Part shown: positions 1 to 64,000 of the stretch, in pieces
Layout: each line of letters begins with the position of its first letter
How positions within the stretch are numbered: position 1 is the first letter of the stretch
Source: Candidatus Thorarchaeota archaeon
Lineage (GTDB): Archaea; Asgardarchaeota; Thorarchaeia; Thorarchaeales; Thorarchaeaceae
Assembly: GCA_048882485.1 (NCBI GenBank)
Contig: JBHLRP010000001.1
Location: 96,001 to 160,000, forward strand
Direction of reading: 5' to 3'
Length of the DNA: 64,000 nucleotides
Translations under genes and position numbers: made by a program
The notes under the pieces: model-generated
Database searches by the model: none
Told to the model about the DNA's origin: nothing
Seen by the model: the letters and a program-made list of their open reading frames with translations, nothing else

Positions 1-2485
1 CATCAAATGGAGCAAGGAAGGTCACGTCGTTATTCGGAATAATATACATCTCCAAATCTCCAATATTCTGAGCTGTTCCATCAAATAGATACAGTCTAGT
101 CTCAGGGATGGGTCCAGTCCAAAATGTCATTCCGATAGCAAATTCCTCTGCACCGCCGAGGTTTCTTTCTAAGGTAGTCATTGACTTAGCTTGTACCGCA
201 GAAAAGCCCCCAGTCGGGATTGTTATTGAGCTGTAGGTGTTGATATCAGATCCATCAACAATTTCGATGAGTGAGTTTCCTCGGATGATTGTCAAGTAAC
301 TGGCTTTACCAGGTCCAGATTCTGCTCCAATTAAGAACTGAGGTCGAAGATCTGGATTGGTAGAATCCGTTAAGTTTCTCCAGGTCCATGTACCTGCACC
401 ATCCATGCGTGCCAGTGTGAAAAAGTCGTTCGTATTGAGATGATACAATTCATCTATCCCATCTCCATCTCCATCGAGAATCTCCAAGGTACGTAGACCC
501 TTCTGGAAAATCGGAGATACTGATGAATGATAAAGCCCGAAACTGCTTCCGTGTAAAACATATGCTTCTATTGTAACGTCCTTGCTTACCAGAGCGACTG
601 GATCCAGAACTGAATCGCCATCAAACATGCCGCTGGCAAGCCTGAAGTCATACCCTGATGTGAAGTCGATAGGATATGAGTTCACAAGTGCTCCTTCTGG
701 TAAGTATTTGTTCAGATATACCGTCTTTCCACTAGGATCCAATTCCAGACTGTATATCAAAGGAGTTCCATCTGAGAGATTCCCTTGCGCGATAAGATGA
801 TGTGAATAGCCTGCACTATAAATCTCTGATTTATCATGTTGCCAGGCAAGGTGGCCCGTGACTTCGAAGATAAGAGGGTGAGTCTCATTGCCCCAATATC
901 CCGTGTTATGATACACATCATTTACTGCAATGTAGTATTCGTAGTTAGCAGCTTCTAGGCCAACTAGAAACGCAAAAAACGTGTTGGCATTATCTGGTGT
1001 TTGCATTCCCCCTTGTGGCTGAGTCCACTCAGGATTTCCCTCCTTTCTGAAGAAGAATTCCGCTGATTCAACAGCAGTAGTTTCATGGACCCCCACTTCT
1101 ACTGTGATGAACTCATCAATAACCGTAGGATGAAGTGGATCAAGGGGTGCCTGTGTAACTTCCGGTGGTTCAAGTTCTGATACGAGTATGTAGAGGTCAT
1201 TGCCTGATGTGATGAAGATATCCTCCAGAACATCTTCATTGAGATCAAAGATGCGAATCGAATCTACTGTTTCAATGAGTGATTCAGTATACGCAATCTC
1301 TGCATTGCTACCGTGAATGAAACTCGGGTTCTCAGGATCAGCTATGAGGGCAACATCTGTGACTGTGTCCCGATCAATCATTCCTGTTTCAAATGATTGG
1401 GCGGTGGCATATACTCCTGGGGTTTCTCTAAAGATCTCCCAATTTGTACCGTTGATGAAAAACGCCAATCGCCAATTTGGTGTGCTCACGACAATGTCTT
1501 CCTGGCTATCACCAGTAAAATTACCAGTCTTAGCATATAGCTGACCTCCGGGAGGACCTACTCCAATCTGATAGATTTGTGCTAGATCGGTGCCTTGATA
1601 CAGAGTCAAATCCCCAAGAATATCAAGTATGGCTATGTCAGAGAAACCGCCACCATAGTCGAATCGAAGTATCCCCCTTGGAGTGGTATGCGTCATATTG
1701 AGATTGCATGTTCCATCCCCATTAACGACCCATACATGTGTATCGTTAGTCAGCACAATTTGATCCGCTGAAGGATCTGAGAATCTTCCTATAGCATTAT
1801 GGACCCTAAGATAGGTGCCCACATTGAAAGTACCAATAATGCTCCCTGTGCTGAGGTCTATTGTATGCATCGAATAATCTGGCGCCCAATTCGCTATAAA
1901 TGCCAAATCGGGTGATGTATCACCGTTAAAATCGCCTATCCCGAGCAAGGTTCCTGAGACACCTTGAAGGCCGGTCCATTCTGTCAGGGTGTCGTCATTC
2001 AAGTCCGCGATATATGGCGTCAGAGTGGTAGTGTCAAGCCGCTTCAACCCAATGAACTCGTCGTGGCCATCGTCGTCCACATCCTCAACAATGAGGTTGT
2101 TGTAAAGTGCATAAGCAGGTCCAACACTCATGTTGAAGGAAATGCCACTCAGAGGGTCCAAGAATAGAAGCAATTCATCTCCTGTATCTACGTAGGCGAA
2201 TCCAGTCAGCCCCATAGTTCTCGCAGGCGCCACGCGATATACACTGGGAGGAAGTGTAACATGCATTAGATTCTGTGGACCACCTACTGAAAGAATGCTA
2301 GCCTCTTCAGGAGTGGCATTGCTATTTACGGCAGCCATGTTTGCATCTCCTGAAATCAACGGAAACATGACCACAAATGTCAGAAAGACTATGCACATTG
2401 CTTTCACCAATTCCTTTTCAAAGCCATGTGCCTCTCTTGCTCCAGGTCTAAACCTGCTTGAATCGATTTTCAACGATTTCGCCAT
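1..2485 (-). CDS. Large secreted/surface protein with FG-GAP/VCBS-like Ca-binding repeats (beta-propeller) and an Ig-like segment; 3' end lies beyond the window edge
   Basis: Not in the ORF track because it has no stop in the window. Manual translation from ATG 2485 (in-frame TGA 6 nt upstream): MAKSLKIDSSRF...KAMCIVFLTFVVMFPLISG (signal/anchor), then EDVDDDGHDEFI, GDFNGDTSPDL, DLNEDVLEDIF, GMFDGDSVLDP, LDGDGDGIDELY. Frame spot-checked at several positions down to base 1, not codon by codon. Confidence 0.8.
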   Translation of the reverse strand, partial: MAKSLKIDSSRFRPGAREAHGFEKELVKAMCIVFLTFVVMFPLISGDANMAAVNSNATPEEASILSVGGPQNLMHVTLPPSVYRVAPARTMGLTGFAYVDTGDELLLFLDPLSGISFNMSVGPAYALYNNLIVEDVDDDGHDEFIGLKRLDTTTLTPYIADLNDDTLTEWTGLQGVSGTLLGIGDFNGDTSPDLAFIANWAPDYSMHTIDLSTGSIIGTFNVGTYLRVHNAIGRFSDPSADQIVLTNDTHVWVVNGDGTCNLNMTHTTPRGILRFDYGGGFSDIAILDILGDLTLYQGTDLAQIYQIGVGPPGGQLYAKTGNFTGDSQEDIVVSTPNWRLAFFINGTNWEIFRETPGVYATAQSFETGMIDRDTVTDVALIADPENPSFIHGSNAEIAYTESLIETVDSIRIFDLNEDVLEDIFITSGNDLYILVSELEPPEVTQAPLDPLHPTVIDEFITVEVGVHETTAVESAEFFFRKEGNPEWTQPQGGMQTPDNANTFFAFLVGLEAANYEYYIAVNDVYHNTGYWGNETHPLIFEVTGHLAWQHDKSEIYSAGYSHHLIAQGNLSDGTPLIYSLELDPSGKTVYLNKYLPEGALVNSYPIDFTSGYDFRLASGMFDGDSVLDPVALVSKDVTIEAYVLHGSSFGLYHSSVSPIFQKGLRTLEILDGDGDGIDELYHLNTNDFFTLARMDGAGTWTWRNLTDSTNPDLRPQFLIGAESGPGKASYLTIIRGNSLIEIVDGSDINTYSSITIPTGGFSAVQAKSMTTLERNLGGAEEFAIGMTFWTGPIPETRLYLFDGTAQNIGDLEMYIIPNNDVTFLAPFD

Positions 2486-2679
2486 CCTTCAAGTTGTCGC
2501 GAATCCCTGCATGATACCTAATGTCGCTAAAATCGCGTACCTCTATTTCGATGCCCATCGCCCCTTTTATTGATTCTGAGTGGTTGAGTTCCTCCCACTG
2601 AATTCCAAACATTCAAGTTGTGCTTTTCCTCGCTCGAGGCAGGGCCTAAAGCTACAATTAGGTTGAGGAGATTCAAAGA

Positions 2680-4041
2680 ATGGTTGATGACATAGCTGTG
2701 ATTGGTTGTGGTGCTGCAGGTGCCACAGCCGCGTTACAGGCCAGGAAATTCAATCGCAAAGTCGAGATTTCGGTTTTCAATGCAGAGCCTTATTCTCAAT
2801 ATTCGCGCTGTGGTTTACCCTACACCATTTCTGGCAAGGTGGGCGATTTTCTTGACCTAGTTCTCATGCCACCCGATAATTGGGGGCAGTTGAAAATTGA
2901 TTCACACCTTGGTGTAACAGTTGACAAAATCGATCATGGCGCAAGAGAACTGCATTTCAGGAATGCAGAAGGTGAGGCCAAGCGAAAGTATGATGCATTA
3001 ATCTTTGCGACAGGAGCTGAAAATGCCGATCCACCAATCAAAGGTCTGGATAAGAAGCGTGTATACGGACTCCGTACGCTTGATGATGCGAAAGCTCTTG
3101 CCTCAGAAGTTGGTAAAGCAAAGAAAGCAGTCGTAATCGGAGGTGGCCTTGTCGGGATGGAGGCAGCTGAAGCCTTTCATGAGAAAGGTCTGGATGTCAC
3201 AGTGATTGAGTTTCTCCCTCATTGTCTACTAGCCATGGTAGACCCTGATATGGCGCAAATTGTTGAGGATCACTGTAGAGAACATGGTCTCAAGATAATT
3301 ATCAACACTGCGGCGCAAGAGATTCTCGGCGATGAATCACTAACTGGCGTCGTTCTCAAAAGTCGCGAAACTAATGAGGAGTCCACAATCGATGCTGACT
3401 TCGTGGTTGTTGCTACTGGAGTTCGTCCAGTAACCAAGCTGGCTGAGAGCATAGGTGTTAAGACTGGACCTACACGCGGAATTGCGGTTGATAAAAGGAT
3501 GAAGACCAATCTTGATGATGTGTACGCCTGCGGTGACTGTGTGGAGCATCAAGAGTTCATAACAAAGACACCTATAGCTGGAGGCCTCGGAACAATTGCT
3601 GTACGTCAGGGTAGAGTTGCTGGCATAAATGCCGCAGGTGGCGATGAAAGGTTCCCTGGGATAGTTGGTGCAAAGGTGACCAAGCTCTTTGGACTGGAAG
3701 TAGCAAGCACTGGATTAACTGAGGATATGGCAAAGCGACTTGAGGTGCCAATAGTCAAGGGTTCGATAAAGGGCAGCACAAAGCCCCCCTATTTTATTGG
3801 AGGAAAAGACATCAAGGTTAAAACCTACTTCAATAAAGAAACCGGGAAATTGGTGGGAGGCCAGATGGTAGGTCTCGAGGATGCCGCAATGCGAATCAAT
3901 GTCATCACGTTGGGCATTCAACACAATATCAATTCGGTGGACCTATTTGATTTCGAAAACTGTTATGCTCCAGCGATATGCGATACATGGGATCCCATCG
4001 TCGAGTCAGCAAGTGCGGCAAGACGACGTCTCAAGGTGTGA
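2680..4041 (+). CDS. FAD-dependent pyridine nucleotide-disulfide oxidoreductase (NADH oxidase / CoA-disulfide reductase family)
   Basis: GCGAAG FAD motif, YSRCGLPY redox Cys, ATG motif, GGGLVG NAD motif, VYACGD, C-terminal YAP dimerisation motif. GAGGAG RBS upstream. Confidence 0.92.
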   Translation: MVDDIAVIGCGAAGATAALQARKFNRKVEISVFNAEPYSQYSRCGLPYTISGKVGDFLDLVLMPPDNWGQLKIDSHLGVTVDKIDHGARELHFRNAEGEAKRKYDALIFATGAENADPPIKGLDKKRVYGLRTLDDAKALASEVGKAKKAVVIGGGLVGMEAAEAFHEKGLDVTVIEFLPHCLLAMVDPDMAQIVEDHCREHGLKIIINTAAQEILGDESLTGVVLKSRETNEESTIDADFVVVATGVRPVTKLAESIGVKTGPTRGIAVDKRMKTNLDDVYACGDCVEHQEFITKTPIAGGLGTIAVRQGRVAGINAAGGDERFPGIVGAKVTKLFGLEVASTGLTEDMAKRLEVPIVKGSIKGSTKPPYFIGGKDIKVKTYFNKETGKLVGGQMVGLEDAAMRINVITLGIQHNINSVDLFDFENCYAPAICDTWDPIVESASAARRRLKV

Positions 4042-4483
4042 TGAGATCAATATTCTCGAAGGCGTATTGAAATGAACTAACCTGAGTCGGGGAGCTAGAG
4101 ACTACCACAACTTCCCTGACCTTGCTGGCCCATTTCGAATGGGCATAGATCGCCTTCGCGATCTCTTCTGCTACCTCCCAGCTAGGCACTCTAGCAACCT
4201 CTAGACCTAGCGTATAGAAACCAACGGATGAAATTTCCTGCTTTTCAGCACTTTCAAGGGCCCTTTTGGATGACGCATAGATTGCTTGTCTCCGATTTTC
4301 GCTAGCGATAGTGAGTTCCGGCCAGAATTCTATATTATCCGAGGTTGATACTTCATGAATAGTGAAACCCAATCTGTCAGTCGATCCGATTGATTTCGAC
4401 TTAACTGTCAGTTTGATATTGTCATCATTGTACGGTCCGAGGTGCACTCCAATCTTGATTGATCCGAAAGACCAAGCTATCAT
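4031..4483 (-). CDS. Degenerate macro-domain-like protein
   Basis: The C-terminal half (ALESAEKQEISSVGFYTLG...EVAEEIAKAI...KVREVVVV) parallels the C-terminal half of the adjacent macro domain. NAAN and GGGV are absent. ATGA overlap with the upstream macro gene. Confidence 0.6.
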   Translation of the reverse strand: MIAWSFGSIKIGVHLGPYNDDNIKLTVKSKSIGSTDRLGFTIHEVSTSDNIEFWPELTIASENRRQAIYASSKRALESAEKQEISSVGFYTLGLEVARVPSWEVAEEIAKAIYAHSKWASKVREVVVVSSSPTQVSSFQYAFENIDLITP

Positions 4484-5043
4484 TCGTCTTCCCTCAATAC
4501 ATCAACCATCACTTGGTCAATGAATGCCTCTTCAACAGCCTTGTCGAAGTGGTCGCACATTTCCTTGTTGAGTCCGACCAGAAGTATCCTGTTGACTGAG
4601 CGACTTGCTCGGGTATATTCAGCAATGGCGTCGGCTATGGCCTTGGCTGATTCCTCTTCTGATAGTCCTCCAATTCCAGCTCCAATTGCAGGCAGGGCTA
4701 TTTCTTCCAATCCGTGCTCGCTGGCAATATCCAATGCTGTTGCGACGGACGACCGAACATTCCAAAATGTTGCGCTTCCTCCAGGAGGCATTCCAGCACA
4801 ATGTATGACATACCTTGCAGGAAGTTTGCCTCCTGTGGTCATCACTGCCTCGCCAGGCTTTATCGGGCCTAGTGAGAGTGCTTCCTCCTCAATTTCACTG
4901 CCGCCTTTTGCCTTGATAGCGCCTGCGACGCCGCCGCCCATCCATAGATCCGAGTTTGCAGCATTTATGATGGCATCGACTCCCAACTCGGTAATGTCAC
5001 CATGGTGGGTTCGAATCAGAACACCGCCCACTGTCCTCTCCAT
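4480..5043 (-). CDS. Macro domain protein (ADP-ribose binding / O-acetyl-ADP-ribose deacetylase family)
   Basis: GDIT, DAIINAAN, GGGVAGAI, YVIH, ALPAIGAGIGG. GGAGG RBS. Confidence 0.95.
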   Translation of the reverse strand: MERTVGGVLIRTHHGDITELGVDAIINAANSDLWMGGGVAGAIKAKGGSEIEEEALSLGPIKPGEAVMTTGGKLPARYVIHCAGMPPGGSATFWNVRSSVATALDIASEHGLEEIALPAIGAGIGGLSEEESAKAIADAIAEYTRASRSVNRILLVGLNKEMCDHFDKAVEEAFIDQVMVDVLREDE

Positions 5044-5104
5044 CGATGAAGCCTCCTGTCTTCACAGTCCTCCCTAATAGAACACCAATCCACAAAAGTA
5101 TGTC

Positions 5105-5734
5105 GTGTCATCACAATCCTTTTTGGTAGCAGTCATTTCTCACATCTGGGCGAGAAATCTGAAGGACATAGACCCCAAAGATGAAGCGGATATTATTGCC
5201 AGATACGGTGAGCCAAAGAAGACTCATTTCACTGCTGATTTCCAGCAATTTGAATGCGATTTGGTGAAGCAGAGTACCTCAAAAGGAAGATTCCATGACA
5301 TAACATGTTTCATTCGAACTGGGGAGAAGTATGTCGGTATACAGAAGCATGCCTATTCGGAAACTGGAATATACCGTGCACCCTCGGGCGGTGCCAATAT
5401 GGGTGAGCCTCTTGAGGCAGCTGCAAAAAGAGAGATGTACGAGGAAACAGGTTTCAAGATTCGTCTGATTCGATATGTATTGGATTCTCGTCTGGATGTT
5501 GTCTGTGAAGATGGCACAATCCCTTGGCGTTCACTAGTGTTTCTTGCAGAGATTGAAGGAGGAGAAATGAATGCCGTCGACACACATGAGATCTATGAGG
5601 TCAAGACGGTCACTCGTGAGGAGATGCTCGGCCCCATATGCAAGCTTATGGAGGACTCAGGCTGGGGCGGTTTCCTCTATCGTGCTCATCTAACAAGAAG
5701 GTTCTTTGAGCAAATCGACGTGCTAGGAATTTGA
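5105..5734 (+). CDS. Nudix hydrolase
   Basis: Nudix box GGANMGEPLEAAAKREMYEETG. Start codon uncertain. Confidence 0.9.
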   Translation: MSSQSFLVAVISHIWARNLKDIDPKDEADIIARYGEPKKTHFTADFQQFECDLVKQSTSKGRFHDITCFIRTGEKYVGIQKHAYSETGIYRAPSGGANMGEPLEAAAKREMYEETGFKIRLIRYVLDSRLDVVCEDGTIPWRSLVFLAEIEGGEMNAVDTHEIYEVKTVTREEMLGPICKLMEDSGWGGFLYRAHLTRRFFEQIDVLGI

Positions 5735-5754
5735 CATGACTATCCTATTTCTAT

Positions 5755-5789
5755 AAAAAAGAAAAGGCTGGCTGCAGTCTTCTGCAGCC
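5755..5789 (-). terminator. Hairpin plus U-tract terminator of the tfb pair
   Basis: Perfect GGCTGCAG-N4-CTGCAGCC (5770-5789), followed on the minus strand by TTTTCTTTTTT. Confidence 0.65.
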
Positions 5790-5797
5790 CTGGTACT

Positions 5798-6802
5798 TCA
5801 CGGAGCCATTGATATCTTGAGTCGTGAAACCAGCTCCTTGTACCTGTTCCGAATTGTGACCTCTGTAACACTTGCTGCCAGAGCTATTTGACGCTGCGTC
5901 ACTCTATTATCAGTGAGTATTGATGCGATGTAAATCGCTGCTGCAGCTAGTCCTCTTGGGTCTCTGCCGGTGATAAGACCCCCAGCAGCTTTTGCTTCGT
6001 CTAGCAGTTCAAGTGCCTTGCTCTGAACCTCGCCTGGCAGGCCAAGATCTGAGATGAACCTAGGTATGTAGTTCGCCGGTTCTGAAACTGGCATTCTCAG
6101 GCCGAGCTTGGTCACTAAAAGCCTGTAGCTGGCGCCCATCTTCTTCTTGTGGACTCTACTGTACTCCGATATCTCTTCAAGAGATCTCGGTGACTTTCTG
6201 AGTCTACAAGCAGCATAGATGGCGGCTCCCACCATTGCATCAATTGAACGGCTCTTGACATATCGCCCTAGGATGAGTTTCCTATACAATGTCGCTGCCA
6301 GTTCCTTGATGTTCTTTGTCAGTCCCATTTGGGATGCAAGCCTATCAAGCTCTGTCATTGCCTGTGCCAAGTTGCGCTCTAATGAGCTATGAACTCGGGT
6401 TCGTCTCTGCCACTTCCTGAGCCTGTAGATTTGGGCTCTCTGTGACGCAGTAAATCGTCTTCCACTGGAGTCATGATCTCTCCAGTCAATCATCGTTGAC
6501 AGACCCTTGTCATGAATAGCAATACTCGCAGGAGCTCCGGTCCTCGATCGGGAGTCCCGTTCCTGTGAAGTAAAGGCCCTCCATTCAGGACCAGTGTCTA
6601 TTCTATGATCTGACAGTACTAGACCACACTGGGTACAGACTGTTTCTCCATTCTCCCAAATTGACTCCTTACTGCCACAGTCCGGGCAGATGGAATCGAC
6701 TATGCTTTCAACCTTTGCATCGTTTGCATTATTACTCTGTGTAGTTCTGGATGCTATCTTTTTCTCCCTCCTCAGGGAAACGGTGTTGGGAATGAATCCC
6801 AC
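5798..6802 (-). CDS. tfb: Transcription initiation factor IIB, paralog 2 (start uncertain: GTG 6802 or ATA 6757)
   Basis: Zn ribbon CPDC...CTQC, IDTGPEWRAF, HDKGLST, two cyclin repeats, VTEVTIRNRYKEL helix-turn-helix. Confidence 0.95.
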   Translation of the reverse strand: MGFIPNTVSLRREKKIASRTTQSNNANDAKVESIVDSICPDCGSKESIWENGETVCTQCGLVLSDHRIDTGPEWRAFTSQERDSRSRTGAPASIAIHDKGLSTMIDWRDHDSSGRRFTASQRAQIYRLRKWQRRTRVHSSLERNLAQAMTELDRLASQMGLTKNIKELAATLYRKLILGRYVKSRSIDAMVGAAIYAACRLRKSPRSLEEISEYSRVHKKKMGASYRLLVTKLGLRMPVSEPANYIPRFISDLGLPGEVQSKALELLDEAKAAGGLITGRDPRGLAAAAIYIASILTDNRVTQRQIALAASVTEVTIRNRYKELVSRLKISMAP

Positions 6803-6837
6803 ACCCCACTTGCGTGCTTATGCGCGGATTCCGTAGA

Positions 6838-7779
6838 TCACGGTGCCATTGTGATGTTAAGCTTGTTCACCAATTCCTTGTAGCGATTCCTAACGGTCAC
6901 CTCAGTGACGCCAGCGGCCATCGCAATATCCCGCTGAGTGACTCTGTGATCCATCAGTATCGACGCGATGTATATTGCAGCCGCAGCTAGCCCTCTAGGA
7001 TCGCGGCCGGTTACGAGGCTTCTCCGTTCCTTGGCCATGTCCAGTATCTCAAGCACCTTCTGCTGAACTTTGCCTGGAAGATTCAGCTGAGTGATCAGTC
7101 TTGGAACGTAGTTTGCTGGGTCGGATATCGGCATTTTGAGCTTCAATTTCTCAACCAGCAACCTGTAATGCTGTCCGATCTTCTTCTTTGAAACACGGCT
7201 GTGCCTGGAGATTTCCTCTAGGGACCTGGGTGCTTTTCTCAGTCTGCATGCGGCATATATAGACGCACCGACCATTGCATCAATCGACCTGCTCCGTGCA
7301 AGTCTCTTGACTATGAGCTTCCTATATAGAAGCGCAGCCAACTCCTTGATGCTCTTTGTGAGTCCAAGTTGTGAAGTCAGTCTGTCAAGCTCAGACATTG
7401 CCTGAGCGAGATTCCTGTCTACTGAGCTATGAACTCGAGTTCTGATCTGCCACTTTCGTAGCCTGTAGAACTTTGAGCGCTGTTGCGCTGTGAAACGCTT
7501 CCCCTGTGAGTCGTGATCTCTCCAGTCCATCATCGTTGAGAGACCCTTGTCATGAATTGCGTATGAGCTAGGTGCGCCCGCTCTTGACCGAGCATCTTTC
7601 TCATCCGCTGTGAATGCTCTCCATTCAGGACCAGTGTCAATTCGGTGGTCGCTGATTACAAGACCACAGGTGGCGCAGATTCTTTCTCCCTTTTCTAGAT
7701 CCTGCACAATCTCATGTCCCCCACAATCTGGACATGTAAAGCCTGTGCCTGTTGCTCCTGCTCCTTTTCTTGATGACAT
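6838..7779 (-). CDS. tfb: Transcription initiation factor IIB, paralog 1 (alternative upstream TTG start at 7854)
   Basis: CPDC...CATC, IDTGPEWRAF, HDKGLST, VTEVTVRNRYKEL. ATG 7779 is preceded by GGAGAGGT. Confidence 0.96.
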   Translation of the reverse strand: MSSRKGAGATGTGFTCPDCGGHEIVQDLEKGERICATCGLVISDHRIDTGPEWRAFTADEKDARSRAGAPSSYAIHDKGLSTMMDWRDHDSQGKRFTAQQRSKFYRLRKWQIRTRVHSSVDRNLAQAMSELDRLTSQLGLTKSIKELAALLYRKLIVKRLARSRSIDAMVGASIYAACRLRKAPRSLEEISRHSRVSKKKIGQHYRLLVEKLKLKMPISDPANYVPRLITQLNLPGKVQQKVLEILDMAKERRSLVTGRDPRGLAAAAIYIASILMDHRVTQRDIAMAAGVTEVTVRNRYKELVNKLNITMAP

Positions 7780-7914
7780 GATGGATCGACCTCTCCTCTC
7801 ACCCTGGGATTGGATTACGAAAGGGAATGTAATCTCACCTTTCTTTGAAGTCAAAGTCGTGGTGTGGCGCTGATAAGATCAAGAAGGTGCTCAATCCCTG
7901 TAGGTGGACCCTTA

Positions 7915-7970
7915 GATTTATATACATAAACGCATTTAGCCTTATAAGTCTTTCGAACCTTTATATACCT
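7915..7970 (-). promoter_or_regulatory. TATA-rich putative promoter region of the tfb pair
   Basis: TTTATATAC occurs twice on the + strand (about 7917 and 7960) with CTTATAAG between them, upstream of tfb. Confidence 0.4.
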
Positions 7971-8185
7971 AGGTTCCACTCCCCTATTTTTCCCCCGCTA
8001 CACTGCGTATAGCTTCCTTTTGATATAAGTATTTTGACAAGTCCGTCCATTCTATTTCTGTCACCAGCCATTCCTTTTTTCGTAGGAAACATGTTATCCT
8101 CACTATAAGGTATGCAACAACACATCAGTTTCACCCAATAGAACGAGAAAAACATACTATCCTCATACATACATGTGGGAATTTC

Positions 8186-8971
8186 CTACTGAGATCTGAT
8201 TTCCGATTCGATTTCTTCTGTGGCTGAATAGAGCCGCCACTCGGCAACTAGATTATCTCGTATCTCTGCTGTCCAGAGAATGGTTTCCTTATCTTCTATC
8301 CTTGGAGCTACATGTGACCCAGTAGTCCTTCCAAGAATAGCGACACCGCTACCGCTAGTTATGACATGCTTCACATGAATCTTGTATTCGGGGTTTTCTG
8401 CGAAATAGTCATGCCACCGATCTCTCCCTTGGTAGGCATCTCCCCTGTAATCGATTAGAGTGAAGTCCTCAGTCTGAAGCGCCATCAAGCCATCAGGTTC
8501 CCCAGCATTTATAGCATCGACAAATCCGAGAGCAACTGATTTGGCCTTCTCAAGTTTCTCCATGTGCTCCCTAGTCCTCTCTCCAATGTTGGCAGCCTCT
8601 CGGATTTCATGGACATCGGAATAAATCCTCCATTCAGCTATCAGATTTTCCTGGACCTGTGCAATCCAGAGGATTTTCCAAGCTTTCTCCACCTCAGGGC
8701 CAACATGGCATCCAGTCGTCCTACCGATGATTGCCACTCCTTTTCCACTATTCGCAATGTGATCTATATGAATCTTGTATTTGGGGTTCTTCTCGAAGTA
8801 GCTATACCAATCATCTCGACCCCTAGTTATATCGCCGTCGTAGTCGATGAATATGAAGTCCTCAGCTTCATGCATCATGAGGTCTTCACCGTCTCCAGCA
8901 TTGATGCATTCCACAAACTCACGAACTGTGGATCTTGATTCTTCTCTTGCCTTGCTCATACTATTTCTCAA
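8186..8971 (-). CDS. Tandem NTF2/SnoaL-like domain protein
   Basis: Two similar halves: FV..INAG....LM....EDF..IDY.GD...GRD.W..YF..NP.YKIH....SG.GVAI.GRTTG.HV.P...ILW.A....NL.AEWR.YS. Confidence 0.85.
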   Translation of the reverse strand: MRNSMSKAREESRSTVREFVECINAGDGEDLMMHEAEDFIFIDYDGDITRGRDDWYSYFEKNPKYKIHIDHIANSGKGVAIIGRTTGCHVGPEVEKAWKILWIAQVQENLIAEWRIYSDVHEIREAANIGERTREHMEKLEKAKSVALGFVDAINAGEPDGLMALQTEDFTLIDYRGDAYQGRDRWHDYFAENPEYKIHVKHVITSGSGVAILGRTTGSHVAPRIEDKETILWTAEIRDNLVAEWRLYSATEEIESEIRSQ

Positions 8972-9019
8972 TATGATGCTCGTTCTTCTTGGAGATAAAA
9001 TGACCGACTTAGGAAATTT

Positions 9020-9286
9020 CTAGGATGATGCGTACTTCTTTCCCTTCTCAGTTACATAGTAAGACTTGCCACTGGTAGTATCAGGCTGGCATCCCGCGGC
9101 GCTTGGGCAACCGGCACAATGAGGGTCAGTTGCCTCAACACAATCACCCACCCTTAGAAGACCTCTATCTAGAAGCATCCCTAGCATGTCCTCTAGGGTA
9201 TCGAGTTGCACACCAACGGTTCTAGCCAGCTCTAGTTTACTGATGACATTTTCCTGCAGCATGATCTGAAGGATCTTCTTCAACAA
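9020..9286 (-). CDS. feoC: FeoC-like winged-helix protein with Cys cluster
   Basis: ISKLELARTVGV...LGMLLDRGLL followed by C-x7-CAGC-x5-C. Last gene of the feo operon. TTG at 9286 lies 1 nt after the upstream stop, behind GGAG. Confidence 0.75.
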   Translation of the reverse strand: MLKKILQIMLQENVISKLELARTVGVQLDTLEDMLGMLLDRGLLRVGDCVEATDPHCAGCPSAAGCQPDTTSGKSYYVTEKGKKYASS

Positions 9287-9287
9287 G

Positions 9288-9749
9288 TCAATGATCTCCC
9301 AGGAGATGTTGTGTGAAGTCCCCTTCAGCTTCACCTTCAATTGCCATGGCAATTCCAAAGATCAGTAGGACAATGAAAAACAACCATACTGTAGGAGTGA
9401 TATCTAGAAGAGGTGTCCAAGCAACCCAGTCTTCAAACCCGAGAATCCATCCAAGGTAGTTGGTACTCAGAATGACCAACTGCAACACAAACAATATGCC
9501 TGCTAGGAAGATGCCAACCGCAATGTAGGCAAAACCTTCTCTTTCACCTCTGTGGAGCGGCTTCACCCCAGCCAAAAAGACCATTGACACTATAATGAGC
9601 ATCAATGAGCTGATTGGATCCGAGGGAACTGGAAATGGAACCGCTATCCCGATGCTAGAGATGAACCATAGAAACCCTCCTGCCAGGTAGACCATTCCCA
9701 GCAAAAATGGGAACGGCCAAGTAGTTCTGTTAACTGTCTTCGCCATCAT
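9288..9749 (-). CDS. Small integral membrane protein (about 4 TM) inside the feo operon
   Basis: Hydrophobic ORF. ATG 9749 with GGAGG RBS, 8 nt after the feoB stop. Confidence 0.75.
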   Translation of the reverse strand: MMAKTVNRTTWPFPFLLGMVYLAGGFLWFISSIGIAVPFPVPSDPISSLMLIIVSMVFLAGVKPLHRGEREGFAYIAVGIFLAGILFVLQLVILSTNYLGWILGFEDWVAWTPLLDITPTVWLFFIVLLIFGIAMAIEGEAEGDFTQHLLGDH

Positions 9750-9757
9750 ATCGCCTC

Positions 9758-11080
9758 CTAAGGAACAAAGAACCCTCCAATCAAAACTACCACTAGTGAG
9801 ACTGCATATGCCAGAATCAATTGATACCCTATAGAGAAGCCGGTCCACTTCCATGATCCCGTTTCACTTCTGATGATCCCTACAGTGGCAATACAGGGTG
9901 TATAGAGTAGAACAAAGACCATCAAAGCCAGCGCTGAAAGCGGGCTGAGCGCTGCTGCAAGTGTAGCACCAATGGCAGCTTCACCTTGCACAGAGTATAT
10001 GATTCCTAGAGCTTCAACCACTATCTCTTTTGCCAGCAAGCCAAAAATCAGAGCTGCTACTATTTGCCACGGAAATCCTTGAGGAGCGAAGATAATTGTG
10101 CCAAGATTCCCAATAATGCCTATAAATGATTCATGTGATTCAGCGCCATATCCACCTGGTCCAGTGTTAGCTAGGAGCCACAGAATAATTGCTCCGGCCA
10201 GCAAGTAGGTTCCGGCTTTTCTGAGGAACAGATAGCCTCTATCCCATGCATGTCTAATTGACCCATGGAGTGTTGGTTTCTGATATGTTGGAAGCTCCAT
10301 GATGAGCGGAGAAGATTCTTCCTTTAGAATAGTCTTCTTGAAGATAAGCGCCATAAGAACAGCCATGATAATGCCCAAAAGGTACATCGCGAAGATCATT
10401 GTGCCAGCATAGTCGGGAAAGAACACACCAGCGATGAGCACATACACTGGGAGTCTAGCTGCACACGACATCAATGGACTGATGAGAATTGTTGTCAGAC
10501 GATTACTCTTACCATCGACTGTCCTTGCTGCCATTATCGCAGGCACATTGCAACCAAAGCCGAGTAGCATTGGTATGAATGATCTACCATGAAGGCCAAT
10601 TCTCATCATAATTCGGTCCATTACAAATGCTGCACGTGCGAGATAGCCACTGTCTTCCAAGATGGATATTGCAAGGTACATGAACAGGATTGGCGGGAGG
10701 AATACTATGATGAATCCAACACCTCCAATTATCCCATCTGTCAGGAGTGAGGCTAGCCACGGAATCGGAATTTGCGCTGTGAGCATACCTAGCCAGGCAA
10801 ATGCCCCCTCAATCATTGCCATGAATACTAAGGATGCTGTAAATGTGAAATGAAACATCGCCCACATTATGACCATGAAGATGGGCAATCCGAGGTAACG
10901 GTGAACCAACACGCTATCCAACATATCACTTAGAGTCCACTTCTCCTCACCAGGTTCATACACCTCACAGAGTATCTCTCCGATGATTTCGTATCGACGG
11001 TCTGCGAGGACAATTTGTGGATCCAATTCATCATCAAAGTCCTCCTCTTCAGAGATTGTAGTTTCTGGAGTTTCGGTCAA
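9758..11080 (-). CDS. feoB: Ferrous iron transporter FeoB, transmembrane part (split gene)
   Basis: LEDSGYLARAAFVMD, GFGCNVPAIMAART, MSCAARLPVY, MELPTY, AKEIVV, LYTPCIAT. No GTPase domain. TTG start with GGAGG. Confidence 0.95.
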   Translation of the reverse strand: MTETPETTISEEEDFDDELDPQIVLADRRYEIIGEILCEVYEPGEEKWTLSDMLDSVLVHRYLGLPIFMVIMWAMFHFTFTASLVFMAMIEGAFAWLGMLTAQIPIPWLASLLTDGIIGGVGFIIVFLPPILFMYLAISILEDSGYLARAAFVMDRIMMRIGLHGRSFIPMLLGFGCNVPAIMAARTVDGKSNRLTTILISPLMSCAARLPVYVLIAGVFFPDYAGTMIFAMYLLGIIMAVLMALIFKKTILKEESSPLIMELPTYQKPTLHGSIRHAWDRGYLFLRKAGTYLLAGAIILWLLANTGPGGYGAESHESFIGIIGNLGTIIFAPQGFPWQIVAALIFGLLAKEIVVEALGIIYSVQGEAAIGATLAAALSPLSALALMVFVLLYTPCIATVGIIRSETGSWKWTGFSIGYQLILAYAVSLVVVLIGGFFVP

Positions 11081-11895
11081 ATGGAAACCTCCAAAACCCG
11101 CTCCCTGATGGAAGGATTCTGAATCATCAATAGAATCTCATCGTCTCTTTCTAGGATTCTGAGTGCAAGCCATCTAGGCGGAAATCTATCCAGCAGTTCT
11201 TTTTCGTCCTCTAGGATTCCAACAATCTCCTTCAATTTGATCTCAATATCTGGTCCATACTTAATGGAAGGAGGTCTAAGTCGTTCATAATCTCCATGAT
11301 GATGGTGTTTTGGATGATAGTGAAGATGGTCGTCGTTATTTGGCTCACCCAGTGAATGCGGGGCAGAGTGTAGCACATCGCCCTTGTGGTCCCCTAGAAG
11401 GCCCTCAGGCAACGCCTGCAAGATAGCATCGCGCAATTCATCCATTCCAATCTTCCTAGTGGCAGTCGTGACGACAACTGGAACACCCAATCGCTGTGAG
11501 AGCAGATTTATGTCGATGTTGTCACCCCTCGATTGAACAACATCAAACATATTGAGAACAACTACCAGATTCAGCTGCATTTCAATGAGCAGTAGTGTTA
11601 GATACAAATTCCTTTCTAGCTGAGAGGCATTCAGAATGTCGACAACCACGTCAGGTCGATGATCTATCAGGTATTCTCGAGCGACTTCCTCATCATCGGA
11701 TAAGGCGCTAAGACTGTAAACGCCAGGTAAATCAATGACTTCGAACTCATAGCCCGTGTAGTCGTAGAATCCTTCCTTGACTTCAACTGTTTTTCCGGGC
11801 CAATTGCCTGTATGTTGCTTCATGCCTGTGAGATTGTTGAAGATTACTGACTTCCCAACATTGGGATTGCCAATGAGCGCAATTCTCATCCTCAA
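11077..11895 (-). CDS. feoB: FeoB N-terminal GTPase/GDI domain (split gene) with His-rich insert
   Basis: GNPNVGKS, GNWPGKTVE, DLPG, LERNLYL, LNMFD, RWLAL. Insert HLHYHPKHHHHG. Confidence 0.95.
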   Translation of the reverse strand: MRMRIALIGNPNVGKSVIFNNLTGMKQHTGNWPGKTVEVKEGFYDYTGYEFEVIDLPGVYSLSALSDDEEVAREYLIDHRPDVVVDILNASQLERNLYLTLLLIEMQLNLVVVLNMFDVVQSRGDNIDINLLSQRLGVPVVVTTATRKIGMDELRDAILQALPEGLLGDHKGDVLHSAPHSLGEPNNDDHLHYHPKHHHHGDYERLRPPSIKYGPDIEIKLKEIVGILEDEKELLDRFPPRWLALRILERDDEILLMIQNPSIRERVLEVSI

Positions 11896-11899
11896 CTGG

Positions 11900-12280
11900 C
11901 TAAGGCACCTCCCTAACGAGTATCCTACAAGCCATGTGATGTCCGAGTGCTATGCGCGTCCCTCTAACCTCAATCAATACTGGACCGTGCCCTCCACTTT
12001 GCACTACTGTAAAGGTGCATCCTCGTGTTATGCCAAGGTCTAGCAGTCTTCGCATAAAGCCGCGGCCCTTTTCCCTTCTCGAATGCCTGAATCTGCAATC
12101 ATCATCCGAATCTGATGCTTTGTGGAAATGCTTCCCCCGATGGTGCCTTCTTATGGGTGGGACATGTCGACTATGTTTTAGTCCTTCTATGCCAAGAAGT
12201 ACGCATTTGGTACCTGGACTGACTGATACAAGCTTCTTCGCATTGTATTCGTCTAGAACAGGTGTAGCTTCTTCTCGCAC
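11900..12280 (-). CDS. feoA: FeoA family protein with His/Arg-rich insert
   Basis: RRLLDLGITRG, GPVLIEVRGTRIALG. The likely start is GTG 12280, because the track's ATG 12310 lies inside the operator palindrome. Confidence 0.9.
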   Translation of the reverse strand: MREEATPVLDEYNAKKLVSVSPGTKCVLLGIEGLKHSRHVPPIRRHHRGKHFHKASDSDDDCRFRHSRREKGRGFMRRLLDLGITRGCTFTVVQSGGHGPVLIEVRGTRIALGHHMACRILVREVP

Positions 12281-12296
12281 ACAGATCGCCCCACAA

Positions 12297-12319
12297 AAAG
12301 TTAGATACATCTAACATTT
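12297..12319. promoter_or_regulatory. Palindromic operator, DtxR/MntR-like, at the feo promoter
   Basis: GTTAGAT-AC-ATCTAAC (12300-12315) is a perfect inverted repeat flanked by AAA/TTT, about 25 nt downstream of a minus-strand CTTATAT TATA-like element (about 12338-12344). Confidence 0.65.
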
Positions 12320-12414
12320 CTCTGATTCAATTGCCTGATATAAGCATTTTCAAATGAGCTCTGAATGCAAATGCTATCTACCGCAACTATTACATATTGA
12401 GTTAGTATCTTGAA

Positions 12415-13812
12415 ATGGGAAATCCTATGTCCTTCTACAAGACTCCATTGAAGTATGGAACCACAGTTATTGATAAGTTCATTCCAAAGACACTTAGCGA
12501 CGTAACAGTGCTACAGATTGAGGAATACAAGCCCGACTTCTCGGACTTTGAGAAGAAGCTTGAGGATGTATTGGCCAATCCGATTGGTTCCAAGCCCTTC
12601 GATGATCTAGTTAGCGAGGTCTACGCTGAAGGTAGGACCATTATGTTCATTGTAGACGATAACACTCGTCCAAACATACATACTCGAATCTTACTGCCCA
12701 TACTAACGAAGCGGCTCTTCAAACTTGGTGTAAGAAAGGAAGATATCCGAATAATAATTGCCAGTGGAACACACAAGAAGCCCACCCCAGACGCGATTGA
12801 GAAGCGAATCCTTGGAGCAATGCTCTATGGCGAGTGGATGGACAATGTGCTCATTCATGACTGCGATTCAGGAAACCGCAATCTTGGAAAGACAAAGAAA
12901 GGGGCGCCAATCCTCATAGATGAACAGGTTCTTGGTGCTTCCTTGCTAATTCCTCTAAGTGATTCGGAGTACCATTACTTTGCTGGACAGGCGGGAACAG
13001 TCAAGTTGTTCTGCCCAGGAGTTGCAGGCCGAGAAACTATTCGTGTCAATCATCCCCGTATGTTTGATGTAGAGCGAGGTTTTGTTTCGGGATGCAGATT
13101 AGGAAATACGAAAGGAAATCCAGTGATTGAAGAAATGATAGAGGTCGCAACTAGTGTCAAGGAGAATCTCCCAATGTTTTGCATTGACACGATAGTGCAT
13201 CATGGCGAAATCGTCTATGTTCAAGCCGGCGATCTCATTGAATGCCATAAGGCTGCATCAGAGCCACTTCGAAAACTGCGAGTCGTTGAAACTGATGAAC
13301 CGGGTGACATAGTTTTTGTGTCAGTTGGAGAGCTCGGACTTAACCTGTATCAAGCTGGCAAGGGGATTCACGCCGCCTGGAATGCAGTTCGTCATGACAT
13401 GAAGGGATGGATCGTCTTTCTGGCTCCTTGCCAGGAAGGTATTGGAAGTGCCGGGTACGAGGAAGCCATGCATGCAGTAAAGGGCATGATGGTAAAGGAT
13501 GCTCTCAAGTATGTAATTGAAAACTACGGTTCGGAAGAGACATTCAAAATTGGCAACCAGAAACCCCCAGATCTATTCCGCATACTTCTTGATGTTGCAG
13601 AACGCAATATCAAAGTGGTCACACAGCTTGATCCAAAAGAGCTCGGAGAGGTCTATCGGATGGATGCAAGGAATCCAAAGAGCCCTGAGGATGCTCAGCG
13701 GGTGCTTCGTGAAATTACTGAGCAATTCGTGGATGAGAACCCGGATATTCCGAATCCGAAAGTGTACGTCCTCGATGATCCTGGGCTTCTGATTGAGGTC
13801 AAGAACCGCTAG
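12415..13812 (+). CDS. larA: LarA family nickel-pincer-dependent 2-hydroxyacid racemase/epimerase
   Basis: DDNTRP, IIIASGTH, HDC, HYFAG, K...PG, NH, NLYQAGKG, APCQEGIG. Confidence 0.85.
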   Translation: MGNPMSFYKTPLKYGTTVIDKFIPKTLSDVTVLQIEEYKPDFSDFEKKLEDVLANPIGSKPFDDLVSEVYAEGRTIMFIVDDNTRPNIHTRILLPILTKRLFKLGVRKEDIRIIIASGTHKKPTPDAIEKRILGAMLYGEWMDNVLIHDCDSGNRNLGKTKKGAPILIDEQVLGASLLIPLSDSEYHYFAGQAGTVKLFCPGVAGRETIRVNHPRMFDVERGFVSGCRLGNTKGNPVIEEMIEVATSVKENLPMFCIDTIVHHGEIVYVQAGDLIECHKAASEPLRKLRVVETDEPGDIVFVSVGELGLNLYQAGKGIHAAWNAVRHDMKGWIVFLAPCQEGIGSAGYEEAMHAVKGMMVKDALKYVIENYGSEETFKIGNQKPPDLFRILLDVAERNIKVVTQLDPKELGEVYRMDARNPKSPEDAQRVLREITEQFVDENPDIPNPKVYVLDDPGLLIEVKNR

Positions 13813-14143
13813 TTCTGGAAAACGCATATGGGGAAAATGCATGCAAGGCGAGAAGAATCTCAATTAGAATCCACAAGCCACTCTGAAACAGCGCTAGGTA
13901 CAGGATGCTGTCTACAAGATTCGCCATCACCATGATTTCCAAGGGACCAGGATACATTGGAATCGGGAACAGTGCGCCAGGCGGTCCACCTGACCACCAT
14001 ACTCCTGATACCCAATCTCCACTCATGAATCGCGATGCCGCATACATCCACAAAATGTAAAGCATCAAGATTATCGATAGAATCCTAAGTCTGCTGCTTA
14101 GCGGATTGAGAGGCCTCCTGACCATTGAGAATCCACCTGACAT
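13799..14143 (-). CDS. Small hypothetical membrane protein (2-3 TM)
   Basis: Hydrophobic ORF filling the gap between larA and cysS. GGAG upstream. Confidence 0.55.
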   Translation of the reverse strand: MSGGFSMVRRPLNPLSSRLRILSIILMLYILWMYAASRFMSGDWVSGVWWSGGPPGALFPIPMYPGPLEIMVMANLVDSILYLALFQSGLWILIEILLALHAFSPYAFSRTSGS

Positions 14144-14209
14144 CGCCTAATCTCCAGTCAGCACTTATTCAAAATTGAGATAACCATTTGTTCCTAAGCA
14201 AAGGTTTGA

Positions 14210-14235
14210 GCCGAAGGTCGGTTGGAACCTTCGGC
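14210..14235 (-). terminator. Hairpin downstream of cysS
   Basis: GCCGAAGGT-N8-ACCTTCGGC, a perfect 9-bp stem 33 nt after the cysS stop. Confidence 0.55.
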
Positions 14236-14268
14236 AGTGAAAATGATTTTTGACATGGTTGGACCTGG

Positions 14269-15705
14269 CTAGTCCATCTTCCATGTGGCGCCGTCCTTTG
14301 TATCTGCAACCGTGATTCCCAGTTCAGCTAGTCGGTCACGGATTCTGTCTGATGTGGCATAGTCCTTAGATTTTCTCGCATTCTCCCTGATCTCGAGAAG
14401 CAGCTCAACGGTACCTTTCAGGGCTTCAGCAGAAGCTCCTGAATCAGTTCCAGCTCCAGTCGCTCCAAGGTCTACACCAAGGATTCCAACTAGCTCGGTA
14501 AGAACAGCTAGCGCTTCTCTGAGTACCGCTGCTCCCCCGACATTGGGAGTATGAGTGTTGATCTCTCTCACGAAGGTGAATATCTCAGCTAGGGCACCAG
14601 GCGTGTTGAAGTCATCATCCATCTCCTTCTCAAAACTCACACGGACCTTCTTTGCAGCCTCAGCCAATTTCTTGTCCGCATCGGCTTCGCGACTTCCGGA
14701 CCGTTCGAGGATGAGAATGCGCCCTCTGAGATTGTCAGCAGCGTTCTTTATTCGCTCTAGAGACTGAATGGCTTGTTTGATAGCTGTGTCATTATAATCC
14801 AGAGGTTGTCTATACTGCCCTGAAACCAGGTATAGGCGAACAGATTGGTGATCATAGTTGTCGAGGACTTCTCTTGCAGTGAAGAAGTTGCCTTCTGATT
14901 TGGACATCTTCTCGGTATTAATGGTTAGGAATCCATTATGCAGCCAGTACTTTACTGGGGTCTCTACACCGTAAGCTGCAAAGGACTGCGCTATCTCATT
15001 CTCATGATGTGGAAATATGAGGTCCTGTCCTCCACCATGAATGTCGAATGGGAGACCTAAGTAATGCCTTCCCATGACCGAGCATTCGGCATGCCAGCCC
15101 GGCCGTCCCTTTCCCCAAGGGCTGCCCCATGAGGGCTCCCCTGGCTTCTCAGCTTTCCATAGTGCAAAGTCTCGTGGATCTCTCTTCTTCTCATCCACTT
15201 CAACTCTGGCACCTGCTGAGGAATCATCGGCGGAGATCTTGGAGAGTACGCCATACTTCTCAAGTTCGCTTACATCGAAGTAGACGTCGCCATCAACAAC
15301 GTATCCCTTTCCGTTCTTAACAATGAGGCCAACCATCTCGATGATGTCGTCGATATGCTCAGTTGCACGAGGGTTGATTGTTGCCGGCTGGAGATTCAGC
15401 TGGTTTGCAATTAGCAGATACTCAGCAATGAATTTGCTGGCCAACTCTTGAACTGAGATACCATCTTCATTCGCACGGTTGATCATCTTGTCGTCGACAT
15501 CAGTGAAATTGGTGGCATAGTAGACACGATATCCACGATACTCAAGGTAGCGACGGATTGTGTCAAACACTGCAAATGACCTGGCATTGCCTATGTGAGG
15601 ATAATCATACACTGTCGGACCACACACATACATACGTACGTTATTTCCATCAATTGGTTTGAATTCCTCTTTGGCACGTTTTAGAGTGTTGTAGACTTGT
15701 AGCAT
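14269..15705 (-). CDS. cysS: Cysteine--tRNA ligase
   Basis: MYVCGPTVY, HIGNAR, DFALWK, GRPGWH.EC, DIHGGG.DL.FPHHENE, KMSKS, DDFNTP. Confidence 0.98.
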   Translation of the reverse strand: MLQVYNTLKRAKEEFKPIDGNNVRMYVCGPTVYDYPHIGNARSFAVFDTIRRYLEYRGYRVYYATNFTDVDDKMINRANEDGISVQELASKFIAEYLLIANQLNLQPATINPRATEHIDDIIEMVGLIVKNGKGYVVDGDVYFDVSELEKYGVLSKISADDSSAGARVEVDEKKRDPRDFALWKAEKPGEPSWGSPWGKGRPGWHAECSVMGRHYLGLPFDIHGGGQDLIFPHHENEIAQSFAAYGVETPVKYWLHNGFLTINTEKMSKSEGNFFTAREVLDNYDHQSVRLYLVSGQYRQPLDYNDTAIKQAIQSLERIKNAADNLRGRILILERSGSREADADKKLAEAAKKVRVSFEKEMDDDFNTPGALAEIFTFVREINTHTPNVGGAAVLREALAVLTELVGILGVDLGATGAGTDSGASAEALKGTVELLLEIRENARKSKDYATSDRIRDRLAELGITVADTKDGATWKMD

Positions 15706-15830
15706 TGTCACTACCCATTTTCGCAATTGCGGATTCGCATAAAAAGTCGCCTGCAAAAATTGCCTTCAATTCCCTTCACACGAATTGATAAGGGGGCTAG
15801 CATAAAATCCCAGACCGGTGCAAACGCATT

Positions 15831-16595
15831 ATGGACCCGGGTGTCAGAAACGCACTTGATCGAGCTTCTAAACTCTGTGATGAAGAGTGCGATGAAGAGG
15901 CTCAAGGAGTGATATTAGATGCTCTAGGGAGCTACCCGGAGAATCCAGACCTTCGGACGATGCTTGGAAAAATACAAGCTAGGCTACAGAGAGAGGACGA
16001 AGCAGAGGTAACATTGAGGGGCGTGCTGAAGGATGATCCTCTCCATGAAGATGCTTCATGCGCTTTGGGTCGTTTGCTAGATCAATCGCTCAGAACTGAC
16101 GAAGCTGAGAAAGTCTATCGAAGACTATTGACTGAGTCTCCTGCAAGTCATTGTGCACTTGATGACCTCTGCAGATTATTACTTGCAGAAGGCCAATGCT
16201 TTGAGGCTCTTGAAGTCGCTCGAGCACATGCGAACAGATTCCCAGATTGTCTTGAAGCATATGATGGATTGAGATACCTGCTTGCGATAGTCGAGGATGA
16301 ACTCTGTGAAGGTTATATCAGCGAATCAACGGATAATGAGACTCTGGAAAAGCTAACAGTGAATCTCCTTGAGCAATTTGATGTAATGATGAGAATTAAG
16401 AAGAATGTTGGTCCACTCTCAGGGATGGAAGAGCCCCTTGCGACAGATATGCAGGAAGAATATTTGCGAATTGTTGGTGAATTGGATCATCTCTCTCGAG
16501 TTATTGATGAACGAGTTTTCACTTTGCCTACATCCCTTAGCAGGCAATTGCTAAATGCTGTCAAAGAAGGATCCGCTCGTATAGAAGGATTCTAG
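15831..16595 (+). CDS. Tetratricopeptide-repeat protein
   Basis: About 34-aa periodic helical repeats (LG...A..., P.H.DA..ALGR, P..L.AY). Confidence 0.75.
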   Translation: MDPGVRNALDRASKLCDEECDEEAQGVILDALGSYPENPDLRTMLGKIQARLQREDEAEVTLRGVLKDDPLHEDASCALGRLLDQSLRTDEAEKVYRRLLTESPASHCALDDLCRLLLAEGQCFEALEVARAHANRFPDCLEAYDGLRYLLAIVEDELCEGYISESTDNETLEKLTVNLLEQFDVMMRIKKNVGPLSGMEEPLATDMQEEYLRIVGELDHLSRVIDERVFTLPTSLSRQLLNAVKEGSARIEGF

Positions 16596-16600
16596 CTTCT

Positions 16601-16897
16601 TCATCGCCATTTGTAGCCACGGAAACCATAGTCCTGTATCGTTTCACTCTCACTCAGAAAAATAAGGTCTTGTTGTGAATCCTGAAAGAGCCAGATGTGC
16701 AATTTCGAATCCTCAAGAGCTTGAAGGAGCTCGATTCGGTTTTCTGCCCTTAGTCCCATTACCTTTAGCAGGCTGTTTAGTGTAACAATTCGGTCAACAT
16801 TCTTCCTTGCAGTTGCGATGATTCTGGCTTTGGATGCGGGCTCCATTTTGAGAATCTCACTATCGCGAAGGACTGCTTTGATTCTCACTGCTATCAC
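16601..16897 (-). CDS. Hypothetical protein
   Basis: 98-aa ORF with protein-like composition filling the gap. AGGT upstream of GTG. Confidence 0.65.
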   Translation of the reverse strand: MIAVRIKAVLRDSEILKMEPASKARIIATARKNVDRIVTLNSLLKVMGLRAENRIELLQALEDSKLHIWLFQDSQQDLIFLSESETIQDYGFRGYKWR

Positions 16898-16947
16898 TAC
16901 CTAGTTTCAGTGAGGTGGAAATAAGCGTATCGGCATAGAACGGAGAC

Positions 16948-16999
16948 TTAATATATCTCTATATTGAGATAGGTTAATATATCTCAGACATGAGATAGG
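16948..16999 (+). repeat. Two tandem 26-bp units, each a TATA-like element plus palindrome (putative double operator)
   Basis: TTAATATATCTC-TATAT-TGAGATAGG then TTAATATATCTC-AGACA-TGAGATAGG. Each unit contains TATCTC-N6-GAGATA. Ends 23 nt before the protease ATG. Confidence 0.8.
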
Positions 17000-17022
17000 T
17001 ATGATGTCTAGAGGTTGCAACC

Positions 17023-17883
17023 ATGCAGATGAAAATTCAATTAGGTCCAGGGTCGGGCCATCCTCACGTACCTGTGATGATCAATGGAAAGGGGCCCTTT
17101 GTCTTTGTTCTCGATACTGGTGCAAGTATAACTACCGTGTCCAGTTCCCTTGTTGAGGAATTAGGAATACCCACCTATGTGGGAGAGAAGAAAAAGGCAA
17201 GAGGAGTCGGCGGGAATGAACTCCCTGTCATGACTGCGAAGATTGAATCGCTAGAAATAGGATCCCTACAATTTCAGGATGAAGAAGTTGGTGTAATTGA
17301 CTTCGCCAAAGTGTTGGGGACCACTGGTTGCGGTCCGACTGCAGGAGTTATTGGACACACAATCCTCAAGAATTTCAGAGTCGGTCTAAATTACGGCACT
17401 CTTCAACTGAGTCTTGAGGAGAGCAATGGATCTGACACTATGAACGCACTGGAATGGATTCCATTCAAGTATCTAATAGACTCACACCTTGTTGGTGTTC
17501 CAGTATACATCAATGGCAAAGGACCTTTTGATCACATCCTAGACACTGGCTCGAGTGGCAATGTAATGACTCCAACGGTGGCAAGTGAGATTGGTATAAT
17601 AACCCCGTCGAGCGAGCCTACCACTGCGGAAGGATGCTCAGGAGGCGAATGCATAGGAGTGGGCGGGAGAGCGACGGGTTATGGTGCAATGGTCCGAAGC
17701 ATCTCGATTGGTTCCTCAGTGCTCTCCGACACCATCATGGGAGTGATTGATCTCGGGGTGATCTCTCCAAATGGTCAAAAGCTTGACTATGGTGTAATTG
17801 GCTATCCATTCTTGAGGGATTATGAGCTAGTAATCGATTATCCGATGCAAAGAGTAGCTTTTGCTGGGCATAATAAGAACTAA
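17023..17883 (+). CDS. Two-domain retropepsin-like aspartyl protease (clan AA)
   Basis: Two repeats of VPV.INGKGPF...LDTG(AS/SS), each with a GVGG flap and a GVIG motif. Confidence 0.92.
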   Translation: MQMKIQLGPGSGHPHVPVMINGKGPFVFVLDTGASITTVSSSLVEELGIPTYVGEKKKARGVGGNELPVMTAKIESLEIGSLQFQDEEVGVIDFAKVLGTTGCGPTAGVIGHTILKNFRVGLNYGTLQLSLEESNGSDTMNALEWIPFKYLIDSHLVGVPVYINGKGPFDHILDTGSSGNVMTPTVASEIGIITPSSEPTTAEGCSGGECIGVGGRATGYGAMVRSISIGSSVLSDTIMGVIDLGVISPNGQKLDYGVIGYPFLRDYELVIDYPMQRVAFAGHNKN

Positions 17884-17923
17884 CCAATCTTAGGTGGATG
17901 CTTCTGAAGATGTTATTTGAAAC

Positions 17924-20203
17924 TCAAGACTCTCTCCCATATGCAGGCAGAAGAACTTGAAATAGAGTGCCCATATCCGGCTCTTCCATTTTCTTTGAAA
18001 CCGTAATGGTTCCGCCCAACGACTCTGCAACTAGCCGTGATACAAGAAGTCCAAGAGCAGTGCCACTGTAATCTTCTTGAGATTCAGGGGGAGAAACATC
18101 ACTCCCAATATCCGTCCACCAGGATGGAACGAAGATTCGGACCATCCAATATTCAGAGCCCATCTCAACACGAGGCTGAATCTCGACTTTAATGCTTGAT
18201 GCCTCCATAGGCTGCAAAAGGACACCATGGATTATATTGATGAAGACATGCTTCAGCACGCCGCTACCAAGAACATAGGCCTGCGCACTGAATGGCAGTA
18301 ATTGCAGTTTAACACCTTTACCACCAGCGACTCGCATGACCCTATCAAGGGATTCAACGAGCGTTTCCATCAGATTGAGCGGGTTGAGTGATTCTCTCTG
18401 AAGATCTTCGCTTTCAGTTATTAGGCGTACATTGGTGATGAGCTGCTCTGCAAGAGAAATCACATGATATGCGTCACCTGAGAGACGTTCTCGCTGCTCG
18501 ATTGTTGTTTCTCCTTCTCCCAATAGTTCGACGGCGGTTAGAAGCATTTGGTGATAATTACTAATGTCATGCATAAGCAGGTCTGCATAAAGGGTTGCCT
18601 TTGAGTGAGAGTCTTCTGCGTCCCGCATTGCTCGCATGTATAAAAGGCCTAGAAATGCTGGGCCTATCATTAAAGCTAGCAATATCAGAATCTCTGAGAC
18701 CCACCAGCCTGCAGTCCATGTATTGTAATAGCTCTTGAGCACATTCGGGACTATCCACATCGACAAGAATAGGACGACATATACTCCGATTGAAGCTTGA
18801 CCGCCAGATATCTCAACTTGTGTGAATAGCAAGTATGTTATCAGGAAGATGAGCAGCAAGTTTGCAAACAGAAGCATGGAATTACTGAGGGGGCTTCCAG
18901 AAAGCAGCGGGTATTGTTGTAGAACAAGCTGATTTCCAATCTCTCCAGCCAAGACAGCTCCCAGCATAACAAACGAACCTGCAAGAAGTAGCCATGATGA
19001 AGGAGGCCTGTCTTCTTGCAGATGGTTCTTTGGAGTCCATCGTGCAGCGAGATATAAGAGCGGGATTGATAGAATGCTGCCAACTAGATATGATACGATT
19101 GGCTCTCCCCGAGGGGCGAATTCAAGTGGCAATACTGTTAGCACGGAAACTGTAGCCACTTCGGCCCAGAGCACAAATAACATGATAAGAGCGTAGAGGT
19201 TCCTTGAAGGGCGTCGCCTTGAGTACGCAAAGAGAAGGAATCCCATCATTATTGAGAGAGATGCCACTCCAATATGGATAATAGAGAATGCTAGAGTGTT
19301 CATCGGTTCGATAATCTGATGGAAACCTGCAGCCTCAATGCCAATTGTAATTGTGAATGGCAAGTAGGAGAGCAACACAAGTGCAGCAACAATGAGATAT
19401 GCCGTCATCCTATCATATCCTACCTTTCTAAGAAAGGGAACAGAAAGGGAAATTGTGATCAAAAAGTACGATGCCATCTGTATTGTTTCAGCGTATATCC
19501 AGAGGGCGGATGAAAGGAACATTTCTGCTGCTAAAACACAAATAGCAATTGCAGAGAGTATACATGCACTAGCGAAATACCCAATGTCTACGGAGAGCTC
19601 ATCGTATCCACGTTTGATCAAGAGATAAGCGGCAGCAAGAGTGATTGCAACGCCAGAGAGTGCCGTGGAGGCTCCGAAGTAGATTAGAATTTCTGTCGTC
19701 ATATGTGGAATTAGGAAGAACCATATGACGCCATAAAGTGCTCCGGGGATGAATACAGACGCGAAGCCAATAACAAGGCCCAAACGAGCAGTCAGTCTCT
19801 TCTTTTCACTTGGATCTTGGCGCGTGGTCAAAGCTACTAAGATGAAGACACCAAAAACTGCAAACTCGTATATGTCTGTCACAAGATTGGCGAGATCCTT
19901 CACTTCGGGAGCAGCTATGAGTTCGGTCAAGTAGCTTATTGCACTACCAATGTTCACCATGATGGGAAAGAGGAGCGCAGCTGAGAATGCAGCCAAGGAT
20001 TTGGAGGGACGCCGAAGAAATGCTAGAACTAGGATAGCTGCTGGGATTGATGCCCAGTATGACAGAAGGGAATGGGCTCCTACTCGGGATGTGGTTGTAA
20101 TGGAAACGATATACAGGCCTCCAATAGCTATAGTTGTGGCTATCAATGCCAATGGAACAAAGATAGCTATCTTTGCCAGTGATCGCTTCTGGTTCTTATT
20201 CAT
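17924..20203 (-). CDS. Multi-pass membrane sensor histidine kinase with degenerate HATPase domain
   Basis: About 15 TM segments by eye, H-box LLMHDISNYHQ, N-box-like VFINII, GTALGL, GG.I.V, G.LF.V.LP. No DxGxG G1 box. Confidence 0.8.
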   Translation of the reverse strand: MNKNQKRSLAKIAIFVPLALIATTIAIGGLYIVSITTTSRVGAHSLLSYWASIPAAILVLAFLRRPSKSLAAFSAALLFPIMVNIGSAISYLTELIAAPEVKDLANLVTDIYEFAVFGVFILVALTTRQDPSEKKRLTARLGLVIGFASVFIPGALYGVIWFFLIPHMTTEILIYFGASTALSGVAITLAAAYLLIKRGYDELSVDIGYFASACILSAIAICVLAAEMFLSSALWIYAETIQMASYFLITISLSVPFLRKVGYDRMTAYLIVAALVLLSYLPFTITIGIEAAGFHQIIEPMNTLAFSIIHIGVASLSIMMGFLLFAYSRRRPSRNLYALIMLFVLWAEVATVSVLTVLPLEFAPRGEPIVSYLVGSILSIPLLYLAARWTPKNHLQEDRPPSSWLLLAGSFVMLGAVLAGEIGNQLVLQQYPLLSGSPLSNSMLLFANLLLIFLITYLLFTQVEISGGQASIGVYVVLFLSMWIVPNVLKSYYNTWTAGWWVSEILILLALMIGPAFLGLLYMRAMRDAEDSHSKATLYADLLMHDISNYHQMLLTAVELLGEGETTIEQRERLSGDAYHVISLAEQLITNVRLITESEDLQRESLNPLNLMETLVESLDRVMRVAGGKGVKLQLLPFSAQAYVLGSGVLKHVFINIIHGVLLQPMEASSIKVEIQPRVEMGSEYWMVRIFVPSWWTDIGSDVSPPESQEDYSGTALGLLVSRLVAESLGGTITVSKKMEEPDMGTLFQVLLPAYGRES

Positions 20204-20353
20204 CCAGCACCACTCGAGGGATAAACCAGCCCGTTATCTTTTGAAAAGGATATCTTGGTTATCCAAACAAATGGATGATGATATGTGGATAATATCAGGA
20301 CCGAATGCTCAATCTAATAAGTGGAGAACTATAGCAAACTTTCAGTGGAGATA

Positions 20354-21280
20354 ATGCTTGCGGAGTTAGAGAAGAAACTTATCACCGTTGTTGAGAAAGT
20401 TATACCCAGCGTTGTAAGCGTCACAACCACAAGAATGGCGAGGGACCAGCTTTCAAGGGCCATTCCTGTTCAGGGGCAGGGATCTGGCGTAATACTGACA
20501 GACGATGGCTTCATAGTTACCAACGCGCATGTTGTTGAAGGAGTCCGAGATGTTGATGTCACATTGAACGACGGGCGTGCTTTCAAGGCGGTCGTCGTTG
20601 GTGAGTCAAAAGTCAGAGATCTCGCAGTCTTGAAGATCGAGGTTGAGGGTTTGACACCAATTGAGTTGGGAGAGTCGAATACATTGCAGGTAGGACAGAT
20701 AGCAGTTGCAATCGGAAATCCACTTGGACTGGGAAGCTCAGTCACTTTCGGGATGGTCAGCGCCGTTGAGAGAACGATTCAAGGCGGCGGAACCTTTCTT
20801 GAAGGCCTCATCCAAACATCAGCTCAGATTAATCCTGGCAACTCTGGCGGGGCTTTAGTTAATACCGAAGGTCAACTTATTGGAGTACCAACTGCAATGA
20901 TTCCATGGAGTCAGGGGATTGGCTTTGCCATAGCTGTTGATTGGGTCAAGCGCGCATTTGATGAGCTTGTGGAAACAGGGACTATTAGAAGTCCATGGCT
21001 GGGAGTAATGGGTGTCACTCTTAATCCGGGCGTGGCATCACATTATAGATTGCCCACGGATAAGGGAGCTTTGCTAGTTCAAGTGCCTCGTGGCCCATCT
21101 TCACAGGCTGGACTGAAAGCGGGCGATGTCATTCAGGCAATTGATGACGAAGACATCACAGGGATGGAGGATCTCAGGAAGAAGATCCTTGTGAAACGCA
21201 CAGGCGACAAGGTCCGAATCAGGTTCCAAAGACGAAATGACATCTTCGAGGTCTATGTCACCTTAGGAGCCGCACCATAG
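20354..21280 (+). CDS. htrA: HtrA/DegP-family serine protease with one PDZ domain, no signal peptide or TM
   Basis: GSGVI, TNAHVV, DLAVLK, GNPLG, INPGNSGGAL, C-terminal PDZ (AGLKAGDVI). Confidence 0.93.
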   Translation: MLAELEKKLITVVEKVIPSVVSVTTTRMARDQLSRAIPVQGQGSGVILTDDGFIVTNAHVVEGVRDVDVTLNDGRAFKAVVVGESKVRDLAVLKIEVEGLTPIELGESNTLQVGQIAVAIGNPLGLGSSVTFGMVSAVERTIQGGGTFLEGLIQTSAQINPGNSGGALVNTEGQLIGVPTAMIPWSQGIGFAIAVDWVKRAFDELVETGTIRSPWLGVMGVTLNPGVASHYRLPTDKGALLVQVPRGPSSQAGLKAGDVIQAIDDEDITGMEDLRKKILVKRTGDKVRIRFQRRNDIFEVYVTLGAAP

Positions 21281-21288
21281 TCGAGTCG

Positions 21289-22191
21289 TCAGATGACTCC
21301 TACTACAAGAATAACACCAAGAATAGCGATTAGGATGCCAACAAGCGCCAGTTTAGTTGGTCGCTCTTTCAGAAAGACCATTGATATTGGCACAGCGAAT
21401 AGCGGAGAGGTTGAACCTATGAGCGATCCCATAGCTGCTCCGATATATTTCACCATGACAACATAGAGCACTGAGCCTAAAGCCATTCCGAAGAATCCTG
21501 CGACTGCAACAATCTTTGTCGCCCGCATTGTCGGTCTTGGCATCCCCATATGGCTTGCGACAACATAGATGGGAACGAATTCAATAGAGCCGATGACGAT
21601 TCTCACAAAATTGGCGTCAATTGGATCAACCCCAGTCACTCCTATCTCAAGAAGTACAGTTCCAACTGCATAGCAGACCATGGTGAAGAGGGCCATTCCG
21701 ATTCCCAAGAGGTCAAATTGGGAGTTACCCTCACCATCCTGCCCTTTATTCTGTTCACGAGATATCAAAATGAGACCCAAAACTGCGACTATGGTGCCAA
21801 AGAATCGGAACACTGAAACATCATCCCCAAGAAACAGAATTGTTAGAATGTACGTAAGAACTGGAAATGACATCGCAATTGGAAATGAGTAGGAAACACC
21901 GATTCTTTCTTGGCTTATGAACAGGATTGTGTCACCGATAACTGCCCCTAGCGATGCCGAGAGGGCCAAATAGATGATTGACTCGAACGGCACCGAGAAT
22001 GAATTCGGACGCCATGGAATTATGACAAGCAGGATCATGAATCCGAGTGCTACCCACATCTTGACGGACCCAATAGCTAAAGGTCTAATCTCGTCACTCT
22101 GTGACCGATAAACAACAACAGATACCGCCCACATGGATGCCGCGAGGAAGCCAATAGCAGTTCCAAAAATGGCATCCGGTGTGAGTTGCAT
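21289..22191 (-). CDS. EamA/DMT family transporter
   Basis: About 10 TM in two repeats. SPLFAVPIS..FLKER motif. Confidence 0.9.
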   Translation of the reverse strand: MQLTPDAIFGTAIGFLAASMWAVSVVVYRSQSDEIRPLAIGSVKMWVALGFMILLVIIPWRPNSFSVPFESIIYLALSASLGAVIGDTILFISQERIGVSYSFPIAMSFPVLTYILTILFLGDDVSVFRFFGTIVAVLGLILISREQNKGQDGEGNSQFDLLGIGMALFTMVCYAVGTVLLEIGVTGVDPIDANFVRIVIGSIEFVPIYVVASHMGMPRPTMRATKIVAVAGFFGMALGSVLYVVMVKYIGAAMGSLIGSTSPLFAVPISMVFLKERPTKLALVGILIAILGVILVVGVI

Positions 22192-22314
22192 GGCTTTCGG
22201 GGCATTAAAGGGTCCTATGATACTATCGGTAGCTCCACCCAGATTTTGAGTTTCGTATCTATGAAATGCCTTTTAGTCACGAGGAACTCACTGGCCAGAG
22301 AGCTGATTTCTATT

Positions 22315-25095
22315 CTACTTCCAACGGCTAATCCTTTCAGAGCGAGGTCGAAATCCAGCTGAGAGCGAATGATTCCGAGCACGGAGTAGTACAATTCGGC
22401 CCTCCTTATTGCGAGTGTAAATCAAATCCATCTCACCGACGTACTTCTTCCATTGGGACGCAAAGGATTCAGCATATACCTTCTTGATTCCTAGGACAGT
22501 CGGAACGGCATGATAGTCCTGCCTAACAAAAGAGGTCCCTAACATTGATTTTCTTAGAAGAAGGTATCTAGGAGATCCGACTGGACCCAGTACTTCCCTG
22601 AGTGAACTAAGATATGTCGCTCTTTCTCTTCTTGTGCCACCTTCCACATGACAAAAAACTTCACCCTTCTTTCCTTCTTCCACTACAACTCTCATATCAT
22701 TAAATGAGGTTCTGACTATACCAACTTCGCAGAGGGTGGCTAGCACAGCTTTCCCGACTTGAGCAAGGCTAGATTTGATAGGGCCGTGCATGATAAACAG
22801 CCAGATCGCTTTCAGCGCTTTTGGAGCAAACCTGAGGATGAAGTAGAGAAATCCAAGAATCGGTAGAAATGATAGAAATGACAAGCCAAGGTTGCCAATC
22901 GGAAGGACCCAGGAGAATATTTGCCGAGCAGCAAAGAAGCCGAATAGGAACAGAACCTCCCAGGCTAGTGCTGAAATGGTATTCCTGAAAACAAAGCCCC
23001 GAGGGACTGGAAGTCGTGCTTTTTTAGCCTTCACTTCCTCTACAAGTCGGATTCCTTCTTCACCTCGCTTAAGGGAGGTCTCCCAGGCCAATTGTAGAGC
23101 TGTTCTATCCTTCGCCCTTGCTGTCATTGATGAGTTGATTTCCCGTACCTCGTCCTTATCAAAGGGCGGAACTCCAACCCCAAGGCGGCCGAACCCATTC
23201 TCTATAACTGATTCAACAAAGGATATTCCCAGAAACGCCTTAAAGCGTCTCTCCATAATGCGGTAGTCATTTCCTGCGCTCTCAGAGTCGAGATCCACAC
23301 AGACCAGGTGCCAGATATTGGATATCTTATCAGGCTGCTCTGGGTCAGTCCTGATAGCTCGTCCTCGCATTTGGTTGGACAACATATAGGATCCAACGAG
23401 ACTCGCTAGCACAAGTGAGTTGATTGATGGTGCATCCCATCCTTCTCCCAGGAGTGACTTTGTGCCTACAAGGACAGTTACCCCGCCCCTGGAGAAAAGC
23501 TCTGTTATGAGCTGTACTGCCTTTTGACTGTCTATGCCCTTGATAGTCACCATGGAGAATCTTGGGTCAGCAATGGGTTTGACTGAAACTGATTCGCGAA
23601 GGATTTCACAATCATCAGCACATTCAAGGAGGAGTTCAGTTGACTCAGTAGGAACAACTATCAAAGAACCACTAAGAACACCAAGTTTTATGTCACTAAG
23701 ATTCGATCGCCTAATCTCCTCAAAGATTGGCACCACACCAATCTTATCCAATTTCGGAAGGTCATGTTCACTCTTGGGGAGATAGGCTTTCCTTATGTAA
23801 TCCGTAAGGATGACCATGCGAAGGTTCTCACCAAGCGCCCTAAGTTCCATGGACACAATTGCTTGAACAGCATACAGCTTTGTGATGCTTCGTTTCAGAA
23901 CGGCATCCAGTTTCCGAGTACTACGCAGATTCACATCTCTTCGCTCAAGGGCATCAATTCGATAGAGTCTATCCCTTATTCTTTTCAGGACTGGAGACAA
24001 GTCCTTAGGGTCAACATCGGGGGGAAATAGCATCCCTTCGAGTAGAGTCTCCAGCCATTCCTTGTTGAACCAAGGAATTCCAAACTGTTCACCAGCAACG
24101 AGCTCGATTGCTTGCTTTGGTAGAATGACCTTGCGATGTTTCAGGTAGACAAGCATACTAGAAAAGAATGATGGGTCATCTAGAATTTCAATCACAAACG
24201 TTTCGGGATTGTTAAGCCAGGGGTGGTTCTTTACCTCTTTTAGGAACTCCTCATCTGACTCAAGGTCCTCAGCAAACTCATCAACTGCTTGCTTGAACTC
24301 CTTCAGCTTGTTTCCTTCAATAAGACTAGGATATGTAAAGAGAACGAGGTCTTGGTGAGGACAAAGATTCCCTTCCTGAACAAGCTCAGGCACAGAAACC
24401 TCCGCATCTATCGGGCCGCATAACTTCATGTATCGTTCCCACTCAAACATCGAAACATCATATGGCGGTGTTGCTGTCAGCGCCAGAACAGTGCTTTCCT
24501 TCAGTCCGTGCACAACTCTCGTCAGGCAACGCCACCAATTTGATCGGAGATGGTGGGCTTCGTCCAAGACAACTGTCTTGACCGATAACTCTTGTAGCAG
24601 TCTGGTTATGTTGTCCTCATTGAGTTCTTGTTCGTCATTCTCCGAGTCCTCATTATAGAATAGATCTTCATCCTCAGATTCGATTTCTTCAAGGTCGAGA
24701 TCATCGTCGTTTTCTAGGACTCCAGAGCATGCACTGTAGAGGCCTTGGTACGTTGAAACCGTCAGAAATCTCGGATGGTAGATATCAGTTGAAATCCAAT
24801 CCGGTGTTTCATTGCATTCAGGCATGAAAAAGTCCACAAGCCTTGAGACCCATTGGTCGCGGATTGCTAAGGTAGGAGCTAGGATAATCGATGGTTGGTT
24901 CAGCCTTCTCACAACTTCCAATCCGAGAAGCGTTTTTCCAGACCCTGGAGCCGCAACGACGTGTAGTCGGTTGTCGCCTAGGTATTCTTCAAGCTCACTC
25001 AAAACACGCGCTTGATATGGCCTCCAGGTATAGCGAAATTTCGTTTCTGGAGGAAATTCCTTCATTATCGGCAGGTCCTCACTCACCACGTTCAA
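22315..25095 (-). CDS. SF2 DEAD/DEAH-box (ResIII-like) helicase with C-terminal transmembrane hairpin
   Basis: WRPYQ, APGSGKT, LDEAHH, LTATPP, LLGEGWD, QMRGRAIR. Hydrophobic pair ALAWEVLFLFGFF...LPILGFLYFIL near the C-terminus. Confidence 0.9.
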   Translation of the reverse strand: MNVVSEDLPIMKEFPPETKFRYTWRPYQARVLSELEEYLGDNRLHVVAAPGSGKTLLGLEVVRRLNQPSIILAPTLAIRDQWVSRLVDFFMPECNETPDWISTDIYHPRFLTVSTYQGLYSACSGVLENDDDLDLEEIESEDEDLFYNEDSENDEQELNEDNITRLLQELSVKTVVLDEAHHLRSNWWRCLTRVVHGLKESTVLALTATPPYDVSMFEWERYMKLCGPIDAEVSVPELVQEGNLCPHQDLVLFTYPSLIEGNKLKEFKQAVDEFAEDLESDEEFLKEVKNHPWLNNPETFVIEILDDPSFFSSMLVYLKHRKVILPKQAIELVAGEQFGIPWFNKEWLETLLEGMLFPPDVDPKDLSPVLKRIRDRLYRIDALERRDVNLRSTRKLDAVLKRSITKLYAVQAIVSMELRALGENLRMVILTDYIRKAYLPKSEHDLPKLDKIGVVPIFEEIRRSNLSDIKLGVLSGSLIVVPTESTELLLECADDCEILRESVSVKPIADPRFSMVTIKGIDSQKAVQLITELFSRGGVTVLVGTKSLLGEGWDAPSINSLVLASLVGSYMLSNQMRGRAIRTDPEQPDKISNIWHLVCVDLDSESAGNDYRIMERRFKAFLGISFVESVIENGFGRLGVGVPPFDKDEVREINSSMTARAKDRTALQLAWETSLKRGEEGIRLVEEVKAKKARLPVPRGFVFRNTISALAWEVLFLFGFFAARQIFSWVLPIGNLGLSFLSFLPILGFLYFILRFAPKALKAIWLFIMHGPIKSSLAQVGKAVLATLCEVGIVRTSFNDMRVVVEEGKKGEVFCHVEGGTRRERATYLSSLREVLGPVGSPRYLLLRKSMLGTSFVRQDYHAVPTVLGIKKVYAESFASQWKKYVGEMDLIYTRNKEGRIVLLRARNHSLSAGFRPRSERISRWK

Positions 25096-25140
25096 TTGTA
25101 GGCAATTCTCTTGCTATTAATCGATTTCGTGCGCCTATCC

Positions 25141-25671
25141 TCAGTTTGAGTTGTGTCTTTTCAAGGGATGAGGATGGGATTCCTTTCCGAGGACCATTCG
25201 TGCAAGCTTGAGGCCTGGTTCCACTATCAAATGTTGAAGAATCATCCGAATTCGGTCATTTCGCCTAGCACGTCGAGCAATTGGCGGAGATACATCGTAG
25301 TAGGCCCGAATTGCGATGCGGCCTATTAGTCGGCTAGAAAGCCATTCGTCTCGGAATTCTCTCAGAAGGTCGATTTTCGGATGAAGTGTGGTACCAATAA
25401 CAGCTGTAGCTATGAAGCACTCTGTTTCATGTTCTCTACAGTAAACCTCATCATCCTCCACTCTCTTCTTGTGCTTTTCACAGAGGAAAACAGGTGTTTG
25501 GCATACGACGCAATGCCCTACTGGATCTATCCCTTCTCTGAGGAGGATTCCACATCTGTCGCATGAAACATGTGTGATAGCATCAGATAGGTTGGCTCCA
25601 CAATTGGCACACTCCGCATCGCCTAGGTCATTTATAGCACTACAATAACGGCACTCAACTTTCTCTGGCAT
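25141..25671 (-). CDS. Zinc-ribbon protein with CFI-box-CTERM-like C-terminal domain
   Basis: CRYC, CANC, CDRC, CVVC, C..H, C..H, followed by CFIATA..G......DLLR.FRD..L.....GR.....YY..SPPIA. Confidence 0.8.
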   Translation of the reverse strand: MPEKVECRYCSAINDLGDAECANCGANLSDAITHVSCDRCGILLREGIDPVGHCVVCQTPVFLCEKHKKRVEDDEVYCREHETECFIATAVIGTTLHPKIDLLREFRDEWLSSRLIGRIAIRAYYDVSPPIARRARRNDRIRMILQHLIVEPGLKLARMVLGKESHPHPLKRHNSN

Positions 25672-25877
25672 GCTTCGCTCCTCAGCTTGCATCCTCGTGA
25701 AGGAACCTTTCATTTGAACCTTCGAAATTGTCGATAAAAGGATTGCTTGAGGTGTTTAAATCAAGCGAAGCGAATTTATTAATGCAAATTCCCTTATATA
25801 AGACGCCACCACAGGACTTCTTCTGCCTTAGAAGACGCCAATTTTCTGTGGATTCGCGATGGTATTCGGGGATGTAG

Positions 25878-28800
25878 ATGCAGGAAAAAGGATTCGAGAG
25901 AGCGAGCCGTTGGGCAGATAGGATTCAGCTCTTCGCCCTTATTGCCGTACTTCTTATTGTGTCAGCAGCAGTCTGGCTCGCTTCCTATTTCCTGATTCAG
26001 CCCTTTGTGCAGGACAACCTTGTTCAGATGTTGATAGCTACATCAGTCAGCCTTGCACTTGCAGGATCCATTTTGGTATGGAGAAGAAGGGTGCTTTCAG
26101 GCACTATTCTTCTTTTCATGAGCGCAGGAGTCGTTGCTCTCTCGCTGGCTCTATTATGGCAATCAATGCAGGCTTCTATTCTCAGTCTTCATGGATTTCT
26201 ATTGGCATCGATTGTGATTTTGAATAGCTTGCGAAACAGGGAAGGAATCTCAAGTGAAACCTTTCGGAGAATCGGATGGGTGTTGGGTCCAGCAATCTTA
26301 CTGACCGGCCCACTTGCAATTGCGCTTTGGCTTTTGGAAATCACTTATGCTATCTACTTCATCTTAGCAGGATTCATTGGAGCTCTATCCGTCTACGCGA
26401 TTGCACTCCAATACTTGCAGAAGTATGCTCCATTGGGTGTACCTAATGTAATCATTGTTTCACTATCTCCATCTATGTTGACTGTTGACTTTCTGATCAA
26501 TTCCGCTACTCTGTCACCCATTCTATTGGTGTCCGGATTTCTAGTGACGCTGGGCGCAACACTACTCGTCACTTCCCAATGCGCCAGGCGTGTCCAATCA
26601 TGGGCAGGTAAAAGATGGGTTCGCAAATCGCAGAAGAAACGCAGAACCACTCTTCTTGAAGAGATTGGACTAGCAGCCGCCGTCGAAGAGGATGAGGAGG
26701 GTCCACCTGTTCCTGAAGAATGGATAATTGTTCCTGAGGACGCCAATACTCTGTCAGGGATTTCACTCATTCTTGTGGCCGCAGGCATTCCATCCATCTT
26801 CCTTTGGCTATCCGAGCCGAGTATATGGGGGACGGAAATTCATTTAGTTGGACCAATCGCATTCATCATTGGATTGCTGATCCTTGGACCATCTCCAGTT
26901 CTCTTCAGGTTGGGCGAGCGACTAACTAGAGATTCAGAATATATGGCTGTAAGAGCAATTGGTGTGGCAATAGTGTCTGTCGCTTCGGTTAGTGGCTTTC
27001 TTTGGACTCAGTACTATCTCTGGCCAGTGTTCATTTCATTCACCATTTCGGTTGTTTTGTTTGTCGCAGGAATGACAGGCCTATTTAGGTGGATACGAAG
27101 AATCTGGAGACGGATTTGGCTTTCAATAGTAGGTCGTCTTAGAAACCTCAAGGCATGGATTCTGCACAATATGCTCATTGCAGGGATTATTGCCGATCTA
27201 ACACTCTGCATCATTCTATTCAGCTACATCAACCCAATGCTGCAGTCATCGCCTGGATATCCGATTTCGATTCTAGGTGTACTTGCCGCTGTGTTTGCTG
27301 GAGTGGGGATTGTCGGTCTCTTAATCTTTCGAAGTCTGCCAAGCCGTCATCGCTATCTATCCATAGCGCTCCTCCTGTTTCTTGGTTCGTTGGCTTTGGT
27401 CACATTCTGGCAATTCTACTACTTTATGGCAGTTGATGTTTTGGATTCAGTATTCTATTCCTTACTCTGGTTCCTAGGTTCGATTGCTTTATTGAGGCTT
27501 GGATTCAATCGAATCCACACTGGATTAGCATATTTGCCCGGGGTACTTGCAGCATTATTCCTAACCTTGATGTTCGAAGACCCAATACAGTCGAACGAGC
27601 TCCCCATTCTGACGTTGCTGCTTGTTGCTATATTGCCTGGACCCATTCTCCATATCGAATACCGCAAAGCTGGAAGATGGATTTCAGATGCAGCAATAAG
27701 GGCTGGAAGAGCACTTGTGCTCGGAGTTCGCAGACTTGGAGCAGCCCTTCAACGTGCACTCATTTCCATAGGCCGATTCTTGCTGAAATTCATTCTCATA
27801 TCATGGGCCGTGTTTGTGCTTGCCGGACTAGCGTTCGTAGCTTGGCAATGGCTTGCGCCTTTCTACAGTTACGATCCACTACCGATAATTGGCTGGATTT
27901 CTTTGGCATTCTTCCTAGCTTATGCGCCTGCTATTGGACGGGCTGAAGAATCTCCTTCCTATCTCCTGCAAGTTTGCATATTGGGGGCCGCTCTGGGACT
28001 TGGAGTTCTTGTGTTCTTCTATACGGAAATACTGCATGCCGCAGTTCGTCTTCTTGCATCTGTATCCGCCACTTGCCTTGCGGTAACATTAGCCAAAAGC
28101 AAATTCTCTGAAACCATCAGAGTCTACTTCGTCCCAACAACCTGGCTCATGATACTTGCTCTGGTATGCTCATGGATATTCCTAGAAACCGTCATAAGTT
28201 TTGGAGAAATCCGGTCAGCTCTCCTAGCACTGGCTCTGTTTGGCTTCGGATTGCTGCCTCTAAGACTGATGGGCGGACCTCCTCGAATCGTCAATGCCCT
28301 CTATATCGCGCTCGCCGTTCCCTCCGCTACCATGTTGGCGCACTTATACTTTGCAAACTACGTTCTTAGTTTCATCCTTTTGCTTTTGGTGCCAATTCCC
28401 GTCGCCTATAGGCAATATTGGAGCGCAATTGTTTCAATTGGTACTGCTGCGCTGATGGCACTACGAGTTTTCCTAGCGTACATCGCAATCCATCTTGTAG
28501 CAGCTATTGCCCTGTTCTCAGTCATCATCGCTTCATTACTCGTTTATTACTTGGTGCCAATATTCTCCCTATATTCAGTGCCCATAGCACCGACCGCACT
28601 TACCTTCATCCTAGTCTGTATGTGCATCTGGCTTCCTGCTCTCCATCTTCGCAGATCTGAGAATCTGCGGCTCCATTCGATAGCACTCCTCATTCTTTGT
28701 GCAGTAGTCAGCCTTGACTTGATTGTGCTGCTTCAAATCACAGATCCAATTCTGAACATACTTGGCGCAGCTACTCTGTTTTCAGTTCTATTCTCAATAT

Positions 28801-31800
28801 CAACACCTCTGACCGTCCTCTTTAGGCAAAAGGCTCGATCTGCAGCATTCGCAATTAGTGCTGCATTGCTGCTAGGTCTTTATTTGGCATCATTCGACCC
28901 CATTTCCAAGGCGCTTTTAGCCGTATTTGGTCTTGGGCTCATTGCGACGCCAGTTCTCAGCAAAGCCAATAGAGTGCTTCTTGCCTATCCGGTTGTCACA
29001 GGTGCTTTGCTCGCTTTCCTGTTTTGGCACTTGTATTTGTATACACTCGACGCGACGCTTGTTATTGCTGGTTATGTGGCAGTTGAATCAATGCTTCTCT
29101 CAATACCTGAGCAGCTTCGGACCAAGGTGACATGGACTGTTTTTGCAGCCTCAACTGGAATTGCTATAGCACTAGTCTTGAGCCCATTCATGACTATCAA
29201 CTTGGTGCTTGCCGTGTTGGTGGCCCTTGAAATCCTCCGGTTCATGCCGAGTTTGATTATAGGTGAAAGGACCGGTATGCTCTTGGGCATCGCTCGTGCC
29301 GCATTGGTTGGCGTATCAGTTTATCTACTGATCATTTCATGGATACCTTTACCGAATCCAATTAGACAACCTTTGATGGAGTTAGGTCTCTCCAGTCTAG
29401 CTGCAACAATGATTCTCGCTATCTCAATGAAGAACTTCATTTCTTCGGAAAGATACGTAGGTCTTCAATCTATAGCTGTCTTCAACCTCTGCTTCGTGAT
29501 ATTCTCATCCCTCTGGGAAATCATGTCCGTCGATGTCCTATATTCTGCATACATGGCAGGAATCCCGCTTCTTGCATTCACTGGAGTTCTTTCTAAGGGA
29601 GATACATTCAAGCGAGAGAGCTGGATGACGTCCTGCCTTGTAGCAACTGCGATGGTTTCATTCAGCTGGTTTACGTACTATCGTTCAATCGAATCTCTGT
29701 GGCTATGTGTTTCAACAGCTGTCTTTCTATTGAGTGCTCTAAGGCTAACCGATCCCAAGGGACTTGAGGACCTCCCAGGAGTCACTAACATTGCGATTGC
29801 TACTATGATTATCATGCTAGAGGTAATTTGGATCTGGCATTCCATGCTGGTTTTCCTCTCTGACATGAATGTCGTTCTCGCAGGAGTAGGCTTACTTCTA
29901 ACTCCCGTGATTCTGATGCCTTTCAGAGGTGCGATATCATGGGATATGTTTCGAATTCTATGGAGTGCCGTCAGTGCTATAATAGCAATATCATTAGAGT
30001 CCCTCATAACCGGTTGGGACTTGTATAGCCTATCCCTGCCTACAGAGCCATACCTTGCCGCAGGCATCATTCTATCATCATTCTCAGCTCTATCCACACC
30101 CGCCTATCTCTTGATTGAGGGCAAATTGGGAATCACTGAAAACCATCTTAGCGCTCGATTTAGCTGGAGTCCCAGTCTTGCTGGATGGGCCGCGATTGGT
30201 GCACAAATAGGCTCAAATCTCCTTGGAGAAATGCGTTTCATGCTGACGGTGGGAGGACTTGGATTTGCACTAGCTCTGCTTATCCTCTATCTTATCACAC
30301 CTGCAAGGCCAAGGACGCTCTTCATAGCTGATATCATCATGTTGGCCTCAGCCGTCGCTGGAGGAGTATGGGTTTGGGCTGAGCCGATACTCGGGCCTGC
30401 AGAGTTGATTGCACTCTTTCTCTTCGTGTGGTATATGCTGAGTTTGCCATTGACCCTTGCAGCGACAATCACTTTCCTTGGATGGCTAGCGACAAAGGGT
30501 AAGCAACTAGCTGCTGCATTTTCTCGATTTCTATCTTGGGCAAAGGAAATCTTTAGGAATAATAAGGCTATGTTTGCGACTATTCTACCTGTCTTGATAG
30601 GGGGTTTTGTATTCTTGTGGATTTATGATCCCTTGGATACATCAGCCATTCTTGGACTGCCGCACAGGAATTTAGCTTTCTCGATCAGCATAAGTCTGGT
30701 GCTAGTAGGCCTGTTATATTGGTTTGAAGCAGCTGCGCTAGAGCCGCAAATCGGTGATGAGCTTCAGTCGCCATCTGCAATCCTCACTGGATCTGGCGTA
30801 TACAACCTCATACTTCTCATGTCCCTAACAGCAGAATCCTACGAACTTCTTGAGCTAATATTCAGTATATCTTTAGCTGCATCTCTTGGTTTGATAGCGA
30901 CTCTTGCACAAGTCAGTTCGTTTTCCCAGAAGGTATGGATGAGAAAGAATGTAGGATGTCTGGGGCTCTCGCTATTTTTAGCAGCATTGACAGGATTCAC
31001 CTCCATCACTGGCTTACTACCGATGCATGCACTAGTATATGCAATTCTTATTCTCCTTGTAGTAGAAACACCTGTGTTTTGGACACAAGTGAAGGCTTTC
31101 TTCGCTATCCTTAGTCGCTACGGTGCAGTCATTATCAGAGCCATTAAGAATCTTGGAAGCTTCCTGCTTAGAATCTTCAGAAGCTTCGGATATGTCATGT
31201 GGACTTTCTTTGCTTTGCTCTTTGTAGTTGTCATAGGAATACTGAGTAGGCCTCTCTTCAGCGAGCTTCTGAATATGCCGCCTACTGGACTATTCTATGA
31301 GGTTCCAGGTTTCTCTATACCGACTGCAATCATTGGGCTATTGATGCTTTTCATTGCAATCGTACGGCGTCGTGTCAGAACACGGTTCGGCATTCTAAGT
31401 GGACTTTATGCCGCATTCGGTGGAGGAATCACTGCAATTGTGTTTCTCTTTGATCATGGGTATCAAGTTCTATCCCTATTCTCCGCGATAATTGCAATAT
31501 GCGGAACTGGCCTCATCCTCAAGGGAGAGCTTCAGCTTGATTCAAGGCGCATAACCTTACTCTGGCTACCAATCCCACCAAGCTTATCGGCGTCACTGTT
31601 CTACTACATGCTACCAAGTTCCAGCACACTGGATTCATTTTTACTTGCGATATTACTATCATTCACTCCAGCATTCATGCTGTACCTACTCTCAACCACA
31701 GTGAATTGGATTCCGAAGGCTCAGAGAGAATTACTCTGGAGTCTATTAGCCGTCATGACCGGAATCATCGCATACCTCGGTTCATACATTTTGATCATAC

Positions 31801-32135
31801 CCCCATTTGACCAAGTCGCTGGGATTTATCTAGGAGTCTTTGTGGCTTCCGTAATCTTCTATCCAGTGACAGCGAGAAGTGCAAGGCAGCTGTTCTTATC
31901 CCCTCTCTTCTTTGCATTGACGGGATTTGCATATACGTTTGTCCTAGGTCCTGTATATAGAAGTCTGCTGCTAGCCACGGCCGCATTTCTCTTCTTTGTG
32001 AGTCGTTACATTAAGGAGAAGGAAGCAATAAGCCCAAGGCTAGTTTATTTGCGTCTGACTGTGCTAATTGCTCTTGTGGCATCTATTGCGGCGTTTGGCA
32101 TAACGACTGGGCTTGAGATACTATCAGTTGGCTGA
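25878..32135 (+). CDS. Giant polytopic membrane protein of unknown function (2085 aa)
   Basis: Uninterrupted 6.26-kb ORF, hydrophobic throughout (roughly 55-65 TM by eye), no recognisable soluble domain. Confidence 0.85.
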   Translation: MQEKGFERASRWADRIQLFALIAVLLIVSAAVWLASYFLIQPFVQDNLVQMLIATSVSLALAGSILVWRRRVLSGTILLFMSAGVVALSLALLWQSMQASILSLHGFLLASIVILNSLRNREGISSETFRRIGWVLGPAILLTGPLAIALWLLEITYAIYFILAGFIGALSVYAIALQYLQKYAPLGVPNVIIVSLSPSMLTVDFLINSATLSPILLVSGFLVTLGATLLVTSQCARRVQSWAGKRWVRKSQKKRRTTLLEEIGLAAAVEEDEEGPPVPEEWIIVPEDANTLSGISLILVAAGIPSIFLWLSEPSIWGTEIHLVGPIAFIIGLLILGPSPVLFRLGERLTRDSEYMAVRAIGVAIVSVASVSGFLWTQYYLWPVFISFTISVVLFVAGMTGLFRWIRRIWRRIWLSIVGRLRNLKAWILHNMLIAGIIADLTLCIILFSYINPMLQSSPGYPISILGVLAAVFAGVGIVGLLIFRSLPSRHRYLSIALLLFLGSLALVTFWQFYYFMAVDVLDSVFYSLLWFLGSIALLRLGFNRIHTGLAYLPGVLAALFLTLMFEDPIQSNELPILTLLLVAILPGPILHIEYRKAGRWISDAAIRAGRALVLGVRRLGAALQRALISIGRFLLKFILISWAVFVLAGLAFVAWQWLAPFYSYDPLPIIGWISLAFFLAYAPAIGRAEESPSYLLQVCILGAALGLGVLVFFYTEILHAAVRLLASVSATCLAVTLAKSKFSETIRVYFVPTTWLMILALVCSWIFLETVISFGEIRSALLALALFGFGLLPLRLMGGPPRIVNALYIALAVPSATMLAHLYFANYVLSFILLLLVPIPVAYRQYWSAIVSIGTAALMALRVFLAYIAIHLVAAIALFSVIIASLLVYYLVPIFSLYSVPIAPTALTFILVCMCIWLPALHLRRSENLRLHSIALLILCAVVSLDLIVLLQITDPILNILGAATLFSVLFSISTPLTVLFRQKARSAAFAISAALLLGLYLASFDPISKALLAVFGLGLIATPVLSKANRVLLAYPVVTGALLAFLFWHLYLYTLDATLVIAGYVAVESMLLSIPEQLRTKVTWTVFAASTGIAIALVLSPFMTINLVLAVLVALEILRFMPSLIIGERTGMLLGIARAALVGVSVYLLIISWIPLPNPIRQPLMELGLSSLAATMILAISMKNFISSERYVGLQSIAVFNLCFVIFSSLWEIMSVDVLYSAYMAGIPLLAFTGVLSKGDTFKRESWMTSCLVATAMVSFSWFTYYRSIESLWLCVSTAVFLLSALRLTDPKGLEDLPGVTNIAIATMIIMLEVIWIWHSMLVFLSDMNVVLAGVGLLLTPVILMPFRGAISWDMFRILWSAVSAIIAISLESLITGWDLYSLSLPTEPYLAAGIILSSFSALSTPAYLLIEGKLGITENHLSARFSWSPSLAGWAAIGAQIGSNLLGEMRFMLTVGGLGFALALLILYLITPARPRTLFIADIIMLASAVAGGVWVWAEPILGPAELIALFLFVWYMLSLPLTLAATITFLGWLATKGKQLAAAFSRFLSWAKEIFRNNKAMFATILPVLIGGFVFLWIYDPLDTSAILGLPHRNLAFSISISLVLVGLLYWFEAAALEPQIGDELQSPSAILTGSGVYNLILLMSLTAESYELLELIFSISLAASLGLIATLAQVSSFSQKVWMRKNVGCLGLSLFLAALTGFTSITGLLPMHALVYAILILLVVETPVFWTQVKAFFAILSRYGAVIIRAIKNLGSFLLRIFRSFGYVMWTFFALLFVVVIGILSRPLFSELLNMPPTGLFYEVPGFSIPTAIIGLLMLFIAIVRRRVRTRFGILSGLYAAFGGGITAIVFLFDHGYQVLSLFSAIIAICGTGLILKGELQLDSRRITLLWLPIPPSLSASLFYYMLPSSSTLDSFLLAILLSFTPAFMLYLLSTTVNWIPKAQRELLWSLLAVMTGIIAYLGSYILIIPPFDQVAGIYLGVFVASVIFYPVTARSARQLFLSPLFFALTGFAYTFVLGPVYRSLLLATAAFLFFVSRYIKEKEAISPRLVYLRLTVLIALVASIAAFGITTGLEILSVG

Positions 32136-32648
32136 GAAATCAGCTCTCACCCTGGATAGAAATTCATCAGCCTCTCCTGAATTCCTAAGGACGATTATTG
32201 TCTTGCTCTCAGAGTTCTGTGATAAGATCTTGTCAATTACTGGACGACTTCTCTTTGGATAGTTCCATATCCACTTAATGAAGTCAAGGTCTATCTTCTC
32301 ATAGCAACCTGGAGCCAACTCTGGTCGGACCTGTCCTCTATGCAAAAGCCGTCTCTTGAACACACGCCAGAAGGACACTCTTCTTGGCACATCAAGGAAA
32401 ATTGCTGTATCAGCACGCTTGATCCTCATTTCAAGCGTAGATGAATAGTTACCATCCATAACCCAGCTATCCTGCGAAATTAATTCGCCCACAACCTCAA
32501 ACCAATCTTCCTGGGGTGTTTCAGCCCAGTCTGGTTTCCAATAATATGAATCTAGGTGAATGCATGGAACACCTATCAAGTCAGCAAGATTCTCTGCAAA
32601 GGTGGACTTTCCGGATCCAGATGGCCCAAGCACTAGGACGCGTTTCAT
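32124..32648 (-). CDS. P-loop kinase, FlaR/topology-modulation (adenylate-kinase-like) family
   Basis: GPSGSGKST, IHLD.YYW.P.W, WVMDGNY, RPELAPGC.EKID. Confidence 0.88.
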   Translation of the reverse strand: MKRVLVLGPSGSGKSTFAENLADLIGVPCIHLDSYYWKPDWAETPQEDWFEVVGELISQDSWVMDGNYSSTLEMRIKRADTAIFLDVPRRVSFWRVFKRRLLHRGQVRPELAPGCYEKIDLDFIKWIWNYPKRSRPVIDKILSQNSESKTIIVLRNSGEADEFLSRVRADFSAN

Positions 32649-32715
32649 TGGCAATCAGATGATTTGCCCCTAGAGATAAGCCCACCGATATGTGTGCACC
32701 TTTTAACCGGGGATA

Positions 32716-34398
32716 TTGGAATTATTATTGAGGGTGATTATGGGAGTTTCTAGAGGTGAACTTGCTCTTTCAATCATGATGCGAGATTATGTGAGAGTTG
32801 AAAGACTAGTTGACATGAAAACTCAGGAGATTGGCTGGACGAAGACAGCGAAACATCTTGCACGGCTCAGAAATTGTGAAACTGTTCCTGGAAATTCGCT
32901 CTTTCCTATTCGAAAGGGAACATTTCGAGATTCCATGATTAGGGTGCTAGGATTAGAGTCCATTAGCGGAATAGACACCGACCTTCTTATTGGATTTCGT
33001 GAAATCAACGCCAGCAATCTAAATGAACTTCGCAGAGAGATTATGGAGCTATCGCTTGACATTCTTCGAAATCAGATCAGACAAAGAAACACGTTCTTTC
33101 TTGACACCGATGCAATGTCAACCTCGCCGTATGCAATCCTTGTCGCAGACCTACTTGAATCTAGATGTGCGGAGATTTCTGATCTTGCATCCAAGCCTAG
33201 TCTATGGGAAGTCTTCTCAACCTACTATGGATTTGTAGTCATCACCACTGGATCCGTAGAGAATGGCTTCGCTGGCGCGTCCAAGGAGGCAATAGAAGGT
33301 ATTGAGAACTTATCTCAGCAATTTGGTGACCAGGTCAAGATTCCAGCGAGACTAATTAAGCAATCCAAAGCCGCCTTCAGCAATTGCTCGCATTACACGA
33401 AGAAGTTGCTTTGGAGCCTTCTCCGGGTGGCCGCTTCTGGTTATGATAAGCGTTCAACCGCGGTTCGAGAGCTTGGAAATCTAGGGGACGAAAGGGCGCT
33501 TACTCTTTTGCACTCCAGATTGGAGTCAAATAGCGGATGGGTGATGCCTCCCCTCATTGAAGCAGTAGGGAAGATTGGTGACCCTAGCTCATTGGAGCTA
33601 TTGAGGAAGCTGCTTGATGGACGATACACAAAGAAGAACGCAATTCTTGCCTTGGGAGGAATCAGACATCCCTCAGTGCTGAGCCACATTAAGAGCGCCA
33701 TGGACTCCGAAAGACATCTGGAAACTCCGGGGATAATGGCTCTTGGTGAAAGCAGACATCCTGATGCAGTGCCAATTCTCCTCAAGATTCTCAGGACAAA
33801 GAGGGGGAGAAAGAGAGTTCATGCCATGTATTCTCTTCTAAATATTGGGAAGGAAGGAATTGAGGTCTTGAAAACAAACAGGAACTTCATCTCTGGGGCC
33901 ATTAGAAGCTCTGGCGTTCCGGGAAGAGCCATTGAGATTGCTCAAGCCCTGCCAAACTTCCAATGGGGAACTGCAGAGATTGAAGCGATTGCGAAGGTCA
34001 TTACTAAACGCACTCACATGAAAGGTCTCGCTGAAGTATTGCGAGAGCTACCGGAAGTCCTCAGCGATGTTCGAATAGTCGGTGCTATAATCCGAGTATA
34101 CAGAGATGCATATTCTCAAGAAACGACTCGAAGCAGTCAATCCTATTCCTATTACTCCTATAGGTCAAGAAGGAAATCAATGAGGGCTCTTAGAAAGGTG
34201 CGTGAATTGGAGCGAGCCCGAGTTATTGATGCAATAGCTCAATCAATTCTATTGGCAGAAGGCTCAATTCAATCAGCGAGGATGATCGCCAGCTGCGAAC
34301 ATCTTATGAAATACTCCACTCTGCGTGATGCAGTGATGCAAGTCCTCAACAAAGGAAAACCTTGTATTCTGACTGCATTTGAATCATGGTTTAGGTAA
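32716..34398 (+). CDS. HEAT-repeat (PBS lyase-like) protein; start may be ATG 32815
   Basis: Repeats LGNLGDERAL, VGKIGDPSSL, LGGIRHPSVL, LGESRHPDAV. Confidence 0.8.
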   Translation: MELLLRVIMGVSRGELALSIMMRDYVRVERLVDMKTQEIGWTKTAKHLARLRNCETVPGNSLFPIRKGTFRDSMIRVLGLESISGIDTDLLIGFREINASNLNELRREIMELSLDILRNQIRQRNTFFLDTDAMSTSPYAILVADLLESRCAEISDLASKPSLWEVFSTYYGFVVITTGSVENGFAGASKEAIEGIENLSQQFGDQVKIPARLIKQSKAAFSNCSHYTKKLLWSLLRVAASGYDKRSTAVRELGNLGDERALTLLHSRLESNSGWVMPPLIEAVGKIGDPSSLELLRKLLDGRYTKKNAILALGGIRHPSVLSHIKSAMDSERHLETPGIMALGESRHPDAVPILLKILRTKRGRKRVHAMYSLLNIGKEGIEVLKTNRNFISGAIRSSGVPGRAIEIAQALPNFQWGTAEIEAIAKVITKRTHMKGLAEVLRELPEVLSDVRIVGAIIRVYRDAYSQETTRSSQSYSYYSYRSRRKSMRALRKVRELERARVIDAIAQSILLAEGSIQSARMIASCEHLMKYSTLRDAVMQVLNKGKPCILTAFESWFR

Positions 34399-34716
34399 TA
34401 GAACCTAGATGAGTGACTAGTATCACTCGTATCTTCCGAGCAGCGGTTTCAATAGGCACCCTAACTCGTTGCTGCTTCTCATGCATTTGATTGAGGACCT
34501 ATCTTGACTTATAATTGAGCTACGCTGGCGGAAATATTCATATACAAAACGGGGGGCACCCTGAATGGGTGTTCGAATGAAGACGGAATATCTCAAAGGA
34601 TGAAACCCGCACAACACACGACTTCTTACGCATCATGCCGTGTTGTTGAGCGGCAGGATGCATGTGACACTCGAACATCATATCAATCCCCTACGATTCT
34701 GGGGAGGTACTAAACG

Positions 34717-35709
34717 TTGAAACAAACTACAATAGAAATAGAAGACCTGTCTAAGACTTTCATTAGTGTTAGAAGAAGAGCAATCGTGGTTCCCGTAGAG
34801 AGGAAGAGAGTCGAGGCTCTAAAGTCAGTATCACTGGATATTCCGCATGGGCAGGTCTATGGTCTCCTGGGACCGAATGGAGCCGGAAAGACGACGCTCA
34901 TCAAATGTCTGGCGACTCTAGTGATACCTACCTCGGGCACTGCCAAGGTGATGGGTTTTGACATTCTCAAGGACCCTACTCACGTGAGAGCCTGCATGGG
35001 AGTATGTCAGGGCAATGAGCGATCCATCTATTGGAAGCTCACTGCGCGAGAGAACCTCATTTTCTTCAGCAAGCTGTATCGTATGCCGCACAATGAGGCA
35101 AAGGATCGAGCAGACGAACTTCTGGGGAGAATGGGCCTACTGGAGAAAGCTGACGAGAAGACGGAGAATCTTTCGCATGGCATGCGCATGAAGATAGTCT
35201 TCGCACGGTCTCTGCTCCACGACCCTCCGATTCTGCTGTTCGACGAACCGACGCAAGGGCTCGATCCAACATTCGCATCGGATCTCAGAACTTACATTAA
35301 GCAAGAGCTGCGTGACAAGACAATTCTGCTGACGACACACTACATGCATGAAGCGGACCTACTCTGTGACAAGATTGCTCTCATCAATGAGGGAGAGATT
35401 AAGAGCTTTGGAACACCTCATGACTTGAAGGAAGAGGTACGCGACTATGACAGCCTTCACATGAGGCTTGTTGGCACACCAGACCTGGAAACCATCAATA
35501 GCATGGACATGGTTATGTCGGCTTCGATGACAGAGAGGAATGGCCATTCGGACTTGGTCGTCACGGCACAGGATGGATACGAGCTAGCCCATAAGCTGCT
35601 TAACTTGATGCATAGCACAGCTGGAGTCAAAGTCGAACACTTCGAGGTCAAGGAGCCAACTCTTGATGACGTGTTCTTGAAACTGACTGGAAGGAGGATT
35701 GAGGATTGA
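34717..35709 (+). CDS. ABC exporter ATP-binding subunit (DrrA-like)
   Basis: GPNGAGKTT, LSHGM signature variant, LLFDEPT, TTHYM, EPTLDDVF. Confidence 0.95.
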   Translation: MKQTTIEIEDLSKTFISVRRRAIVVPVERKRVEALKSVSLDIPHGQVYGLLGPNGAGKTTLIKCLATLVIPTSGTAKVMGFDILKDPTHVRACMGVCQGNERSIYWKLTARENLIFFSKLYRMPHNEAKDRADELLGRMGLLEKADEKTENLSHGMRMKIVFARSLLHDPPILLFDEPTQGLDPTFASDLRTYIKQELRDKTILLTTHYMHEADLLCDKIALINEGEIKSFGTPHDLKEEVRDYDSLHMRLVGTPDLETINSMDMVMSASMTERNGHSDLVVTAQDGYELAHKLLNLMHSTAGVKVEHFEVKEPTLDDVFLKLTGRRIED

Positions 35710-36611
35710 CAGAAACCTCACTTGCCTCAAAAGAGGCGCGTGCATTCCCCAATGGCTCTGAGTATCTGGTCAAGTTCAAGCCGGTCCTATTTGACTGGAA
35801 GGCTGCAATAATCATTGCGAAGAAGAACCTCAGACTGGCAATCAGGTATCCCGCGAATCTTCTGATTTGGGGAATATTACCGGTCTTGTGGTTTGCACCA
35901 TTCATCCTAATGGCGACGGCGATTGCAGGTCCAGAGGCAACCACACATTTCACTGAGCTGTCTGGGTTTGACGACTATATCACCTTCTGTGTCATCGGAT
36001 GGTTTGTGATCATGTTTCTGGACAATAGTATATGGGGTATTGGCAACAACTTCAGATGGGAGCAGTTCAGCGGAACCCTTGAACCATTGTTCATGGCACC
36101 AGTGCCAAGAGTGAGCCTACTATTGGGAGCGGCTTTCTCGGACAGCCTTCAGGCTGTCTTCCAGACGATTGTCCTGGTTACAATCTCCAGCCTCATATTC
36201 GGGCCACTCTATACATTGACACAGATACTGCCAATTGTCGTGATTCTGCTTGTGATGATCATTGCATTGTATGGATTCGCCTTCATGGTTGCAGGGTTGA
36301 TTATTGTGTTCAAGGATCCGAGTGTCTTGACACAGTTGGTTTCGGAAGTCACTTGGATGATCTCGCCTGTTCAATATCCCTTAGCTGTCCTTCCAGGACC
36401 TGCGAGATTCGCAGCATATCTGATTCCAACCACCCTCGCGATAGTGACTATCCGGGAACTAGCGATAACTGGAGTCATGAACCTGATAGGGTTCTTGTCA
36501 ACATTAGCAGGGCTGGGAATCATCGGGCTCTTGTTCTGGATTCTAGGAATGGGGTCATTTAGCTACGCAGAGAAATGGTCTCGACAACGAGGCCATATGG
36601 GAGGGTTCTAA
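35706..36611 (+). CDS. ABC-2 type permease
   Basis: About 6 TM, EQFSGTLEPLFMAP, YP...LP. TTGA overlap with the ATPase gene. Confidence 0.9.
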   Translation: MTETSLASKEARAFPNGSEYLVKFKPVLFDWKAAIIIAKKNLRLAIRYPANLLIWGILPVLWFAPFILMATAIAGPEATTHFTELSGFDDYITFCVIGWFVIMFLDNSIWGIGNNFRWEQFSGTLEPLFMAPVPRVSLLLGAAFSDSLQAVFQTIVLVTISSLIFGPLYTLTQILPIVVILLVMIIALYGFAFMVAGLIIVFKDPSVLTQLVSEVTWMISPVQYPLAVLPGPARFAAYLIPTTLAIVTIRELAITGVMNLIGFLSTLAGLGIIGLLFWILGMGSFSYAEKWSRQRGHMGGF

Positions 36612-36612
36612 G

Positions 36613-37500
36613 ATGACTGAAACGATTGAAGTCAAGAATTCAACCATCTTCGAAAAGATGTGGAAAAGGGAAGGCCTGCGAGCGGAGCTAAGGGCAGCCA
36701 ACGCATTAGCCATCAAGCAATGGAAGGTTGAATTCAGCTATCCTCTTAGTGTGCTTTGGTTTATCGTAATGCCTCTTCTTTGGTTCATCCCTCTTCTACT
36801 TACGGGAGTTGCGGTAAGCGGAGGAGCGGAGTCTACATACCTCGAAAGGATGGTTGGCACGGGTGACTGGTTGAGCTATGTCGCAATTGGCAGCGCATAT
36901 GCCGGGCTAGCTATCAGTATGATGTGGGGCACTGGATTCGCTCTCCGTCGAGAACAGAATGTGGGCACTCTTGAGACCCTGATGTCAACGCCAATGAGCA
37001 AAGGAACTCTTGTCTGGGGGTCTTCACTCCATAATCTTCAACATGGGGGCCTCGGAGTTATTCTCCAACTGATAGGCGCAGTCGCCATATTTGGAGTGCA
37101 GCTCGATATCTGGGGAGTACTACCGGCTCTAGGAGTAGTAGCTCTATCTATCATTGCGATGCAGGGACTCGTCTTCACAGTTGTCTGCATCATCCTGCTG
37201 GCCAAACAGGCATGGATGGTGGTCGAGCTACTGTCAAGTGTATTGTTCCTGGTAGCTCCGATGTCCTACCCAATTGCGGTGTTGCCACCAGTCCTCCAGT
37301 ACATATCAATGGTATCTCCATTGACATGGTCTGTAGAGGGCTTTCGTGGATTCTTGATGGGCAGCCTCGGTGGCTCTCTCGTGGTGAATGCCATCATTGC
37401 ACTCATAGTGTTGGATGTGGTGTTCCTTGTACTGGGCGTCCTCATGTTCAGATATACTGAGGAATATGTCAGAAGAAAAGGTGCACTCTCGCAGTTCTAG
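36613..37500 (+). CDS. ABC-2 type permease
   Basis: About 6 TM, EQNVGTLETLMSTP, YPIAVLP, SPLTW. Confidence 0.9.
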   Translation: MTETIEVKNSTIFEKMWKREGLRAELRAANALAIKQWKVEFSYPLSVLWFIVMPLLWFIPLLLTGVAVSGGAESTYLERMVGTGDWLSYVAIGSAYAGLAISMMWGTGFALRREQNVGTLETLMSTPMSKGTLVWGSSLHNLQHGGLGVILQLIGAVAIFGVQLDIWGVLPALGVVALSIIAMQGLVFTVVCIILLAKQAWMVVELLSSVLFLVAPMSYPIAVLPPVLQYISMVSPLTWSVEGFRGFLMGSLGGSLVVNAIIALIVLDVVFLVLGVLMFRYTEEYVRRKGALSQF

Positions 37501-37510
37501 AGAGAATTCC

Positions 37511-37553
37511 AAAAAAAGAGATAGAATGGCAAGGAGGTTGACCCCCTTGCCAT
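37511..37553. terminator. Hairpin terminator between convergent genes
   Basis: ATGGCAAGG-N10-CCTTGCCAT (37526-37553), with an A7 run at 37511-37517 that reads as a U-tract on the minus strand. Confidence 0.65.
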
Positions 37554-37593
37554 GTCATTTCTTAGACTGGTATTTAATCAGTCCTATCCAATG

Positions 37594-39918
37594 CTAGTCC
37601 TTGAACTTCTTGACATAGATGACATAGACGACGACTATGACACCAACGCCCAATCCAACTGGCAATGCAATAGAGCCCAGGATCGCTAGAATGTCGGGTC
37701 CGACTGGCGATATCTCAGGAAGTTCCAGCAATTGTGTCACCATTGGGGTGATCTGTATCCACAGGAATCCGTCCGTCCCCAAATTCCTCACAGCATAGAT
37801 CCGAAGATGGGAAACATCGGATATTGCTCCGAACTGGAATGATATGTCTGGCAGACTTCCAGTCTGAGCGACACTCAAGTCGCTCCATGCAGTGTCATGA
37901 GAACGTCCATCCACTTCGCTGAAGAGAATCGCTTCGAAGGTGGTGATCTCTCCGGTTCGGATCGACACATTATACCATGTTCCTTTAGTGGTGTTTAGGT
38001 CCACACCGTAGTACTCCACGGAATCTGCTGGTAGTGGCAGTGTGAAGTTATATGAATCCACTGCGGAAGCTACATCCAAGGATGTAGTATCATCATAGAA
38101 TGTGCTGAGTCTATTCACCCATTCAATTGTGAGATTCACGGGATAATCTTGGTAATGGTTTGTCGCTCCTACAGTGTTGTTTGCCACATCGTACGCACAG
38201 ATCCCCACAAAAGCTAGTCCTTCATGCCAGATTCTAGATCCCAGCATGTAGGTCACATTATTCGGATCTGAAGGATTTGTCATCAGAGATGACCCATCCC
38301 ACCAGTTTGCCAAGTCGACGTTCATATTAGCTAGGACTAAATCAGACAAGTCTCTCACTGTTATTTCAAGTGATACGGTGACATTATCATGGTTGTCCAG
38401 ATATAGCGATAGATTGTACAACTGAAAGACACTCGTTGGAACAAAGAATCCACCCAGGCGGACTATACTCGCTTCTGCTTCAGTCGTTATGGGGCCCAAG
38501 TTGAATTCAATCCACTCATTAACACCACTAGCAACCCCAATTTCGACCATGTAGTCACCTGCAGGCAGGTAGTAGTCTGTGGCACCAGCAAGAGTATTTG
38601 CGTCGGTGATGGAACGTTCGACACGATATCCGTCCTCGTACTCCGCCACAATTCTGATGACAAAATCATTAACCCCTACAGCAGTAGAGTTCACCCTTAG
38701 AATCGAGTCCTCCTCAAGGGTCAATCGATAAGCCCTGGTATCTGTCGTGCTGAAGTAGTTCTCGATCTGGAACTCCTGGTTCACAGGAAGTGGGCTTTCA
38801 TCAATTGCTCGATGATACAATGTGTATTCTACGTTGTCACCGCCCATAACAGTGACATAGTGCGTGTCGCCGATGTAGTTGTACACACCAGATGTAGGGG
38901 GTTCAATGGCATCGACATATCGAGAACCGCCATCATATCCGTACTCGAATGAATCACTAGTAAAGAATATGGCAGGTGGCTGAGTTATGCCCGGGAACAT
39001 CTCAGGATAGTTGTAAGAATAGCTGATTGACGCAAGACTATCCGGCGACCAGAACTTATAGGTATGAGCTGTAGGAGCCAGTTCTTTATGGACGAGACTG
39101 CCAGTTTCATCATTTATGACTATTTCTCCAGTGGGCAATTCTCCTGTGACAACCTCGTCTATCCCAATCCTCTGAGGCGACACAGCTGTTGGAAAAATGT
39201 CGAAAAGAGTATTGAGGGTCGATCCAGGAGTCGCTTGGAGAATGACGATATACGTTCCATCAATCGAGGGATTGAATGGAATCAACACTATGTCACCCTC
39301 AGATCCGATTGTTGAAGCCATGAATCGACCTTCCGGATCTACAACGCTGACACTCCATCCCACGTCATCTTGTCTGCAGTCTATTGTCAGATGCACAAAT
39401 TCCTGCCCAGTGACCGGAAGCGTTCCGTAGTAGACAGAATCCCGTTCGACCATGACCGGGGTATGCTGGCCAAAGGCCAATGAGAACGTCCTTGTTTCCA
39501 GGGTGGTATTAACAACTACTCCGCTACCATCAGAAGCTGTGAAGTCGTAGAAATTTGGGAGCCGAGTAGGATTTCCGTATGTACCTGTTGCAAAGCCTTG
39601 ATAGTTCATCCAATAGAATGGAGAATTGGCTGGTTCAAAACCCGAAGACTGAGCACGTGCCCAGCCAGTATTGTCGTAGGAGTATCTATAGTAATCAAGA
39701 TCCTCATTCAAATGAATAGTGGCACGAGATACATGGTCTAGCGGGTCGGGCTCAAGATACAGATATGTATGATTATTCGTTCCGTAATGAAACGCTTGAT
39801 TGTACTTCTCGATAGCAATCTGCGACTGCAGTGCGGCGACGGGAGTGACTAGGGATCCCATCAGAAATGCAAACGCTATTGCTACCCCTAGAATTATTCT
39901 TGTATTGATGTGCTTCAT
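37594..39918 (-). CDS. Secreted, C-terminally membrane-anchored beta-rich surface glycoprotein
   Basis: N-terminal signal peptide, repeated Y.F/WYNVS beta-sandwich-like segments, many N-x-S/T sequons, C-terminal TM plus KKFKD. Confidence 0.8.
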   Translation of the reverse strand: MKHINTRIILGVAIAFAFLMGSLVTPVAALQSQIAIEKYNQAFHYGTNNHTYLYLEPDPLDHVSRATIHLNEDLDYYRYSYDNTGWARAQSSGFEPANSPFYWMNYQGFATGTYGNPTRLPNFYDFTASDGSGVVVNTTLETRTFSLAFGQHTPVMVERDSVYYGTLPVTGQEFVHLTIDCRQDDVGWSVSVVDPEGRFMASTIGSEGDIVLIPFNPSIDGTYIVILQATPGSTLNTLFDIFPTAVSPQRIGIDEVVTGELPTGEIVINDETGSLVHKELAPTAHTYKFWSPDSLASISYSYNYPEMFPGITQPPAIFFTSDSFEYGYDGGSRYVDAIEPPTSGVYNYIGDTHYVTVMGGDNVEYTLYHRAIDESPLPVNQEFQIENYFSTTDTRAYRLTLEEDSILRVNSTAVGVNDFVIRIVAEYEDGYRVERSITDANTLAGATDYYLPAGDYMVEIGVASGVNEWIEFNLGPITTEAEASIVRLGGFFVPTSVFQLYNLSLYLDNHDNVTVSLEITVRDLSDLVLANMNVDLANWWDGSSLMTNPSDPNNVTYMLGSRIWHEGLAFVGICAYDVANNTVGATNHYQDYPVNLTIEWVNRLSTFYDDTTSLDVASAVDSYNFTLPLPADSVEYYGVDLNTTKGTWYNVSIRTGEITTFEAILFSEVDGRSHDTAWSDLSVAQTGSLPDISFQFGAISDVSHLRIYAVRNLGTDGFLWIQITPMVTQLLELPEISPVGPDILAILGSIALPVGLGVGVIVVVYVIYVKKFKD

Positions 39919-40014
39919 TGCACATCATCACCTCTGCCAATCAATTTACGCTCATATTGTTATGAATAAACGTTGTATCTTGTTGAGGTGGAGTGGTGCA
40001 AGCTTCGCTTCTTT

Positions 40015-40935
40015 CTATAGTTGCTCGGCGTCGCGCTGATAGAGGTTCATCTTATCGTAGTACTTGTAGAACCTTCGAGTTATGTCACCAAACTCATCCC
40101 AAATAATCCGTGTGATTCTGCCAAACTCGGGAGGCGTTACTGCAAAGACTGCTTTTCGTGCTATGCTTTCTCCAATCAAGCGTCTAGCCCGCATCATCTC
40201 ACTCTTTGATATTGCGAATGCCTTTAGTGTATTCAACGCCTTTGTGACTGATCTCTCTCTGAAAGAGAAGAAATACTTCAGCACTTCTTTGAAAAACTGC
40301 TCTGACGGAACTTCGAATTTCGGTGCCACTCCCTTGAGCTGTAGGAGTGCGGCATCTACATTGGGAGATGGATAAAACTTTGTCTTCGAAATAGTGTGTA
40401 GAAGCCTTGCTTCAGTTCTTCTTGCCGCTTGAACGCTAATGCGACTATATCCTCTATCACCGGGTTTTGCTGTGATTCGCCTCGTTAATCGCTCCTGGCA
40501 AACGAGAATGGCAAGATCGAAGTCATAATTAACTAGCTTGAAGATTATTGGAAGGGCGACCTTGAAGGGCAGATTTGATACAACTTTGTTGAAGAACGGG
40601 AACTCGGCAGTCAATGCGTCATCGAATATAACTTCTAGATTGGGAGAACGCTTCTGTAGGTCTGTAAGGATATTTCGAAATTGAGTATCTATTTCAACAG
40701 CTACTACATGTTTTGCTTTGCGCGTAAGTGCTTCGGTCAATATGCCTATGCCTGGTCCAATCTCAAGTACCGTGTCCTTCTTACGCACCTCCGCCAAAGA
40801 AACCTCTCTGTCAATGAGATTTCTGTCAATAATGAAGTTCTGTCCATGTTCCGCATCCGGAACAATTCCATATCTTGACAGAAGGGGTCGAATCTTGACA
40901 GGAGGACGCTTCTTGGACTTTGACACACCACTCAC
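40015..40935 (-). CDS. rsmA: 16S rRNA adenine dimethyltransferase KsgA/Dim1 family
   Basis: GQNFIID, VLEIGPGIG.LT, VEID, VSNLPF, YSRISV, F.P.P.VD. Confidence 0.92.
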   Translation of the reverse strand: MSGVSKSKKRPPVKIRPLLSRYGIVPDAEHGQNFIIDRNLIDREVSLAEVRKKDTVLEIGPGIGILTEALTRKAKHVVAVEIDTQFRNILTDLQKRSPNLEVIFDDALTAEFPFFNKVVSNLPFKVALPIIFKLVNYDFDLAILVCQERLTRRITAKPGDRGYSRISVQAARRTEARLLHTISKTKFYPSPNVDAALLQLKGVAPKFEVPSEQFFKEVLKYFFSFRERSVTKALNTLKAFAISKSEMMRARRLIGESIARKAVFAVTPPEFGRITRIIWDEFGDITRRFYKYYDKMNLYQRDAEQL

Positions 40936-41727
40936 CTATTTGTGAACCAGTTTTGCTGCACCATCATGATAGACTCGCATTCGTTTTCCCCGCAAAGCTC
41001 CAATGAGTGTAATGTCGCCTTTCTTGGCAACTTTGACTCCAGCATCCGTTGCAACCGATGATGACACCAAGAGAGGTATGGAGGACCATGCGCATTTCGA
41101 AACAACATCCGCAGTGAGTCTGCCGCTGCTGACTAGGAGGCATTTTCTCAGGTCCTTTGATTTTGCAACTGCTAGCCCGATGCATTTGTCAACAGCATTA
41201 TGTCGCCCCAAATCCTCTGCCATTAATCGGACTTCGCTGCCTATCTCTTGAATGAGTGCTGCATGAGTGGCGCCAGTCTTCTTATGGACTTCTTGTGCCT
41301 CTCTCATCTCTGAATATATAGAGAAAATCAGGTCTGGCAGAACCTCTAGCGTGAAATCAAGTCGTGGTATCTCTCCACCAGTACGAAGAGTCCTAAGCAT
41401 GTCTGGAGCTGAGCACTCTGTTGTCACTACGCGCCGTATAGCAGGTTCTTCTGACTTTCTTGCCTCAGCTCCCTTCACTAATTTGACACTACATCGATTG
41501 TTTACAGTTTTCACTGAGGCGATGTGATTCGGTTGCGCAACTATGCCAGAAGACAGGAGATAGCCAACAGCTAGCTCATCCTCAAAGCCTGGAGTGCATA
41601 CAAAAGCCGCAATGAAATCATCATCTAGCCTGAGCTCTAGCGCTGTTTCAATTGCAATGGCATCTTCTTCTGCAAACCGCTCTCCTCCCTTATAGAGGAC
41701 CGTTGGTAGCATCCTGTATTCACGCAT
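40936..41727 (-). CDS. fdhD: Formate dehydrogenase accessory sulfurtransferase
   Basis: TP....ELAVGYL.S.G, TGATHAA, EDLGRHNAVDK, SGRL. Confidence 0.92.
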   Translation of the reverse strand: MREYRMLPTVLYKGGERFAEEDAIAIETALELRLDDDFIAAFVCTPGFEDELAVGYLLSSGIVAQPNHIASVKTVNNRCSVKLVKGAEARKSEEPAIRRVVTTECSAPDMLRTLRTGGEIPRLDFTLEVLPDLIFSIYSEMREAQEVHKKTGATHAALIQEIGSEVRLMAEDLGRHNAVDKCIGLAVAKSKDLRKCLLVSSGRLTADVVSKCAWSSIPLLVSSSVATDAGVKVAKKGDITLIGALRGKRMRVYHDGAAKLVHK

Positions 41728-41798
41728 GCGGGAACCACCTCAGATTTCGAGGTCACTGTAGAGAAATCGAGTCATGCAGTAGATAAACCCAGAGGGTA

Positions 41799-42626
41799 TT
41801 ACATATTTTGCATGTTCAAAGCGTACTCATGGCATTCTCTCAGAAGATAGTATCCATTATATGCCAAATCGCGGAAATCGTTGCGGCTAGTATAGCCAGA
41901 GATGAACAGCCGCCATCCAGCCATATAGAACGCCCTGTAGAGTCGCTCCATTTCATTCAACCTCATATCTAATAGTTGGGCACATATCTTAGTGCGATTC
42001 CAGTTCCAAACCGAATTTGGATCTTCATGGGTCTGTGTTATCACTCGCACGGGTGATGGTGACACTCTCCACAGCATTCGTCTAATCATTGACCAGAAGT
42101 CAAACCCAGCTCTGTCTACAGCACTCATGACAACTTCATGCAGATACTCCTTCAGATCGATCAAGTTCCCCAAGTCGATTTGGCGGATAGTATCATCTGA
42201 GGGAATCTTCGCCGGCTTAGGATCCCCTATCAGAGGTTGTACTGCATCGATCCTAGGCATTACAAACCATTTCTCTGCCCGGAACGGGTTGATATGAACC
42301 AATTGACTGCGTGGAAAATGAAGAGGCTTTGGTTCCAGCTCGAAGAATCGGTCTTCATATCGCCTGGAGAATCGCATTGCTGCCTCGAATCTGTCCTTGC
42401 AACCATGGAACAGATCTTCCTCATCTTTGAGTAGGATGTGGATGTCAACATCACTGAGCACTGGCACATAGTCAATTGGGGAGTCCCATTTCTTCATTGA
42501 GGATCCCTTAGAATAGACATATTCGATGCGGTCTCCAAGTTCATCCTTCAGCACCTCAATCCACGATTGGAGACACATCCTGATTTCATGGCGTGCTTTC
42601 TTGTGAAGAAGAGCAAAATCAGTCAT
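41799..42626 (-). CDS. Putative nucleotidyltransferase (Pol-beta superfamily)
   Basis: hhKGSS...SDVDIH signature followed by a helical C-terminal domain. Confidence 0.65.
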   Translation of the reverse strand: MTDFALLHKKARHEIRMCLQSWIEVLKDELGDRIEYVYSKGSSMKKWDSPIDYVPVLSDVDIHILLKDEEDLFHGCKDRFEAAMRFSRRYEDRFFELEPKPLHFPRSQLVHINPFRAEKWFVMPRIDAVQPLIGDPKPAKIPSDDTIRQIDLGNLIDLKEYLHEVVMSAVDRAGFDFWSMIRRMLWRVSPSPVRVITQTHEDPNSVWNWNRTKICAQLLDMRLNEMERLYRAFYMAGWRLFISGYTSRNDFRDLAYNGYYLLRECHEYALNMQNM

Positions 42627-42739
42627 AGGTCATATGAAGCACTGGCAAATGAAAACGCTTCCGCCTTAGAAGAGTGCAGCCATACCCTTAATTGCAGGTA
42701 CGGCCTCAACGGATAATCGCAAGGACGAGCGATGACGCA

Positions 42740-44242
42740 ATGACAGACCAAGGACAGCAATCTATAGTAGCCAGCATCGATATGCCTGGTCCCTACAAGA
42801 TTGTGGCAGCAACAAGCTTTGGTGTTTTTCTAAGCGCCCTTGATTCCTCGATCGTGAACGTTTCACTAGTAACAATGGCAACCAGCCTCAGCGTTGAGAT
42901 GGCTGAGATTCAGTGGGTTGTCCTCTCATACCTTCTAATCATGACTTCCTTTATGCCGCTGATGGGAAAGTTCGGGGATAGGTTCTGTAAGACAAAAGTC
43001 TTCCAAATGGGGATGATCATTTTCGTGGTTGGATCACTATTCTGTGCATTTAGTCCAACCCTTCAATTCCTGATTATATCAAGGATATTCCAGGCTTTTG
43101 GCGCAAGTATGATGTCAGCTAATGGATTAGCTCTAGTCACTTACTTCACCACGCCCTCAAATCGAGGGAGAGCTATAGGATTGAGCTCAATTGTCTTGGC
43201 TGCTGCTTTGGCTCTAGGTCCAGTCTTGGGTGGAATCCTTAGTCAATTCTTTGGATGGCAAAGCATCTTCCTCATCAACCTGCCCATTGGCGTTGTAGGA
43301 TTCCTCGTAGTCTGGGCGACTATTCCTGAAACCGAATGCGTGCATGAGGTGAAATTCGATACAGTTGGAGCAATGCTTTTCCTGACCTTTCTATTCACAT
43401 TGATCTTCACTGTTTCCGTTATTGGATCAATTGCAGTATTCCCTGACCTGATTCTACTGCTGGCAATCTTCATTGTTTCTTTCATAGCGTTCATCTATAG
43501 AGAGAGAACCTTCATCACACCCATAATCCCGATGAATGTCCTAGCTGACAGACGGACATCAGTGAGTATATTCTCAGCACTTCTTGCTTACATGTCTCTT
43601 GTACCTGTGTCATTCCTACTGCCCTTCTATCTCCAGGATGCAAAAGGCTTCACACAGGTTGCTACAGGCCTTATACTTGTCGCACATCCCCTCGTTATCT
43701 CAGTCGTGGGACCGTTCTCAGGATTTGTTTCAGAGAGAATCAGAGCAAAGACCCAGACAGTTGTGGGTCTAATTGCTCAATTCATAGGCCTAGTCTTCTT
43801 CGGAATGGCTGTGGCTAGTATTCAGCCAATGCCCAATGCAACTGCAATTCCTTGGGTGTCCCTAATTCTACCAGTGCTTGGCATTGTGATTCTCGGATTT
43901 GGTCTATCATTCTTCAGTGTGGCGAATAGCAATTTCATCATGACTTCGACACCCCGGGATTATATGGGCGTAGTTAGTGCTCTGACAAACATCGCTCGAA
44001 CAACTGGATTCTCAGTTGCAACAGCTCTTGTGACGACGGTCTTCATGTTGAATTTCGCAGCTATCAATACCACCGGAGCTACCTCAGGCCCGTTGTATGT
44101 TGGTGCATATACACTAGCATACCAGTTCACAGTCTGGGCACTAGCAATACTAGCCGTACTGGGTATCGCAATCTCCATGTTTAGAGGTCTCAGTCCAGCT
44201 GAAGCTGAAAGAGAAGCTGCACAAGTAGCTGCAGAAGATTAG
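42740..44242 (+). CDS. MFS transporter, DHA2 (14-TM) family
   Basis: LD.SIVNVSL, GKFGDRF, RIFQAFGA, GPVLGG.L, W.SIFLINLPIG. Confidence 0.93.
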   Translation: MTDQGQQSIVASIDMPGPYKIVAATSFGVFLSALDSSIVNVSLVTMATSLSVEMAEIQWVVLSYLLIMTSFMPLMGKFGDRFCKTKVFQMGMIIFVVGSLFCAFSPTLQFLIISRIFQAFGASMMSANGLALVTYFTTPSNRGRAIGLSSIVLAAALALGPVLGGILSQFFGWQSIFLINLPIGVVGFLVVWATIPETECVHEVKFDTVGAMLFLTFLFTLIFTVSVIGSIAVFPDLILLLAIFIVSFIAFIYRERTFITPIIPMNVLADRRTSVSIFSALLAYMSLVPVSFLLPFYLQDAKGFTQVATGLILVAHPLVISVVGPFSGFVSERIRAKTQTVVGLIAQFIGLVFFGMAVASIQPMPNATAIPWVSLILPVLGIVILGFGLSFFSVANSNFIMTSTPRDYMGVVSALTNIARTTGFSVATALVTTVFMLNFAAINTTGATSGPLYVGAYTLAYQFTVWALAILAVLGIAISMFRGLSPAEAEREAAQVAAED

Positions 44243-45582
44243 AGTCCAAATGCATCAGCAATTGTAAGTACTCGTCTCCTGAAATCAGGATGGCTCAACG
44301 CCATCAGGTTCTTCCCAACCTCGCTGTCAAACATGAGCTTCTTAGGATTAGTCCTGAGCAAGTCCAATAGGTCTTTTATCTCATCGTTCGAGAGACGGCG
44401 GTCACCATCATAATCGACTGATCTCCAGTCAACGGTCTTTGGTGTCTTATCTTCCTCTTTCGATGGTTCTTCTTTCACAGGCCTCTTCTCTTCAAGGAAA
44501 ACCATTGCTGGCTCAATAGCTGACTTGATCTGTTGATCGCTGAGATTTACTCCATAGACCTCTCTCATATGTTTCAATCTAGTTGCAAGGAAGACCCATG
44601 GAGCCATCTCTCGTGCATTGGCCTCATCAATTCCATCAAGAGGGTATTGTTCAATCATTCGGACAAGCTCCTTCTGTGTAACAACACCACTCCGTTCAGG
44701 ATTCAGTGATTCCAACCAACGAATCTCGTCAATCAGAACAGAAATCGCCTCTGACCTCTGCCCCAGACGAATGAGACCATTGATTGTCTGCTCAGCGCCT
44801 ACAACTTCCGCTGCGTGATAATCAGATAGTAGCTCCGCTTCACGTGATCCTTTCTGCATGAGGAAAATCGATACGGCTGCTAGGAATCTAGAAAGCCCGA
44901 AGAATGCCAGTAGTACTATAACACGAATCCCAGCTACAACGACATCACCAGCAACGAAGAGGGAGTCAGATACGGCCAGGGCTATTCGCACATAGACATA
45001 GATATAGATCGTATCAATAAAGAAGGCGGGCATCCTAGCTAGAATCTGAATGACAGAGTCGCGATTCTTGATGTGTCCAACCTCATGCGCGATGATCGCT
45101 TTTACTTCTTCAGGTTCAAGCACATCCAAGATGTTGCTATGTACAGCGATGATGGAGCCCATCAAAGGAAGGCTGAATGTAAATGCATTGGGGAGGGGCG
45201 ACTTCATCAGATAGATCTTGCTTACTGAAACTCCACTCAATTTCGCAGTTTCAAGGGTCCATTTGACTATCTCATCACGTGAGAACTGACATGCCCATTC
45301 GTCTGGGCTCTTGAAATCAGGATAGAGCTGCAATAAATCCGGACTTCGTTGCATGGCAACTGCAACATAGTATACGAGGAAGAGTTGGAGCAAGCTGATG
45401 CCAATCAATAGAGTCAGCGAAGCAGCAAGATCAAATCTTGAAAAGTCAATGCCAACGACAAGAGGGTTATTCTGTTCGTCGAGATACAAAACCGACACAA
45501 ACAGGATTTGCAGGAAGTCCATTATCAAGAAGGCATACAGTGACATCCACTTTCTCTTTGTGACTGCTTCAATAGTGTCCAA
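44239..45582 (-). CDS. M48 family (HtpX/Ste24-like) membrane zinc metalloprotease with inserted domain carrying an EF-hand-like loop
   Basis: PNAF, IAHEVGH, SREAE..SD, LSHP...RRV. DYDGDRRLSNDE lies in the insertion. Confidence 0.88.
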   Translation of the reverse strand: MDTIEAVTKRKWMSLYAFLIMDFLQILFVSVLYLDEQNNPLVVGIDFSRFDLAASLTLLIGISLLQLFLVYYVAVAMQRSPDLLQLYPDFKSPDEWACQFSRDEIVKWTLETAKLSGVSVSKIYLMKSPLPNAFTFSLPLMGSIIAVHSNILDVLEPEEVKAIIAHEVGHIKNRDSVIQILARMPAFFIDTIYIYVYVRIALAVSDSLFVAGDVVVAGIRVIVLLAFFGLSRFLAAVSIFLMQKGSREAELLSDYHAAEVVGAEQTINGLIRLGQRSEAISVLIDEIRWLESLNPERSGVVTQKELVRMIEQYPLDGIDEANAREMAPWVFLATRLKHMREVYGVNLSDQQIKSAIEPAMVFLEEKRPVKEEPSKEEDKTPKTVDWRSVDYDGDRRLSNDEIKDLLDLLRTNPKKLMFDSEVGKNLMALSHPDFRRRVLTIADAFGL

Positions 45583-45658
45583 TGTGCATCCCTCGAATCA
45601 AATCAATCTGGCGAACTTATCTCGAGATTTAACTTTTGGGACTTATACATGTGGGCAA

Positions 45659-46210
45659 TCATGCCTCCCTGGCTCGTGTCTTGACCAGCTGTCTGGATTC
45701 AGTTGCAGCATGCAGAAAGAGTTCAGCGACATTCAGCCCCGTTTTTGCGCTCGCCTCAAAATAAGTCAGGGTCAAGATATCTGCCATCCTTCGGCCCTCC
45801 TCGGCGGTGATTTTCTCTTGGTCTTCTAAATCAGCCTTATTGCCAACAAGGGATCCTCTTGGGAAGAGCTTCTCGGGTATGTTAACATTCTTTGTTAAAG
45901 ATCCATGCCATTCTGGAATGAGGTCAAACGTGGATCGGTCAGTCTTATCGAAGACAAGAATCATATGATGAGAACCAGCAAAGAAGCGACTTCTTAGACT
46001 GGTGAAAGTTGACTGTCCTCCAATGTCAACAACAGTAAGGACAACAGATCCATCCGGAAAGTCAAATGTAGCTGCCTTCATGTCCATTCCTACGGTGGCT
46101 GTGTACCCTTCGCTGAATTCCCCCGCTTGATAGCGCCTAATCAGTGAGCTTTTTCCCACGTTTGGTGGGCCAAGAACAATGGCCTTGTAAATTTCTGCCA
46201 GGTCGGACAA
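45659..46210 (-). CDS. Rab-like small GTPase (Ras superfamily)
   Basis: G1 GPPNVGKS, G2 YTATVGMD, G3 DIGGQ, G4 GNKAD, G5 EASAK. No C-terminal Cys. Confidence 0.93.
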   Translation of the reverse strand: MSDLAEIYKAIVLGPPNVGKSSLIRRYQAGEFSEGYTATVGMDMKAATFDFPDGSVVLTVVDIGGQSTFTSLRSRFFAGSHHMILVFDKTDRSTFDLIPEWHGSLTKNVNIPEKLFPRGSLVGNKADLEDQEKITAEEGRRMADILTLTYFEASAKTGLNVAELFLHAATESRQLVKTRAREA

Positions 46211-46343
46211 CCCCTTGCTTGCAAGAGGAATCCATCTTCATTACTTTTCAGCGTTGGGGCGACATACTCTATGATTGCATAGGATATTAGCCCTTCACCT
46301 ATAGAAGCCTTTTAGAGGCGGTAGGGTCCGTGAAAGAAACGCA

Positions 46344-46817
46344 ATGGTCGACTTGGACGACATCAGAAAGAGAACGAAGAATGCTAGAGATTATGTCGAG
46401 AGTATAGAAGGCAAGGCAGGAGGCCAATTTCTTGAGGTCTACGATGATTACAAACTGGATCCTCATTCGACAGAGGAACTCAAGACTTTAACTAAAGGCC
46501 TCGTATTTGTAGTGATGAGCGCTGGGTGGTGCAAGGATTGCAGATTTGCGCTTCCAGTTCTAATGCATTTGGAAGAGGAAATTGGGCTGGACGTAAGATG
46601 CTTTGGTGGCATCAAGACAGCTCCATTGGATCCAGATCATCAATGGAAAATCCCGCCTTCTCCTCCAGAGATGGAAGAGTGGGGGGTGACAGCGATTCCT
46701 TGGATTCAGATATTCGATAGTAATGGCGATAGAGTTGCAGTCATAATTGAGAAGCCTGCGGTGAAGTCTACCCTGGAAGCTGAACTTGTCCATGTCATAA
46801 AAGAAGCCTTGGCGTAG
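46344..46817 (+). CDS. Thioredoxin-fold protein
   Basis: WCKDC active site, cis-Pro motif TAIP. Confidence 0.85.
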   Translation: MVDLDDIRKRTKNARDYVESIEGKAGGQFLEVYDDYKLDPHSTEELKTLTKGLVFVVMSAGWCKDCRFALPVLMHLEEEIGLDVRCFGGIKTAPLDPDHQWKIPPSPPEMEEWGVTAIPWIQIFDSNGDRVAVIIEKPAVKSTLEAELVHVIKEALA

Positions 46818-46853
46818 AAATAAAAGCAACTCCAATCTGTGATAAGCTAATCA

Positions 46854-48122
46854 ATGGAGGAAATGAAGATGGAAATCCCTGTTCTATCGAGATTCATTAA
46901 AGGGCTAAAACTGTTCTTCGAGTCCAAGAAACTCAGATGGTTCACTATAATCTTCATATTATCAGCCATTTTCGTCTTCGTGCTCAGGGAGTTAGGCAAC
47001 ATTTGGCCAACTACTGGATTGATTACTGTTCTTGGCGGAGTATTTCCAACATACTTCATGATTGCCGCCATATTGGCTCTTTTTGGTCTACAAAGATTCC
47101 TTGCAGATGAGGAGTCCTATGGCCGTTCATTCGCGCTATTCATTCCTTCAATTATCGCCAGCATTGTTTTGTATGTCTTTTTGTTTTTCTTTGCGAATGC
47201 ACTATGGTTCTTCATCTTCTTTTGGATAGCATTCTTTGGTTGGATTGTGTTTCAGGCTTTCATCTCCTCTCGAAGCGCGCTGGGTTATGCTGAGAGCGTT
47301 GACATAGAGCATCGATCGAAAGCAGTCACAGTGTTTTTTGGAACACTATATTTGGCTAGTTATTTCATTGTTATAGGAGCCTTCATCATAATGCTCTTTC
47401 TTAATCCTGCAATTTTCGTAACTGATACTGGATTGCTTGTCGTTGTGGCTGCAGGAATCGGAGTTATTATCGCAGCAGGATACAATTTTCTGAATGGTAT
47501 CCTTATACTCAGATACCGAAACAAGGTAATGGGAGACAACCTTGCACTTTTAGGCCTCTTCATTGCTTTATACGTGGCATATTTCCTCTATAATGTCCTG
47601 AAGCCAGATCCAACAGGAGTGGATTTGCTTTCCTCAATCATCGATGTCGGGATTTCTGTCTTCTTCATCCTCTATGCGATGAGCTCGGTGGGACTGACTC
47701 TCTCAGCTAGAGCTGAACTGGAAACTAGATGGAAGATTTCAAAAGAACTAGCAGCAGCCATTACTTTCTTCCTCGCATCTGGATATCTTGTTGTAGAAGC
47801 TGCATTTGAATCTGCAGGCTTCGCGATCTTCGAGCGGGGGCCAGACCTAATTAAACTCCTTCTATTTCCAGGGGTGGCCTTGCTAATGGCATTGCTATTC
47901 ATTAGGAGGGCAGGTCGAGTGCCACCTGAACCGGCTCCAATGCCTGAAGATGCCCCTGTTCTCGCTGAAGATGTGGAAGCAAAGGAAGATACCATTGACG
48001 AAACTCCAATACCTGAGTCGACATTCGAATCCGATTCGGATGCGGAGGAGAACTTCGAGGAAGACGAGCCATTCATCGAAGATGAGTCAGAAGACGCTGA
48101 AGATATCGAATCTGAATACTAA
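46854..48122 (+). CDS. Polytopic membrane protein with acidic disordered C-terminal tail
   Basis: About 10-11 TM, then about 65 aa rich in E/D/P. Confidence 0.8.
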   Translation: MEEMKMEIPVLSRFIKGLKLFFESKKLRWFTIIFILSAIFVFVLRELGNIWPTTGLITVLGGVFPTYFMIAAILALFGLQRFLADEESYGRSFALFIPSIIASIVLYVFLFFFANALWFFIFFWIAFFGWIVFQAFISSRSALGYAESVDIEHRSKAVTVFFGTLYLASYFIVIGAFIIMLFLNPAIFVTDTGLLVVVAAGIGVIIAAGYNFLNGILILRYRNKVMGDNLALLGLFIALYVAYFLYNVLKPDPTGVDLLSSIIDVGISVFFILYAMSSVGLTLSARAELETRWKISKELAAAITFFLASGYLVVEAAFESAGFAIFERGPDLIKLLLFPGVALLMALLFIRRAGRVPPEPAPMPEDAPVLAEDVEAKEDTIDETPIPESTFESDSDAEENFEEDEPFIEDESEDAEDIESEY

Positions 48123-48327
48123 TCCGTTTGCATAGCAATCTCATCTCTTTTATTGGACAACCTCCGGTGGAGATAGCTTTTCACCGAGAATAAGTACACT
48201 AGATGCCGAAATAAGCGACAAAGGTTCAAATACGTACTTTTTGCATACTCTACTGTTCGTGTAGTGTTTTTGTTAGGGGACTTAATGCCCTATACTACCG
48301 AGAAAATACTCCTAAGGAGAATTACTC

Positions 48328-50790
48328 ATGAGTACTAGAAGAAACAACCTGCTTCTAGCTGCATTCGTTGTGATGACCCTGGTCTTCCCGGTGATTGCAG
48401 GTAGTACGCAGAGCACGCCGAACTCCAAGATCTCTTCGGCAGTGGTGGCTCAGGATGGACCTTCAAATGTTGCCACGATAGAAGGGATGGGCTCCTATGT
48501 GGATGCCTGGGGTGGAGTGTACAATATTTTAGCGTCAGTACAAAATGCCACGCATTACGACTACGCTCACACGTCCGCACTTGAGGCGGTAGTGACTAAC
48601 CAAATGAACACAGATGATGGATATGTCAGTCAAATGCAGTTTCTGTTCAACGGATTAACACCATTTCCCAACGGGGCAGTGGGAAGTCCGATGGCTATTC
48701 TCCAGCTGGCTATAAATCCAATCTGGGAAGTTCCTGCAGATCGGGACTCGGCTTCACTTACAGACCTTAGTGCAAGCGAAGCTAAAGCCATTGCTGAGGA
48801 AGCAGTAGCAGTCTATGAGACCGCATTCGGACTTGATATGGACAGATTAGAGATAATCCAGACCAATACGTCCCAGTGGTTCGACTACTACAATACAACG
48901 CCAGTTTATGACTATGGTTTCACATACATGATGACATACATAGACATTCTTACTGCAAGTCAGGGTGAAACAGCGATGCCTCTGTTCCTAGACCGCCTTG
49001 CCAATATGGGTGGATTCATGGATTTGGTGGGCTCCCCTGATTGGCCAGCTCTGATGACATCTGCAGGCGAAGTCTACATTCCGCAATACTATCTTCCATA
49101 CTATGACTCCATGTCTTCCTTCGTTGGCAATTTCATGGCAGGTAGATATGAGTTCTACATCAGAGCAGATGCCTCTCACACCGATCTGGCGACGGAAGTC
49201 CAGAGTGGCGTAGTGGGCTTTGCTGGATTTGAAAATCCCGGTGTTGTAGATGCAGTAGCGGGTGACGAAACATATTCCCTGAAAGACCATGTTGGCTACA
49301 CAGGCAATATTCAGACAAAGATGGACCAGGATTCAACAGCTAACTCAATTTCAGCTATCCTTGGAGCATCTCCGGGTTCGCTATCAATTCCAGAGATTCC
49401 AACCTCCTGGATCTCACTTGATGATAGCTTTGAAATACCAACCAACATTTCTATGGAGCCCTATTTGTTCATAGAGGAAAACACCACGCTAGGTGATGCC
49501 TTGAAGGAAATGCTCTCTGTATTGCCAAAAGGTCTGGCTCTGGAGCTGAATGCGCAGATGCTGGACTTTAACACGACCGAAATTGAGAGTGGAATTATCT
49601 CCGCAGTTGATACTCTTTGGGGAAGTCTTACGCCATGGCCTGACATGAAGCAGATGGTTCTGAACATGGACTTCTCTGATCCAACGTTCTTCCCAACTAC
49701 ACCAGTTACGGAGCTGAACTTTGACTTACTGGCAGAAATCATGGCGCAGGCAGGGATGAATCCCGACGCATTGATGAGCAGAGTGGATGAAACCTTAGCT
49801 GCGGCCAATCCGTTGGCAGCAGTAGTAGAGGCATTCGTTGGCTACTTCGATTCCTACAATCTATTGGACATTCTGGACAATGACTATTATGCCGATCCAG
49901 TAGCTCTTGAGGGCTACCTTGACACATTCGGTGATGGGATTGAAGCGCTTCTGAAGGACTTCGCAGGTGTCGACTTGCCCACCGAGTTCCAGTCAAAGGA
50001 CGAGATCGCTAATTTCGTGGAAGACCATTGGGAGATTGCTCTTGGTGCTCTCTGGACTGCTATGGCTGCAGATAACCTGGCGGGAATAAAGACAGCACTC
50101 ATCAACATGGTCGATATGGAGAACTTCGCTCAGCAATTCATACCATATCTGATGGCAGACTTGAGTGCTTCATGGCTAGGAGGTATTGGCTTCCTAGGAG
50201 CAGCAAATGTCGATCCCGTAAATATGACCTTTGAGCCGCTGAACGTCGCTGACATCACTCTGACATTCGATGCAGATCCAGATGCACTTGCTGTCGATGG
50301 GCCATACCTTGTTGTCACAAAGGGCTTAATCAATAGGACTGTGAATGTTGGTGAAATGGTTGATTTCACTATCACCGTTCACAACTACGGAAATGAAGCT
50401 GCCCAAGATATACTTGTAGTGGATGGTATGAGCTCTGGATTCGATGGCGAACGTGATTGGTACTGGCAACGCGCAAGTCTCGCATCTGGTGCGACTTGGA
50501 CCATAGATTACAGCGTTCAAGCCACTGATGGTGGACTGTTTATGGACTTTCCAGCATTCTGTGTCTATTTCAACACGACAGTGTCCACGTTCAATCCTAA
50601 TTCAGCCGAGGCCTGGCCAGGTACCTCCCGGTACACATGGTCTGCACCAGGCTATCAGATCCAGGTAGTCGGTGGCGGCAACTGGTGGGAGGGTGAGATT
50701 CTGGGAATCCCCACTCTCTATGTAGTTGCTGGTATTGGTGGTGTTGCTGTAATCGGTGTAGCATTGCTAATTGTCCGACGCAGGAGCTAA
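48328..50790 (+). CDS. Secreted, C-terminally anchored acidic surface protein with DUF11-like Ig domain (S-layer candidate)
   Basis: Signal peptide, very low Lys/Arg, LVVTK...VGE.V.FTITV.NYG...A.DI.V.D motif, C-terminal TM plus RRRS. AAGGAG RBS. Confidence 0.8.
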   Translation: MSTRRNNLLLAAFVVMTLVFPVIAGSTQSTPNSKISSAVVAQDGPSNVATIEGMGSYVDAWGGVYNILASVQNATHYDYAHTSALEAVVTNQMNTDDGYVSQMQFLFNGLTPFPNGAVGSPMAILQLAINPIWEVPADRDSASLTDLSASEAKAIAEEAVAVYETAFGLDMDRLEIIQTNTSQWFDYYNTTPVYDYGFTYMMTYIDILTASQGETAMPLFLDRLANMGGFMDLVGSPDWPALMTSAGEVYIPQYYLPYYDSMSSFVGNFMAGRYEFYIRADASHTDLATEVQSGVVGFAGFENPGVVDAVAGDETYSLKDHVGYTGNIQTKMDQDSTANSISAILGASPGSLSIPEIPTSWISLDDSFEIPTNISMEPYLFIEENTTLGDALKEMLSVLPKGLALELNAQMLDFNTTEIESGIISAVDTLWGSLTPWPDMKQMVLNMDFSDPTFFPTTPVTELNFDLLAEIMAQAGMNPDALMSRVDETLAAANPLAAVVEAFVGYFDSYNLLDILDNDYYADPVALEGYLDTFGDGIEALLKDFAGVDLPTEFQSKDEIANFVEDHWEIALGALWTAMAADNLAGIKTALINMVDMENFAQQFIPYLMADLSASWLGGIGFLGAANVDPVNMTFEPLNVADITLTFDADPDALAVDGPYLVVTKGLINRTVNVGEMVDFTITVHNYGNEAAQDILVVDGMSSGFDGERDWYWQRASLASGATWTIDYSVQATDGGLFMDFPAFCVYFNTTVSTFNPNSAEAWPGTSRYTWSAPGYQIQVVGGGNWWEGEILGIPTLYVVAGIGGVAVIGVALLIVRRRS

Positions 50791-50808
50791 TTGACACAAC
50801 ATACCACA

Positions 50809-50853
50809 GGTCTCGTGTCTCTCGGGGCACGAGTACCCTCTCTCTTTTTCTTT
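50809..50853 (+). terminator. Hairpin plus U-tract terminator
   Basis: CTCGTGTCT-N4-GGGCACGAG stem followed by CTCTCTCTTTTTCTTT. Confidence 0.7.
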
Positions 50854-50974
50854 CAACATTTTTGAAAATCGCGATAGGCGAAGCCTTTTATCTCAATATC
50901 TCTGAAGCCGTGCGAAGAACAGCGGTGCTTTTGGCACCCGGTGTTCCAAGTTGTATGTATAGGAGTTTGCTAAC

Positions 50975-51133
50975 ATGGCTAAATGGGAATGCTTGGTTTG
51001 CGGATGGGTCTACGACGAAGATCTTGGTGACCCTGACAGCGGAATAGCACCTGGCACGCTTTTTGCGGATCTTCCGGATGAATTCGTATGTCCAATGTGT
51101 GGAGCTAGCAAAGAGGACTTTGAACAGATTTGA
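50975..51133 (+). CDS. Rubredoxin (52 aa; below the ORF-track cut-off)
   Basis: Manual translation [60 protein letters not shown]. Confidence 0.97.
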
Positions 51134-51151
51134 AACTCCCCGATATGCAAT

Positions 51152-51184
51152 GGGACTCGGCTCTTGAGTCCCTTCAGCTTTCTT
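51152..51184. terminator. Hairpin after rubredoxin, between convergent genes
   Basis: GGGACTC-N7-GAGTCCC (51152-51172) followed by a T-rich tract. Confidence 0.6.
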
Positions 51185-52841
51185 CAAAATCCGTTGGTTC
51201 GGTGTGATTGCTTATTTCTACCTGTTCGAGTCCGCCTTGTTGTCGCCTTCTCTCTCTGTAGTAGAAAAGTCCTAGGACCGAGATGCCGAGGGGAAGACTC
51301 CAAAACATCGCACTGACCCATTGCGGCAGATATGTAAGCAGAGGCGGAGGTCCACCTCCTCCTATGAAACCAATGAGGAAGACATACAGGAAGAGGAAAA
51401 CTACCAGTTGACTCTTGAGAAGGCCTTGAATTGAATTCTTCAAATTCAATTCTGGCCGCCGAATTCCCAGAAATGACCTTCCCTTTTTCAATGAGATTGA
51501 GAGTTCATGCAACATTGCCACTGCGAGAATATTGAGGACAGGGAAAAATCCTAGCAAAATCAATTGATAGGAAGGATAGAATGGCGTTTTTCTGAATCCA
51601 AACACGATGAAGAAATTATTCTCATAGAGGGACCAGTCGCTTGTATGACCCCCGATGATTAATTGGTGCTCGGAGTTGAATACAGCTCCACAAGGTTCCG
51701 ACATTCGCCCCAAGACGAGATAGTCAAACCATTCCAGTTCACCAGTTATCATGGTGCTAAGTATGAGAGTCTGAGGAGCTTGAGGACCTGAGAATAAAGG
51801 CGATAGCTCCTTGGTGACGGACTTTCCAGCGATCAAGCTTTTTATTCTTCCATGTCCAATGATGTTCTCACTCCCATTGAGGCTGAATCCTTCGATTGAA
51901 ATGGAGTGCCTGTCTACAACGAGGTCAAAGCAGCTAAGCTCTTCGAAGTTGTACGTATACCTTGTGACCTCATTATACCCTCTCCAAGAATCAGTTGAGG
52001 TCACAAACTCATTTTGCCCAATTTCAACTCCCGACCAGAATGGGGAATTTAAGCTCGAATTCCACTTGTAGGTTCCATTGAAATCAAATGCGGCAATAAA
52101 GCACTCAATATAGAAATCAATGAAGGGATCGTATGGTTCATCTTCTCCATAGACGCGACCCGCCACAATTATCTCATCATTGGAGCTTAACCAGAAGGTT
52201 GTTGCATCTGTTCCATTAAACTCAAAGGAACCTGCCCACTCGGTACGCCACTGTTCGGAACCTGAACTATTTAATCGGGCAATAAGAGTTCGTTGAGTTC
52301 CTTCGATAAGGCTACCAACAACATAGATGTCGTTAGTAACTGCGTCTATTTCAACCCCGAAAAAAGCACTACGTGGAGGCCACCAATACCAGTGATATTC
52401 AAGTCCAGGAAACTCAACCTCCCATATGAGCTCACCGACAGGACTCAGTTTCATGACTAATCCAGTTGAATTTGCCTGATTGAATCCAAGTATCCCGGCG
52501 AGGAGGATGTTATCATCTGAGTCGACTGCAACACTTGTCAGCATGTCAGATTGGGAGCTGTTCCACACCATAGCCCACACTTCTTCGCCAATTGGTGAAA
52601 CTTTCAAGGCATAGAACTTGGACATCGAGAATTGTTCCCGCTCCATTCGTCCCCCGACTATTATCACATTCCCATGGCTATCCACAACCATATCCCTCGA
52701 AATGTCATTGTATCCAGACCTAAAGACAACTTCTCTATCACTTCTCCGAGGTGCAAATAGTAAAGGGAAGTCCAGAACAAGAAGGGTACTGCCTATGAAT
52801 AAGAAGAGTAGGAGGAATACGTATCCGGTAGCCTTCTCCAT
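51174..52841 (-). CDS. Membrane-anchored beta-propeller protein (SBBP-like repeats)
   Basis: N-terminal TM, repeats VDSHGNVIIVG / VDSDDNILLAG / ID..TNDIYVVG with K...G...W, and three C-terminal TM. Confidence 0.75.
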   Translation of the reverse strand: MEKATGYVFLLLFLFIGSTLLVLDFPLLFAPRRSDREVVFRSGYNDISRDMVVDSHGNVIIVGGRMEREQFSMSKFYALKVSPIGEEVWAMVWNSSQSDMLTSVAVDSDDNILLAGILGFNQANSTGLVMKLSPVGELIWEVEFPGLEYHWYWWPPRSAFFGVEIDAVTNDIYVVGSLIEGTQRTLIARLNSSGSEQWRTEWAGSFEFNGTDATTFWLSSNDEIIVAGRVYGEDEPYDPFIDFYIECFIAAFDFNGTYKWNSSLNSPFWSGVEIGQNEFVTSTDSWRGYNEVTRYTYNFEELSCFDLVVDRHSISIEGFSLNGSENIIGHGRIKSLIAGKSVTKELSPLFSGPQAPQTLILSTMITGELEWFDYLVLGRMSEPCGAVFNSEHQLIIGGHTSDWSLYENNFFIVFGFRKTPFYPSYQLILLGFFPVLNILAVAMLHELSISLKKGRSFLGIRRPELNLKNSIQGLLKSQLVVFLFLYVFLIGFIGGGGPPPLLTYLPQWVSAMFWSLPLGISVLGLFYYRERRRQQGGLEQVEISNHTEPTDFEES

Positions 52842-52937
52842 TTTTGCCCCTAGATATTTTCAAGAATCTGCTAATAAAACCGCTTGTGCATAATTGGACA
52901 TGTAGGGGCTTCCTGATCATCCTTGGTCTGGTTGGAT

Positions 52938-54044
52938 TCAGATGACCTCAGGTCCAATAAGGTCAACTAAATGCTGCAGGTCCTCTTCAGTCTTGATAAA
53001 AACCCCCGTGTTCCCAATTCGCAAGTTCTCAAGACCTTCTTCCCGCATAGCAATGTAACTATCTGCCATCTCTTGTGCGGTGGGTGCTCGATATTCTGGT
53101 GATTGAAGCTTGTAGCACGGGAAGAATGCTAGGAGCGTCATAGGAATCTTGGAATCAATCTCTGCTACAAGGTTTGCGATTTTCACATGTTCATCTGTTT
53201 CTACAAAGCCAGGTATGTAGAGAGTCAGTATCTCAAGAGCAAAACCATGATTCACAATCTCCTCAATGCATGATAGTATATTCGCATTAGTTGTTCCACA
53301 GAGCTTCCGATAGACTTCTTCAGAATAAGCTTTGATATCTAACCAATAGGCATCAATCCCTCCCTCAGCGAAGGCTTCAAGATTTTTTGGAGTGAGTCCA
53401 TATCCATTGGTTTCAAGCAGCACCCAGAGATCATTAGCTGCAGCCTTGATTTTTTGAGTTGCGTCGATGTAGAACTCAGGCTTGCAGAGGATGTCACCCC
53501 CTGTGAATGCCACAATATTCCTAGCAGGGCCGAAACCTTGAGGGCTTAACACTACTTGGTCAGGTCTTAGCTTTGCTGGACACCCTTCGGGACGTGTTCC
53601 GTACATTACACACGAGCCACAATGTTTACAGAGTCTGTGGGCATGCCAGCTGGTTGCTGCGTCTCTGGGCTCAAAAACCGTGACATCTTCACGGTATGCT
53701 TTTGCAGCATCTGCGATTTCTTCGGTGGACAACCAATTCCCTGTTGCTTTTTTGCTGAACTCGTGGGAGTGACATTTGAGGCAAGTATGATTGCAGCCAC
53801 TCTGGTATATAGAGAGATAGTCTTCCGGACGCGAAAGATGAAGGGATTTGATTAGACGTTCATATCCTGATTCTTGACTCCTACGCAATGTAGCAGAACA
53901 GGCTGGCCTTTGTTCGCCTTCAGACACTTCAACAAGACAGGACCCTCTTGGATAGTTCTGTTCACGCATCTCGCAGGGTGCAGAGTCAGAGTTCAAAATA
54001 CTCTCCGTTCTATCATGGCAAGGCTCTCCAATAAACATCTCCAT
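52938..54044 (-). CDS. Radical SAM protein (PflA/activating-enzyme-like)
   Basis: CNHTCLKC (CxxxCxxC), FTGGD, ETNG, LDIKA. Extra CKHCGSC...C cluster. Confidence 0.9.
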   Translation of the reverse strand: MEMFIGEPCHDRTESILNSDSAPCEMREQNYPRGSCLVEVSEGEQRPACSATLRRSQESGYERLIKSLHLSRPEDYLSIYQSGCNHTCLKCHSHEFSKKATGNWLSTEEIADAAKAYREDVTVFEPRDAATSWHAHRLCKHCGSCVMYGTRPEGCPAKLRPDQVVLSPQGFGPARNIVAFTGGDILCKPEFYIDATQKIKAAANDLWVLLETNGYGLTPKNLEAFAEGGIDAYWLDIKAYSEEVYRKLCGTTNANILSCIEEIVNHGFALEILTLYIPGFVETDEHVKIANLVAEIDSKIPMTLLAFFPCYKLQSPEYRAPTAQEMADSYIAMREEGLENLRIGNTGVFIKTEEDLQHLVDLIGPEVI

Positions 54045-54079
54045 TGAGTGGAACTGGAAGATTATGTGTCTAAGTGAGG

Positions 54080-54118
54080 AAAGAGAATGAGGACTGGAGC
54101 GATTGTAGCTCCAATCCT
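54080..54118 (-). terminator. Hairpin downstream of the small membrane protein gene
   Basis: AGGA-C-TGGAGC-N7-GCTCCA-A-TCCT (54090-54118), then a pyrimidine tract on the minus strand. Confidence 0.5.
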
Positions 54119-54126
54119 AACACTAT

Positions 54127-54495
54127 CTATCTAAAGACAGCTCTGATCCCAGGTGCGTTCAGATAGACAATGATAATGATGTTTATGATCAATCCTATCC
54201 AAGTAGTGCTGTATAGGTTGAGGATTGCTCCTATGATGTTCACGATCATAGCCCACATCCAAGCCCAGCTCTTCATATTCCACAGACCTAATCCTACCCA
54301 AAGAAAGAATATGCCGAGTAGAACCATAATGGCTCCAACGAGAGCACCCCAGAAAGGGATAACGAAGAATAGTGTTCCTCCCCCAATTAGAGCAAGCGCT
54401 CCAAGGATTTGAAGTATGGCTATTATCATAACACCTAAGGGTCGCTCCCCACTGGGTGGTGTGAGAGCATCTCCTGGCATTGGAATTTCAGTCAT
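54127..54495 (-). CDS. Small 4-TM membrane protein
   Basis: RPLGV.IIAIL...GLW.MKSWAW...IIIVYL..P.IR..F pattern. Likely start MTEIP at 54495. Confidence 0.75.
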   Translation of the reverse strand: MTEIPMPGDALTPPSGERPLGVMIIAILQILGALALIGGGTLFFVIPFWGALVGAIMVLLGIFFLWVGLGLWNMKSWAWMWAMIVNIIGAILNLYSTTWIGLIINIIIIVYLNAPGIRAVFR

Positions 54496-54667
54496 GTTTT
54501 TCCACCATAGTACCAAATGATTTGGGATTTCCAAAGCCATCATCATTAATAATGCCGTGTATGATGTATTCGATTGCAGTTGGAAAAACAATATCCTCAA
54601 TCATCAATGTTGACGAGTAGAAAGGATATAATAGCTCGATTAGTGTTGGAATTGACGGGTAGACCTC

Positions 54668-55411
54668 ATGGACCTACTGTATCTTATTCCCGGAGATGGA
54701 ATGCCCAAGGATGAGCTAGAGCGTCGAGCCAAGGTTGGCAATTCAATAATCCGTTCTGGTTCAAGGTTTCATGCTGAAGAAGTTGGTGAAGGTCCACTCT
54801 CGATTGAGTCTTCGATTGAGGAGTACATGTCAATCGGTCCTATGCTAGAGAGACTTCTCCAGATTCGAGAAGAAGAAAAGTTTGATGCAATCATAATCGG
54901 GTGTGCAGGAGACCCCGGCCTTGTTGCCGCGCGAGAGATGATGGACATACCAATAATCGGTCCAGCTGAATCATCATACCATCTGGCTTGCATGATTGCT
55001 GATAGGTTCAGCGTTCTTACTCCACTACAGGCAGGAATCGAATCAGAAGACAGTGTGAGAGTCCGCATAAGGGAGATGGGATTAGAGAGTAGACTTGCAT
55101 CAGTTGAATTCGTTGAGATGCCAATTGCTCAAATGTGGGGCTCTAAGGGCGATGGGGTTGTTAAAGAGATGTCAATGGGAGTTGAAAAAGCCAAGGCAAA
55201 AGGCGCAGGCTGTCTGGTACTGGGATGCATGTCAATGGCTTTCAAGATGGCCGATGAGGCTATTCAGGAGCCAATGATTCCAATTGTGAATCCTCTAAAG
55301 GCCGCCATCAAGACTGCTGAGATGTTTGTGGACTTGAATCTGAAACACAGTCGTCTCACATATCCTGCCGCTGACTTCGACAAACTCATGGATACAGTAT
55401 TCAAGCAATGA
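54668..55411 (+). CDS. Asp/Glu/hydantoin racemase family protein
   Basis: GPLSIES, IIGCAGDPG and LGCMSM (two catalytic Cys). Confidence 0.9.
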   Translation: MDLLYLIPGDGMPKDELERRAKVGNSIIRSGSRFHAEEVGEGPLSIESSIEEYMSIGPMLERLLQIREEEKFDAIIIGCAGDPGLVAAREMMDIPIIGPAESSYHLACMIADRFSVLTPLQAGIESEDSVRVRIREMGLESRLASVEFVEMPIAQMWGSKGDGVVKEMSMGVEKAKAKGAGCLVLGCMSMAFKMADEAIQEPMIPIVNPLKAAIKTAEMFVDLNLKHSRLTYPAADFDKLMDTVFKQ

Positions 55412-55428
55412 TGATTGGAGGAACAGAA

Positions 55429-56658
55429 ATGGGTAAAGACAAGAAATACGACGGATACAAGCCATATCAATACCTCACGCCAGGAGTTGACTATCGAGAG
55501 TTCAAATGGCGGGAGCCTGTGAAGAAGGACTGGGCTTACAAGGTGCCGCTCTCGAAGACTGAAGAGGAGCGCGTGCAAGAGATTCTTGAGAACAATGTTG
55601 TAATAGATCTTCATGAGCATCCAGTCTTGTACCCTGCAGACTCAAAGGACTCTCTATTGGTTAATCGCGAGGGTAGGGACAGCCTGGCATATGAGGCTCT
55701 TGGCAAAACAAACCTCGATGCAGTCTTTGACAATCTGATGGATGGCTCGGTCAATATAACCTCAAAGCATGGATGGAAATGGACCGACACCATTCATGAT
55801 CTTGGACAACGTCTTTGCGATATCGCACACCAAGATTATGTCATCCACTGCCGGAGAGTAGAAGATATCGTCACAGCATTTGAAACCGGAAAACTCGCTT
55901 GGGTTGCAGTGCTCGAGTCTTCCACATGCATTGAGAACGAAGTTGACAGGATTGATGTTCTCTACGGTCTTGGAATCAGATCAATGGGATTGGTCTATAG
56001 TGAAACGAATCAACTTGGGACAGGACTTGATGAGATGCGTGACGGCGGACTGACTGACTTTGGCTATGATGCAGTCATTCGGATGAACAAGGTTGGAATG
56101 TTGGTTGATGTAAGTCATGTCAGCGACCAGACGGCTCTAGATACAATCGAGTGCGCGAAGAAGCCACCAATTATCTCTCATGCTGGATCAAAAAATGTAC
56201 ACACAATCAAGAGAATGGTTCCTGATGAAGTCCTGAAGGCATTAGCCGAGAAGGGTGGTGTGATTGGAATCGAGGCTGCACCTGGATACACTGCAACCAA
56301 TGAGAACAAGACTCCATCAATCGACACCTATGGAAAACACCTAGAGTATTGTATCGAGCTAATGGGAATAGATCATGTCGGATGTGGTCCGGATACACTT
56401 TACGGTGACCACGTTGGCCTGTACAAGGTATACGATGAAATCCTGTCAACAGCCGGCATGGGACACTATCCACGTCCAGGGCAAACACCCGACCTAGATG
56501 AGAGCAAGCTACCCGACTACGTCAAGGGTGTTGAGAATCCCAGTGAAGCGATACATAATGTCGCCCGATGGATGGTGAAGAATGGATATTCGGATGAAGA
56601 GATCATCAAGGTAATTGGTGGAAACGCACTGGCAATGCTGAAGCAAGTCTGGCGATAG
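55429..56658 (+). CDS. Peptidase M19 (membrane/renal dipeptidase family)
   Basis: IDLHEH, GLT.FG...V..MN..GM.VDVSH, ISH, GGVIG, GIDHVG.G.D, GGN. GGAGG RBS before ATG 55429. Confidence 0.92.
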   Translation: MGKDKKYDGYKPYQYLTPGVDYREFKWREPVKKDWAYKVPLSKTEEERVQEILENNVVIDLHEHPVLYPADSKDSLLVNREGRDSLAYEALGKTNLDAVFDNLMDGSVNITSKHGWKWTDTIHDLGQRLCDIAHQDYVIHCRRVEDIVTAFETGKLAWVAVLESSTCIENEVDRIDVLYGLGIRSMGLVYSETNQLGTGLDEMRDGGLTDFGYDAVIRMNKVGMLVDVSHVSDQTALDTIECAKKPPIISHAGSKNVHTIKRMVPDEVLKALAEKGGVIGIEAAPGYTATNENKTPSIDTYGKHLEYCIELMGIDHVGCGPDTLYGDHVGLYKVYDEILSTAGMGHYPRPGQTPDLDESKLPDYVKGVENPSEAIHNVARWMVKNGYSDEEIIKVIGGNALAMLKQVWR

Positions 56659-57462
56659 TCAGTTTTCCTGGTGCTCAAATAGCATTACTCGAATACGAGA
56701 CCAATAGGCCATGCCATGAGCTTCAATGCGATCTTCAAACTCTGACCAAAGGTCATCAAAGCTCCGAGCTGAAACGCCAAACTCGGAGAAGATTGTAGGA
56801 GCAACATTACAGGCAAACTTCAGTTCTTCCCTTGCCTGAGCTGCTGTCATCTTCTTTGGATAGATGAATTGCTTCTCCTCGAGCAGACGCAATCCGAGCG
56901 ACTCAATCTCTCCCTGATACCATTCTCTGGTCCCAAAAATGGGATTCAATCCTGTAGCAGCCCAAACAGCTTGCGCAATTTTCTCTTCGGGAAGGTCTCC
57001 ATATTCAACCAAACTGATCTGGAGAAGTCCTTTCTCATCAAGAACCCGCACCATCTCAGAGAGAGCAATCTGGACTCCCACAATTCCTCTTGTCATATGG
57101 ATGTCTTCCAAACCTAGGAAATTAATGACTAAGTCAAAGGCACCATCAGAGAATGGAATCATCAGTGCATCAGAAGCGATGTATTCAACATGTGTCCAAA
57201 TCCTCTGGGGATATGTGTCAGATTTCCTCAGCGTAACATATGAATCGACATCATTTCTCAAGCCCAAAGCTATGAACCTGCTTGTAGGGAGTAGATGCGC
57301 AAACTCTGCAGTCAGATAGCCATGACCTGCTGGGACATCTAGAATTAGATTTGCTCTATCTTTGCTTGAGGAATGAACTAGTTCAGCAATTCCTTTGCGC
57401 ATCTTGCCGAATTCATGAAATGCTGCTGCATACTCAAGGTCAGTAAGAAACTTGAATGACAA
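56659..57462 (-). CDS. Class I SAM-dependent methyltransferase
   Basis: ILDVPAGHG motif I, DA..IPFSDGAFDLV, EMVRVL...G. Confidence 0.88.
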   Translation of the reverse strand: MSFKFLTDLEYAAAFHEFGKMRKGIAELVHSSSKDRANLILDVPAGHGYLTAEFAHLLPTSRFIALGLRNDVDSYVTLRKSDTYPQRIWTHVEYIASDALMIPFSDGAFDLVINFLGLEDIHMTRGIVGVQIALSEMVRVLDEKGLLQISLVEYGDLPEEKIAQAVWAATGLNPIFGTREWYQGEIESLGLRLLEEKQFIYPKKMTAAQAREELKFACNVAPTIFSEFGVSARSFDDLWSEFEDRIEAHGMAYWSRIRVMLFEHQEN

Positions 57463-57586
57463 TGCTTCCTACACCGCCATTGGCCTGACATGCATTTCCC
57501 ACGACCTAGGCAAATAGAGAATAGCTACTAGAAAAACGCCTAGGTTTCACAATGCAAGCCAGTCAGCTATCATATGAGTCAGATTT

Positions 57587-57814
57587 CTAGGTCCGCACTG
57601 CTATGCAAGTCTCAGTACGAATGATTCCTGGAATAGCATGAACATTGTCCATGACAGCTCGAAGATTTTCCACAGGCATGTCAAGGCGGACTATGATGTC
57701 GTAGGGTCCAGTGACGACATGAACTGATTCAACATGGTCTACCTTCTCGAGAGCTTCTGATACAGCCCACATCTGTCCCGATTCCGCTTGAATCAGAATA
57801 TGTACGGATGCCAT
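57587..57814 (-). CDS. Stand-alone Lrp/AsnC ligand-binding (RAM) domain protein
   Basis: MASVHILI...VHVVTGPYDIIV...IPGIIRTETCI, no HTH. GAGGT RBS before ATG 57814. Confidence 0.88.
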   Translation of the reverse strand: MASVHILIQAESGQMWAVSEALEKVDHVESVHVVTGPYDIIVRLDMPVENLRAVMDNVHAIPGIIRTETCIAVRT

Positions 57815-57890
57815 AAACTTGACCTCGATTCTACATTTAGCTTGTCCGATATAAGTGCGTCCCATTCCGTTAAGTTTGACTGTTTCATCA

Positions 57891-60485
57891 TCAGCCGCGG
57901 CCCAAATCGCGCAGAAGACCCACAACTCGAGTCTTTGTGGTATTCCGGATGGCGTAATAGGAAGCGGCGATTGAACCCACCAGGGAGAAGACGATGAGAA
58001 ACGCAATTCCCGGATTTACGAGATGTACCGCACCGCCAGTGAATCGTAGTATTATATCTGATAGTGCAACTTGCACAATGAGGCCGATTGCAACACCAAC
58101 ACCAACACCTGATACCATACCACTCGCGCTCTCAGCTGTCAATGAACTGGCGATCTCTGATTGAGACATTCCGAGAGCAGATAGCATGCCAATCTCGCGC
58201 CTTCGAGTAGATGCTATTGACCAGCTACTCAAAAAGGCACTCGCCAAGGTTACGAGAAATAGCGTAGCTAGCGACGCATTAACCACCACTTGAATTGCAT
58301 TAAGTGCAGCCTCATAGTCGGCCTCCAAAGAAGATACCAGCACTGGATGCGCATTTGGTGTCATTATGATGTCGGCAATAGTGGCATCAGGATCGGATGA
58401 ATCAATCAAAACACTCCCAACCATGAATTCCTGCTCACGAACGATTTCCCATGTTTCTGCTCCCACTATCGCAAAATTAGGATTCACAATACTGACTATG
58501 AACACCGGAACTGCTGACTCGCATATCCCAGCGACCCGAACATCCTCAGCCGCTCCAATCTCAATATAATCTCCAATATCAACACTTAGAGCCTCGGCTG
58601 AATACTCAGATAGGATGCAAGTGTATGGTTCATTTATTGCAAGGAACCCCAATGATTGATTCTGTTGGCTCAACAATGAGAGCGACGCCAAGCGCGAGAA
58701 TCCTTCAGGTCGTATGCCCATAATTAGTCCAAATTCTGTTTTGACTGGACTAATTATGTCTGCAAGTCCCTGGTTCATTGCTACGGCTTCAGTGACATTC
58801 GCCATATCTTCAATATCTTCGATGAACTCGATTTGACCTGGGGGATCCATGTAAACAACAATATTGGCAGAGCTTGTTTGCCAACCAAGATTGGCGCTCC
58901 AAGATTCTGATATAGCCAACCCTACATTAGTTGAGGCAATAAAAAGCACAGTCACCGAAACAAAGAGATTGAAAATAACCAATCCACTCAGTGTGTTCCG
59001 TTTGATGTTCTTTGTTGCCATTGATTGAACTACCCGGGAGGACCGCGATACCAAAGGACGAATAACGAGTTCGGAGTTGGCGAGCTTTGGTGATAATGAA
59101 ACGACAGCCATCAGGAATGCAGGAATTGAAGCAATTCGAATGAGGTCAGATGATATCCAGTGTAATCCAAACAAATCAGAAAACATCTGTATGAATACCA
59201 ATGCAACAAGAACCACTGAGATGGATATCAAAAACCATTGAATTCGTCTGCTTGTTTTTGGAGTCATAGCACCTTTGCGTTGTGATGGTGCAATGGGGCC
59301 TGAGCCAATGCTTTCTACGACAGATCCTTTTGATGCCCTCCAAGCAGGAAGATAACCAGCTAGGAGCGTTAGGAAGATTCCAATAAGACCTGCAAGTAGC
59401 ATCAACATAGGATCAATTGCATTCACAGACGAGATGAAACTTGATGTTGGAGAGATGGCCATAATTGAGAGTAGAAGAACAGCAAACTGAATCACAACCG
59501 CACCCATTGCGAGACCAAGAATGCCGCCAAAAAAGGCACCAATGAGTCCTATTGTCCCAATTTCCGACATAAACAGCATGAGTACCTTTGCTCTTGGTGC
59601 GCCAAATGCGAGGACCACACCCGTTTCATATCTCCTCTCATTGAAGACCATGGCAAAAGCGGAAAAGACTCTGAAGATGGCAATGAAGCAGGCTGCAGCA
59701 ACTAGTGCCAACAGGATTGTCCGTGCTTGAGCGAGAAAGATACTGGCAAGCTGAAGGGGGTACATCTTGACATTTGAAACAATGAAATCCTCACCAAGGA
59801 GGTGGGATATTTGGTTCACAACATCAGGCGCTCTGAAAATGTCATCGATTTCCACAAGCAGCTTCCCAACTGAATCCTCAGGATATCTAATACGATAGAT
59901 AGAATGTGCTGTTTCCAAAGAAACAAAGATAACCGGTCCTATGACACCCTTATCGAGTGCCAAACCATAGCCGCTGACATTGAGGAATTGAGAGCCCGCT
60001 GTAGTTGAAAGCTGTAGTTCATCACCAACACCTAGGGTTAGAAGATTCACCGCTTCCCTTGTCAGGAAGCATTTGCTGTTTGAAAGATCAAGTATCCCCT
60101 TGGTTGAATTGAGGCTACCTATATGTTGCTCTTGCTGTAGGTCGAGCCCCACTAGAATCAGATAGAGGGTTTCAGTTCCGTTCTCAATCCAAACATACTC
60201 TTCAATTCTGGGAATAGTGTTTGTTACACTGGGGATACGCTCAATCTCGGCTTTCAAGTCAGCTGTAATTCGTCTGTTCCACCGTCCACCATTTGAGACC
60301 GTGATATCAATTGGTGAAAGCGTGTCTTGCAGAAAGAGATTAGCACTATTCTGGAGACTTGTACTTGCTGATAGTGCAGTGTATAGGAGACTTACTGCAA
60401 TCGCAATTGAAATAACCGTGAACATGGCAACACGCTTTCTTCGGAAGGCGTTTCTGAAGCCCATGCGTGCGATTTCTCTCATCAA
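57891..60485 (-). CDS. FtsX/MacB-like ABC permease with duplicated architecture
   Basis: RNAFRRKR...TM, large extracytoplasmic loop, ERRYETGV..AFGA and RRREIGMLSALGM motifs in two repeats. Confidence 0.88.
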   Translation of the reverse strand: MMREIARMGFRNAFRRKRVAMFTVISIAIAVSLLYTALSASTSLQNSANLFLQDTLSPIDITVSNGGRWNRRITADLKAEIERIPSVTNTIPRIEEYVWIENGTETLYLILVGLDLQQEQHIGSLNSTKGILDLSNSKCFLTREAVNLLTLGVGDELQLSTTAGSQFLNVSGYGLALDKGVIGPVIFVSLETAHSIYRIRYPEDSVGKLLVEIDDIFRAPDVVNQISHLLGEDFIVSNVKMYPLQLASIFLAQARTILLALVAAACFIAIFRVFSAFAMVFNERRYETGVVLAFGAPRAKVLMLFMSEIGTIGLIGAFFGGILGLAMGAVVIQFAVLLLSIMAISPTSSFISSVNAIDPMLMLLAGLIGIFLTLLAGYLPAWRASKGSVVESIGSGPIAPSQRKGAMTPKTSRRIQWFLISISVVLVALVFIQMFSDLFGLHWISSDLIRIASIPAFLMAVVSLSPKLANSELVIRPLVSRSSRVVQSMATKNIKRNTLSGLVIFNLFVSVTVLFIASTNVGLAISESWSANLGWQTSSANIVVYMDPPGQIEFIEDIEDMANVTEAVAMNQGLADIISPVKTEFGLIMGIRPEGFSRLASLSLLSQQNQSLGFLAINEPYTCILSEYSAEALSVDIGDYIEIGAAEDVRVAGICESAVPVFIVSIVNPNFAIVGAETWEIVREQEFMVGSVLIDSSDPDATIADIIMTPNAHPVLVSSLEADYEAALNAIQVVVNASLATLFLVTLASAFLSSWSIASTRRREIGMLSALGMSQSEIASSLTAESASGMVSGVGVGVAIGLIVQVALSDIILRFTGGAVHLVNPGIAFLIVFSLVGSIAASYYAIRNTTKTRVVGLLRDLGRG

Positions 60486-60683
60486 TCGTGCTTCGTCTCC
60501 AATAGTTAGGCGTGAGGTGTCAGTACTACGTAATAAGAAATATGAATAGATAAAACAATTCTATTGGGCTAGTATAAGCCATCCAAATAGATCCACAATA
60601 TTAATTGGAGTTGACCAAAACTGTCGGTCAGAAGGGGCATTTATACAAAATTCATTCTACGGAGAATCGTAGATCTCCCCTAT

Positions 60684-61928
60684 TTGCTGACAGAACCCGC
60701 GCCTGAGGTAGAACCAGGAGGTCCTACACTAAAAGCAAGATATGTTTCCCTCGCTCTGTTTGCAGGCTGTTGCGTCTTCCCCATACTGCAAATAACGAGT
60801 CTTGTCATTCAAGGTATGCCGCTTTATACCACAATGACGTTTCTCTCCGCATTTCTCTATCTAGTCAGTAGAACTAGGCATTATGAAATCACAGCAAAGA
60901 TTGGGATCGTTCTTGTTTCTATATTGCCATTCATTGCATTGTTTTCCAATCCTATTTGGGACCAGCGGGGGCTTATGTTCCAAATTTTCACGTGGCCTAT
61001 TTTGGCTGTAGTTATTGGCAGTCAAATCCTAAGTCCGAGATCTGAAACGATACTGGGGCTCCTATTGAATGCAGCTCTTATTCTGACAGTCATTGTCCAT
61101 CCAGGGATTGCCATCGCAGTCGCAGCTGAAGTAATCGCGGCCGAAATTGCTCTTACTATCCTAATTTTGCTGGGAAACTGGACGCATATGTACTATGTAG
61201 AACAACTTGAGAAGCGAAATAGGGATTTGGATGAACGACAAAAAGAGCTGCAAATTTACACGTCAATACTAACTCATGACCTAGGCAACGATATGCAGGT
61301 AGTCATTGGAGGAATCGAGCTCTCATCTTTGATGCTCTCCCCTCAAGAAGGACGAATTTCTGACCAGCTGAAGATATCTCTGGCAGCTGGAGAGCGAATG
61401 GCGAGCTTGCTTAGACTGTTCTCATCTCCTGTTCCCGAGGAGTTCGAGAACGTGGTTTTGATGCTCGAGTATATTTCAGAGCTTGCTAGATTGATGGACA
61501 GGGATCTCACAATTGAAATCAGTGCGGACAGTGAAGCTCGACAAGTTCGCCCTCGAAGCAAACTCGTCAGTACAGTCTTTTCGAATATGATTCGAAACGT
61601 ATCTCAGCATGCTGGGAGCAGTCCTAAAGTTGAGATTATGGCTAAAATGCAGAGCGAGCTTTTAGAAGTCATATTCTGTGATGATGGTCCGGGAGTTCCA
61701 ATCCAATTTCGAAGCGTAATATTCGAAAAGGGATTTACAACAAAGGGAGGAGCTGGAATGGGACTCTATCTCACAAAATCAATTATGGAGCATTTGGGCG
61801 GAACAATTGAGCTTATAGATTTGGTTGATAGAGAGGGGTGTGCTTTCCGGCTGCTCATTCCAATCCAGCGGATTGACAAAGATGAGTTCGGATATAGCAG
61901 AGTCCTACGACAGGGGCCTAGGATCTAG
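60684..61928 (+). CDS. Membrane sensor histidine kinase
   Basis: About 6 TM, H-box THDLGN, N-box NMIRN, DDGPG, F, GAGMGL. Confidence 0.92.
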   Translation: MLTEPAPEVEPGGPTLKARYVSLALFAGCCVFPILQITSLVIQGMPLYTTMTFLSAFLYLVSRTRHYEITAKIGIVLVSILPFIALFSNPIWDQRGLMFQIFTWPILAVVIGSQILSPRSETILGLLLNAALILTVIVHPGIAIAVAAEVIAAEIALTILILLGNWTHMYYVEQLEKRNRDLDERQKELQIYTSILTHDLGNDMQVVIGGIELSSLMLSPQEGRISDQLKISLAAGERMASLLRLFSSPVPEEFENVVLMLEYISELARLMDRDLTIEISADSEARQVRPRSKLVSTVFSNMIRNVSQHAGSSPKVEIMAKMQSELLEVIFCDDGPGVPIQFRSVIFEKGFTTKGGAGMGLYLTKSIMEHLGGTIELIDLVDREGCAFRLLIPIQRIDKDEFGYSRVLRQGPRI

Positions 61929-61996
61929 CGCCCAAGACTAGATGTCGACTCAAAGAATAAATGTGCAGCCGCTCACGACAAGCCGGGAGATAATTC

Positions 61997-63592
61997 TTGA
62001 CAGAGATTAAGACAAGGGTTCAACAAGTGACCGTCTTCAGAGATGGGGCTCGTGTATCCCGAAGTGGAACTGCAAAACTAGATGCAGGGTCTCAGAAGGT
62101 ATTGGTCAAAGGAATAACGTCCTACGCACAGGAAGACAGCTTCCGTGTGAAGGGAAGAGGCCCCGCAGCATTATCTACTGTTGATGTTAGAAGAACAGAG
62201 GTCGTGTTTGATCCAAAGCAAGATGTCAAGCCGCTCTATAAAGAACTGAAAAAGCTGGAGAAATCTCTCCAGAAGGCAAACGACGAGATCGAGACTCAGA
62301 ATCAGAGGCTCACCAATATACGGGGAATGGTTGGAGATTTCGCAGGGACTTTCGGCATGCTGTTTGCAGCCAGTGAGGCGAAGATTGACCAGCTAACTGA
62401 AATGGATTCAAAATCGGATAAGATGGTAGATGCCGTCAAGAAGAAGCTGAGAGATTTAACAGAGCAGCGCAAGGAGCTTCAGAATCAGATTAACATTTTG
62501 AGAAGCAACATTGGGCAAATTGAGTCAAAGAGAAGAACCGACTCGTTCTATGAAGTTGAAATCTCCTTGGAGATTAGGGATAAGGCGGAAGTGGAACTTG
62601 ATGTGACATATCAAGTGAGTGGGGCAAACTGGATTCCGTCCTATGATGTAGACCTGCTTCCTGGTTCGGCGAAGATTCGAAGGATGGCACTTGTTGCAAA
62701 TGCAACCCGCGAGGAATGGGAAAATGTCGGGCTCACTGTGTCAACCGCCACAGCAAGGCCGGTTGAGGCGGTTGAGGGTTCTCCTCTCATAATCACAGCA
62801 TATGACCCAGAGATGCTGCGTAGACGAAGAGATGAGAGAAGGAGAGTTTCGAGTTCTATTGCAATGAAGAAAGAAAAGGCAATGCCTAAGCCAATGGCAG
62901 CAGCACCCGGTGCCGCCCCTCCCCCAGCTCCACCCCCCGAGATTGAAGAGGAGTTTGCTGAAGCATCAGAGGCAGCATCTGGGATCTCAGTATATGATCT
63001 ACCAAAACCGGTATCGATTCCATCAGATAACGAACGTCATCCAGTGACTCTAATTGAGGAGGAGTTCGATTCAAGCACAATCCATTATTGGTACGCTGAT
63101 GGCATGGCAGAGGTCGTCGCCCAGGATGAGATCACAAATGGTGACACGGTGCTCCTACCTGGTGGTGCTAAGGTTTATGCAGAGGGCGACTATATCGGAG
63201 AGACCAGCATCAGTCTGATGAGTCCGCGCGAGAAGTTCAAGCTTGGTACAAGGACTGCATATGATGTCAAGGCAACAAAGAAGCTAATTGATCGTGAGGT
63301 CGAAAAGGCAGGCATCACCCGTGGAAAGCTTAGACGAGCATACAAGTATCGTCTAGAGATAGAGAGCTATTCGAAGCGTCCTTTGAAAATGGAAGTTTTC
63401 GACAGAATCCCCCATAGTCTGAATCCGTCTATTGAGGTCAAAGCAGACTGGAACAGGTTCAACATGAAGAAGCAAGAGCTTGGCGTCATTGAGTGGAACA
63501 TAGAGATCGAGCCCAAAGAGAAGAGGAATATAGATTATGACTATGAGGTAGAGTGGGAACGTAACGTTACGATACACCCGCCACTGCCCTAG
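61997..63592 (+). CDS. DUF4140/DUF4139 (mucoidy inhibitor MuiA-like) protein
   Basis: VTVFRDGA.V.R, coiled coil, Y.V..A.W.P.YD, N.T.E.W..V.L..ST, LLPG....Y..G.Y.G, DRIP.S. Confidence 0.88.
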   Translation: MTEIKTRVQQVTVFRDGARVSRSGTAKLDAGSQKVLVKGITSYAQEDSFRVKGRGPAALSTVDVRRTEVVFDPKQDVKPLYKELKKLEKSLQKANDEIETQNQRLTNIRGMVGDFAGTFGMLFAASEAKIDQLTEMDSKSDKMVDAVKKKLRDLTEQRKELQNQINILRSNIGQIESKRRTDSFYEVEISLEIRDKAEVELDVTYQVSGANWIPSYDVDLLPGSAKIRRMALVANATREEWENVGLTVSTATARPVEAVEGSPLIITAYDPEMLRRRRDERRRVSSSIAMKKEKAMPKPMAAAPGAAPPPAPPPEIEEEFAEASEAASGISVYDLPKPVSIPSDNERHPVTLIEEEFDSSTIHYWYADGMAEVVAQDEITNGDTVLLPGGAKVYAEGDYIGETSISLMSPREKFKLGTRTAYDVKATKKLIDREVEKAGITRGKLRRAYKYRLEIESYSKRPLKMEVFDRIPHSLNPSIEVKADWNRFNMKKQELGVIEWNIEIEPKEKRNIDYDYEVEWERNVTIHPPLP

Positions 63593-63601
63593 GGAGGTGT
63601 A

Positions 63602-64000
63602 ATGATGACAGTTGAGATGAAGACCAATATAACCAATGTGACGGTGTTCCGTGACGGTGCGAGAGTAACCCGGTCAGGCAAGAAACAACTCGTGCCAGGC
63701 GAACAAGAGTTCATCATTGCTGGCTTATCCTATCTCGCACAGGATGACAGTTTCCGAGTCAAGGGGCGAGGTGCAGCGATGCTAAAAGGAATCGATGTGA
63801 AACAGAAGACTCAGACATTTGAACCTGAAGGGGACCTGGCTGCCCTTCTCGAGGAATTTGAAACGCTGCAGAAAGAACGACAGATTATCACCGATAATAT
63901 AGAACAGCAGAACTCACGATTGGGGTTCCTTTCCTCCATATCTCAGCAGTTTTCCACTGAGTTTGGCAAATGGTATGCAGCTGGAGAATCGGGGATGGAG
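63602..64000 (+). CDS. Second DUF4140/DUF4139 paralog, truncated by the window edge
   Basis: Manual translation MMTVEMKTNITNVTVFRDGARVTRSG...AQDDSFRVKGRG. GGAGGTG RBS, 9 nt after the paralog's stop. Confidence 0.9.
   Translation, partial: MMTVEMKTNITNVTVFRDGARVTRSGKKQLVPGEQEFIIAGLSYLAQDDSFRVKGRGAAMLKGIDVKQKTQTFEPEGDLAALLEEFETLQKERQIITDNIEQQNSRLGFLSSISQQFSTEFGKWYAAGESGME

Follow-up and report, generated by a model that had tools for sequence, protein, structure and literature searches.

The question raised by this locus is what an archaeon does with a polypeptide of 2085 residues that is almost wholly membrane-embedded, and whether such a protein belongs to any known family. Asgard archaea are the closest known archaeal relatives of eukaryotes, and the gene lies in a stretch of 64,000 nucleotides from a Candidatus Thorarchaeota genome (the window). 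A reading of the sequence alone had described its product as an undescribed all-membrane protein built of repeated units, and had likened its gross design to that of Piezo channels.

The giant gene and its family

ORF analysis gave one uninterrupted frame at 25878-32135 (plus strand), as the sequence-only reading had proposed, and this frame opens with MQEKGFERA, the start common to its orthologues. Full-length orthologues share 27-83% identity with it, frames of 2033-2447 aa being kept down to 27%, and the dN/dS of the gene is 0.15-0.16. These data show that the giant gene is real, conserved in Thorarchaeota and under purifying selection. Among 37 full-length members of the family (21-83% identity), the N-terminal module, the first amphipathic segment (AH1) and the C-terminal module are collinear (alignments A1-A3).

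Of the 400 Asgard genomes searched, 85 belong to one GTDB family, and 25 of these carry the gene; it was not found in the other 315. It is single-copy, is spread over nine genera and looks vertically kept across them. Its distribution is patchy, with repeated loss within genera (presence in 4 of the 16 genomes of its own genus and, in another count within genera, in 5 of 28), and deletions, truncations and in-frame stops occur in several lineages. The gene is dispensable, and even within its own genus most genomes lack it, which points to a niche-specific accessory function rather than to core Asgard biology.

A profile of the C-terminal half, run exhaustively with HMMER against 1.84 billion representatives, returned 38 proteins, all members of the giant family. 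Shorter proteins retrieved with the N-half profile were only Thorarchaeota family members or contig-end fragments, and the same holds for distant or shorter relatives sought in the 400 Asgard genomes; across these searches, the family had no relatives outside one Asgard family. A 308-aa ORF in genome G387 was considered as a free-standing C-terminal module and rejected. A metagenome fragment 97.7% identical to it extends at least 191 aa further upstream, and a sister genome of G387 holds only a 56-aa remnant; we therefore regard this ORF as a truncated relic.

Pfam and NCBIfam scans of the giant protein gave no match at E <= 1 beyond noise. Matches to PGF-CTERM (15 bits) and DUF7369 (13 bits) were discarded, both being below their cut-offs and lying on ordinary TM helices. 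PADLOC matched neither the giant protein nor the zinc-ribbon protein encoded next to it, and Pfam, NCBIfam and PADLOC yielded no MFS, RND/MMPL, ABC-2, APC or Mrp/complex-I antiporter-like match. Searched against every PDB sequence, the profile of one half gave no hit and that of the other a single irrelevant one. Foldseek and VIA-align, queried with two AlphaFold half-models of moderate confidence, returned noise only, and recognition in the ESM Atlas was low and at chance level (best 0.84 for the whole protein and 0.77 for the C-terminal module). A literature search found no paper on the giant protein. The description of an undescribed, repeat-built, all-membrane protein was upheld: the protein has a significant internal repeat, described below, none of these searches matched a known family, and no confident match to a known fused transporter family emerged.

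Topology, repeat units and conserved core

The giant protein is ~70% transmembrane helix. The sequence had been read as encoding dozens of TM helices and no soluble catalytic domain, and both statements were borne out: we counted 65 hydropathy peaks and curated a list of 67 TM segments drawn from AlphaFold helices, of which the half-models hold ~80 (two halves of 1100 residues, of moderate quality, with pLDDT 70-71 and pTM 0.41-0.48), and residues 237-289 (26586-26744, plus strand) form the one hydrophilic stretch that exceeds ~45 aa. This loop, delimited by hydropathy, topology and pLDDT, has a basic half followed by an acidic half, ends in a conserved EW.I motif, is predicted to be cytoplasmic and falls below pLDDT 50 at residues 264-275. 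Under the curated topology, the N-terminus is predicted inside, the helices are arranged as hairpins, and the predicted cytoplasmic face is rich in Lys/Arg, with 87 K+R in cytoplasmic loops vs 3 in outer loops. On the outer side, the 34 loops add up to just 181 aa, and the longest measures 19 aa.

The N-terminal module (residues 1-401; 25878-27080, plus strand), defined from AlphaFold, topology and conservation, contains 12 TM helices, conserved cytoplasmic motifs at 7-46 and 323-362, and the invariant residues R344, R351 and E354. Three repeat units, located on the plus strand by HHalign and a unit HMM, follow it. Unit A (residues 400-570; 27075-27587) consists of AH1 (402-431, FRWIRRIWRRIW...) and 5 TM helices, and one extra helix joins it to unit B (residues 592-765; 27651-28172), made of AH2 (595-637) and TM helices; three extra helices lead from there to unit C (residues 841-1005; 28398-28892), in which TM helices accompany AH3 (844-874).

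When 160-aa alignment slices were compared by HHalign, the best real pairs scored 62.4, 54.0, 45.8, 39.1 and 38.9, against 33.7 for the best of 276 reversed-sequence controls. The internal repeat is significant for the three units A, B and C. Their offsets of ~192 and ~249 aa agree with the spacing of ~190-250 aa that had been read by eye for the first three segments, and the 'P..PI' and 'R..SIALL' motifs noted after these segments are visible across the aligned units, which are mutually 11-16% identical. In the curated topology the units are separated by even numbers of TM helices, so that the repeats run parallel. Relatives carry 2-5 copies of the unit, and the number of copies rises with the length of the protein, which accounts for their range of 1753-2447 aa; extra copies outside the training set of the unit HMM scored 32-84 bits, whereas no control exceeded 12.5.

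The repeat does not extend with the same support to the remaining two segments, AH4 and AH5, whose regions (1505-1587 vs 1713-1795) gave an HHalign score of 27.7, under the reversed control. The unit profile scored 44.1 against residues 1732-1892, where reversed controls with amphipathic helices reach 49. Units 4 and 5 were rejected as significant repeats on these scores; AH5 possibly opens a fourth, diverged unit (1732-1892), whose score does not exceed the control.

All five basic amphipathic segments reported from the sequence were found in place, and in the predicted topology all of them lie in-plane on the cytoplasmic face. AH1 has 8 K/R and a helical moment of 1.28, is strongly conserved (0.60) and includes an invariant R407. 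AH2 has 10 K/R and a length that varies from 14 to 77 aa among relatives; AH3 has only 2 K/R in this protein, against a family median of 4. AH4 (residues 1531-1562; 30468-30563, plus strand), delimited from conservation and relatives, and AH5 (residues 1734-1765; 31077-31172, plus strand), delimited from relatives, have 5 K/R each. The former is poorly conserved in sequence and length, and the latter runs into the C-terminal module. Relatives of 27-35% identity retain the basic amphipathic character of AH1-AH5 even without sequence conservation, and in some relatives these segments are expanded into 11-residue repeats, which are typical of surface-lying helices.

Between unit C and AH4 lies a middle region (residues 1006-1530; 28893-30467, plus strand) of ~19 TM helices, outlined by AlphaFold, conservation and topology, in which no significant repeat was found. 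It holds the conserved, membrane-embedded residues E1070, E1118 and E1315, which with H105 and D440 make up the conserved acidic or polar residues within predicted helices. These five residues would fit an ion or substrate path no less than a scaffold, a point that weighs against the reading of the protein as a scaffold.

The C-terminal module (residues 1766-2085; 31173-32132, plus strand), delimited by conservation and holding ~11 TM helices, is the best-conserved part of the family (0.55), ahead of the repeats, and is retained in a distant 1753-aa relative and in the 308-aa remnant. Its RR pair at 1830-1831 is invariant, an FFALTGFAYTF helix belongs to it as well, and no conserved charged residue was seen inside its membrane part. 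Topology and conservation also single out its outer loop, the longest of the protein (residues 1790-1808, SRPLFSELLNMPPTGLFYE; 31245-31301, plus strand), which is highly conserved, with F1794, S1795, M1800 and Y1807 invariant, and is the sole sizeable outward-facing element in the predicted topology. Conservation peaks within the C-terminal module, at 2005-2044 (0.73) and 1792-1831 (0.68), and core conservation of the family is found as well at 323-362 and 394-433. The conserved core of the giant protein thus comprises its N-terminal module and AH1, but most of all its last 320 residues.

The divergent zinc-ribbon partner

Divergently upstream of the giant gene lies a gene for a Zn-ribbon/CFI-box protein (25141-25713, minus strand), assigned by an NF041770 match, synteny and alignment. 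Its true start is likely Met15 (ATG at 25671), giving 176 aa. In the protein, two CxxC...CxxC zinc ribbons are accompanied by a CxxH...CxxH site and by a CFI-box domain; it shows no TM segment or signal peptide. Residues 99-163 align with positions 1-65 of the 69 in the NF041770 model and score 76.3 bits, where the cut-off is 40. They carry the invariant CFIATAV.GT...LR.FRD motif, and this CFI-box is the single copy in the genome. Against the PDB, a profile of the partner found generic zinc-ribbon likeness only (eS27, ArnA), with E values of at least 0.058, and a literature search found no paper on the CFI-box in the library covered.

This ~176-aa partner occupies the same divergent position in 16 of 16 loci, this window included. 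Its orthologues (E < 1e-50) accompany the giant gene in the genomes that have it, and it is 47-95% identical at loci where the giant protein is only 27-34% identical. In the single-contig genome G320 the giant gene is cleanly deleted and the zinc gene is kept, so the partner is not strictly dependent on the giant gene. The two genes share a 206-bp intergenic region (25672-25877), in which the AT-rich stretches TTTAAA near 25755 and TTATATAA near 25796 can be read as candidate TATA-like boxes. The divergent arrangement equally fits a regulator or a subunit.

The other neighbours of the giant gene are ordinary housekeeping genes that differ between clades. A helicase, a HEAT protein, an AAA-like kinase and an ABC-2 transporter were discarded as parts of the system, being neighbours in the closest relatives only, and an SSB-like OB protein is encoded downstream solely in a different clade.

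Candidate roles and comparison with known systems

The best reading of the locus is a two-gene module, in which a membrane platform of modular build, its C-terminal core conserved, is joined by a cytosolic partner or regulator. We tentatively propose, at somewhat less than even confidence, that a lineage-specific giant polytopic membrane protein works with the cytosolic Zn-ribbon/CFI-box protein encoded divergently upstream. The giant protein would form a large, flat platform within the membrane, its size set by the variable number of repeat units. Its amphipathic helices, embedded in the cytoplasmic leaflet, would bind the head groups of anionic lipids. The C-terminal module with its outer loop, jointly with the conserved cytoplasmic motifs at residues 7-46, 344-356, 403-427, 1830-1838 and 2043-2059, may provide the site of action and the surface on which the zinc ribbon docks. 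Such a platform, with lipid binding and a docking core, would therefore make the module a scaffold or a sensor, which would organise or sense the membrane rather than perform known transport catalysis. Alternatively, the zinc protein could be a transcriptional regulator of the module. The moderate quality of the half-models, the survival of the zinc gene in G320 and the dispensability of the giant gene count against the proposal.

It seems rather unlikely that the protein represents a new class of prokaryotic membrane machine, a functional analogue of Piezo of independent Asgard origin, in which the repeat arms would deform the membrane or read its curvature or tension and the C-terminal core would signal to the zinc partner. 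We give no better chances to a Piezo-like mechanosensitive, or otherwise gated, channel with curved repeat arms and the C-terminal module, perhaps oligomeric, as its pore. In its favour are the tandem arrangement of the TM units, with a cytoplasmic amphipathic helix at the head of each, and the better conservation of the C-terminal module; the conserved outer loop 1790-1808 could be re-entrant, and intramembrane carboxylates are conserved. However, no sequence match to Piezo families or chains was obtained with Pfam or PDB profiles, the likeness having been put forward as an analogy only and remaining one, and Piezo chains are absent from the Foldseek and VIA-align lists, where the queries were 1100-residue half-models of moderate confidence. 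Moreover, the units consist of one amphipathic helix and 5-8 TM helices, not of 4 TM, no extracellular cap is present among outer loops of at most 19 aa, and the C-terminal module lacks a conserved charged residue in the membrane.

That the protein is a giant transporter or acts on lipids, as a fused permease, a scramblase or a lipid-modifying enzyme diverged beyond the reach of profile methods, is distinctly improbable. Both the conserved residues inside helices (H105, D440, E1070, E1118 and E1315) and the internal duplication, common in transporters, would suit it. However, Pfam, NCBIfam and PDB profiles gave only noise at E <= 1, the repeats are parallel and not inverted as is typical of secondary transporters, and no ATPase or energy-coupling partner stands in a conserved position. 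A two-gene conflict system (antiviral or abortive infection), in which the zinc-ribbon protein would sense a signal and the giant protein perturb the membrane, is very unlikely: the compact two-gene unit, its patchy distribution with repeated loss (4/16, 5/28) and the deletions, truncations and in-frame stops would fit, but neither protein matches PADLOC, the neighbours are housekeeping genes that differ between clades, the locus does not differ in composition from its genomic surroundings, the single-copy gene seems to have been passed on vertically in nine genera, and an effector of 6.3 kb and 67 TM would be very costly.

The giant protein may give the structural biology of membrane proteins a new fold, or a set of them, and its family is a natural case of copy-number variation of an in-membrane module. 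It could bear on membrane organisation or sensing in Asgard archaea.

Among known systems, Piezo1 and Piezo2 resemble the giant protein as very large chains almost wholly within the membrane, with tandem TM bundles, cytoplasmic in-plane amphipathic helices and a C-terminal part better conserved than the repeats. However, Piezo has nine 4-TM units, whereas the giant protein has 2-5 copies of an amphipathic helix with 5 core TM and 1-3 linker TM, and lacks the cap, beam and anchor. Sequence or fold similarity was not detectable, the fold queries being moderate half-models. Piezo is eukaryotic and the giant protein archaeal and confined to one family. To our knowledge, the 38 TM of a Piezo protomer are the largest count of any characterised chain; if the predicted topology is right, the giant protein, with ~67, would be the most membrane-spanning single polypeptide that we know of.

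DUF2339 (PF10101) proteins are likewise long, repeat-built, all-membrane and of unassigned function. They form the nearest Pfam-named ESM Atlas cluster (0.76, chance level by the calibration of the tool); however, they are bacterial and much shorter, and their Pfam model does not match the giant protein at E <= 1. The membrane arms of complex I and Mrp share an array of TM modules, membrane-embedded acidic residues and lateral helices along the membrane, whereas the giant protein is a single chain with no Proton_antipo or Mrp match and no partner subunits in conserved position. Finally, the partner joins the CFI-box-CTERM proteins (NF041770) through a domain that scores above cut-off; this domain follows FN3, TPR or cold-shock domains elsewhere and three cytosolic zinc sites here, and the strict pairing of the zinc-ribbon/CFI-box protein with the giant protein offers a first clue to what the uncharacterised CFI-box domain may do.

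The giant gene and its relatives

The giant gene (window 25878-32135, + strand) is a single open frame of 2085 codons and is single-copy in its host genome, a 3.96-Mb MAG of 157 contigs that is 90.5% complete. Full-length relatives of 2033-2447 aa, with identities from 83% down to 27%, and one of 1753 aa (21% identity) all come from Thorarchaeota/Promethearchaeota MAGs. The existence of these full-length relatives, together with dN/dS values of 0.16 and 0.15 against two close orthologues, shows that this is a genuine protein-coding gene under purifying selection. Its GC content is no different from that of the surrounding window; its strongly negative AT skew is due to T-rich hydrophobic codons. 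Of the protein's residues, 53% are Leu, Ala, Ile, Val or Phe.

In the searches made, the giant protein is an orphan showing no likeness to known proteins. There was no family match in Pfam, NCBIfam or PADLOC, profiles of its two halves gave no relevant match to PDB sequences, and its neighbours in the ESM Atlas were at chance level only. When 1.84 billion representative proteins were searched exhaustively by HMMER, the C-half profile matched 38, all of them family members or fragments thereof, and the N-half profile retrieved only Thorarchaeota fragments among shorter proteins. In a metagenome protein of 337 aa (P0041), an unrelated, soluble-looking N-terminus of 80 aa is fused to the equivalent of residues 1829-2083 (81% identity); either the assembly is chimeric here or this copy has been rearranged.

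Topology, variable-copy repeat units and conserved core

A predicted membrane topology, a modular repeat of variable copy number and a conserved core characterize the giant protein. It has 65 hydropathy peaks, and two AlphaFold half-models are helical throughout, with ∼80 helices summed. From the helices of these models, we curated by hand a list of 67 TM segments, a count that may be one or two too high or too low towards the C-terminal end, and alternated the loop sides from an N-terminus set inside. The inside loops then contain 87 Lys/Arg in 446 residues and the outside loops only 3 in 181, and since this bias runs along the entire chain, the predicted hairpin-by-hairpin topology is robust. 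Outer loops have a mean length of 5 aa (longest, 19 aa) and the single long hydrophilic loop, formed by residues 237-289, is predicted to be cytoplasmic, which suggests that nearly nothing of the protein is displayed outside the cell; its predicted basic surface lies on the cytoplasmic side.

The sequence-only reading had listed five basic amphipathic segments, and all were found where it placed them (AH1-AH5; residues 402-431, 595-637, 844-874, 1531-1562 and 1734-1765), each on the cytoplasmic side of the predicted topology. AH1 is strongly conserved (score 0.60), with an invariant R407. Neither sequence nor length is conserved in AH2 and AH4; despite this drift, their basic amphipathic character is retained across 37 relatives, in which the median K+R is 9, 4, 3 and 5 for AH2 to AH5, respectively, with median peak moments of 1.3-1.7. 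In two distant relatives (L017 and P0015), the segments aligned with AH2 and AH3 have grown to 65-77 aa of G/R/I repeats with an 11-residue period (e.g. IRIGSVIRSGL/IRIGGIIYRGA). An 11-residue periodicity is typical of helices lying flat on the membrane surface.

Internal repeats were sought by HHalign between 160-aa slices of a 20-sequence alignment, for which 276 comparisons against reversed slices gave a best score of 33.7. Pairs scoring above this control (577-720 with 829-956, score 62.4, E 8e-10; 490-640 with 748-874, 54.0; 659-764 with 895-1000, 45.8; 404-510 with 845-949, 39.1; 358-476 with 802-917, 38.9) define three repeat units, A, B and C, at ∼400-570, 592-765 and 841-1005. Each opens with an amphipathic helix, at offsets of ∼192 and 249 aa, and their mutual identity is only 11-16%. 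A unit HMM of 169 positions counted two copies in the 1753-aa relative, three in the 2033-2150-aa class, four in the 2241-2306-aa class and five in the 2447-aa protein. Additional copies, which were outside its training set, reached 32-84 bits, whereas no reversed control exceeded 12.5. As copy number rises with protein length, the number of units explains the length classes of the family. The unit profile also aligned end to end with residues 1732-1892 (score 44.1, probability 91%), a score below the 49 reached by reversed amphipathic-helix windows, so that AH4 and AH5 are not established as further copies.

Conservation was scored in 40-residue windows over 28 sequences, close orthologues having been removed. 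The top window is 2005-2044 (0.73), followed by 1792-1831 (0.68), which takes in the longest outer loop as well as the invariant pair R1830/R1831, 323-362 (0.65), 394-433 (0.61, corresponding to AH1) and 7-46 (0.57). BLASTP aligned the distant relative of 1753 aa with just two stretches, residues 281-604 and 1739-2076. The family core thus consists of the N-terminal module (1-401), AH1 and unit A, plus the C-terminal module (1766-2085); the middle is the expandable part. Within helices, polar residues are conserved at H105, D440, E1070, E1118 and E1315. The C-terminal module has no conserved polar residue inside the membrane, and its invariant residues are chiefly Gly, Pro and aromatic.

Linkage to a zinc-ribbon/CFI-box gene and loss of the giant gene

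The giant gene forms a two-gene linkage with a zinc-ribbon/CFI-box ORF (window 25141-25713, − strand), which lies divergently upstream of it in 16 of the 16 loci having upstream DNA, the present one included. Across these loci the partner is 47-95% identical, against just 27-34% for the giant protein in most of them. Partner orthologues (E below 1e-50) are present in the genomes carrying the giant gene, and no other neighbour is conserved family-wide. Because the orthologues are 162-178 aa long and open with MPEKVEC, the partner protein probably starts at Met15 (ATG at 25671), giving 176 aa and an annotation 14 codons overlong. Its two CxxC...CxxC zinc ribbons are accompanied by a conserved CxxH...CxxH site and by a CFI-box domain that matches NF041770 at 76.3 bits (cut-off, 40). 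It lacks a TM segment and is the only CFI-box protein of the host genome.

A 926-aa SF2/ResIII helicase (22315-25095, − strand) adjoins the zinc gene; it was rejected as part of the conserved pair, being a neighbour in the closest relatives only, and in L021 it is found at the opposite flank of the giant gene. One clade carries an SSB-like OB-fold protein gene (PF21473, 160-185 aa) convergent just downstream of the giant gene (L012 14303-14791, − strand; equivalents in 8 loci). At this position in the window is an unrelated 176-aa AAA_18-like P-loop protein (32124-32654), overlapping the giant gene end by 12 bp.

Among 400 Asgard genomes surveyed, the giant gene occurs in 25 of the 85 genomes of the window's GTDB family and in none of the 315 genomes of 32 other families. 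Its distribution is patchy even within its own family (4/16 genomes of the window's genus, 5/28 of another). Since several near-complete, low-contig genomes of the family lack it, MAG incompleteness is ruled out as the cause of these absences; the gene is dispensable. In locus L027 (G320:C1, 8692-9815), 80 bp separate the zinc gene from the SSB-like OB gene and the giant gene is gone, nor was it found elsewhere in this single-contig genome; L027 is a clean deletion with the partner gene intact. In genome G387, a 308-aa ORF (L025 8046-8972) 40% identical to residues 1786-2074 lies among unrelated genes (amidohydrolase and PHP-domain), the sister genome G388 has a 56-aa trace alone at the syntenic spot (L026), and their genus yielded no orthologue of the zinc gene. 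This ORF is probably a decaying C-terminal remnant. Finally, in-frame stops interrupt the giant gene in two genomes (TGA plus TAG in L010, G318; one TAG in L021, G384); these interrupted copies are either pseudogenes or assembly errors.

Possible function of the gene pair

As the preferred reading of the function of the pair we infer, tentatively, that the giant protein would be a large platform within the membrane, whose in-plane basic helices on the cytoplasmic side would engage the inner leaflet, and whose conserved C-terminal module and cytoplasmic motifs may work jointly with the zinc-ribbon/CFI-box protein or under its regulation. A Piezo-like gated channel is unlikely. A diverged transporter or lipid-handling protein seems less likely again, and that the two genes constitute a conflict system is the most doubtful of these proposals. 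The sequence-only reading had invoked Piezo as an analogy and nothing else, and at that level the comparison holds: the giant protein resembles Piezo in design, whereas the Piezo-defining features open to testing (sequence homology, nine tandem 4-TM units and a large extracellular cap) are missing from it.
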